The notes under the pieces were generated by a model. It saw only the letters and a program-made list of their open reading frames with translations. It did no database searches and was not told the origin of the DNA. From positions 257,449,882 through 257,513,881 of the forward strand of contig NC_133618.1 of the NCBI RefSeq assembly GCF_048593235.1: a stretch of DNA of 64,000 bases, written 5' to 3'. Numbering within the stretch: position 1 is the stretch's first letter; each line of letters starts with the position of its first letter. The position numbers and the translations under genes are program-made. The stretch comes from Sminthopsis crassicaudata. Taxonomy: Eukaryota. This document shows positions 1 through 64,000 of the stretch, piece by piece.

Positions 1-2144
1 GAACTCCCTGAATAGACCAAAGTAATGGATGATCCAAAAAGTTTGTTTCTCAAACGGACCTGGGGATTTTGCCAGGCAGATAAATCTCCTCTGCCCCCAG
101 CTCCCTTGTAGGCAGACCTCAATGCAAGGAGATGGCTTCAGGGACCAGAGACCCCAAGCATCAGCTGCAGGTGAAGCCACCAGAGCCAGAGAGACAAATC
201 TTCCCTCAGCCATCTCTCTCTCGGGCAAAATCCACAGGCCTGAGGCTCAAAGCCGACAGCTGAGAGGAGACAAAGGAGACTAAGGAGCTGGAAGATTGAG
301 TTCTTGAGGCACTGGCTGAAGGCCATAGACAAAGTCCCAGGACCCCAAGGAGAGCCACCTGAGAAGAGTGGCCAGGCAGCAGATAAGCCTTTGACTTGTA
401 AAGTTCTTGATTCTTGAGGTCCAGGAAGCATAAGACAAAGGTAGATTCTTTAGTTTGGGCCCAGGAGGAGCTTCTTGGAGGAGGAAGCTTGTTGGATCAG
501 GCTCTAACTAGCAGTTCTGACACCTGGGGCAGAGTGACTAGGAAAACTTTGGGGTACAAGGGCCCAGAGCAGGAGAGAGACTGCCGGACAATGTCAGGCC
601 ATTATTGTCCAGGCCGCTGACTGCCTCCGCCTCAGGATACCACTGCCTCAATCAAGGCGCACAGCTCTTCATGTGCCATGGAACAAAGGGGGTGAGGGAG
701 CAGAAGGAAAGTGCAGTCCTACTTGTCTCCGCCCTGTGGCCCAGACACCAACCACTGCCAGAGGAGGGGAATGGACCACTGGGGGTCCCCGCACCTAGTG
801 GGAGAGTGCAGGTAGTGGCCACACTGCCTGTCATGGGCCCGGCAAAGAACCATGAGGTAAAGGAGGGGGGGGAAGGAGAAAGGGGCTAGGAAGTTCTCCG
901 CTGGGTCCTGCCTCAGATTCTCTTGTTGGATTTCCCACAGGGTTCTGGGGGTCTGAACAGGAGAGGAAGGAGCCAGGGAGAGACAGATTCCTGAAATTTG
1001 ATGTTAGTTCAGCATTTGGGGGTCACATTCAGAGTCTAAGGGGTCTCTAGAGTGAATGTCAGGGTGAAGGGTGGGGATTGCCAAAGGTGAGAAAGGGTCT
1101 CCATAGGGACAAAGATCATCAGTGAATGATACTATGCCTGTCAAGGTCTCCCTTATCAGACTAAATGTCAAAAGGCAGGGACTTGTGTTTTTGGTGCTTC
1201 CCATTGACCTTAACACAGAAATCAACAGAAGTTGGGGTTTTTTAAAGATGTGTTAATTTTATCAATTTGACCTGGAGACAGAGAAGTCTGGTTTAGTGGA
1301 AAGGAGATAGAATGTTCAAAAAAAAAATGCATGGCAGATCAGTCATCCACCAAAATCTCCAGTGGAGATCTCAAGTCAGCAAAAACTTTTGAACCTAGCT
1401 CTCATTCTCAATGTGTGATGAATTCTCCTGAGGACAGGAAGTGAGGAGATCACTAGGACTATGGTCCCCTAAGGACCAACCAGGAGGATGTCATTCCACC
1501 TTTCCTACCCTCCCTGTACTCCAACAAACTACCTTTAGAACATCTTTGTTGGGAGCCCCATAACTATTCCTCTTCCAAGACTGAAAAGGGAGGCGTGGAT
1601 AACTTTCTTTGTCTCTCTACAATTTGGAAATAAAATGTGTTCCTCATCTAAGCTCTGTGTGTTTTAGTTGTGCCTGTGTGTGTGTGTGTCCATGTATGTT
1701 CATGGGATCACGTGTTAGAAGTGTGAGGGGCCTTAATGATCATCAAGGCCAGGGGCACACAAGGGGTGTCAGAGCTGGCATTCAAACCCACATCCTCTGG
1801 TAACAGGTCTAACACTCACACCTTGTCATTTTCCAGATGTCAGCGTGTCCTAAACATAAGAAGTGCTGCATGGTCCTGAGCCCCGTCAAATGGATCAACA
1901 GCAGAAATGGATATGTTGTGGGGGGGTTGTATCAACAGAAATATCTGTTTTACCATTGCATCCCAAGGACCATCTGACTTGCTGTTCAATCCTCCTGTGT
2001 GTGTTGTCTCCCACTATTAGAATGTAAATTCTGTTAGAACAGGGACCATCTTGCTCCTCTTTTTGTGTCCCCAGTAAGTGTCTAATAGAAGCTTTTTTCA
2101 TTCATTCATCTATCCATCCAGTCACTCACTGCAGTTAGAATGCC

Positions 2145-2355
2145 AGAGTTGGGAATTAGGAATATCTGTCTTCATATTCTGTCTCAGAGTTGCTAGATAG
2201 TTTGATCATAGGCAAATAAGTCATTTAATCCCTGTCAGAACCAATTTTTTCATCTGTAAAATGGGATTATTACTTGTAGTGCTTCCTGTGTAAGGTTATT
2301 ACAAGGATGAAATGTTTGTAAAATGCTTTGCACACTGGAAGATGCTCTATACATT
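2145..2355 (+). mobile_element. MIR SINE
   Basis: CORE AAGTCATTTAATC..TTTTCATCTGTAAAATGGG and tail TGTAAAATGCTTTGCA. Confidence 0.7.
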
Positions 2356-2465
2356 TTTTATATGGTGGTTTCTTTTAGAATCTTTCTGGCTCCATGTCTC
2401 CCTTGTCTGTACCCCTGTGTATCCCCCTGAAAGCAGAGCCAGAACAAAGACGAATTGTTAAGTAA

Positions 2466-3095
<630 letters not shown>

Positions 3096-4734
3096 GGCTT
3101 GGGCATGAGGTGCCCACCGCCAACCATAATCTGCCATGACACAGCCCCTCGCTGCGGGACCCAGGCCGTCTTCCTGGGAAGCCCAGGTTCCTCTCCTCCG
3201 TCTGGGCCCTTGTCGCATCCTGTGGCACATCTCGTCGCCGGTCCCTTGCCCTTCTCTCTGGACCCCAACCCCCGTGCCGGTTGCTACCCACCTCCTCTCA
3301 ATGATGACTCACCTTCCTGGGTCCCTACTAGGATCCTGAGTTGGGGTTGCTTGGAGAATTCTAGTTCCTCAAGGTGGCAAAGGGCCTCTGGCTGCCAGAG
3401 CTCATAATGGCTCCCGAGGAAACTCAGACCCTGGAACTGAAGCCCCTGAAAGAGATAGAGCTCTGGAGCGGGAAGCCCCAACCCAAACCCCATAGCACCC
3501 ATATTAAAGGCGTATTGACTCGTGCCCCAGGAGAGACCATCTCCCCATCATCAGGGAGGGGTGTCTAGGACCAGGACTGAAACCCCTGCAGTTTAGCATA
3601 CTGCACAAAGGCTGTGTTTACAACCGATTGTGCTGCTGGGATTTTTTTTTGTCTTTTTTTCTTTTTTTTACTAAAGTGTGACTATCTACTCTGTTCTCTG
3701 TCCCCCATCTGCATATTTTCCTGAAGTCACAAAGTTTGTTTCTAACTGCCTGAGGATCTTTCTGGTCCCAGGGTTACCTGTCAGGGCCCTTTTCCCTCAT
3801 GCAGGGAACAGGAAAGCCGTGGATGACCCCTTCAGGTCAGAAGCTCCTCTCCCATCCCAGTCTTACTTATAGACAGGCCTGGAATATCACCTTGAACTAT
3901 AGACACTGACCCCTTGGACCCTGATTCCTAAATGGTCCTCAGACACTGGGACTTCTCAGAAAGTGATTCGGGGTGCCGATCCCAAGTGGGACTTTTCGTC
4001 AATTCCTGTGTTGTCCAGAAGGGGATAGTGCTCCCTCCCTTTTGGCAGTTTTCTTTGAACCTAGGGCCCAAGATGATGCCCTAAGCTGCCTGGTTGTGGA
4101 GGGGAGGGGAAGGCATCCAAGGGAATGTGCTGACCCAAGAGGGACACGGATCTGCCTCACCCACCAAGTCCAAAGTCTCATATGCCCACAGGGAACATGC
4201 AGAGAATGGGGACTCTCCACAGGTTGGCCCCCTGGGGAGTCCGTCTAAACCTCTCCCTGGCATGGGGGTGCTCAGCCATTGATCTTGCTGCCCAGATGGG
4301 GGACTCATCTGCCAGGGCTTGTCCCCTAGAAAAGGGAGCCCCAGAGAGAGTGCCCAAGAACACATGGGAGGTCTACAACAAGGCCCACAGCCAGTCTGTG
4401 TCAGAATTCTGTTTGTAACCAGGGGAAGGGCTCAGTCTACAGTCAAGGTTCCAAATCAGTCAGTGGCTGATCTCAGGGCTCAGTTTGGGACCAAAGTAAA
4501 GCACAGAACCATAAAATATCAGTACTTCAGGGACCTTGGAGACCATCCCATTACTTCTCCAAGGATTTTATTCTAACCATGGTCCGACAAGACCTCACTC
4601 TAAATCTGATACTGACTCCACTGATGACTTGTTAAACCTAGTTGTTGACCCCACTCTGGACACAGATATTTAACTCAATTTTCCTTTCCTCTACCTTTCC
4701 CTTATCCAAACTCTGATTCATTCTTTTTTTAAAA

Positions 4735-4950
4735 AATTAATTAATTTTTAATATATGTTGTTTTATGAATTATGTTGAGAGAGAAAAATCAGAACAAAAG
4801 GGGAAAACCATGGGAGAGGGAAAAAAAAAACAAAAAAGAAGTGAACCTAGCAGGTGCTGCCTTACATTCAACTTTCATTCTATTTCTGGAGGCAGATGGC
4901 ATTTTCTATCCAAAGTCTATTGGGATTGTGTTGGACCCTGACTTATTCTT
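4735..4950 (-). mobile_element. Older L1 3'UTR fragment
   Basis: GAGAGAAAAATCAGAACAAAAGGGGAAAAC..GAGGCAGATGGCATTTTCTATCCAAAGTCTATTGGGATTG. Confidence 0.6.
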
Positions 4951-7233
4951 AACTCAGAATAATCCTGCACTCACTCTCCAAGATCTTTATCCTCCCTTTG
5001 CCCCAACATGGAGTCTAGGAACAGAAGCTGCCCCTGGTTTGCCCACCCTGCTCTCATTTTCCTTCCAGGCAAGTGGATGATGCCCTTGGGAGGGTGAGCA
5101 ACGGACAGGGAGATAGCAGGACGGAAGGCCACGTAAACTGTTCAAGATTAAGCATCTCTTTATCAGGGCTCTGGGGCAGATAAGCCATGTAAGGCATTTG
5201 CCAGCTCAGGACTCGGGCACCTCAGTCACTTTTCTTAAGTCCATGTTTTTTCTAGCTGTTCTGGAGTTGCATAGAGAAAGCCAGAACCGAAAGAAGAACT
5301 GGAACCTGGGGGTGCAGAACATTAAACCCAGGCTCCTTTGCTTTCCGCCTTGCCACTGGCATAAGGGTAGGTAGAAGTCAGGCTTTGTAGGGGTCACGTG
5401 TCCCTGTTTGAGTGCAGTTGTGGTCACAGTTAAACGTACCTGTCCCCCGGCTTCTCCAGGATGGGGAAAGGGATCAGTGCCATCCAACAGATGACCTTGG
5501 GGATGGTCCAGGAGAGCTTACTTTCCCACGTCAGGGGGAGGCACCCAGACTAAGCGAGGGTAATCCTCTTGCTGGGAAGGGCTTGGGGGTAGACAGCTTT
5601 GTCCCTTGGGGGTGTCTGGGGCTGGAGGACCACGGCAGAAATGTGGTGTCCTCACCAGGGAGTGGGGGGCAGATTAGCTCTCGGGTAAACATTAATGGGG
5701 TGGTGCTTATAGTGGGTCATGTGTGAGCAAAGCTGGATCTTTGACCTGAAGCTGCTCCCGTGGGTTCAAGGCACTACCAGGCTCTTATACAGCCTCCTAA
5801 TCACTTCTCAGAGGGTGCCTTGGGGCCAAGAGGCTGCTCAGGTAGGAGTCCTAGGGGCTAGGACTTGGGGCTTGGCTGGGGCAGCAGGTGGATGTACTAG
5901 AGAGGGTGGGTTGGCTTTCTCTCACGGGATACCAGGGTTTATCCTCTCATCCCTAGCTACCTCGTAGTTAATGGCAGGAAAGAACTACAAGGGAACAGAG
6001 GAGTGACCAAGAAGGAGAGGGGAGCAGGACACGTGCACCTCCATCCCTTCTTATACCACCTGAGTATGAGGAGGGTGACAGAGGAGGTATACCCCCTCCT
6101 GCCTTGTAAAATCTCAGAATCAGGCAGGAGAGAGCTGCAGACTATGACATGACATGACATGATGTCTGTGCTCGTGGGTGACTTGTGAGGAGGACCTGGG
6201 CTGTGATGGGTTTGACCATCCAAGGGAGGTGGAAACATCTGGAGGCAAGCTGGTCCACTGTAAAAGAACACTGCATGTGAGGTCAGAAGACCTGCGATTG
6301 AGTCCCACTTCTAATGCCTACAGCTTGTGTGATTTTGGACAAGTCCCTTTTATCTGTAAATGAGAGACTTGCACTGGGGTCCCTTCCAACTCCACATCTC
6401 TGATCTTAAGAACCTTCTGGAGGTATGGAGGGGGGAAGCAGTTGCTTCCAAATAAAAGCTAGAAATCAGCTATGGGAAAGCCAAGGGTAAGATTAAAGAT
6501 GAACAGTGTGGCTTTTGAGGGGCAGAAAGTGTTGAGAAATTAGGATCTTGGCTTTCTGACAGATGAGTAGGAGCGCTGATCTCCAGGCTCTTGGTGTCCC
6601 CCCCCCTATCATTCTCTAGTTCTAACCTATACCCCTTATTGAGCATACAATAAGGAATTGTAATGATAAATTGTCACTCTAGTCATTTCAAATGCCAAAG
6701 TCTAATCTGAAAGCATCTACAGTATCTTTAATGACACGAGATAGGAAGGGTCACTGAGTTCTCCACTCAGGGCCAGATCCTGATGTTACCTTCCCACTTT
6801 GCCCTCCTTGCCCTCTTCTCCACCCTAACCCTTGATCCAACCCAAAGATAGCTTGATCTGACCGTGTATATCCTGGAAGAACTGGCAGGAATAGTATAAA
6901 TCAAGGGACTTGTGCATGGGCCAGACTTTAGGAAGACAGAGGGACGGATGAGACCATGGGTTACCCGAAGCCTCTGAATTTGTCTCCTGTAATAGAGCAT
7001 CATCACTTCTATGGTGGGTGCGGATTCTGGTTTGGAAGGATATATTTCTAACGGACAGGTGGGAGAAAAACACAGACCTGAAGCCAAAGCAGTTTCCTTC
7101 TGTGGAGGTGAGGAGCAGAGCCTCAGGATTTCTGGCTCCTTTACATTCCCTGACAGGGAAAGAAGGAACCTTCTCCCATTCTTTTCATTTCCCACAGCCA
7201 GTCTGAGACCTGGCCCTACACTGACTCCTGCCC

Positions 7234-7312
7234 ATGTCTCACTCTCAGCCTGGCCACAAGGCCCCGACCACAGTCACGATCAGCCTTGAGGGCCAGAGAA
7301 CCGGAGATGCAG
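7234..7312 (+). CDS. SLC34A3: SLC34A3 first coding exon (MSHSQPGHKAPTTVTISLEGQRTGDA-G)
   Basis: Acceptor tttcccacAG ends 7197, ATG at 7234, donor GTACCA at 7313, phase 1 matches the next exon. The peptide is divergent, so the call rests mainly on position and phase. Confidence 0.75.
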
Positions 7313-7519
7313 GTACCAGAACAGCCTCCTTCCACATCCTCCCCTCTCCCTTTGATTCTCTGCTCCTTAACCCCCAACTCCTGTGTCCTGTCACACACCC
7401 TGACTCCATCTCAGCTTCTGCCCGGTTTGGTGCCTTCCCTGCCCCCTCCTGGAAAGCTGGCCCTTGTCCTGGGGTCCAGCTCAGCCATTCATCCTGGCCC
7501 TGACTCAGACCCTCCGCAG

Positions 7520-7633
7520 GGATGGAAGAATTCAGAGCGCAGGCCCCTGATTGGACCCCTGACCTGGAGGAAGAGGGGGTGGCGGACCCTTGGGCCCTCC
7601 CACAGCTGAAAGCATCTGGCCAGTCATGGAAAG
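7520..7633 (+). CDS. SLC34A3: SLC34A3 coding exon 2 (..LEEEGVADPWALPQLKASGQSWK)
   Basis: DPWxLPQL motif; acceptor ccgcAG, donor GTGAAT; phase 1-1. Confidence 0.9.
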
Positions 7634-8106
7634 GTGAATCCTATTCTTGTCTCTGAGGTAGAGAAGGTCAGAGCGAGCCAGAGACAAGGAATTAAAAGGG
7701 GGCAAGAAAGCATCTGACATTGAAGGAAACATCTTGTAGTCAAGGGAAAGAGCTGCAAATAAATTCTTTGAGTTTGGTTTTCGAAGAGCCCTCATGATTG
7801 CATCCCCATTTAATAAATGGAGAAACTGAGGGCATGGGGAGAGTGATTGAAGTTGTGGAATTGGGGTATGGAATAGGCATGTGGGGATTCAGGTTAGTAG
7901 AGGAAACATGGGACTGGAGAGGTCAAAGTAAGGAACGGAAATAGAAATAAAGGGATTAAAGTTGGGAAGAGGGGTGTGGCACACAGATGCGGGGATTGGT
8001 GTTTGGAAAGGGAATGCAGGATGAGGGGGATGTAGGAACTGTTTATGAAAGAAGGGTAAACATGGGAGCCCTGGGCAAAAGATCAATGTCTACTTTGTTC
8101 CCTCAG

Positions 8107-8235
8107 AGCTAAACTGGAAAGATCAGCTACGCCATGTGGTCATTGGTGTCCTGAAGGGCTTTGCCCTTCTTGGCCTCCTCTACCTCTTCATTTGTTCCCT
8201 GGATATTCTCAGCTCTGCCTTCCAGCTGCTGAGCA
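8107..8235 (+). CDS. SLC34A3: SLC34A3 coding exon 3 ([27 protein letters not shown])
   Basis: 129 nt, conserved [19 protein letters not shown] boundaries. Confidence 0.96.
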
Positions 8236-8521
8236 GTGAGTGACCTTGGGCACCACCAGGGCAGGTTTAGGAATCACTAATTTAAACAATTTTTTTCCAT
8301 TTACAAATCGATTTCCTCTCTTCCTCCCTGCCCCCATCTCACCATTGAAAAGCAGAGGAAAAAGAAACTCTTGTAAAGATGGATAGTCAAACAATACAAA
8401 TTGTTATACCAACCACATGTAATAGAATATGTCTAGTTCTGCATCCTCTGTCTGTAAGGTAGCGTGCTTCATTGTGGGTTTTCTGCTATCATGGCTGATC
8501 TTTGGGTGCATTTGGTACCTG

Positions 8522-8665
8522 TCCTGAGGTCAGGAGGACCTGAGTTCAAATCTGGCCTCAGACACTTAACGCGTCCTGGCTGTGTGACCCTGGGCAAGTC
8601 ACTTAACCCCAATTGCCTCACATATACACCCCCCCCCAAAAAAAAAAAAGAAAAGAAAAAGAAGT
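8522..8665 (+). mobile_element. WSINE1-type tRNA-derived CORE SINE, 5'-truncated
   Basis: TCAGGAGGACCTGAGTTCAAATCTGGCCTCAGACAC..CAAGTCACTTAACCCCAATTGCCTC plus A-rich tail. Confidence 0.8.
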
Positions 8666-8722
8666 TGTTTGCTTTTAGAGTTGCTATTGTTTAAAAGTGT
8701 GCTTGTTCTCAGTTCACTCTGA

Positions 8723-9007
<285 letters not shown>

Positions 9008-9146
9008 TGACTGGCCTCCGGGTTCACAGAAAAGTGGATTTTTGGGAGGACTGATGGGGGTAGGGGTGGGGAGGACAGGCTCTCCCCATAGCTACCCCAG
9101 TCTCAGGGCTGAGAGTTCTAGAAGTTGAGCTGGATTTTCTCCTCAG

Positions 9147-9258
9147 TGCTGACTGTTAAAGCCTCGGTACCGATCATCATGGGAGTCAATGTGGGCACAT
9201 CTATCACCAGCACCTTAGTCTCCATGGCCCAGTCGGGTGCCAGGGATGAATTCCGGAG
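9147..9258 (+). CDS. SLC34A3: SLC34A3 coding exon 5
   Basis: 112 nt, [28 protein letters not shown] boundaries. Confidence 0.97.
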
Positions 9259-9409
9259 GTGATTGGGGGAAAGGCTGGAGAGGGGGAGGTCCAGGGTCAA
9301 GGAGGGAGACACGGGGGAGGGTCCTCCGGTTGGGTCTTCCCAGGGCCTGGGAGGGAGGTCTATGGTGGAGAACATTTTTACATCGGATCATGTGAACTTG
9401 GTATTGCAG

Positions 9410-9605
9410 AGCCTTTGGTGGCTCTGCTGTCCATGGCATTTTTAATTGGATGACAGTTCTGGTGTTGCTGCCCCTGGAAGTTGCAGCCAGAGCTCTGGAG
9501 AAACTCAGTGGTCTGGTGGTGGGAGCCTTTACTCTCAGCCCTGGGCAACAGGCACCCGACATCCTGAAGGTGCTAACACAGCCCCTCACCCACCTCATTG
9601 TGCAG
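9410..9605 (+). CDS. SLC34A3: SLC34A3 coding exon 6
   Basis: 196 nt, [42 protein letters not shown]. Confidence 0.97.
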
Positions 9606-9899
9606 GTACCTTCCAGGAGAATGGAGGGAGAGAGGGATCAGAATCTCAGGGTTATTGGGTTTCTCTTTGGGGCTTAATTCATTTGTTAATTGAATAGCTT
9701 ATGTTTCATTTTTCCATGCCCTCCTAAGAAAGTTTTAATAAAAGTAACAGCTCGATGGGCCTAAAATCAACATTGGTAAAGTATCTTGATTTTCAAAGAG
9801 AGAGAGAGAGAGATTTGGAATTAGGATTTGTTAAGTCATTGTCTGGATCACAGAAAAACTAGGGAGGTTCTTGCATTAATTTCGGCTTCAATGGCAATG

Positions 9900-10720
9900 G
9901 TTATCTTCTTCATCTGAATTCAGCTTCTGAGCCCCCCTTGGCTCATCTTTGTTCTCCTGTCTGCTAACTGTGGAAGCCCCCAAAGGTTCTGTTCTTGACC
10001 TTTTTCCTCTTCTTTATTCCTTAACGACTTCATCTCTTTCCACGGCTCCAGTTTTCAACTGTTCACATGACTATCACATCTGTATAATCAGTATTATAAC
10101 ATTTGTGAAAGTGAAAGCATGCCATGCTCCATGGCTGTCTCTCTATCGTCCAGCACAGTACCTTTAAGAAGTGTTTCTTGAGCTGAATTGTTCATCTGGC
10201 TCTGATTTCTTCCCTTGAGCTCCAGACCTATGACTTCAACTGCCCAGAAGTACCACCAGTCCTCAAAGTAACTGTCCCAAACCGAACTCATCGTCTTCCT
10301 CTCAGAGCCATTCTTCCCCCTAGGGTCTCTGCTTCTGTTGAGGGCACTTCCCTGCAGCCAGATTTTACACCTCAGAGTTGACTTTAATTCCTCCCTCTCT
10401 TCTACCTCTCACAGCCGACACATTCCCAGGCCCACTGATTAGAACGCAGTATCTTTTCCATCCGTTTCCTTCACTTCTCTTTACTTCTGCTATCTCCTTT
10501 TTACTGCACCCTTGTCTTGGGTTACTGTCATAGCCTTCCGAGTGGTCACTCTCAGCTTCCAAATTGTTTGCTTCCTTCTTCACACAGCTGACTAAAGAAT
10601 CTCCTTAATGTATCACCAATGACCTTATTTTTCCTCTATGACTTTTCCTGTTGCCTAGAGGATCAAATACAATCTTCTTAGCCTTGGCATTTAAATCCCT
10701 TCACAAAATGGTTGCACTCC
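9900..10720 (+). mobile_element. L2 LINE fragments
   Basis: L2-like GAGCTCCAGACC..CAAACCGAACTCATCGTCTTCC..GCCTAGAGGATCAAATAC; limits approximate. Confidence 0.6.
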
Positions 10721-10899
10721 ATCTTTCTAACTTGATTTCTATAATCAGTAGCCTAAAAGATCATAAGCTCGAGGCTTACACAACCACATCCAGGCTTAGA
10801 GGAATCCCTAAAAGGGTCACATTCTCCTTTGACTGACATCACCATCTAGAATTTATTCTATGGAAGTTTCTATATGTAGCTCCTTCCTAGGTTTATTTG

Positions 10900-11148
10900 G
10901 AGCAACTAGGTGGCACAGGGGGTAGAACACTGGGCTTGAAATCAGGATCTTTCTGAGTTCAAATCCGGTCTCAGACACTTACTGAGCTGTGTGACTCTAA
11001 GCAAGTCACTTACCCCTGTTTGCCTCAGTTTCCTCATCTGTAAAATGAGTTGGAGAAGGAAATGGCAAACTACTCCAGTGTCTTTGCCAAGAAAACCCCA
11101 AATGGAGTCATGAAGAGTAAAGCGCAAGTGAAATGACTCAACAATAAC
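10900..11148 (+). mobile_element. MAR1-type marsupial CORE SINE
   Basis: tRNA head, CORE, and tail GAGAAGGAAATGGCAAACTACTCCAGTGTCTTTGCCAAGAAAACCCC. Confidence 0.8.
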
Positions 11149-12574
11149 AAAAAAAGGTTTATTTGATTCTTATTTGTAGGTAGACTACTAGCATGATGCT
11201 TGTCCAAATTGTGTTACATTAGTTCATCTTAAGGGATGACTCCTGCTTCATGCTAATTAGTAGGCTTGCATCAACCTTCTCCGCTGAGAGATGCACTGTT
11301 GTGGTTTTCTGGGTCCTCTCCATCTTTTGAAGTGCCAGCACAAGTCAGTAGGTAGACGTGGCTCTCATCCAAAAGCTGCCAGGTCAGCGAGTTCACTTTT
11401 ATAGACCAACCCAAAGGTTATTTCTGCTTAAGAGATTGTATACTCTGGAGTATATGAGAGACAGCATGGTGTGGTGCATGGGATGCCGAATTTGGAGTCA
11501 GAAAGCCTTGCTTCATGCCTGGCATTTACTAGCCATGTGACCATGGAGAACTTAACTTCTCTAAAGCTCAGTTTCCTTATCTGTAAAATGAAGCCGTCAG
11601 ACTCACTGATTTCTAGGGTTCCTTCCAGCTCTAAGTTTATGGCATAATCTTGAGGCTGTCCCAGACACTGAAACCCATCCCTTAGAAGGCATGTAGGACT
11701 GGCTCCAAACCAACCCAATTTATTTTGGAGGCCAAACCAAAATCACTAAGACTGAATCAGGTAGTGTCTTTTTTTCCTTTTAAGGTGCCTTAGCTCTACA
11801 GAGAGAGGATATTGTTACTCTTCTTGTTCAGTTATTTCTGTTATAGCGACTCTTCATGACCCCATTTTGGGGTCTTCTTGGTAAAGATACTGTACTGGTT
11901 TGCCATTTTCTTCTCCAGGTCATTTTGACAGATGAAGAAACTGGAGCACAGACAATTAAAAGTTTGAAACAAAGCTCCCCTAGTTGATTAGTGAGCGTTC
12001 CTGATCAGTCTTACATTTTATACATTCACACATTCTAATTCCAACAAATGGGACCATTAAATATATTCCCTAATCTTTTCCTATAGTTTTCTGTCTCTGT
12101 GAATTTATTAAGGTTTCCCACCTTTTCCAGCTCTCTCTGAAATGATCTGGTTTCTCAACTTCATCTGTCAAAATCCCTTATTTCTTTGAATGTACATCTT
12201 AAATGTACCTTCTCCATGAAGTCTTCACTCATTCCCCTGATGAAAGTGGTCCTTTCTAACTCAAATTTTCTCAGACTACTTTGTCTGAGTCTCTTTCTTG
12301 CATTTACCACATTCTCACTAATCTCATATTTATATGTATACGTGTCTCTTCCCAATTGTACTGTAAGTTCCTTGGGAGCAGGAGCTATCATTTTTCATAT
12401 TTGCTTTCCTATTGCAGAGCATAATTATGGTTATAGCCATGAAAACTTTCCCCTTCTTTCTTTCCTTTGAACTCTTTAAACAAAATGGGCAATACTTGGC
12501 CAACTATGCTGGTTATCTTTCGCAAGATTTCTGGTGGCTAGCAGGGGGCAGGTCTAGGTAACCATGGGGGACCC

Positions 12575-12577
<3 letters not shown>

Positions 12578-12627
<50 letters not shown>
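12578..12627 (+). repeat. (TG)25 microsatellite
   Basis: Perfect run read directly. Confidence 0.97.
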
Positions 12628-12628
<1 letters not shown>

Positions 12629-12765
12629 ATAAAGGGGAGGAGGGAAGGAAGAGAAAAGGTGGGAAGTTACTCAGGAGGTGGTTGATGCCAGAGACAGTAT
12701 TAAGGCTGATGCTAGCCTATCACTGAGCTTTCCTTTGTTCACTGTTCTGGCCTGGTCTTCCACAG

Positions 12766-12852
12766 CTGGACCCTAAAGTTATCTCAGAAAGTGCCAAAGG
12801 AAATGTGACCAACAGCATCATCAAGCGATGGTGTGTCACCAGGGACGAGATG
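12766..12852 (+). CDS. SLC34A3: SLC34A3 coding exon 7 (extracellular loop, LDPKVISESAKGNVTNSIIKRWCVTRDEM)
   Basis: 87 nt, phase 0-0, conserved LD..N-x-T..IK.WC, acceptor ccacAG, donor GTGAGG. Confidence 0.92.
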
Positions 12853-12941
12853 GTGAGGATACATCCCAGGTCACAAACAGACCCCTGTCTCCCATATATC
12901 ATAGATCAAAGAGAATCCACTTCCTCAGGGTTCCTCTAGAC

Positions 12942-13100
12942 CAAGGTTCTTAACTTGAGGTTCATGAACCCCTAGATTCCAGGGGATCCATAAACTTGAA
13001 TGAAAAAAATTACATCTTCTTTTTCATTCATCTCTAATTGAAAATTTCATTTTTCTTTCATTTAAAAATGCCATTCTGACAGAAAAAAGTTTAACCAGAG
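12942..13100. mobile_element. Ancient hAT/Charlie-like DNA transposon remnant (one end)
   Basis: CAAGGTTCTTAAC terminus preceded by CTCTAGAC (hAT-type TA-centred target); other end not found. Confidence 0.45.
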
Positions 13101-13289
13101 TGCCACAGTTCATCCTGGCTCTGATCCTGGACTCTTTCTAACATAGCTATTGCTAACCTGGCCCTCTGACTCCAGAACTCTCCCCAGACACCACCTTATG
13201 TACCCTTACTCTCCCAGTATTGCCCCCTGACATTCCTAAGCCAAGCCTCTGACTTCTAAGCCCTTCTGTGACCCCTGACTCTACCCCAG

Positions 13290-13407
13290 GATGTGGAGAC
13301 CATACCAGTGAAGAACGTGAGTGAATGCAGCGTGCAGTCCTGCTTCCCTTGCGGGGTCCAGCTTTGCCTAGAGAAGAACATCACAAGCACAGTCTACGTG
13401 GAACGCT
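13290..13407 (+). CDS. SLC34A3: SLC34A3 coding exon 8 (Cys-rich extracellular loop)
   Basis: 118 nt, phase 0 to 1, open frame, joins the next exon to give the conserved ER-CHHLF; acceptor ccccAG, donor GTAAGA. Confidence 0.85.
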
Positions 13408-13498
13408 GTAAGAGAGTTCCTCTCTGAACTTCTCCTCGACTCCTCCCTGCCGGCCCGTTCCCCCAGCCCCAGCCCAATCCTTGTGACCATCTCTTTAG

Positions 13499-13666
13499 GT
13501 CACCACCTTTTCGTGGGATCATCCCTCAATGACCTGGCCGTTGGCTTCATCCTCCTGGCTGGCTCTCTACTTGTCCTCTGCTCTGGCCTGGTGCTCATCG
13601 TCCGCCTCCTCAACTCCGTCCTTCATGGCCAGATTGCCCAGGTCATTCGAAAGGTCATCAATGCTG
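13499..13666 (+). CDS. SLC34A3: SLC34A3 coding exon 9
   Basis: 168 nt, [33 protein letters not shown]. Confidence 0.97.
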
Positions 13667-14234
13667 GTGAGGGGGAACTGGCATTGGAGGGGAGGGCAGT
13701 TGGCCAGGTACTGTCCAGGAGGAGAACACAAGGGGGAAAGATGAGGATTGGAGGAAGTTTAGGAAGTGTGGCAGATTGGCAAGAATATGGGACTTTCGGA
13801 GTCAGGAGATGTGGAAGCTCTCTGCCACTAAATCCATTCTGTGAAGTTGGGAAAGTTCCTTGACCTCTCTGAGACTCATCTGTAAAATGGTGATGATAAT
13901 AATTCAACTATCTGTCTTGAAGGATTTTGGTGAGAACCAAAAATAATAATGTAAAAAACATCATAAACCCTAAGGGCAATGTCAAAAATTAGTAATATCA
14001 TTATTGCTACTAATATCAGGAATTTTTTGCTACCAGTTTTATAAAAGTGGGTATTCTCTGAGGCTCATTTAGCCTCATTTACAAAATGAGGAAAATACTA
14101 GTTAAACTAATTATCTTAGAGGACTACTTTTAAGAAAGTGATTTTATAAACTGTAAAGTGCTATATAAATTGCATATTCTGTTATTAATTTTTTATAATC
14201 ACTATGGTTATTTTCTTCCTCTTGATTCCTGCAG

Positions 14235-14351
14235 AATTCCCTTTCCCCTTTGGATGGCTCAGCGGCTACCTGGCTATTGTGGTTGGTGCTGTTATGACCT
14301 TTGTGGTCCAGAGCAGCAGCGTCTTCACTGCTGCTATCATTCCCCTGATGG
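14235..14351 (+). CDS. SLC34A3: SLC34A3 coding exon 10 (second QSSS repeat)
   Basis: 117 nt, [39 protein letters not shown]. Confidence 0.97.
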
Positions 14352-15007
14352 GTAAGAGAAGATGTCTCACTGTGGGATGGACTGGGAGAGACAGTGAGAT
14401 GCTGGTCCAATTCAATTTAGTTTAGCTCATTATATACTTACTAAATGCCTATTATTTATAAGACACTGTAGTAGATGCTAAGGGTAGAAAGACAAAACAG
14501 TCAGCCTCTGCCCTCAAGGAGCTTACTTTCTATTAAGGAATTACTGGCACTCTTACAGATAAGAAATCCAAGAAATTTGGTGGAGCACTAACAATAGAAG
14601 TGAGTAGGTGAAAAGGCATCAGAACAGGTTTTAACTGGGAATGAGTTGAACCTTGAAGGGAAATAAAGGTTCAAATCCTTTGCTAAAGGGATGAGAAAGG
14701 AAGGTGAGGTAAGGAACTTGAGGAAAGAAAATGTGGCTTTCAATAACCATGGAGAGGGTAACAGAATTAATAAATGAAGAATAAAAAGGTTGTCATACTG
14801 TAGTAAAAACTCAGTTGTGAGTAGGTAATATATATTTATAGTAGTTAACTCAGTACTTTCTGTGACCTTCTGTGATTTCTCTGTGACTTTCTCCAGTATA
14901 TTATGAATAGGAACAGAGAAAGAAAATGGTAGGGATAAACCCAGGTATGGGGTTTGGCAAAGTACAGATGTCAGTAGAACAAGAGCATTAAGAATGGGTC
15001 CAAGTCT

Positions 15008-15161
15008 GGGACAGCTAGGTGGCGCAGTGGAGAGAGCACCAGTCCTGAAGTCAGGAGGACCCGAGTTCAAATATGACCTCAGGTACTTCTTGGCTCTGTG
15101 ACCCTGGCAAGTCACTTATCCCCAATTGCCTCAGCAAAAAACAAAAACAAACAAACAAAAA
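15008..15161 (+). mobile_element. Full-length WSINE1-type SINE with a 17-bp TSD
   Basis: GGGACAGCTAGGTGGCGCAGTGG..AATTGCCTCAGC with (CAAA)n tail; AAGAATGGGTCCAAGTC at 14990-15006 and 15162-15178. Confidence 0.88.
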
Positions 15162-15583
15162 AAGAATGGGTCCAAGTCAATGAAGAAAAGAAAGAGAAAA
15201 CAATCCAGGAGTTTTGATTTAACAATGAGGGAAAAAGAGACTGAAGGATGTAGTGAGAGTGAAGAATGGATTCAGAAGGAGGCACAGGTAGGTGGAAAAA
15301 GATGGAACATCAGAGAGGAATCTTATAGTTTAAGATCATGGAAATAGCTCACTTATCCCCAATTGCCTCAGTAAAAAACAAAAACAAACAAACAAAAAAA
15401 GAATGGGTCCAAGTCAATGAAGAAAAGAAAGAGAAAACAATCCAGGAGTTTTGATTTAACAATGAGGGAAAAAGAGACTGAAGGATGTAGTGAGAGTGAA
15501 GAATGGATTCAGAAGGAGGCACAGGTAGGTGGAAAAAGATAGAACATCAGAGAGGAATCTTATAGTTCAAGATCATGGAAATA
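15112..15583 (+). repeat. Tandem duplication, 237-bp period, 2 copies
   Basis: 15112-15346 and 15349-15583, 3 substitutions, 2-nt spacer. Confidence 0.95.
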
Positions 15584-17304
15584 ACACAATAAGGGGTGTT
15601 GTTATTGAACTGAATGGCTGATAGATCTAAGATTTGTTCCTCCCTATGGGTGACTAAGGTACAGTGACAACAGGTTATGGAAATTGAAAGAATTAATGAT
15701 CTGGGATGCCAGGATATTTAAGAAGACATTAAGATTTATATTGAAATCTCTAGGTAAGAGGACAGGGATTGGCGTAGAAAGAAAGACTGATGTACTACTG
15801 AAGTCCTTGAGGAAGGAAGGCGAATGACTCAGATTGATTGATGGGTGACTGTGACCAGGTTCTGGGCAGAGTGATATAAATAGGTATCAAAACATCAAAA
15901 GGAGAAGATGTAGCTGAGTGATGATGTGAGAGAGATAATGACATCCAGAAGAGATAGTGAGATCAGTGAGATGTAATGAGTTGTTTGTTTTTTTTTTTTT
16001 CTTTCTTTTAAGACTAAAATTCCCTATTTTGTCTGTCTAGGTATATTGTGGCCACTTGTAAATCTGATTCCTAACACTAATCAGTCCAGAAGCGTAACAC
16101 GCTGTTTTTCCCGTTGAGCCCCCTTCCCCACTCTCAGCTTAGTGACTTTCTGTTCCTGAGATCTCACTAAATTGGTACCAGACTTAATTAATCCCATTAG
16201 TACGGACTTTAGTGCTATTGCAATTTAGACCTCTCATACTCAAGCAATCAAAAGAACACATTCCTCCTAACAGGAACCACAGGCCTGCACCACCACACTC
16301 TGGTGCAAAGATGATTCTCACTTATTGATGGGAAATTTGAAAAAAGACAACCTAATGTTGGAAAGGGTGACCAGGGAAACAATGATTTAGAAAGGGCCCA
16401 AGTTGGAGGAAATGTAAGAGGAACACGTATAGAGTAAAGTAATAAAACAAGAGTTCCAGGTAGCACAGCGTAAAGTGAGCACTCCAAAAATAAGGAATTG
16501 TCTTGTAAGACTGGCTTCATGAATGAGGAAAGTTATGAAAAGGTTTGGGATGTGTATGTGTATACTGGTGTATGTTTTGCTATAGTGGGAAAAAAATAAG
16601 AGATTTCTTGCTTGGGTCAATGGGGTGAAATCAATGATAGAGAAAACATAGAGTTGCTTAGTTATTTTGTTTCCGTATTCTCTTCTAAGAAAAATAATGA
16701 TCTTTGGACAGGAAAAATGATGAGTAGGTGATGCCCCTGATAAGTAGGGAACTAGCAAGCTTACCTACTGCCCTTGATGTGTTTAAGTCACTTGGTTTTG
16801 ATAAGCAATATTCTAGAAAGACTAAGATAAACCACTTTGAAAGATATGGAGAGAGTGAAAGCTATCATTGAAGTAGGGAAGGTCAAGGGTCATCCTGATT
16901 TTCAAAGAAAGGAAAGAGGAGGGATTCTACAAACTATTGGCAACTGGCATGACTTAAATTCCAGGCAAAACTATAGAATACATTTTATAAGGAAAAACCT
17001 AGAAAAGGAAGCAACAATCACAGAAAGTGTGGTTTCATCATGAACAGGTTTTGCTAGGCTATAAACTAATTTCCTTTATGATAGAATTAGGAACATTAGT
17101 TTTAGCAAAGCCCTTGAAAAAGTTTTTCATAATATTTTTTGGTGGAAAAGGTTGAGATTCATTTTTTTTATCATTTTTTGCAGTCTGGTAAAACCTATAG
17201 ACTCTTTCCTAGAGTAATGTTTTGAAATGCATAAAATAAAATCTATAAGATTATAGAAATGAGTAATTAATCTTATCTACAATTATATTTTATGTTTATT
17301 TTTT

Positions 17305-17400
17305 TCTCTGAGGCAATTGGGGTTAAGTAACTTGCCCAGGGTCACACAGCTAGGAAGGGTTAAGTGTCTGAGGCCACATTTGAACTCAGGTCTTCCTGAC
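17305..17400 (-). mobile_element. WSINE1-type SINE fragment
   Basis: GAGGCAATTGGGGTTAAGTAACTTGCCCAGGGTCACACAGC..TTTGAACTCAGGTCTTCCTGAC. Confidence 0.8.
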
Positions 17401-19727
17401 TAAAGTACAATTATTTAAAAAAATTTTTTTTCAGTTCATAGGCTTCAGGTTAAGAATTCTGGAGATGAGAGTACAGTCCATTGGACCCAGAATTGGTTGA
17501 ATGACTAGATCCAAAGAAATTCCATCAATGTGGAAAAAGATATGTACTGGAGGGTGCTCAGTGCCTAGAATTTGTGGTAGAATGTTCCCCCTTTTCTCTG
17601 GTGATCAGACTTTTATTTTCAGAGTATATCATTTGGGGTTGCAATTTTGGTTCCTTTGCTTTTTGAATGTTTCAGTGGTGTCAAACTTAAAATAAAAGCA
17701 GATCCCTTAAGATTACATATTGACTTAGAAAACCACAAGTGAACATTATTATTATGTGTAGTATTTTTATTTATTTTGTTAAACATTTTCCAATTGTTTT
17801 AATTTGGTTGGACTGGACTTAGGAGTTTTGTTGGCCTGCAGGCTGAAAGTTTGATACCTCTCTGCTAAACTATTTCTTGCAGGTATTTCTAGAGGATATA
17901 CAATAATTTTGAATTATTTGAACTTCCTGTCCTTTATATCTGAAGGTCTTTATCTTGGTCATTATAGAATTTATTTGTCATTAGAATTGTTCCATTTGAT
18001 CAATGTAGGGTTTGGTTGCTTTGGTTTTCTGAAGATAATTTGTCTTTTAATGGGTGCTTTGTTTTCTGTACTTTCTTTTGGATAATTTTTTTTTTTGCAT
18101 TATTTTCTTTATGATAATGTTCAGTCTTTTTTATTTGTCACATTCTTCTGGGAAACCTATATTCCTTTAGTTGTTTCTGCATATCCTGTCTTCAAGGTCA
18201 ATAACTTTGGCTTTGTGTAGAGATCATGTGTTCTTTTAATGCGGTTGTCTTCTCTTTTTTGCCAGATTTTTCTCCATTTCTGTATTCCTTCATTCCAAAT
18301 TTATTAAATCTCTTTTGCTTCCTTGAAGAACTTTTCTGTTGTGAATTTGACCTTTTCTAATCTGCTAATTGGGTGTTTTATTGCTTACATTGAAAGCTAA
18401 AACTTCTAGCATATATTAATTCCTAATTTCTTCTCTAATCGATTTTATTTTTATTTTTGAAAAATTCTGGAGTTTCTTGTTTTGGTTCCACAGAAGCAGC
18501 TATATTGTGCAATAGACAGAGCACCGAGCCTAGAGTCAGAAGACCTGAGTTCAAATTAGCCTCAGATTCTTACTATCTATCTGTAGGACCCTGGGAAGGT
18601 CACTTATTCACTATCTGCCTCCGTTTTCTCATCTCTAAAATTAAGATAATTTGCTCTTGCCTCCTAGAATTGTCAGGATAAAATGAAGCAATAATTTTAA
18701 AGGACTTTACAAACCTTAACAAACTATATAAACACTAACTTTTATTAGTTAATATCATTTTTGTCTTACACTATTAAGAGAAGTCTGTAATCTCTTTGAG
18801 GGTTTAGTCTTCATATTTCCTTCTAGTTTTTGGTTCCTTTCTATTAGGTTTTCTTCTTAAAATTTTTAGCCTTTAGCCTATTCATTTTAGCCTTTATTTT
18901 TATATTTCCCTGTCATCTACGTTCTTATTCTTCTCCCTTTCCTGAAGGTTACATTTCTGGGGCTGAACTACAAAACGGACTTGGTATTCTTTCACATGGG
19001 GTGGACTTAGATTTCACTGGCTTGGTCTCTGCCTTAGAGAGCCTCATGGTCCTGAGTTCCTTCCTTGGCCTTTCTCTTGTTGGCCAACTGAACCAACCCC
19101 TTCCACTTTCTGCAGCTTAGAGAGCAGGTACAGGGGAAGCAGTTAGAAGGTAGTGCCCTTTCCCCTTTCCCCTTACCTCCTCCTCCCATAGTGGGAGAGA
19201 ATGGGATTTGAGGTGGTAGGAGCTGGGCAGGCGGATGAGATGTACCAGAACTCTGCAGCAAAAGGGGATTCTAAAATAGGCTGCAGACTGCTGGAGGGGT
19301 AGAGGTTTGTCTTTAAAGGTGAACATTTCCAGGCTCATTCATAGGGATTTTTATCATGTCAAGGCTCTCTCTTTTTTGTCATGTGGGTCCAGTTGTGACT
19401 GTTGTATACCTGGTGCATAATTACTTTTTTTTTTTTTTTTTTTCGAGAATTAGTGGAGAGTGAAGAAAATGTTCAGTTTTGCTATCCTATTAGTTTCATG
19501 ACCAGAAAGTTGTACCTTTGCTTTTTTTTTTTTTTTAAACATTTCCCCAATTATTTGGATAAAGAAATGGATGGCCTATTTAATCACATTTATAGAGGGT
19601 TCTTCAAGTTGAGAAGAATGGCTAACATATTGGATGAAAATTTCAGGATTGAAAAAAATCCTGACAGGCAAGAACACTGAGTCAAATCTAAAAAGATAAA
19701 ATTCATTAGGAGTAAAGGTAAACTATC

Positions 19728-19985
19728 CAGGCAGCTAGGTGGTGCAGGGGATAAAGCTTGGGCTTACAATCAGGAAGGCTCTCATGTTCCAGAGTTCAAA
19801 CCTGGTCTTGGCTACTTACCGGCTGTGTAACTCAGAACAAGTCACTTAACCCTATTTGCCTCAGTTTTCCCATCTATAAAATGAGCTAGAGAAGGAAGTG
19901 GCCAATCACTCCAGTCTTTTTGCCAAGAAAATTCCCAATGGAGTCAGGAAGAATCAGATGTGGCTGACATGAGTGAACAACAATA
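19728..19985 (+). mobile_element. MAR1-type SINE inserted in the L3 element
   Basis: GGCAGCTAGGTGGTGCAG head; GAGAAGGAAGTGGCCAATCACTCCAG..TTTGCCAAGAAAA tail. Confidence 0.75.
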
Positions 19986-21394
19986 ATACATGTAAAATAT
20001 TATATAAATCAATATCAAAAGTGTTAGATAGAAAAATGTGACTAAGTATCACTTCATCTGAAAAACCTCTGGGGAGTATGTAAATTCATTATAGAACTAT
20101 AAATTCGATAAGATTCCATAGTGTGATTTGGCAGCCCCCCCCCCCAATTAAAACAATCTTAGCCTGCAATAAAAGGAGTATGGTGTCCAGGACTAGGGTG
20201 GTATTAGTTACTCCGTATTCTATCCTCATCAGAACATATCTGGAGTACTGTATTTCATTCTAAACTCCCCATGTTAGGTAGACATTCACAAATGGAAAAA
20301 AGTCCAAAGAAAAGTTGCCAGGATGATGAGGGGCCTTGAGTTCATGCTACATGAGGACCGGTTGAAAGAACCAGGGGATTGCTAGCTACTGACCATAAGA
20401 TTTGTGTTGTTTACAGACAGCACCCCTTATACGACAAGGACTTTTGGGGTAGGATTAAAAAAGCATGGGAAAAGCCCATAAGTCAGGTGACCTGCCTGGT
20501 CCAATTGAATTATGTTCAAAACAAGTTTCTGTCATTTTAAACATTCTCTTTTCTGTTATAAAACTCACCTCTATAAATCACTTGGGGTCTCTGACATTTG
20601 AAGAGCCAGGTGACCTGATTTGGTCTGCAAATGCTAGCTTTGCAAGTTAAATTACAGATGTTTCATTAAAAAAGAGAGAACTGGGAGTGCTTACCCTGGA
20701 GAAAATAAGACTTGGGGGTGGAGGTGGGCACAATAGCTATCTTCAGGTATTTGGGCTGTCATGTGGAAAAGGGATTATTAGACTTGTTCTGCTTGAGTGC
20801 AGGCCCCAGAGTTCAGAACTAGGACTCTGTAGAGGAAAAATTAGATCTGATGTAAGGGAAAATAGTTACCAATAGTTATAATTAGTAAAAAAAGGAATAG
20901 GCTTGGGGCGCTCAGATGGTGGATAAAACAATGGCCCTGGAGTCAGGAGAACCTGAGTTCAAATCCAACCTCAAACAGATGTGTGACCTTGGACAAGTCG
21001 TTTAATCCTGATTGCCTGCAAATTAAAAAAAAAAAAAAATGAAATGGATTAGTGTAGGAAGTAACAGTTTCCCCCCTTAATGAAAGTCTTTAAGTAGAGG
21101 TACTTCTTTTTGGGTATGTTATAGAAAAAATTTACATATAGGTTGAATTAGAGGGCTTCTGAGATCTCTTCCAAGTCTGAGATTCTGGGACAGTAATTCT
21201 CAATTATAGCAATAAGTTGAGTAAATGACTGATATTCCCACCAACAAGGATCTTAGGATGAAGAAAGGTGGCAGGGAGGAGATTTGGTGCAGAATTTGGT
21301 TAGGAAATAGTGTGATGGGGTCCTCGGAGCCCTTGTGAGCTCACACTTCTCTGCCTCATCCCAAGACAGTAGGCAGTGATGTACACACAGAATA

Positions 21395-24300
21395 TTCTGA
21401 ATCTTGTGATTGCAGAATTTGAGAGTTGGAATGGACTGCTGTGGTGGTGCACAAATAAAGAAGGAAAGCCTCCACCTCTCAAAGCAGTCGCTGAGTGTTT
21501 AGAAGCTTTTCTTAACTTTTCAGGTCTAAATTTGCTTCTTTGTAACATCCACCTACTACATGTGGTTCTGCCCTCTGGGCCAAACAGAGCAAATCCAATA
21601 ATCCCCTTTCCACATGACAGCCCTTCAAATATTTGAAGACAGCTATCGTGTCCTCTCCCATTTCTTCTTTCTCCAAGCTAAACATTTCCAGTTCCTTCCA
21701 ACAATGCCCAAATAATGCGACCTAAACCCTGGCTTACTGAAGCTCTGTTTTATACTAGTTTTCGTTCTGTGCACATTATGATTTATCAGTATTCTTAAAC
21801 TGTAGCAAATAAAGCTTAATACAGTGCTACTCCTGATCAGAGCAGAGACTACCAACTTCTTTTTTTCTTTTTTCTCTTCTTCTTTCTTCTTTACCAACTT
21901 CTTAATGCAGCACAAAACTACATTAACTTTCTTGTTTGACATATCACTGACCTACATTTTGAGCTTGAAGTCCACTAAATTCTCAAATATCTTTTTCTTT
22001 TTAAAATACATGCAAAGATAGTTTTCAATATTCACCTTTACAAAACTGTGTTCCAAATTTTTCTCCCTTCCTCACCCCCTCCCCCTTCCCCTAGACAGCA
22101 AGTAATCCAATATAGATTAAACATGTGCAGTTCTTCTAAACATATTTCCATATCAACTATCTTTTAAGCAAACTTCCATCTAGTTTAATACTTTCCTCAC
22201 CTTTTACTTATAGTATATAGGCTCTGAGCTACGTTGCCAAACCACATTTGTTCTAGTGGGTCAGATCCCCAGAGTGAGCCTACCAGAAATAGAGGTGGTA
22301 TCTTGTATTCATGGCAAGGTGAGGAAAGAAGGCAGCCACCAGCAGGAAGCAAGCCACAGCCACTAATAGAGCTGCTACCTCTCTCCCAACCCTGAAGCTT
22401 ATAGCAGGTATTTTTTTGTTGTTGTTGCTTTTTTGACATTTGAAAAAGAGTTTATCAATTAATATCCAAACTTTTGTAGATATGCTCAATTCTGGCTCAG
22501 TCTCCAACTGAAAGACTTTTTTTTATCATCACACACTAAGCAAATAGCAAACATCTAGGAGGATACCTGCGCAGAACAATTAAGTGGTAGGTCCTCCTGA
22601 TTCCAGCATCATCACTCTACCCATGGCACCATCTAGCTGCTCTACCTATCTGTGCATACTTTGGAACAAGAATGGGTGCCTTTGTCACACTTCTACAAGT
22701 AAGCTTACCAAGTCTCAGAGATATGTTATGTGCGCTAAGAATTTAGTCTTTGGAGCTTACTTATGAAATTGATTTTTTTCAACAATAAAATGTAAGATTT
22801 TCCATTTAACCTTATTGAATTTCATCTAATTAGATTCAGCCCAATATCTATAAAGAGTTTATTGGATCCTGACACTCTTTATTGTGTTAGCTACCCCACC
22901 CATTTTATGTAAAGTACTGTTATTAAGCATATCTTTGCTATTCAAATCATTGATTAGAAATTGTTAAATAACACAGGACCAAATGCAGATTCCTGGGCTG
23001 CTACATTGATTTTGAACCACAAACAACTACTCATTTAATGGGTTCTCTAATTTGTTCTGAGTCACCTAATTTTATCATTGTCTAGGTCACACCTCTCTAC
23101 CTCACTCATAAGAAGAGTAGGAGTGAGGTACTTTATTCAAAATTTTAATGAAATCCAAGTAAACTCCATCTAGAGGATTTTTCTCATCTATCCAGTTGGC
23201 AATATCATAAATGGAAATTAGATTAGTCTGACATAGCCTGTTATTGAATAAACCATTCTCTGTATACAGTTACGGTATTCAGTTGTCCCTCTCTTGATAT
23301 TAGTTCATTATCTGTTTAAAGACTTCCTACAGAATTTTCCCCAGAATCAATGTCAATCTCATTTGGCTATAGTTTGAAGATCATTTCCTTCTTTTTTTGA
23401 AAATCAGAAAACCACTTGCCTTTCTCCAATCCTATAGTTTTTCTTCTATTTCCCATGATCTTTCAAGTATTATTGACCTTGGTTCAGCAATCACACCTGC
23501 CAGTTCTTTCTGTATCTAAAGATGTTGTTCATCTGGACCAGATAACTTAAATGTATCAAGGACAACTAGGTATACTAGATATTAAATCTCCTTACTTATC
23601 TTGGATATTAACTCTGTTAGCTATTTTGGTCGATCATTTCCAGTGCAAAGGTTATTTGCCTTGGCAAAGAAATTAGAATTGAGCAACTCTGCTCTCTTGT
23701 TAGTTTATCATCTTCCCATCCATTCTTTGATGCGCTTTTATTTCTCACTGTAGTTTTCTTCAGCTTTCCCCAAATCTAGAGAACACATTAAACTATACCC
23801 GCATTTCCTCTCCTCTATCAAATATTCTAGGAGGGAGTAATCATTTTCTTCATCTCCCTATTGTTCCCACCCCAACAACCAGTTCCTTCCTCCTGTTAGT
23901 AAGAATTAGATCCAGAATAAATTTTCCCTTCATTGATTCTTCCACATTTTGTTTTTTGAGCTTTTCTGTTTTTGTTTTCCTCCACATTTGGAAGGATGAA
24001 ATTATCACTAAAGCAAGTGAAGAAGTTATTAGCTTCTCTGGATTCATCAGGAGAGAGAGATCGAGTAGAAGTCTGGATCATTTAAGTTCCCTGTCACTAC
24101 TATATGTGGAAACATTTGTGCCAAACTTTTAATCTGTTTCCCAAACTCATTATCTATTTATTCTTCATCTCCAGGTGGCCTGTAGCATATACTATAATGA
24201 CCAAATTACTTCTGGTTTTCCTGCTATTAAAGGGAAATCACCCAATACTCCTTACCATGCTTCCTTCCTCTGGTATCCGGATTTCTTCACGTACCATCTT

Positions 24301-24520
24301 GGTATTCAGTACTACCCTCCATCCCACCTTTTATCTATCCTCATTCTTTTTGGATAAACAGTACCTTTCTAGAACCTTAAACCACACCCTGGTTTCATCA
24401 TACCTATTCTCAGCAATACCTACAAAGTCAAATTTGCATCTTTACATTAAGACTTCTAGTTTCTTTTTTTCCCACCTAAACTTTAGGCATTTGTGTATAG
24501 GCACTAGATGCCTATAGGTA
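21395..24520 (-). mobile_element. CR1/L3 LINE, near-complete degenerate ORF2, minus strand
   Basis: Minus-strand CLYTNA*SLG (endonuclease start) from 24503, VYLDFIKILNKV at 23164-23130, L3 3' end near 21400. Limits approximate. Confidence 0.78.
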
Positions 24521-24678
24521 TCTGGTCTTAATTTAGGCTTGATTATTTTAATTATTAACTCCTATCTTGGATTTTGAGTTTTATGGCATCTGGGTGCTTG
24601 CCATTCTTTCTTTATTATAGTTTCTCTCTGTGATATCTGGCTTGTGGTATTTACATAGATAGCCTTTTCTCTCTGCCA

Positions 24679-24680
<2 letters not shown>

Positions 24681-24711
<31 letters not shown>
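24681..24711 (+). repeat. T31 homopolymer
   Basis: Read directly. Confidence 0.95.
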
Positions 24712-24712
<1 letters not shown>

Positions 24713-26683
24713 ACTTAGATTTGCAAGTTACCCAGCAAACTTTTTTTCTTATCAGTCTTGGTGTACTCCATCACTGCCTGGGAATCTGTCATCCCAATAT
24801 TTTAAGCAGTGGTCCCGTTCTCAGATTCCACCTTCCTGGCCAGTTACTCACTTCCCAAATTAACTTTTCTCTTCTTTATCCCTTACCTTCAGTGGCAATA
24901 AGAAGGAACATACAATCTGTGTCTCTCTGGGCTTTAGTTTCTTGCCCAAGATTTCATAATGGTTGGTAACACTTTTTAGATTCCTTTTGGCAGTATCATT
25001 TGTGCCTGTGTGAATCACCATAAGCGGGAAATAGTCATCTGTTTTGTTAAGTCTCTGGAGTTTCTCTCTTAGACTTTGGATATAAGCCCTGGGAAGACAA
25101 TATATCTGTTGTTGCCCTTGGGTTCACAAACTGTGGCCTCGGGGCCTCTGAGTGGATAATCACCAAATACAGCCACGCTTCTTTTTTCCCTCTGACCTTC
25201 CGTGGGAGATCTCTCACCTGATGGTTTCTGGGATTCTATGACATCATCCTTGAGAGGACATGCAGCTGCTTCCTCCCCAGAGCATCCAGCTCCTTCCTCT
25301 TCTGGAAAAAACTTCAAATCTATTTTTAAGCTCTAAGCATACAGCTGTCCTTTCCCTTTCTCCTTTGTGAAACATGCCTCTACTCTAATAAACAAACAGA
25401 AGTTGAATCTTCCTTCTTCCATCATCTCTGAGCCTTCACACACACCCTCAATTTTTTCCCACTGAAAACATTTCTGTTTTCTTTAGAAATATTTCATTGT
25501 CCATAACAGCCTGAAGAGAGGGAGACAGCTTCTTCTCTCAGGAGAGAAAACAGCCTACTTCTGGAATCCAGCTGAAGCAGAAATACAAACACTATTCAAA
25601 TGATTCAAGTCATTATATATTTTCACCTACTCTTCATTTTGGTTAAAATTTTCAGCCTTTTTTTTTTTTTGTTGTTTTTTGTTTTTTGTTTTGGATTACA
25701 TGTGGCAACTCCAAATGCCTCAGGGAAAAAAAAAAGAAAGAAAATAAACTACATGTGGATATTTATATCTCACTTGATTAAAATTTTTATTGCCTATTAT
25801 CTCATTTTAATAACTTAACAACCCTATTAAACTTCCTTTCCTTGAAGACTCAACAACAGACACATAGCTAAACCACATCGCCCCTTGTGCCTTGAAAAAA
25901 CTTGTTTCACCCATTTTCCTCATCTGTTAATCCCCTTGTCAATTTGCTGAACATTGGTTGCTCAGATTTATTCGGCTTATCTTTTTCTTACTTGCATGGC
26001 TTATAGTGCTATCAACTACCTTCTCTTTTTTTCCTCTTGGGTTTCCACCTGTAGGTCATAACCCCCAAATCTCCTTGATAACCCTGTTTTTTGAGGAAAC
26101 ACTGGTCAGGGTTGGTATGTGAGGCTCTAGTCTCCAGGCCCTTGGAGCCTGGACCTGTGAGAGCTCTAAAGGGCGGAAGGATTGTTACTTATCTCAGAGG
26201 GCTTGGTGAAACAGGGTTGATCTGGGAACTCTTTTACATGTGGCAACCGATTAAAACAAAACAAAACAAAACCCAAATTCAGTCCCTGGCCCTCAGTGGT
26301 AACGGAGTATAAAAGTATTGTGTTTGGATGATTTAGTGTGGCCTCTAAGTACAGGAAGACAACTCCACTTTTCTGGATACTGTGAAGAAAAGAAGGGAGG
26401 GATAGGTGTTGGGCCAGGAGATGTGACATCATGAGGAGCCCCTTGCCCAGAGGCTTGTCTTGAGAGGAGAAAATGTCAGGAGAGGAGGTTTGGTGTCAGG
26501 GGTGGCCTTTTCCTGCTGGGCGCCTGCTGGTAATGGAAATAGAGAAGGAAGGCGGAGACTCGGAAGCCAGCAGGTGAAGGCCCTTGTCCTCCAGGTGTGC
26601 GTATGGGAGCCACAGCCCAGGTGTTTGCGTGTTTTACCAGAAGTGGCAGTTCTTAGTCCAGGTGACTCCCCGTTCTCCTGCAG

Positions 26684-26808
26684 GAATTGGAGTGATCAGC
26701 ATGGAGCGGGCGTACCCCCTCCTCCTGGGCTCCAACATCGGTACAACGACCACCGCCTTGCTAGCCGCGCTCGCCAGCCCTGCTGACATGCTGCTCAGTG
26801 CTGTCCAG
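26684..26808 (+). CDS. SLC34A3: SLC34A3 coding exon 11
   Basis: 125 nt, [42 protein letters not shown]. Confidence 0.97.
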
Positions 26809-27701
26809 GTATTAACCTTTTTTTGGACTATCCAGGCATTTTAATGTGACTGAGCCTAGGATTCTGTAGATTTCTCAAAGTCCTTCCCTAAAAGGAAACC
26901 TTTTCCTTTGGTTTACACTTTCAGTTTAGGGGCAGAGTGTGGAATGGAGAAAATACCAATCTCACAGTAAACAGGACAGGATTAAGGCCCCCGAATGCCC
27001 TATTCCGTATTTGACACAGGCTTTCCCCATTGTACGCAGTCTAATCCAAGAAACCCTCCATTTATGTCCTAAATTCTATCCCAGCTAACGCTCATTTCTT
27101 CTCCCTTTAGCATCTTCCATTTCTCCCTCTTCTCTGGCTTCATAAGAAAAAACACTTAATCCAATTACCACTTAGGTTTCTCCCTCTCCTTTGCCATTAA
27201 ATTTTCTATTGCACGTGCCAGCCTACTGAGGGGCAGGAATGAGAACGAGGTCCCAGACTTTGCCCGAACTGACACTGAGTCACCCTTATCCAGAGTCGAT
27301 TCCAAGCTCACCAACTTCTTATCAAGCCTGATTTGTCCCAGTTTATCATGAATTGATTAATAAATTATCAGAACACCCTGTCTCAAAGTCACCAGGAAAA
27401 ATCCTGGGCAGGGCAGGGGTCCACGAGGAATGCCCTTGATAACCCCTTAGCTAGCGCAGATTAAGAATAGGTAGGGCCTCTGTGTAACCCAGTCACCAGG
27501 GGCCCCCTTACCAAGGAGTCTCTGCACTCTGATCTGTTCTATAAATGCAGCCTGGAGTCCCTGGGGCCCTTGTGATACTACGTGAATGCTCTCTTGCCCA
27601 GAAATCAGTCCTGGCTGGGTAATACTATTTGTGGGGAAGGATCTGGGGATGCTGTTGAGAAGACTCTTCCCACTCTATATTCTAACACAGATTTCCCCTA
27701 G

Positions 27702-28175
27702 GTCTCCCTCATCCACCTATTCTTTAACATGGCTGGCATTTTGCTGTGGTACCTAGTGCCTGCCCTCCGCCTGCCCATCCCTCTGGCCAAGAAGTTTGGG
27801 AACGTGACTGCCCGTTACCGCTGGGTGGCCGGTGTCTACCTGGTCTTCAGCTTCTTCCTGATACCCCTGGCGGTCTTTGGGCTATCCATGGCGGGAATTG
27901 CTGTGCTGGCCGCTGTGGGAGGGCCCCTGCTTGGGCTCCTAGTCTTGGTCATCCTTATCAATGTGATGCAGCGGCATCGCCCGGCCTGGCTCCCCCGCCG
28001 CCTCCGGTCCTGGGCCTTTCTCCCGATTTGGCTCCACTCGCTTCAGCCCTGGGACCACGTCATCACCAGTTGCTGCAAGTGCTGTCCCCAGGCCCACGAC
28101 CCCCCTGTGGACACCAAAGTCAAGGAAGCCTACTGCTACGAGAACCCTGCTGTCCTGGACTCCCACAGGCTGTGA
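27702..28175 (+). CDS. SLC34A3: SLC34A3 last coding exon
   Basis: [47 protein letters not shown]; acceptor ccctAG ends 27701. Confidence 0.97.
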
Positions 28176-28436
28176 AAATCCAGCTTCTTATTACAGCCCT
28201 CCCGGGTCACCGGGCCTGAGAGAAGAAGGGTGGAAGGACATGGAGATGTGTCAGTCTCACCCGTGTGGGTCCTCTCAGGGCGGGCAACAACTGTGCACAG
28301 ATTCATACAAAAGACTGGAGAGGTGAGCCCTGGGTAGAACCAGGGAAGGCTTCTAGGACACTACCGTGTCATATTTACACCCCATACGCCCCCATCTGCA
28401 ACAAACCTATCCTCAAATCCCCCTTTATTCTTACAG

Positions 28437-28442
28437 AATAAA
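28437..28442 (+). terminator. Poly(A) signal AATAAA for SLC34A3
   Basis: First AATAAA I found downstream of the stop, about 260 nt away, followed by a pyrimidine-rich tract. Confidence 0.7.
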
Positions 28443-28680
28443 CAGAGCTCTATAGCATACCCTCCTTTCCCCTCCCCAGGCTTTTGCTTTCCTGAGCCTA
28501 CTGGCTCCAGGGTTGGGAGGCTGCCTTAGGTGAGAATCACACCTCTATGCTGCCAGTAGCTGAGTGAGAAAGGGACAAACCTGGCTGATGCTGCCCCTTG
28601 CTGGTCAACTAGGGACTTTGCCAGCCTGGTGAGGTAGAGAAGAAACAATCTGCAATACTTCTGAGAGAGAACGTCATCTG

Positions 28681-29026
28681 TGGCTGGTGGGTGATCCTGT
28701 TCCCCGAGCTGCCCAGAGGGGAGTCAGCAGCCGGAGGCACAGGCCCATCCTCAGGGATTTTTTGGTCCAAGGGATCCAGGGATGGGAACCTGGATACAAC
28801 TGGGCAGAAACCTGTCTGGGACTAGTGCTACTAAGTGTGAAAGATCCAAGCATTGGCTGGTGGGTGATCCTGTTCCCCGAGCTGCCCAGAGGGGAGTCAG
28901 CAGCCGGAGGCACAGGCCCATCCTCAGGGATTTTTTAGTCCAAGGGATCCAGGGATGGGAACCTGGATACAACTGGGCAGAAACCTGTCTGGGACTAGTG
29001 CTACTAAGTGTGAAAGATCCAAGCAT
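28681..29026 (+). repeat. Tandem duplication, 173-bp period, 2 copies
   Basis: 28681-28853 and 28854-29026, 1 substitution (G/A). Confidence 0.97.
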
Positions 29027-29959
29027 TCTTAACTAGGAATAGTTTCCTGGGCAGGTCTGTGTGGGCCCAAGTTAGTAGGTTCTGCATCCAAAGGAAAAAG
29101 GAATAAGAGAGAGCCTCGGCATCAGGAACAGTTTTATAACAGTCATAAGATAATCATCAATCAATAAACATTTATTAAGTACTTACAGTGCACCAGGCAG
29201 CTGTGCTTAGCATCAGAATACAGGGGCGGAGGGAACAAAAACGGTCCCTACATTCAAATGGCCAGCATTTATATAAGACTTTAAGTTTTACAAAGTGCTT
29301 CCCTCACTTGACCCTTTCAACAATCCTATAAATTATATGCCACAAATTACTATTACCGTTTATAAATGGGAAAACTGAGACTGAAAGAGATTTTGACAAC
29401 AGAGGCAAGACTAAAACTCAGATTTCTCTGGATACCAAATCCAGCATTCTTTACAATATATACACTTACAATCTGGAGATGGCAAAGATTTTTTTTTATT
29501 TTAATAGTATTCTATTTTTCTAATACATACAAAGATAATTTTCAACATTCACCTATGCAAAATCTTATTTTGATGGAAGATTTTAATGATAAGTCATTGT
29601 CAAAGACTAAGGTCTATATAGAAAAAATTACTTATTCAGTCTTATAGAGGCAGTAAGCAGTGGTGCTGACATTTAAACTTAGCTCTTGGTTTCCAAATGC
29701 AGAGCACCTTCAACTATATTATTCTGATTCAGCACACTTTCTGAAACCATCCATCCTCCGAGACCCTACATCAGCTCCTCCTTGGAGGAGGGGCTACTCC
29801 TCCATTCAAGAACCCCCATTTCTCCCTCATGTGGATAGTTGTCTCATCTCCCCAGCTACATATCTGGCTTTGCTGACCTTGCTTACCATTCCACTATTCT
29901 CCGGCCTTTCTTTTAGGGGAGTCCCTCTGGGTAATGTAATATTCACAATAATACCATTG

Positions 29960-30190
29960 AACTAGCACTCCCTGTGTGCTAAGTATAGTGTGCTGTGTTT
30001 TTCAAATATGATCTCATTTGATCCTCACAACCACTCTGGGAAGTAGGTGTTAATTTTATCCCCATTTTACAAATGGAGAAACTGAGGTTAAATAACTTTA
30101 CTCAAGGTCATAGAGCTAGTCAGTGTCTGAGGCTGGATTTGAATTGGGGTCATTCTGGCTCTAGGACCAACATTCCAGCCACTGAGCCAC
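29960..30190 (-). mobile_element. MIR SINE
   Basis: ATCTCATTTGATCCTCACAACC..CCCATTTTACAAATGGAGAAACTGAGG. Confidence 0.75.
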
Positions 30191-32924
30191 CTGTTATGGT
30201 GTGTAGAATGGAGCCCTAACAGCCATTTGCTGTTAGTCTTGCCAATCAGAGCTGGTACCCAACATAGGTCGTAGTCAGAGGGAAGCAACGTGGTTGGTTT
30301 AAGAGAAATCACTGGGCCAGTTTAGATTGGATGGGGAAGGGATCCGGGAGATCCTTCATTGTCAAGATAATTCCTACGCTCTGCCGTAGCATTCATTCCA
30401 TCCCTTTGGGTGGACCACTTAATCTCTAGACTTGTTTCTTCATCTATAAAACAAGGGGTCCACATTCTTAGGTGATCTCCAACATACCTCCCAACTCTAA
30501 GTTGTGTAACATTCTTATTCTTTCTGTACCATTAATTTTTCCCTGAACAGGCCCTCATACTGCCCAAGCTGTGGCCCTGAGAAGGTCATCCATTATTCTG
30601 TGGGATATAGAATTACTAAGAAGAAGGAGAATGCCTTTGAGGCATTTCTCATGATCCTTCAACCCCATAGTCACTAATTGGAGTGACTAATGTCAAGTTG
30701 CTATATTCCCACAGACACTATTTTGAGTGGCAATGGTATTGCTCCAAGTTCCTGGATTTCCCCAACACCAGAGGGCTCCATTCTACATACCATAAGTCCA
30801 GAGCAAATTTAGCAACACATCTAGAAAACTAGGTCCTGATATCAGGGCTTCCTTATGTTTAATCTTTCCTCTTCCTGTTGTCCTTTCACTATACCTCAAT
30901 GCATCCTGTTCTGAGCAACAAAGATTAGCCACTGATTTCTGTAGATTAGAGTTTGGGGAGGCTGATGTTTTTCTTTTCTCTGAAAAATCTAGTTCCTTCA
31001 ACACAAGTCTTAGCTAAGTGAGTCTGAAGATTCTAACTCCCTGGGTATGTGATCAGAGAAAAACCTTCTGTATCTGTGTTCTCATTCATAACATGGAAGA
31101 AGAAGAATTGTCTCTCTGTCTGCCAGCTGGAATGTCACAAGAATAAAACAAAGTCATAAAAGGGGGAAATCCTACCAAAAAAAGGTTAAAGGTGCTTTAA
31201 GTATGAGAGCTTGTTTCAAGTTCCTTAATTACCTCTTCTTTTTTCCATTGGCCTTCTATTTTCTACAATTGGGTCCAGCATTGGAATCTTGTATCTGGAA
31301 TGGGATGTGTGAACCTGAATTGAATTGAAAGATGACTCTCAGATAGAGTTCCTCCATCAAAATATATGTATGTGTGTGTGAATATATACATACATATACA
31401 TATACACATATTCACAACACATTTTAAGGGTTGATCTGCATTTAACATTCTCTTTCTTGCTTAGTCTACATGATCAGCAAAATAATAAACCAAACTCTGA
31501 TTTGTAGTGTTTGCTAATTTCTAAGATGTAAATGCTCTCACTGAAAAAGTAACAACAATCAACCCTCTGAGGTCCCAGCATACCCCTGAGTCGGGGAAGG
31601 GGACCCTGTTTTCTGGAGAAGCGATTCCAGGTTAGTTATAACAGGAGTGGATTCTCCAACCCAGGGGTCACCCAGTTAGGAGGCATCTGAGGCCGGATTT
31701 GCACTCTCTGACTCTAGGCCTAGTACTCTATGTACTGTACCACTTAGTTGCTCCAGTGATTAAGAAGACCTGAGTTCAAACCAACTTCAGCTACTTACTC
31801 ACTGTGTGACCCTGGGTAAGTCACTTAAGCCAATTTGCCTCAATTTCTTCATCTGTAAAATGAGCTGAAAAAGTAGCAAAGCCCTCCACTATTTTGCCAA
31901 GATAACCTCAAATGCTCAGGAATTGAGCAAACCTGAGACAACCGAACAACTTCTTGACTCTAGGTCTAGCATTCTGTCCATTGTACCACCTAGCTGCCCA
32001 TTGGCTGGCATCGAATGGTGTCTTTCTGAGTGGAGAGATGGGGATTGATGCAAGAAATGGAAGCAGACAGAATTGACAAGACTTGATAAACTGACTGGGT
32101 ATAAGAGTTGAGAGAGAATGGAAATCTGAGGATAATCTTGAGGTTGGGAATATAGGTGACTGGAAGGATTATGGGATATTGGACAGAAAGAGGGAAATTG
32201 AGAAGAGGTTTTAGGAGAAAGATAATGACTTACATTCAAAGTGTGTGTGTTCTATGTACAACATGACTAAGGTGAGATGTCCAGCAGAGAGCTGGTGATA
32301 CAGAACTGAGGTTTAGGAGAGAAATGGGAGCTTTTGGTGGCATCTGCACGGAGATGACGATTGAATTAGAAGGATCAAAAGAGCATAATGGAAAGAACAA
32401 AAATAGGCCCTTGAAGTAAACCCCTGAGGAGGAGTTTGGAAACAAAGAATGATCCAGTAAAAGAGACCAAGAAGCAGTGGTCCATCAGCAGAGAACTATG
32501 GGAACAACACCATAGAAGCTAAGAGTGGAGATAATATACAGAAAGATGTGCAGTGGGCAACGACTTTGGAATAGACAGATAAGGACAGACTGTGGCAGGC
32601 TTTGAACAAGGATGGAGGAGTTTCACGTTGGTTTGGTAGGCCATTTCAGGTTCTTGATCAGTCTCATCAAATTACGCTAAATTCATCATCAGTACCTGAT
32701 ATATCAATGAAGATGTTAACATCTAACAATGGTTTGGTGGCCAGATATCTCATTTTAGGCAAAAATCTGTATTTTTAACAGGGTTCTCACAAATTCAAAA
32801 GTAGGGAATTACTTATGCCCCTAAAATGACTTTTTTTTTTCCAGGATTGAGCCCTCTACTACTTAGTATGACTAGCTCTGGACTAGGTCTGTGTGTGTGT
32901 GTGCCCCTTTGTTTGTGGGAGCTA

Positions 32925-33050
32925 GAGAGAGAGAGAAGGAAGGAATAGAGAGAGAAATGGAGGGAGGAGAAAAAAAAGAGGGAAAATGGGGAGGAGGAAG
33001 AGTAGATGGAAAGAAGGAGGGAGAGAGAAGGAGAAAAAAGAAAGAAACAG
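32925..33050 (+). repeat. Purine-rich (GA) low-complexity tract
   Basis: Almost entirely G/A. Confidence 0.85.
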
Positions 33051-35757
33051 ATGGCATGCACATACATTTGTTATTGGGACCATCTCAAAGCTGGTAGAGA
33101 ATGAGAAGACACCACAAAACATATTTAAGGAAGTAATCTGCTTACCAAGAGCAACCCAGGCACAAAAGACATCCCCTGAAGGCAAAGTACAGACTATAGT
33201 GTATTTACATTAAGGAGGAGGAGCAACTTCCTACTTGGGTGAAGCCTAGGGTGAGGTGTTATAGGATTATGGACTGATTATGTATCTCCTGCAAGTCTTA
33301 GATCTTTATGAATTCTAGTGCTGGAAGTTGCCTCCTCCTTGAGTCATTGTGTGTGTCATTGAGACAGAAGGGGATTGATGCAAGAAATGGATGCAGAATT
33401 GACAAGACTTGATAAACTGACTGGGTATAGGTTGAGAATGAAAGTCTGAGGATGCCCTTGAGGGTGGGAATATAGGTGACCTCTGTGTGTGTGTGGGGAA
33501 CACCAGAGGCCTCATGTGATGATACCAGGGATAGCCCTGAGTAGTTGACAATTGTCCCTGTGGGCCTGGGAGCCTCTCTGTCTCTGCCTAGTACAGCAGA
33601 CAGATCCCTGGATTCTCCCAGGTAGCTACCTTGGTCCCAGTTGCTATACAGAGGGAGAACAGCAGAGGGCCCAGTGCCAAGCCTGGACGTGGAGCCACTG
33701 CTTACCAAGTTGGCACTTGAGTCACTGGCTGAAAATGTGTCATTGATTGTCAGAGGGCCCAACCCGGGGAAGGCAGCCTGCTGGAGCGCCGGGGTGACTA
33801 GGGGTGAGGCTGGCACAGGGAATGAGACTCTCTATTCTCTGGCAAGCCTTGAAGGCTCTTCCTTCTGACTCTTACTCAGAGCTGTCAGCTTTCCCAAATG
33901 CACACTTGTGGGGGAAGGTTATTGTTCAGTCATGTCCCACTATTTGTGGCCACGTTTCCCTTTTCCCTAGCAAAGATACTGAATGGGCTTGCTGTTTCTT
34001 TTTCCAGCTCATTTTACAGATGAGGAACCAAGGCAAGCAGGGGGAAGTGACTTGCCCAGGGTCACCCAGCCACAGCGAATGTCTGGAGACATAAGGCCCC
34101 ACTCTCTCCACTGCAGCAGCCAATGTGGGCCTCGGGAGCAGGTGCGATTTTGAGAAAGCTGCTTTGGTTGTCCATTGTTGTGAGAGGCGAGGTCTACCAA
34201 AGGAAGGCCCAGAGACATTTATCCACTATCATCAGACCCGTGCATTTTCTGCCTAAATATCACTGCTTGTTTCATGCAAGTCTAGTCATCTAAGGTCTAC
34301 TTGTGGAAGGAAAAGGCCTCCACTGTTGATGGTGAAGAACTAACTATTGGATCGGGTACTAGAGATGACCTAGGGCAGCCAGGTTGTGGAGTGGATAGAA
34401 TAGCAGGACTGGAGCTAGGAAGAACTAATTTCAAATGCCCCTCAGACACTTTCTGTGTGACTGTTTGCTCTCAGTTCCCTAACTTTAAAATGAACTAGAG
34501 AAGAAAATGGCAAAACACAACAGAAAACTCCAAATGGGCTCAGGAAGAGTTAGACACAAATGAACACTAGCAACAACTAATAGTGATCTGGTATTGTTAG
34601 TAATGTTCACATCGTGAGAAATCACAGACTTGATTGCTTGTAATATTTATGTTCATGGAAATTGAGTGGCTGCCCATCTTTTGGGGGAATGCTGAATAAA
34701 TGATGGCATATGAATGTAATGGAATACTAAAAGAAATGATGAGCAGGCTGATTTCAGAAAAGCCTGGAAAGACTTCCATGAACTGTTAATGAGTGAAGTG
34801 AGCAGAATTGAGAACACTGTACACAGCAACAAGGATGATGGACTGTGATGGACTTGGCTCTTTTCAACAATGAGGTGATTCAAGGCAATTCCAATAGACT
34901 TAGAATGGAAAATGCCATCCACATCCAGAGAGGAAACTATAGAGACTGAATGTAGATCCAAATAGTCTTTTCCTTTTTGTTGTGTTGTTGTGTGTTTGCT
35001 TAATTTTTTTCTTTCTAGTAGTTTTTGATCTGATTTCTCTTGCACAACTTGGCAAATATGGAAATATGTTTAAAAGAATTGCACAATCTAACCTATATCA
35101 GATTTTTTGCTATCTTGGGGAAAAGGGAGGGAAGGAGAAGAGTCTGGAACACAAAGTTTTAGGAAAATGAATATTGAAAATTATCTTTACAAGTATTTGG
35201 AAAAATAAAATGCTATTTAAAATTATGTTTGATACTATTAATAGCTTCATGGGTCATCCAAATCCAAAACAAAAGAGGGGTCAAACAACCACCTTTGCTC
35301 CTTAGAGTGTTCTGAACAAGTTGAACAAGTTGTCTTTCTATTGTTGTTTGCTTGCATTTTTGTTTTTCTTCCCGGGCTTTTTTTTTTTTTTTTTTTTACC
35401 ATTCTAAACCTGATTTTTCTTATGCAACAAGAGAACTGTATAAATATGTACACATATATTGTATTTAACATATACTTTAACATGTTCAACATGTATGGGA
35501 TTGCCTGCCACCTAGGGGAGGAGGTGGGGGGAAGGAGGGGAAAAATTGGAACAGAAGGCTTTGCAAGGATTAATGTTGAAAAATAGCCCATGCATATGTT
35601 TTGTCAATTAAAAGCTATAATAATAATTTAAAAATCTCATCTTACCTTTTTGCAGAGATAAAAAGTTCACACACATTGCACTTTGTGCAAACTTCAGACA
35701 TTTTTAATGTATTGAATTATGCTTCTTTTTTTGTTATTGTTAAAAATACAAATTGTT

Positions 35758-36374
35758 GGAGAATGGTTGGGTAAATTATGGTATATGGATGTTATGGAAT
35801 ATTATTGTTCTGTAAGAAATGACCAACAGGAGGAATACAGAGAGGCTTGGAGAGACTTACATCAACTGATGCTGAGTGAAACGAGCAGAACTAGGGGATC
35901 ATTATACACTTCAACAATGATACTGTATGAGGATGTATTCTGATGGAAGTTGTTATCTTCAACATAGAGAAGAGCTAATCCAATTCCAATTGATCAATGA
36001 TGGACAGAATCAGCTACATCCAGAAAAGGAACACTGGGAAATGAGTGTAAACTGTGAACATTGTTTTTGTTTTGTTTTGTTTCTCTTCCCAGATTATTTT
36101 TACCTTGTGAATACAATCCTTCCTTTGCAACAACAACAAAAAAAATTAGGTTCTGCACATATATATTGTACCTAGGATATACTATAAGATATTTAATATG
36201 TATGGGAATGCCTGCCATCTAGGAGAGGGGGTGGAAGGAAGGAGGGGAAAAACTCGGAACAGAAGGGAGTACAAGGGATAATGTTGTAAAAAAAAATTTA
36301 CCTATGCATATGTACTGTCAAAGAAAATGTTATAATTATAAAAATTAATAAAAATAAATAAATAAATAAAAAAT
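35758..36374 (+). mobile_element. 5'-truncated L1 with (TAAA)n tail and a 16-bp TSD
   Basis: TSD AAAAATACAAATTGTT (35742-35757) and AAAAATAAAAATTGTT (36375-36390), one mismatch. Confidence 0.82.
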
Positions 36375-37394
36375 AAAAATAAAAATTGTTATGTCAAAAT
36401 GGCTCCCTGGAAGAAAAGGGGAAGAAAGATTGAGGAAAACTATGATGATCTATGAAACAAAAGATATTAGTAAAAACCTTTTTTAAATGTAAAAAAAAAA
36501 TGCATGTTAAAGTATATGTAAAATACAATATATATATGCATTTTTATACAGTTCTCTTGTTGCATAAGAAAAATCGGATTTAGAAAGAAGGTAAAAAATA
36601 ACCTGGAAAGAAAAACAAAAATGCAAGCAAACAATAACAGAAAGAGTGGAAATGCTATATTGTGGTTCATACTCATTTCCCAGTGTTCTTTTGCTGGGGA
36701 TAGTTGGTTCTGTTCATCACTGCACAATTGGAATTGGTTTGAATCCTCTCATTGTTGAAGAGAGTCATGTCCATCAGAATACATCCTCATACAGTATTGT
36801 TGTTGAAGTGTATAGTGATCTCCTGGTCCTGCTCATTTCACTCAGCATCAGTTCCTGTAAGTCTCTCCAGGCCTTTCTGAAATCATCCTGCTGTTTGTTT
36901 TTTATGGAACAATACTATTCCATAACATTCATATACCACAATTTATTCAGCCATTCTCCAACTGATGGACATCCACTCAGTTTCCAGTTTCTGTCCACTA
37001 CAAAGAGGGCTGCCACAAACATTCTTGCACATACAGGTCCCTTTCCCTTCTTTAAGATCTCTTTGGGATATAAGCCCAGCAGAAACACTACTGGATCAAA
37101 AGGTATGCACAGTTTGATAACTTTTTGGGCATAGTTCCAGATTGCTCTCCAGAATGGTTGGATTCATTCACAGTTCCACCAATAATGTGTCAGTGTCCCA
37201 GTTTTCCCACATCCCCTCCAACATTTGTCATTTCTTTTTCTGTCATCTTAGCCAATGGATAATTTTCAACATTCACTCTTGCAAAACTTTTTGTTCCAAA
37301 TTTTTCCTTCCCCCCACTCCCTCCCCTAGATGGCAAGTAATTCAATATATCTTAAACAAGTACAATTCTTCTATACATATTTCCACCACTACTT

Positions 37395-38281
37395 TTTTAT
37401 GTTTTTATTTTTTAAAATTTTATAATAATAAAAAATTTTTATGACGGTATATATGCATGAGTAATTTTTTTTATAACATTATCCCTTGTATTCATTTTTC
37501 CAAATTTCCCCCTCCCTTCCTCTACTCCCTCCCCTAGATGACAGGCAATCCCATACATATTAAATGTGTTGACAGTATAACCTAGATACAATATATATGT
37601 GTAAATCCAATTTTCTTGTTGCACGATAAGTATTAGATTCCAAAGGTATAAGTAACCTGGGTAGATAGACAGTAGTGCTAACAATTTATATTCATGTCCC
37701 AGTGTTCCTTCTCTGGGTGTAGTTGTTTCTGTCCATCATTGATCAACTGGAAGTGAGTTGTATCTTCTTTATGTTGAAGATATCTCCTTCCATCAGAATA
37801 CATCTTCATACAGCATTGTTGTTGAAGTGTACAGTGATCTGCTCATTTCACTCAGCATCAGTTGATGTAAGTCTCTCCAAGCCTCTCTGTATTTCTCCTG
37901 CTGGTCATTTCTTACAGAGCAATAATATTCCATAACCTTAATATATCATAATTTACCCAACCATTCTCCAATTGATGGGCATTCATTCATTTTCCAGTTT
38001 CTAGCCACTATGAAAAGAGCTGCCACAAACATTTTGGCACATAACAGGTCCCTTTCTCATCTTTAGTATTTCTTTGGGATATAAGCCCAGTAGTAGTATT
38101 GCTAATCAAAGGGTATGCACAGTTTGATAATTTTTTGGGCATAGTTCCAAATTGCTCTCCAGAATGGCCGGATTCTTTCACAGCTCCACCAACAATGTAT
38201 TAGTGTCCCAGTTTTCCCACATCCCCTCCAACATTCATCATTATTTGTTCCTGTCATTTTAGCCAATCTGACAGGTGTGTA
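37395..38281 (-). mobile_element. 5'-truncated L1, minus strand, with a 10-bp TSD
   Basis: ACCACTACTT at 37385-37394 and 38282-38291; same 3'UTR type as 35758-36374. Confidence 0.8.
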
Positions 38282-40199
38282 ACCACTACTTATTTTTTAA
38301 AAAATAAATTTTAATTGATGTCTTTGATTTTTTTACTTCACTATAATTTCCCCCCAGCATGACCTTCACTTCCAAACTGACATATTTTTTCAGTTTTTTA
38401 ATTTAATAATAGCTTTTAGTTTTTCAAAATAATACAAAGATAGTTTTCAACTTTCACCCCTGCAAAATCTTGTATTCCAAATTTTTCTCCCTCTTTATCT
38501 ATCCTTCCTCTCCCCTAGACAGCAAGCAATAGGTTAAGCATGTGCAATTCTTTTAAACATATTTCCACATTTATCGTGCTGCACAAGAAAAATCAGATCA
38601 AAAAGGGGGAAAAATGAGAGAGAAAAAAACAAGCAAATGAACAACAACCACAAAGGTGAAAATCCGTTGTTGTGATCCACATTCAGTCTCTATAGTCCTC
38701 TCTCTGGATGCAGATGGCTCTCCATCATAAGTCTGGCTTGAATCTCCTCACTGATGAAAAGAGCCAAGTATATCACAATTGATTATCACATAATCTTCTT
38801 GTTTCGGCAATATATATTTTTGTTCTATTTTTATTGTTTTGCTATTTTTTTTAATTAAAGCTTTTTATTTACAAAGCATATGCATGGGTAAGTTTTCAGC
38901 ACTGACCCTGCAAAACCTTGTATTCCAAATTTTCCCCTCCTTCCCCCACCCCCTCCCATAGATAGAAGGTAATTCAATACATGTTAAATATGTTGAAATA
39001 TGTTAAATCCAATACATGTATATGTATTTATACAATTAACTTCAGCAATATATTTTAAAAGATTTTTTTAAAAATCAGCATTACTGATCAATACATCAAA
39101 AAAGTCTGAAAATATGTCCATGGACCTGGTGGAGAACTCCAAGTCTCTTCTTTTCCTTTAAGACTCCCAATGGGAAGAAGAGATGAAGTCTAGTCCAGTA
39201 CCTGGAGGAAATGGAGGCTAATTGATTTGTTGTCCTTGACCTAGAGAGCAGATTTTAAATCAGAATTCTGCTCAATGTATCACTTCCTCCTGATTGCTGA
39301 GAAAAGGAAGCATGAGCTTAAGCTCTTGATTAGATGGTAAGGAAAGAGAATAAAAGAACAATTGGTGTGAAATTACTGAAGGGTCCCTAGTTTCCCTGAC
39401 TTCCCCGGAGCCAGGCTAAGCTTTCATGGCAGGTTTTTTGGTCAGGTCTTTTGAGGTCAGGTGATGGCAGGGCCTTGTCTATCAGCCCCTACCCCCCTTC
39501 CACTCTCCCCTGCAGGGATGAGAAGGTAACTAACCCTCCCAAGGGGAGCTCCTTCCATTTAGTAAACAGAGCTACTGTTGTGGCTTCCATAGCACCAAAT
39601 CAACAATTGACTGCTATGGTTACAAGAATGCTGCAAGCCCAGACCCAAACCCTTAGTGACAGAAGCCTAACGCTGGGTTTAATCCAACCCCTGATGAAAG
39701 GGCTGTTTATATCACTCCCCTCATTATTGGCTTGTGGGTCTTGAGTTTAAATAAATTCTTGGTATCCAGAATTTTTCATTTGGGATTTTATTTTCTCAGG
39801 CCCTGTCAGTTGTATGTATCTCCTCAGGCTACATGGTCCCAGCTCCCTAGCCAAAGGGCCTAATGGGTAATTTTGATAAGAAGTCACTGCCCCACCCTCT
39901 ACCTAAGAAGGTCTCTAGTCTTAGGAGATGAGCTAAAACCTTCTTTCCATTAACTCTTCAGAAGAATGGGATATATCCTTAGAAATTCCTAATAGACCTT
40001 AGATACTTCCATTATGCCTGGTTTAATGCCAAATGCACTGGATTTTAAGTCACTTTGGGATGTCAAATCTAGTTTTTTTACTTCATATTTATCAGATTAT
40101 GGGATAATTATTAGACCTGAGAGTTATTCTCTTCATCTATAAATTGTACATCGATATAAATATACAATCTGTATTATGCAATCTATATAAATAAAGAGG

Positions 40200-40410
40200 C
40201 AGCTATGAATCATAGTAGATAGAACATTGGAACTGGAGTCAGGAAGAACTGAGTTCAAATCTAGCCTCAGGTATTTATTAGCCATGTGATCCTGTCATTT
40301 AACCTCTCTCTCCCTCAGTTTCCTCAAATGTAAAATAGATTTAAAAGTGGTAGAATAGCACCACTTCCTGGGGTAATTAGTTAATATTTGTAAAGCATTT
40401 AGCACAGTAC
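40200..40410 (+). mobile_element. MIR SINE
   Basis: CTGGAGTCAGGAAGAACTGAGTTCAAATC..CAGTTTCCTCAAATGTAAAAT..TGTAAAGCATTTAGCACAGTACTTGGCA. Confidence 0.72.
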
Positions 40411-40424
40411 TTGGCAGGTGCTCC

Positions 40425-40535
40425 CTTCCTCTTGGCCTTTCCTTCCTTTCTTCCTTTTTCCTTCCTTTCTTCCTCCTTCCTTTCCTTCTTTCCTGCCCCC
40501 TTCTTTCCCTTTTCTTCCCTCCCCTCTTCCTTTCT
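40425..40535 (+). repeat. Pyrimidine-rich (TTCC-like) low-complexity tract
   Basis: Almost entirely C/T. Confidence 0.85.
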
Positions 40536-43500
40536 GTAAAATAAAAAGATTGAGCCAGATAATACTTAAAACCACTTCCAACTCTAAAATTCTAAGATTC
40601 CAGGTTAAAGGAAGCCACGCGTTCTACTAAGGAACCTTGTTTCCCTATTAGTTCTCCTCAGCATAGTAAGGTTCTAATATAGTAAAAACTAGACTATTCA
40701 TGAATTGTCCCAGGGCCAGAGTTGTAGAGCAAGGAAGGAAAATCTCTATCACCAGCTTAGCAGTATTTACCCAGCTGCTGTCTATCCAGTCTAGGAAAGG
40801 ATGTAATATACTCAGTCTTTGCAGAAAGAAACTTAAGGTTTCTAGTTTTGTCTTCACAAGTGTGTAAATGCAAGGGTATGATAAAAGTATTTGAAGAGAA
40901 CTGCTGCTTCTGAATGTTACATTTTAAGATTGCTCTGACCTCCTCACTTATCTGACCTTTTCTCTCTCCAGTTTTTTTTTTTGTTTTTTTTTTTCATTAA
41001 ATAATTCCCTGCGATCTCTCTCTTGGTTTGATCTCTGCCTCACGTCTCGCCCTATACCAATTCATCATACACACTGCCTCAAAAGGGATTTTCCTGCAGT
41101 ACAATCTGATTATGTCCCTCTCTACCCCCTCCCATCTTAATAAACTCCAGGTTTCCTGTTACTTCTAGGGTCAAATATAAACTCTTGTTTGGCATTTTAA
41201 AGTCCTGAACAACCTCATCCTTTCTCCCTCTCCAATCTTATCAGTCCCCTCCAAAGTCTTGAAGGTCCAGTTATAATGTCTTACTCTGCATTCTCCCACC
41301 CCTGTGCCTTTACCCTAGCTAGCCATCATGCTTGCTCTCCTTCTTGGTCTCATGTTTTCTTCAGGATTCAGTGCGAAGCCCCATCTTCTGCAGAGGCATT
41401 TTTACATAACTTTCCCATTAGAATGCATCATTTAGTCCAATTCCCTAAACCCTAATTTTACAGATGAAGCTAAGGTCCATTATTCCAGAGACGGGATGTA
41501 GGGTAGGGGGAAGGCAGGAAGGGAAGAGAGCGGGGAGAAGTGGGATGATGGTATAGAATCCTCTTGTGTCCTCTTCAGATCTTCCCAAGATCTACATATT
41601 TTTGCAAAGGAAGCCTACTACTGCAGTGGCTGTTTCAGAAGTCTATGACCTTCTCATGCTTCTTCCTAGTCTTAGGGCAAGACTTGTGAAAAAAGTCCTG
41701 GAATTTCTAAAAAACAGTTATGGGTCTAGTTCTGATTGATGAAACGCGGGATCTAAGGGTTCTTTCTCAAACCATTTCCTCGTTAGGCAAGCCCCTATCT
41801 GTCTCACCTTGCAAGATCAAAATCTCTTCCCTTCCCCCCTCCCCAAGCCCAAAGGTTGGTCTGGCATTAGAATATTTGATTGATGATTTCTGAGACAGGC
41901 TCTGCCTTCCCTCCTAGCTCTTGCCTACATCAGTGTGTATGTAAAGGACTGGATACCCATCACCTGAATGTAAATTATTTAGAGTCTATATGCTGAGTCA
42001 CTCACCAGAGGACAAATATTGTCCAAATAAATAATTAATTTAGCTAGCTGCAGTCCATTCCCAAGGTTGGTGCTGAATCTGGAATACTAATTGCATTACC
42101 TATCAACCGTTCCAGAGCAGTACTCTCTAAAGATACAGCACAGCCCTTTGTCCATGGTAGGTGTGCAAATTTCATTTGTGTTTCAGTTTCATTCCCTCTA
42201 GGCAAAAAGAAACAGAGAAACATGTGTCTAGGGGATTATTTGCCCCTAAAATCCTTAGATGGAGGTGAAAGGAAAAGTGCAGGGAATGAGCCAACCTTTC
42301 AATGACAGCAGCAGGATTCTGCAGTTGTTTAATAGTTTTTCTTGATCCTTCTTTCCTCTGCTTTTCTCCTCCCCACCCCCCAGCTTTGTGTACTCCACAG
42401 AAGCCTGAAGGTACCAAGGTAACAGGAGCCAGGCCAACACGCTGCATAGTGTACACAGACATGGGAAAAGAAGGCTCTCTGGCCATGAGCAGCCCACCTA
42501 GAAAGACAGCAGTGCCAAGTCTGGACTGGAGCTTTGGTGTGATTTGCAAACAAGCTAAACAACCACTTTCTCCATTTCTCTTCCTGCAAAACGGGCAAAA
42601 TAGTCCTCTCAAGCAGTAGGGGATGTAAGACTTTTCTCAATTAGGGAGCTTCACAAATGATGTACTGAAAAAGTCTATTGATAAAATAAAAACCAGTCAT
42701 AATGTTGACTCCTGGGTTCTTCAGGCCAAGTTACACTCCACTGTTATAAAGTGGAGGCAGGAGCTGCCTAATTTCTCAGTGTTCCTTTGAACTCCAAATT
42801 GTTGTACTTCCCTTGCATTCAATTTGTGTAATGGTTCCCTCCCTACCATACACAAACTCTATCTTCGGATTTCTCCTGGCCTCTGGCGGAGTGTCCTGCA
42901 CAGCTTAATTTTAAGCAGCATCCGCCACTTTGGCTGCTGGAAAGGTGTAGAGGAACAGGAAGTTTCCTAAACTCGGTGACCTGGGCCGGGAGGGTGGGAA
43001 TTCCGATGTGTACCGCTTACAGAGAGGGAGTTAAAAATAGCTTTCTTCGGAGGCTAGGCCACCACGGCCTAGTCCATTACAGCACGGATGACTTTAAAGA
43101 CCTACATAACGTGTTGGGGGGTGGGGTGAAACCTGCTTTCTATCCCGATGCTGCTAGTCTGGAACTAGGAATGTCACTACCCCTCCGAGAATTTCCTCCT
43201 CCAGCTATCTTTATCCTCGTATAGATCTAACGGCTGCCACCTCTATTACTCCAGTTGTAGAGGTCTAAGAGGGGTGGAGGTGGGAGATCTAAGAGCGGGG
43301 TGAAGGTGCCGGCCCGGAGCCTCCCCGCACCGGCCTTTTATTCTGTGCGCAGGGTGAAAGGGCATTGGCTCAGACAGCTTCTGCAATCCCTTTCTCGGTT
43401 TAGGTGTCCTCTATGCTTCTAGAAGATGGTGCGCGCGCGCGCGGGTGCGCGTGTATGTGCTCGCGCGCCCAAAGTGCAGAAAACCAGGAAATTACAACTT

Positions 43501-44072
43501 TTGGAAGAACAAGCGTTTTTTTGGTTTGTTTTTGTTTTTGAACAGTGGGCTTAAAAAGCAGTCTCAGCTCTAATTGTGTACAGTCTGCTGGAGTCCCCGC
43601 AAGGGACATTAGGGATGCAGGGCCCAAGATCAAGTTCTCCACGCCACGCACCTGCCACCTGAATTGTGACGCTAACGAAGCTTTACGCTTCTTTCAGGGG
43701 GATGGAAAAGCTGAGGAACACTTCCATTTTTTCCCGGGCCTTCGTTCCATGCAGGGTTCCGGCGCTCCTCGGACCCCCAGGAGCTAAACCCCTCTGGCTA
43801 AATCCAGGCGGAGAACACCCGCCGTCGCTCCCGGGCTAGGCCAACCTCCGGCTCAGAGGCAGTCTCCCCCCCGCCTTCGGTTGCCCAGGGCCACGCGACT
43901 CTACACAAACAGTCTCCAAGAGGGGCGCGGCCTCGGCCACCTTCCTCCGAGGAGCCTCAGGGACCCTGAAACAGAGCCCCCGCCCCCACAAGAACCCAGT
44001 ACCCACCCGCTCCACCCTTCAGCGCGCCTCCCGCTGCAGTGCGGCGGTTACTAAGACGCTAGCTACTATCAA

Positions 44073-44354
44073 CCAATAGCGTGAGGCTTTCGTCGGCCTC
44101 GCCTGAGTAGGCCAATGAAAAGATAAATCAATCATTTGAAACAGCCAGTGGAGGATGCACTGCAGCGCGAGGGGAGGCGTCCTGATAGGCAGACGTGAGA
44201 CCATCCTCCACCAATAAAGAAGGGGAATTGCCAGAAAGGCGGGAGTTGAAGCCTTAGATTGACAAGGTTGGAGCCAATAGTATATGAAAACATATGGCCT
44301 CGTTCTAGTTATCCAATAAATGGCGAGAGGAGGCGGGTGCTTATGGCTATATAA
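44073..44354 (+). promoter_or_regulatory. TUBB4B core promoter: five CCAAT boxes and TATATAA
   Basis: CCAAT at 44073, 44112, 44211, 44274 and 44313; TATATAA at 44348-44354, about 90 nt before the ATG. Confidence 0.8.
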
Positions 44355-44443
44355 GAGTTCGGCAAACGTCGGTTGCAGCAGTCTGCGCGCCCGATCTTTT
44401 TCCGCTTCTGTTTGTGTTTCTCTCAGTTGCCGCAGCCGTTACC

Positions 44444-44500
44444 ATGAGGGAGATCGTGCACCTCCAGGCCGGGCAATGCGGCAACCAGATCGGCGCAAAG
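44444..44500 (+). CDS. TUBB4B: TUBB4B exon 1 (MREIVHLQAGQCGNQIGAK)
   Basis: accATG start, donor GTGAGC. Confidence 0.98.
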
Positions 44501-44972
44501 GTGAGCGGCAGTGGTCTAGGTGGGAAGGCTCTCGGAACATTGGAGCCGGCCCTGGGGATCGCTGAGGGCGGCGGCACCGGGAAAGATGGCGCCGGGAGGG
44601 TCTGAGCCACCTCCGCATTGCGGAGAGGGGACTCTGCAGCGCTTCGGGTCCGCTTGAAGAGAATGCGGAGAGGGAAGTGCTGAGTGTGATGGGGGGTGGG
44701 GGTTCGCGATCCCCGAGCTTCCCCGGCTTCTTAAGCTTCCGGGCCCATCCCTGGGTGAGGCCCCGTGGGGAAAGCGGGGCGGGGATGGAGGAGAGGAAGG
44801 AGGGAGCGAGGGAGGGAGGGTAGGGAAGAGCTGGACCGGGACTTGGCCTGGGCCTCTTCTTCGCCCGCGCGGAGCCCGCCCGGGGCGTGGCCGGCTCCGC
44901 CCTCCGCAGCGCCGCACCGGCTTGCACCGCCTAGCCGGCGTCAGTGACTCAGGGTTAGCTCTGCGTGATTGA

Positions 44973-45170
<198 letters not shown>

Positions 45171-45227
45171 TGAGGGCTGGGCCTTTCCGTTTTCCTGGGC
45201 TGCCTGGCTCAGCAGGCCTCTGACTAA

Positions 45228-45365
<138 letters not shown>

Positions 45366-46106
45366 TGATTACATAGGAAAAAAACAATGTTCCTTCCTCT
45401 TTTTAATTGAGCTATCAAAGCCACTTTGGGGAGCTGCTGGGTGGAGTCCCTATCTTTTGATCTTCAGTTCAGGTTATTTGGGGAGAGGAATTGGCACTGG
45501 TTTCCCAGGTACCTGGCAACAAGCAGCATGACTCAATCTCTTCTCATCTCCCCATAACCCCCCCCCCCCTTTACATTTAAAGAAGTCATAGAATACTAAT
45601 ACTAGAAGAGACTGTAACAGAGAATCAGTTTCTCACATGCTGGATGAAAATTTAGGGGTCTTTGAAATGCCAGTATTAGCTTGATAGCTGGATTTGTCGT
45701 TTGTTTCTCTAGCACTTTGACATGGGCACTTCTGGTTGAGGAAGCACAGGGTCTTTGGGTTCTTTACATCAATAGGCATTTTATTGAGATGCTTATTAAA
45801 GTGACTGAAGAAACTGGTTACTGGTACCTTAACTCTTGTGTTGGGGGGGGTGAAGGTGGTCAGACTTAAAGTCTTTTGACCTAATGTGTCATGTCAGTAA
45901 TTTCATCACCAAATTGTGTGTTTTTAGTTTTGTTTTTATTATTTAAAGTGATGGTTAACCATATTGATTTAAAGTGGGTTTTTAAATTTTTTTTCTGAAC
46001 TTTAGTTCTTAAGAATTGAAACCCTGATAATACTTGGGATATATTTCTTGAGAGATAAGAGTTGGGGGGTGTGGGAGGGATGTTGTTAAAGAGTTGTGGA
46101 TGGTAG

Positions 46107-47222
<1,116 letters not shown>

Positions 47223-47273
47223 AGCTGTGCATCAGTTACTCTGTAAATTATGTTGAAAGCTGTATGAACTCTT

Positions 47274-47279
47274 TTTATT
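47274..47279 (-). terminator. CIMIP2A poly(A) signal AATAAA (minus strand), inside the TUBB4B 3'UTR
   Basis: + strand TTTATT; first AATAAA/ATTAAA hexamer 3' of the CIMIP2A stop on the minus strand. Confidence 0.65.
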
Positions 47280-47373
47280 CACTCACAAACTTGTTTTTCT
47301 GATGTTCATGTCTCGCGTTCTGCACTTGCTGTTTTCCTGTTCTTTGACATCAAAATGCTGTACAGATAACACC

Positions 47374-47379
47374 ATTAAA
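47374..47379 (+). terminator. TUBB4B poly(A) signal ATTAAA with downstream GU-rich element
   Basis: About 150 nt after the stop, followed by tgcattgtttcgtctcttctgttc; overlaps the CIMIP2A stop codon. Confidence 0.75.
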
Positions 47380-47475
47380 GCATTTTTCGTAGTGCATTGT
47401 TTCGTCTCTTCTGTTCATTTCGATAAGCTTTGCGAGTACTGCTGCCAAATGTTAAACCATAAGTCTCTCTCAAAG
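47375..47475 (-). CDS. CIMIP2A: CIMIP2A exon 7 (TLRETYGLTFGSSTRKAYRNEQKRRNNALRKML*)
   Basis: Acceptor ctcttttacAG; YGLTFGSSTRKAY matches the FAM166A C-terminus; TAA at 47377-47375. Confidence 0.9.
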
Positions 47476-48413
47476 CTGTAAAAGAGCAGAATATGGACTG
47501 AAGAGATGATTGGTGAAATGTCAGGCTTCTTAGAACAAAATGAGTTTCTGTGGCTTTCTGTTTTAATTGCCTGGGAGTTACCTAATAAAATGGCTGTTTT
47601 CCCTTTAGGGGAGGAACTGAAATGGTCATTAGTGGTGAATAAATAAGCTTTTAGCTAATGGCAACTAGACCTACATTTCTTTGAAGATTTTAAAAGCCTC
47701 TTAAAATTTACACAAGCATTATGGCTTTAAGGTTACCACATGGGCCTTAATTAACTGGCAAAATTTTTGTTTTAGGCTTTCCCATGCTTAAGCCAATGCC
47801 ATAGTTTGCCATCAAGATTATAGTTCTGAATGTTAGCCTACATTTGTTAACCACATGTAAATTTGCAGCCACCTGCAAAGTTTGTATCTGCCTCTTGGCT
47901 GTTACTGACACCAAAAAACTTAGTGGGTATCAAGCTTGAGTTACAAGTAAAGGATCACTTTACAATAAACCTACATCTATGATTATATTGAGTGACAAAG
48001 CTACCTAAGTCATGCTAAGTTTTTAGAAACACTATATTCTAAAGATTAATGTATTAATACCAGTCAGATATTTAGTATACTGATAAGCAAAACTGCTTGG
48101 CCTTGCAGGGGGAAATCTAACCCATACTACAATTTATGAGAATCAGTTTAAATATCACACAGAATCAGTGCAAACACCACAGCTAAGGATATTAAATAGT
48201 TTTTTGTCCTCCAAAGGTGGTGTCTAGGGGGCTATATCTGGTATTCAAATAAAAGAAAATGGTTTTAAAAGGTGCTCGGTAATACTGGGAAGGTGCCTGG
48301 ATCAAAAGCCTTTTTAGAAAATTACCTTTAATTTCCAACTACTAATAGGCACAAGTTCGTGCACTCTTATATAACTTATTTTTCTCAATGCTTGTCATTT
48401 TAGGTATAACTTA

Positions 48414-48554
<141 letters not shown>

Positions 48555-49811
48555 TTACTTGCAAATGCAGAGGCTTTTTTACGCATTAATAACTATTAAA
48601 AAAAGCCAACATAATTAAGCTTAACTTGCCTGCCTTTTGGTAAATTGTGTTTCCTGGCTTTGTGTAAATGATAACTTGACATTAACATTTCTTTTTTACT
48701 CCCAAGGCTTATTGGTGCCAGATTCCTATCAGTCTGAGGAAACAACTAAAAGGCAGCCTATAGAATGCTCTCACCCTTTCTGGCAGTACATTGATGTTTA
48801 TCAGGTTGGAATCTCACCATCCTGCCAAATGGGAGGACAATCAAGAGTGGTGCTTAGGCCCCATTGTTAGTGGGCACCAGGTGCCTGATGGTGTCAGATG
48901 ATGCAAGGCCTCTAAGAATTAAATTTCTGTTCAGGTGCCATCTAGGAAGCACAGTCATCCTCTAGAGTTTAGAAAAGGAGGGTGGGAGTGCTACAAAAGT
49001 AAGGGCTTGTTAGTCCTACGGAATCAGGTGAATGAATTAGCTGGGAAGAGGAAGAAAGGGGTGGGTTATGGGAGTTTGTCTTATGCCTACAGGATTTAAG
49101 ACTTGGGGGAAAGGAGCAACGATGTGAAACATACAGCTTCTACTTCTGATGTTAGCCTGTACAGTCTCTGTTTTGGGTGCCCTACTCCTGTCCTGTCTAC
49201 CTAGTACAGGCCATGTTCTAATTAGCCTTTGACTCTGGCAGGGAATCTGTAAAGTTATTTCTCCTCCCCTCCCCACCCAGGTTTTCCTACAAGTTAATGC
49301 TCTCGTTCCTCAATTCCACATATTACCCCCTTTACTTCTCTGCTACACCTTAACAATTTCCTCCCCACCAGGGTGGAATCTTGTCTGGGTTCTCACATTT
49401 AGAAAGTTTTTCCTCTCTCTGTTGTCTTTAGAGGAACATTTAGAGGCCAAGCAACACTCAGCAACTCCCTGATGGGTGCTTTTGCAGCCTCTGTAGTAAC
49501 CAACATTTCAGAAAATGTTTTAACCTTAGCTAAACCTCTATTGCTCAAACTCATTGGGGAGGAGGAAGGGCACACAGCTTTCCCACCTCAGAGAATGGTG
49601 AGAAAATAAGATCTTTTAAACATATTCCTCAAGTTTAGAGTCTTCCAAGGCAGATTAAATCTGTTACTCTAGCTGCTGTCTCATCCGTGAGCTAGCTTCA
49701 GATTGAGAGCAGGAATATCAAAATGAACAGCAGAGTTTTTAGCACCATTCCCTTTAAAAGTAGCCCCTAACTTTCCCAAAAAGAAATTCGATGTGCTTGC
49801 TAAAACCAGTG

Positions 49812-49812
<1 letters not shown>

Positions 49813-49845
<33 letters not shown>

Positions 49846-49980
49846 AGGCAATTGGGGTTAAGTGATTTGCCCAGGGTTACACAAGCTACTAAGAGTTAAG
49901 CATTAAATGGCTGAGGCCACATTAGAACTTGGGTCTTCCTAACTCCAGAACCAATGTTCTATCCAGTGTGCTACCTAGTT
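49813..49980 (-). mobile_element. WSINE1-type SINE with a 32-nt poly(A) tail (T32 on +), in a CIMIP2A intron
   Basis: T32 followed by GAGGCAATTGGGGTTAAGTGATTTGCCCAGGG. Confidence 0.8.
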
Positions 49981-50282
49981 CTCACCCCTCCTCCCCAGTT
50001 CGTAGTCTCTAAGGAGACTAGCATTCCCACAGTTGTGTCACTGACACAAATGGGGGGAGGGAGATTTTGCTGTGTTCTCAGGGAGGCCAGCAGGGAGCTC
50101 AAGGTCCAGAGGGAAATGTGCTTGCAGTCCCTTGTCACTCTTCAAGGCTGTTTGCTTTTGTCTTGGACAATTTTTCCTGTCCTTTGTTTTGTCATTTCCT
50201 TGTTCTCAGAACCTTAAGTCTCATCTTATCCCATTTAACAGAGTGGCACTACAAGGAGCTCAATGACTCTCAACTAGGTCTA

Positions 50283-50450
<168 letters not shown>

Positions 50451-50689
50451 TTAGCAACTGACTGGAATGTCTTTTAACTTGGTGAGAAGTTTTAAATTTT
50501 TCATATCCTACTAGATGTATTCTACCCTGCGATTCTTGACCCATTAGGACTCCCCCCTCCCCTGTGTGGCAGGACAATGGTATGAAAAGAGTGAAGGACT
50601 CTTTTTTTGGCCCTTCTTCATATCCCAAGGGCTTAGCCCAGTGCCTGGCACATAGAAAGTCCTTAATAATGGCTTGTTGACTGTCTAGG

Positions 50690-50860
50690 AGTCAGGAGAC
50701 TAGGGTTTGAGTCCTGGCTTTGCCATTTGCCAGCTGTATGACCTTGGGCAACTTTAGATTCTCTGAGCCTCAGTTTCCTTAGCTGTAAGACCAGAGTGTT
50801 CCCACTATTCACCTCCCGGGCTCTGTGAGGAGGAAATGTATGTGAAGATGTGTAATGTGG
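50690..50860 (+). mobile_element. MIR SINE
   Basis: GGAGTCAGGAGACTAGGGTTTGAGTCCTGGCTTTGCC..CCTCAGTTTCCTTAGCTGTAA. Confidence 0.7.
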
Positions 50861-51600
50861 GGATGTAGTATGTTTGTTGGTAAGCCTCAGTGCTGTCTGA
50901 CAGAATGCTAGGGACATGTACAGGAGAAAGGGAAGGTTTTGTTCAGATGTTGCTTTCCCTGTTGCACAGTTAGCCCCTTGGCCCTTTGGGTGGGGTCTGA
51001 GCATCTCTCTCAGCATAGCTGTCACAGTCCTGTGTGAAGGAATCTGGCTTCAATGTCATTACTCTCGGGAGCCAGGCAAGCAGGCAGGTGGGCAAGGGTG
51101 ACCCCCACATAACCGCCAGGAGGGGTTTGGCTTCCAGCAGGACCACTTTCATCTTCCTTCTTGAGCCATCTCTCTCCCTTTCATTTACTGGCATAGTTTT
51201 GAACTCTGGAGTTCCATGGAGTATGACAGTGGACTTTGTATCTTGCCTGTCTCTACAGTGTGGGAAAGGAGGTAGCTGGGGCCTATGCTTTGGGTCTGTT
51301 CCAGGTGTTCCTTTGAGGTCCCTCTGATACCCACCTCTGACGGCAGAGGCTCAGAGGGCACGGGAGCAATGAGCTAAGTGGAGGCAAGGCTGAAGCCTGA
51401 AGGAATGAATGCCAAGGGAGAGAAAAAAAAATCTAACTTAGAATCAGACTCTGAAAGGATCAGATAAACAAATACCTCATTTTACAGGTAAGACACTGGA
51501 GGCCCAGAGAGGTGAAGGTACTTGCCCCAAAAGTCTCAATGAGTTTGTGGCAGAACCAGGACTGAAACCCAGTCATGGCTTCTGGGCTCCGGCCACCCAC

Positions 51601-51727
51601 CCGAGATGGCTTTGTGCTGGATCAGGTTGGGCGTGTATAGCTTGGGAAGCTTCTCAAACCTGCCGACCTCTAGTGCATCTGTCTGGGGAGGTGGAAGGGG
51701 CTCCACATCTTTCCGGGGCTGGTACAA
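51601..51727 (-). CDS. CIMIP2A: CIMIP2A exon 4 ([30 protein letters not shown])
   Basis: 127 nt, AG/GT boundaries. Confidence 0.92.
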
Positions 51728-51843
51728 CTAGAACAAGGAGGACAGAGCTCAAGTCACCTCCTGAGCTGGCTGAGTAGCCATGCTGTCCCAGCCCCTCCCC
51801 CACTTTGGTCCAATGAGTGCTGACAGGGGCCAACCCACGGTAC

Positions 51844-52426
<583 letters not shown>

Positions 52427-52910
52427 TCAGCGGAAGGAAGGTGGGTACAGGGATGCTGTCGCGGCCGCCAGGGAGACAAGGAGAGGGAGTTTCCCAAGGG
52501 GACCCAGTCCAAACGTCAAAGCCATGATTCCCTCTGTGGGGGCAGGAAATGAGTCCCAGGTTGGGAGAAGAGAATAGCAGTCAATACAAGGATCTCATTC
52601 ATTCTGAGATGTCAGAAAGAGCTGAAGGTGGACTAGGGAAGGCAGGGCGAAGTTCTGTGTGGGGTGTACCTCACCAGAATCTTTCCCAGGGCTTCTCAGC
52701 CACATTACTGCTCTGTTCCAGAATGCTTATCAGCCGGTCCCCAACCCATCCCCACCCACCCTCATCCCCTCGCCCCAGGTTTCTGAACTTCCTGAAATTC
52801 CCCACCAGGCATCTCCCTGGCCCAGGGCACCCCAGTCTCCAACCTCCAAACTCCTGGGCCCTCTGCCCTTAACCTCAGTACTCAAACAGAGGCCGTGATA
52901 GAGTTCTCAC

Positions 52911-52966
52911 CCAGGAATATAGTGTGGCTCCGGTGTGAAAAGGCTGTGATTCTTAGTTGCTATCAT
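52911..52966 (-). CDS. CIMIP2A: CIMIP2A exon 1 (MIATKNHSLFTPEPHYIPG)
   Basis: 56 nt, acaATG, donor GTGAGA; FTPEPHY matches the FAM166A N-terminus as recalled. Confidence 0.9.
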
Positions 52967-53037
52967 TGTAACCCCAGTAAATCCTGAACTGGGGCCAGCT
53001 TGGCCAGGACATCAAACTCTTCTCCTCAGAGGAAACT

Positions 53038-53051
53038 GTTACCTGGACAAC
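53038..53051. promoter_or_regulatory. Candidate RFX X-box upstream of CIMIP2A
   Basis: GTTACCTGGACAAC (reverse complement GTTGTCCAGGTAAC), an imperfect palindrome 72 bp upstream of the ATG. Confidence 0.45.
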
Positions 53052-53994
53052 CATTGTGAAGAGATGGTACCAAGGCCAGAAATAATTTCTAAAAGCCTGA
53101 TGCTTTCCCTTACCCCAGATACTCAAGACTTGGACTTGGACCTGCCAGGTGTGCTGGTTTAGCCTTTATGCCTGTTTCAAGGCCCTCCTGCCTTAATCTT
53201 AGCCCCCAATTTTCCATAGCCACCTGAAAACTCAAAATTTGATTTTTTTCCCCTTTCCTTCTTGATTTCTCCTTGTACCAGGTTAAGGAATCACAAATCT
53301 CCTAATAGCTTTGGTCAGAGATTAATTAGGTAGCCCCATCCAACATACCCCTATCTTCCTTGCTCATTTACCATATGGTTTCTATCTCAAAGTCAAACCT
53401 CTGACTAGTGGGAAATGTACAGTACCTTGGTAGATGACATCTATCTCTATCCAGCAATAATTTAGGTTTTGTGATCAAGGATCTGCCATAACCAAATTAT
53501 TCATTTCTCTTCCAAGAAGTCTTCCTTTGACTGTTCTGCTCCATTTTTAACTCAACTTTTTCTGGATTTTCTCTCCACCATCGCTTACTATATACAGCAT
53601 AGTATCTTGTATTGTTTTGTGTTTTAAATTGTGGTTTTGGCAAACATTTTGCTATTATCATTGCAAGAGCACTAGATTTCCAGTCATATCCTGAGCACAA
53701 ACTCTTGATACTTATAATGATGACGTTGGGCATATCACTCCAGTAGGCTTCAGTTACTTCATCTGTTAAAACAATGGAATTGGCCCATTAATATTTAAAT
53801 TCCATGACGCTGTATTTAGATTTCAAGCCCCCAGTAGGCAGAAGACTGTGGGGGTTTTTTTTTTTTTGGTTTTTTTTTTTTGCCAAAGAGATATATTTTG
53901 GTGCTTTGCAATCATAGCAAACTAATCTGATTTTGTGTTGTTCCCTTTTCTCCATACCTATCCTTATGTTAAAAGGACAAATGAGTATGTTTTA

Positions 53995-55140
53995 ATGGTA
54001 TTTTATTTTTTCAAATACATACAAAGATAGTTTTCAACATTTCACCTTCACAAGACCTTGTGCTCCAAATTTTTCTCTCTCCCTTCCTTCCCCCTCCCCA
54101 AGACAGCAAGCAATATTATATAGGTTAAATGTGTGCAATTGTTCTAAATATATTTCCATATTCATCATGCTCTGCAAAAAAAAAAAAAATTTTTTTAAAT
54201 GGATCAAAAGGGAAAAAAATGAGAAAAAAAGAAAAGCAAACAACAATAAAAAGATAAAATACTACACTTTCATCCACATTCAGTCTTCTTAGTTCTCTCT
54301 CTGGATACTGATGGAATTTTATATCTTAAATCTGTTGGAATTGCCTTGAATCACCACATTGTTAAAAAGAGCCACCTCCAGCACAGTTGGTCATCACATA
54401 GTCTTCTTGTTATTGTGTTCAGTGTTCTCTTGGTTCTGCTCATTTCATTCATTAGGAATTCTTTTCTTCCCTTTCTGAAATCATCCTGCTGGTCATTTCT
54501 TACAGAACAGTACTATTCCATATCATTCATACACCGTAACTTATTCAGCCATTCCCCAATTGATGTGCATCCACTCAATTTCCAGTTCCTTGATACTACA
54601 AACAGGGCTGCCACAAACAGTTTTGCACATGTGGATTGATTTCCCTCTTTTATGATCTCTTTAGAATGCAGACTCAGTAAAGACACTGCTGGATCAAAGG
54701 GTTTGCATGATTTTATAACACTTTGGGCATAATTCCAAACTGCTTTAAGAATGATTGGTTCATTTCACAACTCCAACAACAATGTATCAGTGTCTCAGTT
54801 TTCCCACTTCACTTCCAATATTCATCATTATTTTTTCCTGTCATATTAACCAATCTGAGAGGTGTACCTCAGAATGAGTTAAACATTTTTTCATCTGACT
54901 AGACATGGCTTTAATTTCTTTACCTGAAAATTGACCATTTATCAATTGGGGAATGGCTTGTATTCTTATAAATTTGAGTCAATTCTCCATATATTTTATA
55001 AATAAGGCTTTTATCAGAAATGTTGACTGTAAACATTTTTTCCCAGCTTTCTGCTTCCCTTCTAATCTTGGCTGCATTGATTTTGTTTGTGCAAAAAAAA
55101 AAAAATTAAGTAATTTTGCATTTCATAATGTTCTCTAGTC
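53995..55140 (-). mobile_element. Older marsupial L1 3' fragment between CIMIP2A and STPG3
   Basis: ..TTCAGCCATTCCCCAATTGATG..TTCCAGTTCCTTG..AGGGCTGCCACAAAC.. (antisense L1 ORF2 end and 3'UTR). Confidence 0.8.
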
Positions 55141-56045
55141 AGAAGACTTATCTTAATTTCCTGTTTTTCCCCCATAATGTAGCCATGTACATATAACAAT
55201 AGACATTTGGTTCCTCGATCTGTTTAGGCTCCTTAAGTTTCTTCTGCCCTGCCCCTGTTTTGTAAGACATTGAATGAATTATTGCCTGTAGCAGAGATTC
55301 TTCTGGACCAATGAGGTATGTCTCATCACTATGATTCTGGGGTCCAAAGGAAAGCCTGGTGTGTATAAGGCCAGAAAAAAGGACAAAAGAGCAAGAGTCT
55401 TTCATTCAGAGACAGTCTCTGAACCAGTGAAATATATATTGGTCAAAATTATCTTTATGTCACAAAGGACAAAAAGAGAATTAGAAATATGTAATAGGCT
55501 AGATTGGGGTGTCATTAAGGGTGCCACTTAGTGATCCTCCCCCCAAAAAAAAGACCTCTCTTTTTGCTTTTCTCTCTCATCCTTTCCAATGACTCAGGTT
55601 ATTGAATCCTCCAGTCTTCTGGAGACCCTCCTGGGCACACATATCTCTAGAGAGAGAAAGAGGTGTTAACCCTGACCTAGAATTATTACTGTGAGCCAAG
55701 GAGTTTGGGGAGTCAGGAAGTCAGGACTGCAGGAAAAGAGCAGTGAATGAACAAGAAAACAACATAGAGAAAGAAAAAATAGATGAATATTAGGTCCAGA
55801 AAGAGGTGATAACTCATTATAAGGATCTTATTCACCCCCAACCATAGGATGATGAGCCTAGGAAATAAGCTATAATCTGTTAGGTAATTTTGGGATCCTA
55901 TAAGGCATTGTACTCCTGAATTAGAAAAACCTTAATGATGAGAGGACTAGCTCTGATTTAGCAAATACACACCCAAGTACCTGGATTTCAACCACCTTCT
56001 TCATCTCATTCTCTCCAGAACCAGGAGAACACCCTTCCCCCATTC

Positions 56046-56059
56046 TTCACCATGGCAAC
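56046..56059 (+). promoter_or_regulatory. Candidate RFX X-box upstream of STPG3
   Basis: TTCACCATGGCAAC, 12/14 to GTTRCCATGGYAAC, about 95 bp upstream of the ATG. Confidence 0.55.
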
Positions 56060-56117
56060 AACTAGAGGGTCCTTGTGATGTGACCATGATGTCTAGCCTG
56101 GAGAAAGTCTAGACTAG

Positions 56118-56267
<150 letters not shown>

Positions 56268-56705
56268 TAATTGGCCCCAGATTTGGGAGAAGATCGAGGT
56301 TCATTGGGAAGGTGATGAGGAATGGAAATGAGAGATATAAGGCTTTGAAGAATCAAAGATTAAAGGAGATTGAGAAAAAATGGGGTTCAGAAAAGAACTA
56401 TGATGGAAAAAGTGGGGGTATTGTATGGAATTCGGATGAAGATGGGGGGAATGGATATGAAATAAGGATTGTTGGGCCTAGAAATTAAATTATGGTTGGA
56501 GTTGGAAAAAAGTAAAGAGGATTGATATTAATACTGCACATTTATAAAGCATTTTAAGGGATGTGTGGTTAAAGAAGACATAGGGTCATGGATTGCTGGT
56601 CCCCAGGGAGGGAGTGGGATAGGGGAATGGAGCTTAGAAAGAGACTGGCAGAGTTATGGATGTTGAAATTCTGTTTTTGTATTATCTATCCTGTCCCTTG
56701 AACAG

Positions 56706-56872
56706 GAAGAAGTTGTCTGGGATCCATCAAGTCTTATCCACGCACCCCCACATAGAAAGATGGGAGTCTATGAAGCATCCATTGCCCCAGGATCTTCAAA
56801 AAATTCCTCTGGAGATAACCAGCCTGTTACAGGATCCACATCTTTGCCGGGTCAGGAATATAAAAGAATTCA
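56706..56872 (+). CDS. STPG3: STPG3 exon 2 (divergent)
   Basis: 167 nt, open, phase 2 to 1 bridges exons 1 and 3; acceptor aacAG, donor GTAAGT; low similarity to the human peptide I recall. Confidence 0.75.
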
Positions 56873-57150
56873 GTAAGTGCCGAGCTATGTGGAATGGAGG
56901 TGGGGTAGGAGGAATGGACAGCAGCCCTATCACCAGGTCCGACACTAGTTCAGTTCTAACAATGTGAGGGGGAGGTGCAAGGTATGCAATCTGAACAGTT
57001 CATCCATTAACCCAGAGGTCAAATTGGGAGGAGGGTAGCCCCAAGTACACAAACACATAATACACATATATGTATATAAAATATGTGTTTATATATAATA
57101 TATGTATATGTGTGTGCACTGGAAAGGGAGAGGGGGAGGAGCTCCTGTGA

Positions 57151-57444
<294 letters not shown>

Positions 57445-57928
57445 TGACATTATGGATAGGAAGAGAAAAAGAGCTTTATTCCAAATGTATCATCTGGTAA
57501 CTTCCAATCCAATCAAATAAGTAGCTTTCGAGTTCCTGTTTCTGCAAAGGTACTTTATTGAGCATTGTTAATACACAGATAAAATGAAGAATAAACCTCT
57601 AATCTCAAGAAAGGTTTCCCATAGGGGTGGTATATGAGTGAGCCTCAGGGGGAAAGCTAGAGATCTTTAGAAGAGGTGGTGAGGAGCAATTGTATTGGGA
57701 GTAATGAAGGCAATTTTTTTTTCCCCCAGGGAATAACCAGGGCCCAGAAATGGGAGATGGGATACCATGTTGAGTAGGCAGTCTAGTTTGGCTGGGATAG
57801 AGAGATTATAATGTGCAATGGGTCACTTAACTCTGATTGCCTCACCAAAAGAGAGAGACAGAGACAGAGAGACAGAGATAGAGAGAGAAACAGAGAGAAA
57901 TAGAGAAACAGACAAGAGACACACAGAG

Positions 57929-58063
57929 NNNNNNNNNNNNNNNNNNNNNNNNNNNNNNNNNNNNNNNNNNNNNNNNNNNNNNNNNNNNNNNNNNNNNNNN
58001 NNNNNNNNNNNNNNNNNNNNNNNNNNNNNNNNNNNNNNNNNNNNNNNNNNNNNNNNNNNNNNN
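57929..58063. other. Assembly gap (135 N) following a GA/AC simple repeat in STPG3 intron 3
   Basis: N run read directly; 57850-57928 is a GAGA/GACA repeat. Confidence 0.99.
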
Positions 58064-58837
58064 AGGATTGATGAAAATGCTAATTCTGGTTTAGAAAAAT
58101 AAGTTGGGGCCACGTTGTGCGAAGGGCTTTAAATTAGTTTGTATTTTAGAGAGGTCTAATGGTACCACCAAAGTTTATTGACCTGCAGAATGCACTGTGA
58201 GATGCATGATTTGGGAAGATTATTTGGCAGCTGGAAAGGAGAAGGGAAAGCCAGGATTCAATGAAAAGACTGCTACAGATCTGGACAAAAGAGAATGAGA
58301 ATCTACACTAGTCTAGTGACCCTAGGAGTAGAGAAAAGGAGAATGATTCAGGGGATGTTACCAGTGTAAAATCAACAACAGTCAGATAGGATATGGTGAT
58401 AAGGGATGGAAGGAAGATGGTGTCAAGGTTGTGAAACTGGGTGACGAGAAGCAAGTGCCCTTAAATTGTGCGGAGGAGTAGGTTCAAGCTGTAGAAACAA
58501 AATTCCATTTTTGAATATTTGAAATTTGATACTCCTATGAATCCTTGTGGAAATATATTAGACTAAATAAGGAGAAAGATTAGGATTGAATATATTCATT
58601 TGAAAATCTTCTGCAAAGGTTGATAACTGAACTCTGGAAATGGGTATGCAGGGAGAAGGGCAGAGTCTTTGGCTATGTCCATGCATAGAGAGTGGGCGAG
58701 ACTGTATTAAGAGTGGTCAACTAGGTTAGAGAACAATCAGTTAAGTGAAGTGGTAAACATCTGGAAGTGAGCAGGAATGAAAATAGTGGTTGACACTGAA
58801 AAACTGCAAACAGGTCAAGAAGGATGAGGGAGGACTA

Positions 58838-59012
58838 GGGCAGCTAGGTGGTGCAGTGGATAGAACACCAGCCCTGAAGTCAGGAGGACCTGAGTTCAAA
58901 TCCTGCCTCAGACACTTAACTCAGCCTGGCTGTGTGACCCTGGGAAAGTCACTTAACCTCAATTGCCTCAGCAGAAAAGAAGGAGAAGGAGAGAGAGAGG
59001 AAATAAAAATAG
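58838..59012 (+). mobile_element. Full-length WSINE1-type SINE with a GA-rich tail, in STPG3 intron 3
   Basis: GGGCAGCTAGGTGGTGCAGTGGATAGAACACCAGCCCTGAAGTCAGGAGGACCTGAGTTCAAATCC..; short TSD GAGGACT. Confidence 0.88.
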
Positions 59013-60112
59013 AAAGGATGAGGACTGATGACAATGCTAATTCTTGTTCATTGGTTGCCTTGGAGAGAATAGTTTTCTTTGGAGGGGTAGGCGAAGTTGG
59101 AAACCAGATTGCAAGAAGTAAGTGGGAGGAAAAAAGATGGAAGCAACAAGGGGAGATTACTTTTTTAGATATTTAGCTGTGAACTCCAGGAAAGAGACTA
59201 CAGAAATTTCCTTTTTCAACTTGAACTTTTGCTTGAACTAGTTACTAGTTAATAGTTGCTCTATAGAGGAGGAGGGCAGTGAGAGCAGGAAGAGGTGTTG
59301 CCCTTATTCCCTCCACTAGCACCAGCTGCCCATGACAGAATCGTGGGCATGTCTGATGAGGAAGAGCCTTGGGCAGCAGAGTGGCAAAAGAACAGGATCC
59401 GAGATGTGAAAGTTGGTGGGAATGGGAAAAAGCCAGAATTTTGCCCGACACCTCCGACCAGAGAGATGTGAGGGGGTGTGATAGGTGCGTGAAGGTGTGT
59501 AGAGGGTGACAGAAAGGCACAGATGCTGGCCCATTTGTGGTTTTCTCCCTCTCCCGGCCTATAGGAATAGCCCTCACATCTTGTTCTTGCTACTGGGTGG
59601 GAGCTTACTGTGATCACCCCCAGAACCAGGAGGACGCCCCCTCACTTCCTGCTTCTTCCAAAGTCCTCTAGTCCTGGCTCTCCCTTGAGTTGGACCTCCT
59701 TTGAGGAGGCCATGGGCCAAGTGGGCCCAAGACCTGCAGTGACTGAGAGTTTGGTCCCTCGGAGCCCTCCTTGGAGGAGGGGGCAGCTCCCTACACTCTC
59801 TCCCGTCCCTACCACTGTGCACAGGTACCTCTCTCTTTCCCTGTTCAAAGGTTTAGATTGTCCCTGCCCCTGTCCCTTCCTGGTCCCAGCATGGCTGAGC
59901 AGCAGCCAGGGTGGTGGGCCTGAGGGAAAGGAAAGGACCAGAGGAGCTAGGAATGTCCATTCTTCACCCTAGGCCCTTCACCTGCCACCACTTTCCAGCC
60001 CTCAGTGGGCCCCTTTTGGTCTTGCCTGCTTGCCCCCCACCCTGGTTACCACCCTCCTCCCTGCCTCCCTCCCCAGCCCCTGCCTCCTGCCTTCTCACTG
60101 GGATCTTCTTGA

Positions 60113-60682
<570 letters not shown>

Positions 60683-60752
60683 GTAAGTGCAGCCCCAGGC
60701 TGTCCCATGACCCCATCCAGCACCTCACCATCATTCTGGTCTGGGGTGGTAG

Positions 60753-61043
<291 letters not shown>

Positions 61044-61219
61044 TGAGTAATGAGCAGTCTGTGAATGAGAAGGGGAGGAGAGCTTTAGAGGCTAAGAAAC
61101 AGAATTGAAATCTTTGGGGGGCAATAAAGGGGAGTTGGGAAGACCTCTGAGGACCAAGCAGAGAGGGTTTCTGGGGCAGAAATAGGAGGCTGGAAATGGA
61201 GCTTTAAAGTTCTGTAGCG

Positions 61220-61410
61220 CAGGGGTTCTCAAACTACGGCCCGCGGGCCAGATGCGGCCCTCTGAGGACGGTTATACAGCCCGCCTGGTTATGGCAAATG
61301 GGCTGAGGGGCGGAGACAGAGTGTGAGCTTTTGTTTTTACTATAGTCCGGCCTCCAACAGTCTGAGGGACAGTGAACTGGCCCCCAATTTAAAAAGTTTG
61401 AGGGCCACTG
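61220..61410. mobile_element. 191-bp non-autonomous hAT/Charlie DNA transposon (MITE), resembling OposCharlie1 (OC1) non-autonomous elements
   Basis: TIRs CAGGGGTTCTCAAACT / AGTTTGAGGGCCACTG (13/16), subterminal palindrome GGCCCGCGGGCC, 8-bp flanks CTGTAGCG / CCATAGAG with central TA (degenerate TSD). Confidence 0.8.
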
Positions 61411-61593
61411 CCATAGAGGGAAAACTGGGGTCTCTAAGATTCACAAAGAAGCTGGAACTTAGGGAAGAATTAGGATTTCTGGAGATTGGGACCTGAGAAT
61501 GTAGAAAGAAGGTGTGTTGGGGCTAATCAGAGGGTGGCCAAGTTCAAAGTTGGGGGGTTGGGATTCTGGCATCAGTTCTCCTCCTCCTTATAG

Positions 61594-61727
61594 CTCATAC
61601 TCCAGGGCCAGCTGCATACTATGTCGAAGATTCCTACAACTCCCGATTCCCGTCAACCCCTGGAGTTCTCATCCAGGGGGAGCGCAGGCCTAAGCGACAT
61701 GAGACCGGGCCCTTCTGCACCCTCTAG
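61594..61727 (+). CDS. STPG3: STPG3 exon 7 (TPGPAAYYVED..RPKRHETGPFCTL*)
   Basis: Acceptor ctccttatAG, TAG at 61725-61727. Confidence 0.92.
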
Positions 61728-63639
61728 ACCCTGGAACCCCAGGGCCTTCAAAGAGCTCCTGAACCTGGATCCCCCAGTGGCCTGTACTATACATTAGAAC
61801 TTGGGACTCCCAGGGCCATGGGCTGCTCGATAGAACTCAAAGGTTACAAATTCTCCCTGGGTTTCTTCCGAACCTCTGAAACCAGAGGCCTCTGTGTCAG
61901 AGCCCCAGTCTTGTCCCCAGCCCAGGCTCCTTGCCTCTCTTGTTATACAGTTATACATTTTGTTTTTTCCTAGATTCTCTATTCCATTCATGGTTTCTAC
62001 TCCACACATAAACATTCAAAAGACATACGGCATTCAGAATAAGCAAAGTACATAAAAACGGTCCCAGAATTATGAGCAAGACTCACACAATTACAAATGT
62101 AATATAACAAATGTAATATAATACATGAGAACACAAAGGCCTGGGGGCTACTTCCTCTTCCCTCTCTCTCTCTCAGCTCTTTTGCTATTTCATTCTATCT
62201 CTACATTTGTTTTTCTCTCTGTCTTACTCTGCTTTGATCTGTTTCTAAAGCTGAGGGCAGCAGTCTTTCAGGGCTTCAGCCCCTCACGGAAGAGCAAAGC
62301 TGGGCAACTGCCCCAAGAGATGCTCTAGAACCAAGGGGAGATGATACAAAGGGGCAATGGGGCAGGCTTCAGCCAAAGCCAGCAGTCAACCCTCTCCACT
62401 GGGATGTGCTTTCTTTAGATGAGCTAGGTCCAGCCCAAAGCTAAGGTCTTTGTTTCCCTGTAGCAGATACTAGATCTTTTTTTATCTTTAAGAAATCATT
62501 CCCTCTCTCCCCTCATGTGATATGGAGTCCTTCCAGTTCAGGAGACAGGTTTCAGGGGAAGGTCAGTCAGTTTGAGCCTGGCCTCTGGGCATCCTTAAGT
62601 GCTATTTTTGGCTTGGCAAGACTTAAGAGTAATCTCCAGACCCCTGGGGGTCCTGGGATGGGTAAATGGGCTTGGGTTTGCCCAAAGTAAGGGGGAGACC
62701 TCTGGATGAAGGAGTTAGCTGGTAGAAGTTGTGAGCTTTGTGTATATGCATGTGTGAAGTTAGTGTGTATGCTGTTTGTGTTCAATATTTAGTAAAACTC
62801 ATGCCTATCCCCCCAAACTCTCCCTCAGGCATTATGGGATTGCGCTGTCCATAGCCCCATTTAACATTGGCCTAGCCCAGAAAGCTCTGAAATTGACCCA
62901 AAAGGCAGCAGGTTTACTTGGCGTAGTATTGGGTGTGGAAGCTTTGGTTTCTTCTAAGGAGTTGTTGGGGTTGGTCTGAGCCACAGGTCTGGTTGGGAGC
63001 CTGTTCTGTGGACAAGAGCCTCTACAGCCTCTGCAAGTCCTGGTTCTCCTTTCTCGGCCTTGATGGTCTGGTCCCTTGCCCACACTATGCTATCTGGCCC
63101 TGCCCGCCTCAGCTGGGGCTGCTGCTATGTGCTGGGAGCCGGAGTGTTCTGGTTTTGTTGGGATTGAGTAGGTGGCCGATTTTGAAAAGGTTTAGGAGAG
63201 AAGGCAGCGATCGTGTGACAGCTTGCCTCTTCTCAGGCCTGACCTCGCCTGTGGACATGTTCTATCCCAGAGTGGGTTATGTCAGTCCCCTCTCAATTCC
63301 CAGGATGATGGGGACGGACTCGATCCCCTCCCACCCTGCATGGTGCCTGCAGGGGCCGTGACCACCACATTCATGCTCCAAGGGAAAAAAGGCAAAGTGG
63401 ACATAACTGGGAGAAATGACATCAAATTTTAAACATGAACTAATCTTTGCCATTTTGGTTTGAACAAGTTATCCTCAGTGAAACCATGACAATGTGTTCT
63501 GTACATATCAACTGAGGGGTAAATGGGAGTCAGTTGCATCATCTATAAAACAGGGAGGAACCTTTCAGAGGCTCAAAATTCTTTATTTGGGGTAATGTGT
63601 ATCCCCTGATAAGTGGTGCTTATAGTGATCATTGCATCA

Positions 63640-63810
63640 TAGATTTTGAGCCAGAAGGAACCTCAGACCATGCAGTCCAATCATTTTACCAAAAAGAAAA
63701 CAGGCTCAGAGAGATGGTGATTTCAATTACTATTCAAGCAGAAGAACTGGGATTTGAGCTCAGCTTGTCAGACACCAGATCCAACATTCTTAACTCCAGA
63801 TAAGTGCTTG
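63640..63810 (-). mobile_element. MIR/MIR3 SINE
   Basis: GAAGGAACCTCAGACC..TCATTTTAC..AAACAGGCTCAGAGAG..CTGGGATTTGAGCTCAG. Confidence 0.65.
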
Positions 63811-64000
63811 AGGTTCAAGGAGTGGTCCTAGAGTTAGAAAAGAGTGATCCTATTCCCCACACCACTGTTTTAAAAGAACCTTGTCTTCTGATTAACTCTA
63901 CAATGCTATAGAACTCTTAGGACATCATCTACTCTTACTGTGGGAAAGGTCATCTAGTTCAATCCCCTGCATGAGGAAGAACTCCCCTCTCCAATCCCCA

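What the first reader, a model, noticed from the sequence alone, without database searches (positions are those of the whole stretch)
47255..47475. TUBB4B and the microtubule-inner-protein gene CIMIP2A interlock tail-to-tail: one gene's stop codon lies inside the other's poly(A) signal
Seen: the CIMIP2A last exon (minus, 47475-47375) ends ..EQKRRNNALRKML-TAA, and that TAA (47377-47375) falls within the TUBB4B ATTAAA (47374-47379). The expected TUBB4B cleavage site (about 47394-47404) and its GU-rich downstream element are the reverse complement of the purine-rich E/K/R/N codons of CIMIP2A, so these bases do double duty. The first CIMIP2A hexamer (AATAAA, 47279-47274) is in the TUBB4B 3'UTR, predicting about 140-150 nt of mutual mRNA complementarity. 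Known: TUBB4B is a major axonemal beta-tubulin, and FAM166/CIMIP2 proteins bind the doublet-microtubule lumen through PYG repeats. Inference: a tubulin and its luminal partner could be coupled through convergent-transcription interference, dsRNA formation or competing 3' processing in spermatids and motile-ciliated cells. I recall the 3' overlap also existing in human, so the arrangement is probably ancient, but I know of no functional study.
Basis: partly seen in the sequence, partly recalled or inferred. Interest (0 to 1): 0.75.

Follow-up and report, generated by a model that had tools for sequence, protein, structure and literature searches.

The report
Ancient tail-to-tail TUBB4B–CIMIP2A gene overlap
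A beta-tubulin gene and a sperm-tail microtubule-lining protein gene point at each other and share about 140 bases at their ends, an arrangement kept since before birds and mammals split, but the eye-catching "stop codon inside the other gene's poly(A) signal" is a local marsupial accident and nothing yet shows that the overlap regulates either gene.

Summary

The window comes from a marsupial. Nine eutherian loci and one bird locus show the same convergent pair, with 135-152 nt between the two stop codons, so the arrangement is at least amniote-old.

In all of those loci CIMIP2A ends at a TGA 6-7 nt beyond the hexamer. The bird also has the hexamer's antisense TAA in frame three codons further on. 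The window has CGA where the others have TGA and reads on through four more codons (RKML). "Stop in the hexamer" is therefore a derived single-base stop loss.

- **TUBB4B 3' end:** orthologous poly(A)-tailed contigs place cleavage 13-15 nt past the hexamer. Stranded RNA reads in a close relative stop before 47407.
- **CIMIP2A RNA:** none was seen, so its 3' end and any co-expression remain inferred.
- **Conservation:** it is concentrated on the two poly(A)-signal islands, with no excess synonymous constraint.

The "FAM166A-TUBB cassette" is already in the literature. Regulatory coupling is untested. This is an ordinary conserved cis-antisense pair with a neat evolutionary footnote.

The parts
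44444..47222 (+). TUBB4B coding region, four exons: 44444-44500, 44991-45099, 45244-45354, 46162-47222 (stop TAA 47220-47222)
   Evidence: Peptide and splice-site mapping. Pfam Tubulin and Tubulin_C on exon 4. 100% identity over 299 aa to proteins named tubulin beta-4B.
47223..47396 (+). TUBB4B 3'UTR, about 172 nt, with predicted cleavage at 47392-47396
   Evidence: Stranded RNA depth is 15-27 over 47223-47360, low in 47361-47406 and zero in 47407-47498. Orthologous poly(A)-tailed contigs L009 and L010 end 13 to 15 nt after the hexamer.
47359..47362 (+). UGUA motif upstream of the TUBB4B poly(A) signal, inside the invariant block TGTACAG
   Evidence: Invariant in all 7 aligned species. Its role as an upstream processing element is inferred from general knowledge of poly(A) sites.
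47374..47379 (+). TUBB4B poly(A) signal ATTAAA
   Evidence: Invariant in the marsupial, eutherians and bird.
47397..47425 (+). U/GU-rich stretch downstream of the TUBB4B cleavage site; it is the reverse complement of CIMIP2A codons for ..YRNEQKRRNN
   Evidence: Sequence. Eutherian pairwise identity is 73%, against 55-59% for intron and mid-UTR. Function as a downstream element is inferred.
47375..47475 (-). CIMIP2A last (7th) exon, including the stop TAA at 47377-47375
   Evidence: Match to solved FAM166A chains, residues 292-319. Conserved against gelada and bird fragments.
47387..47389 (-). CGA codon at the position where the eutherians and the bird have the CIMIP2A stop TGA. This is the stop loss that adds RKML.
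   Evidence: Alignments A1 and A2 and the MAFFT alignment. Peptide read-outs.
47244..47374 (-). Predicted CIMIP2A 3'UTR, complementary to most of the TUBB4B 3'UTR; the end is expected 10-30 nt past the AATAAA
   Evidence: Inference from the hexamer position. No minus-strand RNA reads were seen.
47274..47279 (-). CIMIP2A poly(A) signal AATAAA (TTTATT on the + strand), within a conserved block spanning about 47260-47289
   Evidence: Present at +38 to +52 after the TUBB4B stop in the window and in all ten eutherian contigs, but absent in the bird. The block is 89% identical among eutherians.
48419..52966 (-). CIMIP2A exons 1-6: 52966-52911, 52406-52195, 52106-51844, 51727-51601, 50383-50289, 48536-48419
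   Evidence: Exon-fragment blastp against the gelada and bird loci. Splice-site reading and phase bookkeeping. Exon 5 matches solved FAM166A chains. The exons were not joined.

Best explanation
This is an old, conserved convergent gene pair. TUBB4B (+) and CIMIP2A/FAM166A (-) end 135-152 nt apart, stop to stop. Each gene's poly(A) signal lies inside the other's terminal exon, so the mature mRNAs should be complementary over roughly 130-150 nt. The two genes are most likely held together passively. Neither 3' end can be moved or mutated freely without damaging the other's 3' processing or its C-terminus, which explains two sharply conserved islands (one around each hexamer) in an otherwise fast-evolving UTR. 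The 'stop codon inside the poly(A) signal' is a lineage-specific by-product. The ancestral CIMIP2A stop was a TGA 6-7 nt beyond the hexamer, followed in frame by the TAA that any ATTAAA spells on the opposite strand. In the lineage of this marsupial, TGA became CGA, and translation now runs four codons further (RKML) to that backup TAA. Shown here: the sequence features, the conservation pattern, the ancestral stop position, and the approximate TUBB4B 3' end. Inferred: the CIMIP2A 3' end, the existence of overlapping mRNAs in one cell, and the absence of a regulatory role.
For: Features at the stated coordinates. Marsupial origin: the RNF224 ORF matches koala at 90%, bilby at 89% and opossum at 87%. 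The same convergent TUBB4B / CMI2B-like pair is found in gelada, a second papionin and unidentified eutherian contigs, and the bird Willisornis vidua. In all ten, CIMIP2A stops at a TGA 12-13 nt after the start of ATTAAA. The bird reads TGA AAA CTG CTT TAA and the window reads CGA AAA ATG CTT TAA. Solved bovine and mouse proteins also end four residues earlier than the window protein. Poly(A)-tailed contigs are cleaved 13-15 nt after the hexamer. RNA depth falls to zero by 47407. Eutherian pairwise identity by segment: antisense-PAS block 89%, UGUA-PAS-cleavage block 81%, proximal UTR 46%, mid UTR 59%, intron 55%. [quoted passage not shown]
Against: No CIMIP2A-strand RNA was seen, so the overlap of mature mRNAs in this species is not demonstrated. 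The bird lacks the antisense AATAAA, so the mutual dependence is not identical across amniotes. No other marsupial was obtained, so the branch on which TGA became CGA is unknown. Passive entanglement is a default that is not positively proven. Two functionally linked axonemal genes staying adjacent for over 300 million years is also what selection for co-regulation would give.
Confidence: 0.75

Rival explanations
1. The overlap is a regulatory module. In spermatids, convergent transcription, mRNA duplex formation or competition between the two interleaved poly(A) sites couples the output of the main axonemal beta-tubulin to that of its luminal partner, and the arrangement is conserved for that reason.
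For: The pairing and the stop-to-stop spacing of 135-152 nt are conserved from bird to mammals. Both products are parts of the sperm doublet microtubule: TUBB4B is the main beta isotype, and FAM166A/CIMIP2A is the sperm-specific lumen protein. Distal CIMIP2A codons are 73% identical at all three codon positions, above the intron and mid-UTR background of 55-59%.
Against: Conservation is limited to the two hexamer islands, and the middle of the would-be duplex evolves at background rate. Third positions are no more conserved near the overlap than further into the exon, 76.7% against 77.5%. Only the TUBB4B strand was detected in three stranded runs. TUBB4B is broadly and highly expressed whereas CIMIP2A is sperm-restricted. 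No paper in the library links the two genes functionally through antisense effects. One study argues against RNAi in mammalian natural-antisense regulation (PMC1779516, title and abstract only).
Confidence: 0.12
2. There is no real mRNA overlap in this species. CIMIP2A transcripts end elsewhere, or the gene is barely expressed, so the interlock exists only at the DNA level.
For: There were no first-mate-on-plus reads (CIMIP2A-strand RNA) anywhere in 47223-48600 in three RNA runs. The bird has no canonical antisense hexamer in the TUBB4B UTR.
Against: The AATAAA at 47279-47274 is the first and only canonical hexamer within 470 nt downstream of the CIMIP2A stop, and it sits in a block that is 89% conserved among eutherians. 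The tissue of the runs is unknown and only about 6% of each run was read. The gene model is intact, with 7 exons and consistent phases.
Confidence: 0.1
3. The CGA codon is an assembly or sequencing error, and the real stop is the ancestral TGA.
For: It is a single-base difference from all other species. RNA read depth over 47387-47389 was low.
Against: All 28 sampled 31-mers of 47223-47520 are held by runs under four organism labels; the 20 runs holding the stretch come from nine studies. No alternative letter was reported in the reads.
Confidence: 0.03

Closest known systems
The FAM166A-TUBB cassette of primate genomes (Wilming et al. 2015, PMC4584094)
   Same: The same two gene families, adjacent and tail-to-tail. 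[quoted passage not shown]
   Different: That paper treats it as a duplication unit near the DUX4 clusters. It does not discuss the 3' overlap, the poly(A) signals or non-primates. Here the pair is shown in a marsupial and a bird, with base-level anatomy.
Mammalian cis-antisense (convergent, 3'-overlapping) protein-coding gene pairs (e.g. Engstrom et al. 2006, PMC1449890: 5,248 cis-antisense pairs)
   Same: Two protein-coding genes on opposite strands share transcribed 3' sequence, and each poly(A) site lies in the partner's terminal exon.
   Different: This pair has unusually deep conservation (amniotes) and links two components of one structure. The overlap reaches a few codons of one CDS, not only UTR.
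mRNA duplexes between convergent genes in yeasts (PMC6993858)
   Same: It is proposed that overlapping 3' ends of convergent genes can pair and have post-transcriptional effects.
   Different: That was shown in yeast. Nothing comparable was tested here, and only one strand was seen in RNA.
Stop-codon loss with a short C-terminal extension to an in-frame backup (tandem) stop
   Same: TGA became CGA, and translation ends four codons later at a pre-existing in-frame TAA.
   Different: Here the backup stop is supplied by the antisense reading of the neighbouring gene's ATTAAA. It is therefore protected by selection on a different gene.

Membership tests
Convergent cis-natural-antisense protein-coding gene pair | Two genes on opposite strands with 3' ends facing each other | tested here: met
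   TUBB4B is on + and CIMIP2A on -, with the stops 152 nt apart. The same holds in L001, L003 and L011 as annotated.
Convergent cis-natural-antisense protein-coding gene pair | Mature transcripts of both genes extend past each other's 3' end | tested here: inconclusive
   The TUBB4B end is supported: depth reaches zero by 47407, and orthologous poly(A) junctions lie 13-15 nt after the hexamer. The CIMIP2A end is only predicted, from a conserved AATAAA.
Convergent cis-natural-antisense protein-coding gene pair | Both transcripts present in the same cells | not testable with these tools
   Three stranded runs showed only the TUBB4B strand, and their tissue is unknown. The read-laying quota was one call.
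TUBB4B (class IVb beta-tubulin) | Tubulin GTPase and C-terminal domains, and the isotype-defining acidic tail ..[15 protein letters not shown] | tested here: met
   Pfam PF00091 and PF03953. 100% identity over 299 aa to proteins named tubulin beta-4B. Synteny with SLC34A3-type and CMI2B-like neighbours in gelada.
CIMIP2A / FAM166A (microtubule inner protein) | Sequence match to FAM166A chains solved inside sperm doublet microtubules, better than the match to FAM166B/CIMIP2B | tested here: met
   Exon 5 scores E 2.7e-18 against 8i7o_H3 and 3.1e-18 against 8otz_Al, versus 1.8e-6 or weaker for FAM166B. The last exon scores E 3e-4.
CIMIP2A / FAM166A (microtubule inner protein) | Pfam CMI2B-like domain (PF10629) above the gathering score | tested here: inconclusive
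   Single exons only were scanned. The best was 13.1 bits against a cut-off of 21.6. The full spliced protein was not scanned because joining was left out. The annotated orthologues in L001, L003 and L011 carry PF10629.
Canonical vertebrate poly(A) site | AAUAAA/AUUAAA hexamer, cleavage 10-30 nt downstream, U/GU-rich downstream element | tested here: met
   For TUBB4B the hexamer is invariant, cleavage lies 13-15 nt downstream in orthologous tailed contigs, and a T/GT-rich stretch follows at 47397-47425. For CIMIP2A only the hexamer and its conservation were shown.

The most novel reading that the evidence does not exclude
The interleaved 3' ends are a selected device that ties production of the sperm axoneme's main beta-tubulin to that of its lumen-lining partner in spermatids, through competing 3' processing or convergent-transcription interference. 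This would explain why the stop-to-stop spacing of 135-152 nt has survived since the amniote ancestor. The marsupial stop loss would then show how tightly the two reading tasks are packed, with one hexamer now serving as a poly(A) signal on one strand and a stop codon on the other.
Probability: 0.1. Interest if true: 0.6.

Novelty: new member of a known kind. Interest (0 to 1): 0.3.

Why it matters
Taken at face value this is a textbook-style example rather than a discovery. It shows how overlapping 3' ends can lock two genes together for hundreds of millions of years. It also shows how the antisense reading of ATTAAA provides a ready-made backup stop codon that is guarded by selection on the neighbouring gene. 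If the overlap did couple TUBB4B and CIMIP2A output in spermatids, it would bear on how axonemal tubulin and microtubule inner proteins are supplied in proportion, and on TUBB4B-linked ciliopathy and infertility. No evidence for that was found here.

Tried and rejected
- **P0013 (porpoise TUBB4B isoform):** not on record.
- **Fish tubulin loci:** one had no DNA available and the other has a lysyl-oxidase-type neighbour. These are probably not orthologues and say nothing about pre-amniote history.
- **Other marsupials, none retrieved by any route:** the word search with the 44-aa last-exon peptide found no candidates (the 32-aa version was too short). An exact look-up of the 32-aa ORF found nothing. 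A metagenome scan for the marsupial-type junction pattern found nothing.
- **Rfam:** no family in 44000-53500.
- **Earlier scan notes:** none for this place or for these words (one search was a syntax error, as was the paper search).
- **Excess synonymous conservation in the overlapped codons:** rejected. Position-3 identity is 76.7% distal against 77.5% proximal.
- **A-to-I editing:** the only differences seen (48513, 48579, 48581) lie outside the overlap and include a T>C, so they look like polymorphism.

Full report
**What is in the sequence**

- The plus-strand beta-tubulin ORF ends ...[15 protein letters not shown] with TAA at 47220-47222.
- ATTAAA sits at 47374-47379. It is the only AATAAA/ATTAAA on the plus strand between that stop and 47584.
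- The minus-strand exon runs from 47475, behind a good acceptor (ctcttttacag, AG at 47477-47476). It encodes ..LRETYGLTFGSSTRKAYRNEQKRRNNALRKML and stops at TAA, the reverse complement of 47375-47377, inside the hexamer.
- AATAAA on the minus strand lies at 47279-47274, 52 nt beyond the tubulin stop. It is the first canonical hexamer after the minus-strand stop.

**Gene identities**

- Tubulin exon 4 carries Pfam Tubulin and Tubulin_C. It is 100% identical over 299 aa to proteins named tubulin beta-4B in porpoise, gelada and an antbird.
- The four coding exons are 44444-44500, 44991-45099, 45244-45354 and 46162-47222.
- On the minus strand, exon 5 matches FAM166A/CIMIP2A chains solved inside mouse and bovine sperm doublet microtubules (8i7o_H3 at E 2.7e-18, 8otz_Al at E 3.1e-18). 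FAM166B matches much more weakly. The last exon matches residues 292-319 of the same chains.
- Fragment-by-fragment comparison with the gelada and bird loci, plus reading of splice sites, gives a seven-exon model: 52966-52911, 52406-52195, 52106-51844, 51727-51601, 50383-50289, 48536-48419 and 47475-47375. The phases are consistent and the model has 323 codons.

**Whose genome**

An intact RNF224 ORF at 2622-3092 is closest to koala (90%), bilby (89%) and opossum (87%), and about 70% or less to placental mammals. The window is AT-rich for this locus, at 36-52% GC. The window therefore comes from a marsupial whose own protein is not a cluster representative.

**Comparative loci**

- The gelada TUBB4B isoform look-up gave L001. 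It contains a sodium-phosphate cotransporter gene, TUBB4B, and a convergent 316-aa CMI2B-like gene.
- Looking up the exact 299-aa exon-4 ORF gave nine further loci, L002-L010.
- None looked human. Their 3' flanks are 75-84% identical to gelada, except L003, which is 98% identical and comes from another Old World monkey assembly. No human sequence was fetched or compared.
- An antbird isoform gave L011, again with a convergent 310-aa CMI2B-like gene.
- Two fish look-ups were uninformative.

**What the comparison shows**

- Where a locus reaches far enough, ATTAAA lies 124-135 nt after the tubulin stop; it is at 152 nt in the window.
- Every eutherian contig has the antisense AATAAA 38-44 nt after that stop. 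The bird does not.
- In every locus that reaches the last CIMIP2A exon, the protein ends ...T/A-L followed by TGA, read as TCA within TTTTCA(T/C)AG on the plus strand. That TGA starts 12 nt (eutherians) or 13 nt (bird) after the first base of ATTAAA, so it is outside the hexamer.
- The solved bovine and mouse proteins likewise end four residues before the window protein does.
- The window has CGA at that codon (47389-47387) and the same 13-nt spacing as the bird. The bird reads TGA AAA CTG CTT TAA, and the window reads CGA AAA ATG CTT TAA.

The most economical history is as follows. The ancestor had a TGA stop with an in-frame backup TAA supplied by the antisense of ATTAAA. Eutherians lost one base of the T-run, which put that TAA out of frame. 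The lineage of this marsupial changed TGA to CGA and so extended the protein by RKML to the backup stop. Whether other marsupials share it is unknown, because I could not retrieve any.

**Transcript ends**

- **Orthologous contigs.** L009 and L010 are 139/140 identical in the UTR and carry terminal A-runs of 24 and 28. These runs begin 15 and 13 nt after the hexamer, which is 5-7 nt past the antisense stop codon. Whether they are mRNA contigs or processed copies, they mark the TUBB4B cleavage site.
- **RNA reads.** I laid raw stranded reads from three runs of a very close relative (organism B, which holds 93-100% of the sampled words) on 47223-48600.
  - All reads over the UTR had the first mate on the minus strand, the usual signature of plus-strand RNA.
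  - Depth was 15-27 up to 47360, low in 47361-47406, and zero in 47407-47498.
  - Most of these 150-nt reads start in the coding region, so they cannot reach past about 47372. The data bound the end at 47406 or earlier but do not pinpoint it.
  - No read in the opposite orientation was seen anywhere in the stretch. CIMIP2A RNA was not detected, so its 3' end and the 130-150 nt duplex remain predictions. The tissue is unknown, and only about 6% of each run was read.

**Conservation pattern**

| Segment | Pairwise identity among five eutherians |
|---|---|
| Last 60 tubulin coding bases | 95% |
| Proximal UTR | 46% |
| Block around the antisense AATAAA | 89% |
| Mid-UTR | 59% |
| UGUA-ATTAAA-cleavage block | 81% (27 of 50 columns invariant across all seven species) |
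| CIMIP2A codons under the downstream element | 73% |
| Rest of that exon | 90% |
| Intron flank | 55% |

- Third codon positions are no more conserved next to the overlap (76.7%) than further into the exon (77.5%).
- The distal codons show equal identity at all three positions. That fits a weakly constrained protein tail lying over a modestly constrained downstream element.
- Constraint therefore sits on the two processing signals, not on the duplex as a whole.

**Known background**

- The library holds no functional study of the overlap.
- Wilming et al. [quoted passage not shown] This narrows plausible co-expression to spermatids.
- Thousands of mammalian cis-antisense pairs are catalogued (PMC1449890).

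**Verdict**

The anatomy and the antiquity of the pair are supported, and extended to a bird. The "stop inside the poly(A) signal" is a marsupial-lineage stop loss onto a backup stop, not an ancient interlock. The regulatory reading has no support so far.

The best explanation is passive entanglement of two genes whose 3' processing signals lie in each other's terminal exons (confidence about 0.75). Active coupling remains possible (about 0.1), and testis 3'-end data and promoter perturbation would settle it.

Noticed in passing
window 2505-3095 (+): An intact single-ORF RNF224 (157 aa from 2622) that is closest to koala, bilby and opossum RNF224. This identifies the window as marsupial.
   Followed up: yes
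window 47499-47682 and 48373-48600: A few RNA reads in the TUBB4B orientation lie beyond its poly(A) site, antisense to CIMIP2A intron 6 and exon 6. Plus-strand AATAAA hexamers at 47584 and 47638 could serve a rare longer TUBB4B isoform or read-through that would cover the whole CIMIP2A last exon. Depth is only 1-4.
   Followed up: no
window 48513, 48579, 48581: All four X22 reads show A>G, T>C and A>G relative to the window. This is most likely polymorphism between the sequenced relative and the assembly rather than editing, because one change is T>C.
   Followed up: no
window 48419-48409 (-): The in-frame donor of CIMIP2A exon 6 is GTATGT, at 48418-48413. A consensus-like GTAAGT lies 4 nt further on. 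If it were used, it would shift the last exon into a frame that stops early (..FERDLWFNIWQQYSQSLSK).
   Followed up: partly
window 47223-47272: The proximal TUBB4B 3'UTR is 70% identical between this marsupial and the bird (e.g. CTGTAAATT.TGTT.AAAG.TGTATGAACTCT) but only 27-38% identical to eutherians. An old UTR element appears to have been lost or replaced in placentals.
   Followed up: partly
L011:9942-10200 (bird): The bird has no canonical hexamer on the CIMIP2A strand within 260 nt of its stop, only a palindromic TTTAAA at +31. Its CIMIP2A 3' end must be specified differently, possibly reaching the tubulin coding exon.
   Followed up: no
window 27729-28175 (+): A 148-aa hydrophobic ORF that may be the last exon of the sodium-phosphate cotransporter gene (SLC34A3-type), which lies upstream of TUBB4B in gelada. 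If so, the intergenic distance is about 16 kb here, against about 5 kb in gelada. This was not tested.
   Followed up: no
L007:66-1835: A metagenome-assembly contig with two tubulin C-terminal ORFs in inverted orientation and very high coverage. It is probably an assembly artefact or a cDNA-derived palindrome.
   Followed up: no
window 57929-58063: A run of 135 N (gap or masked stretch).
   Followed up: no
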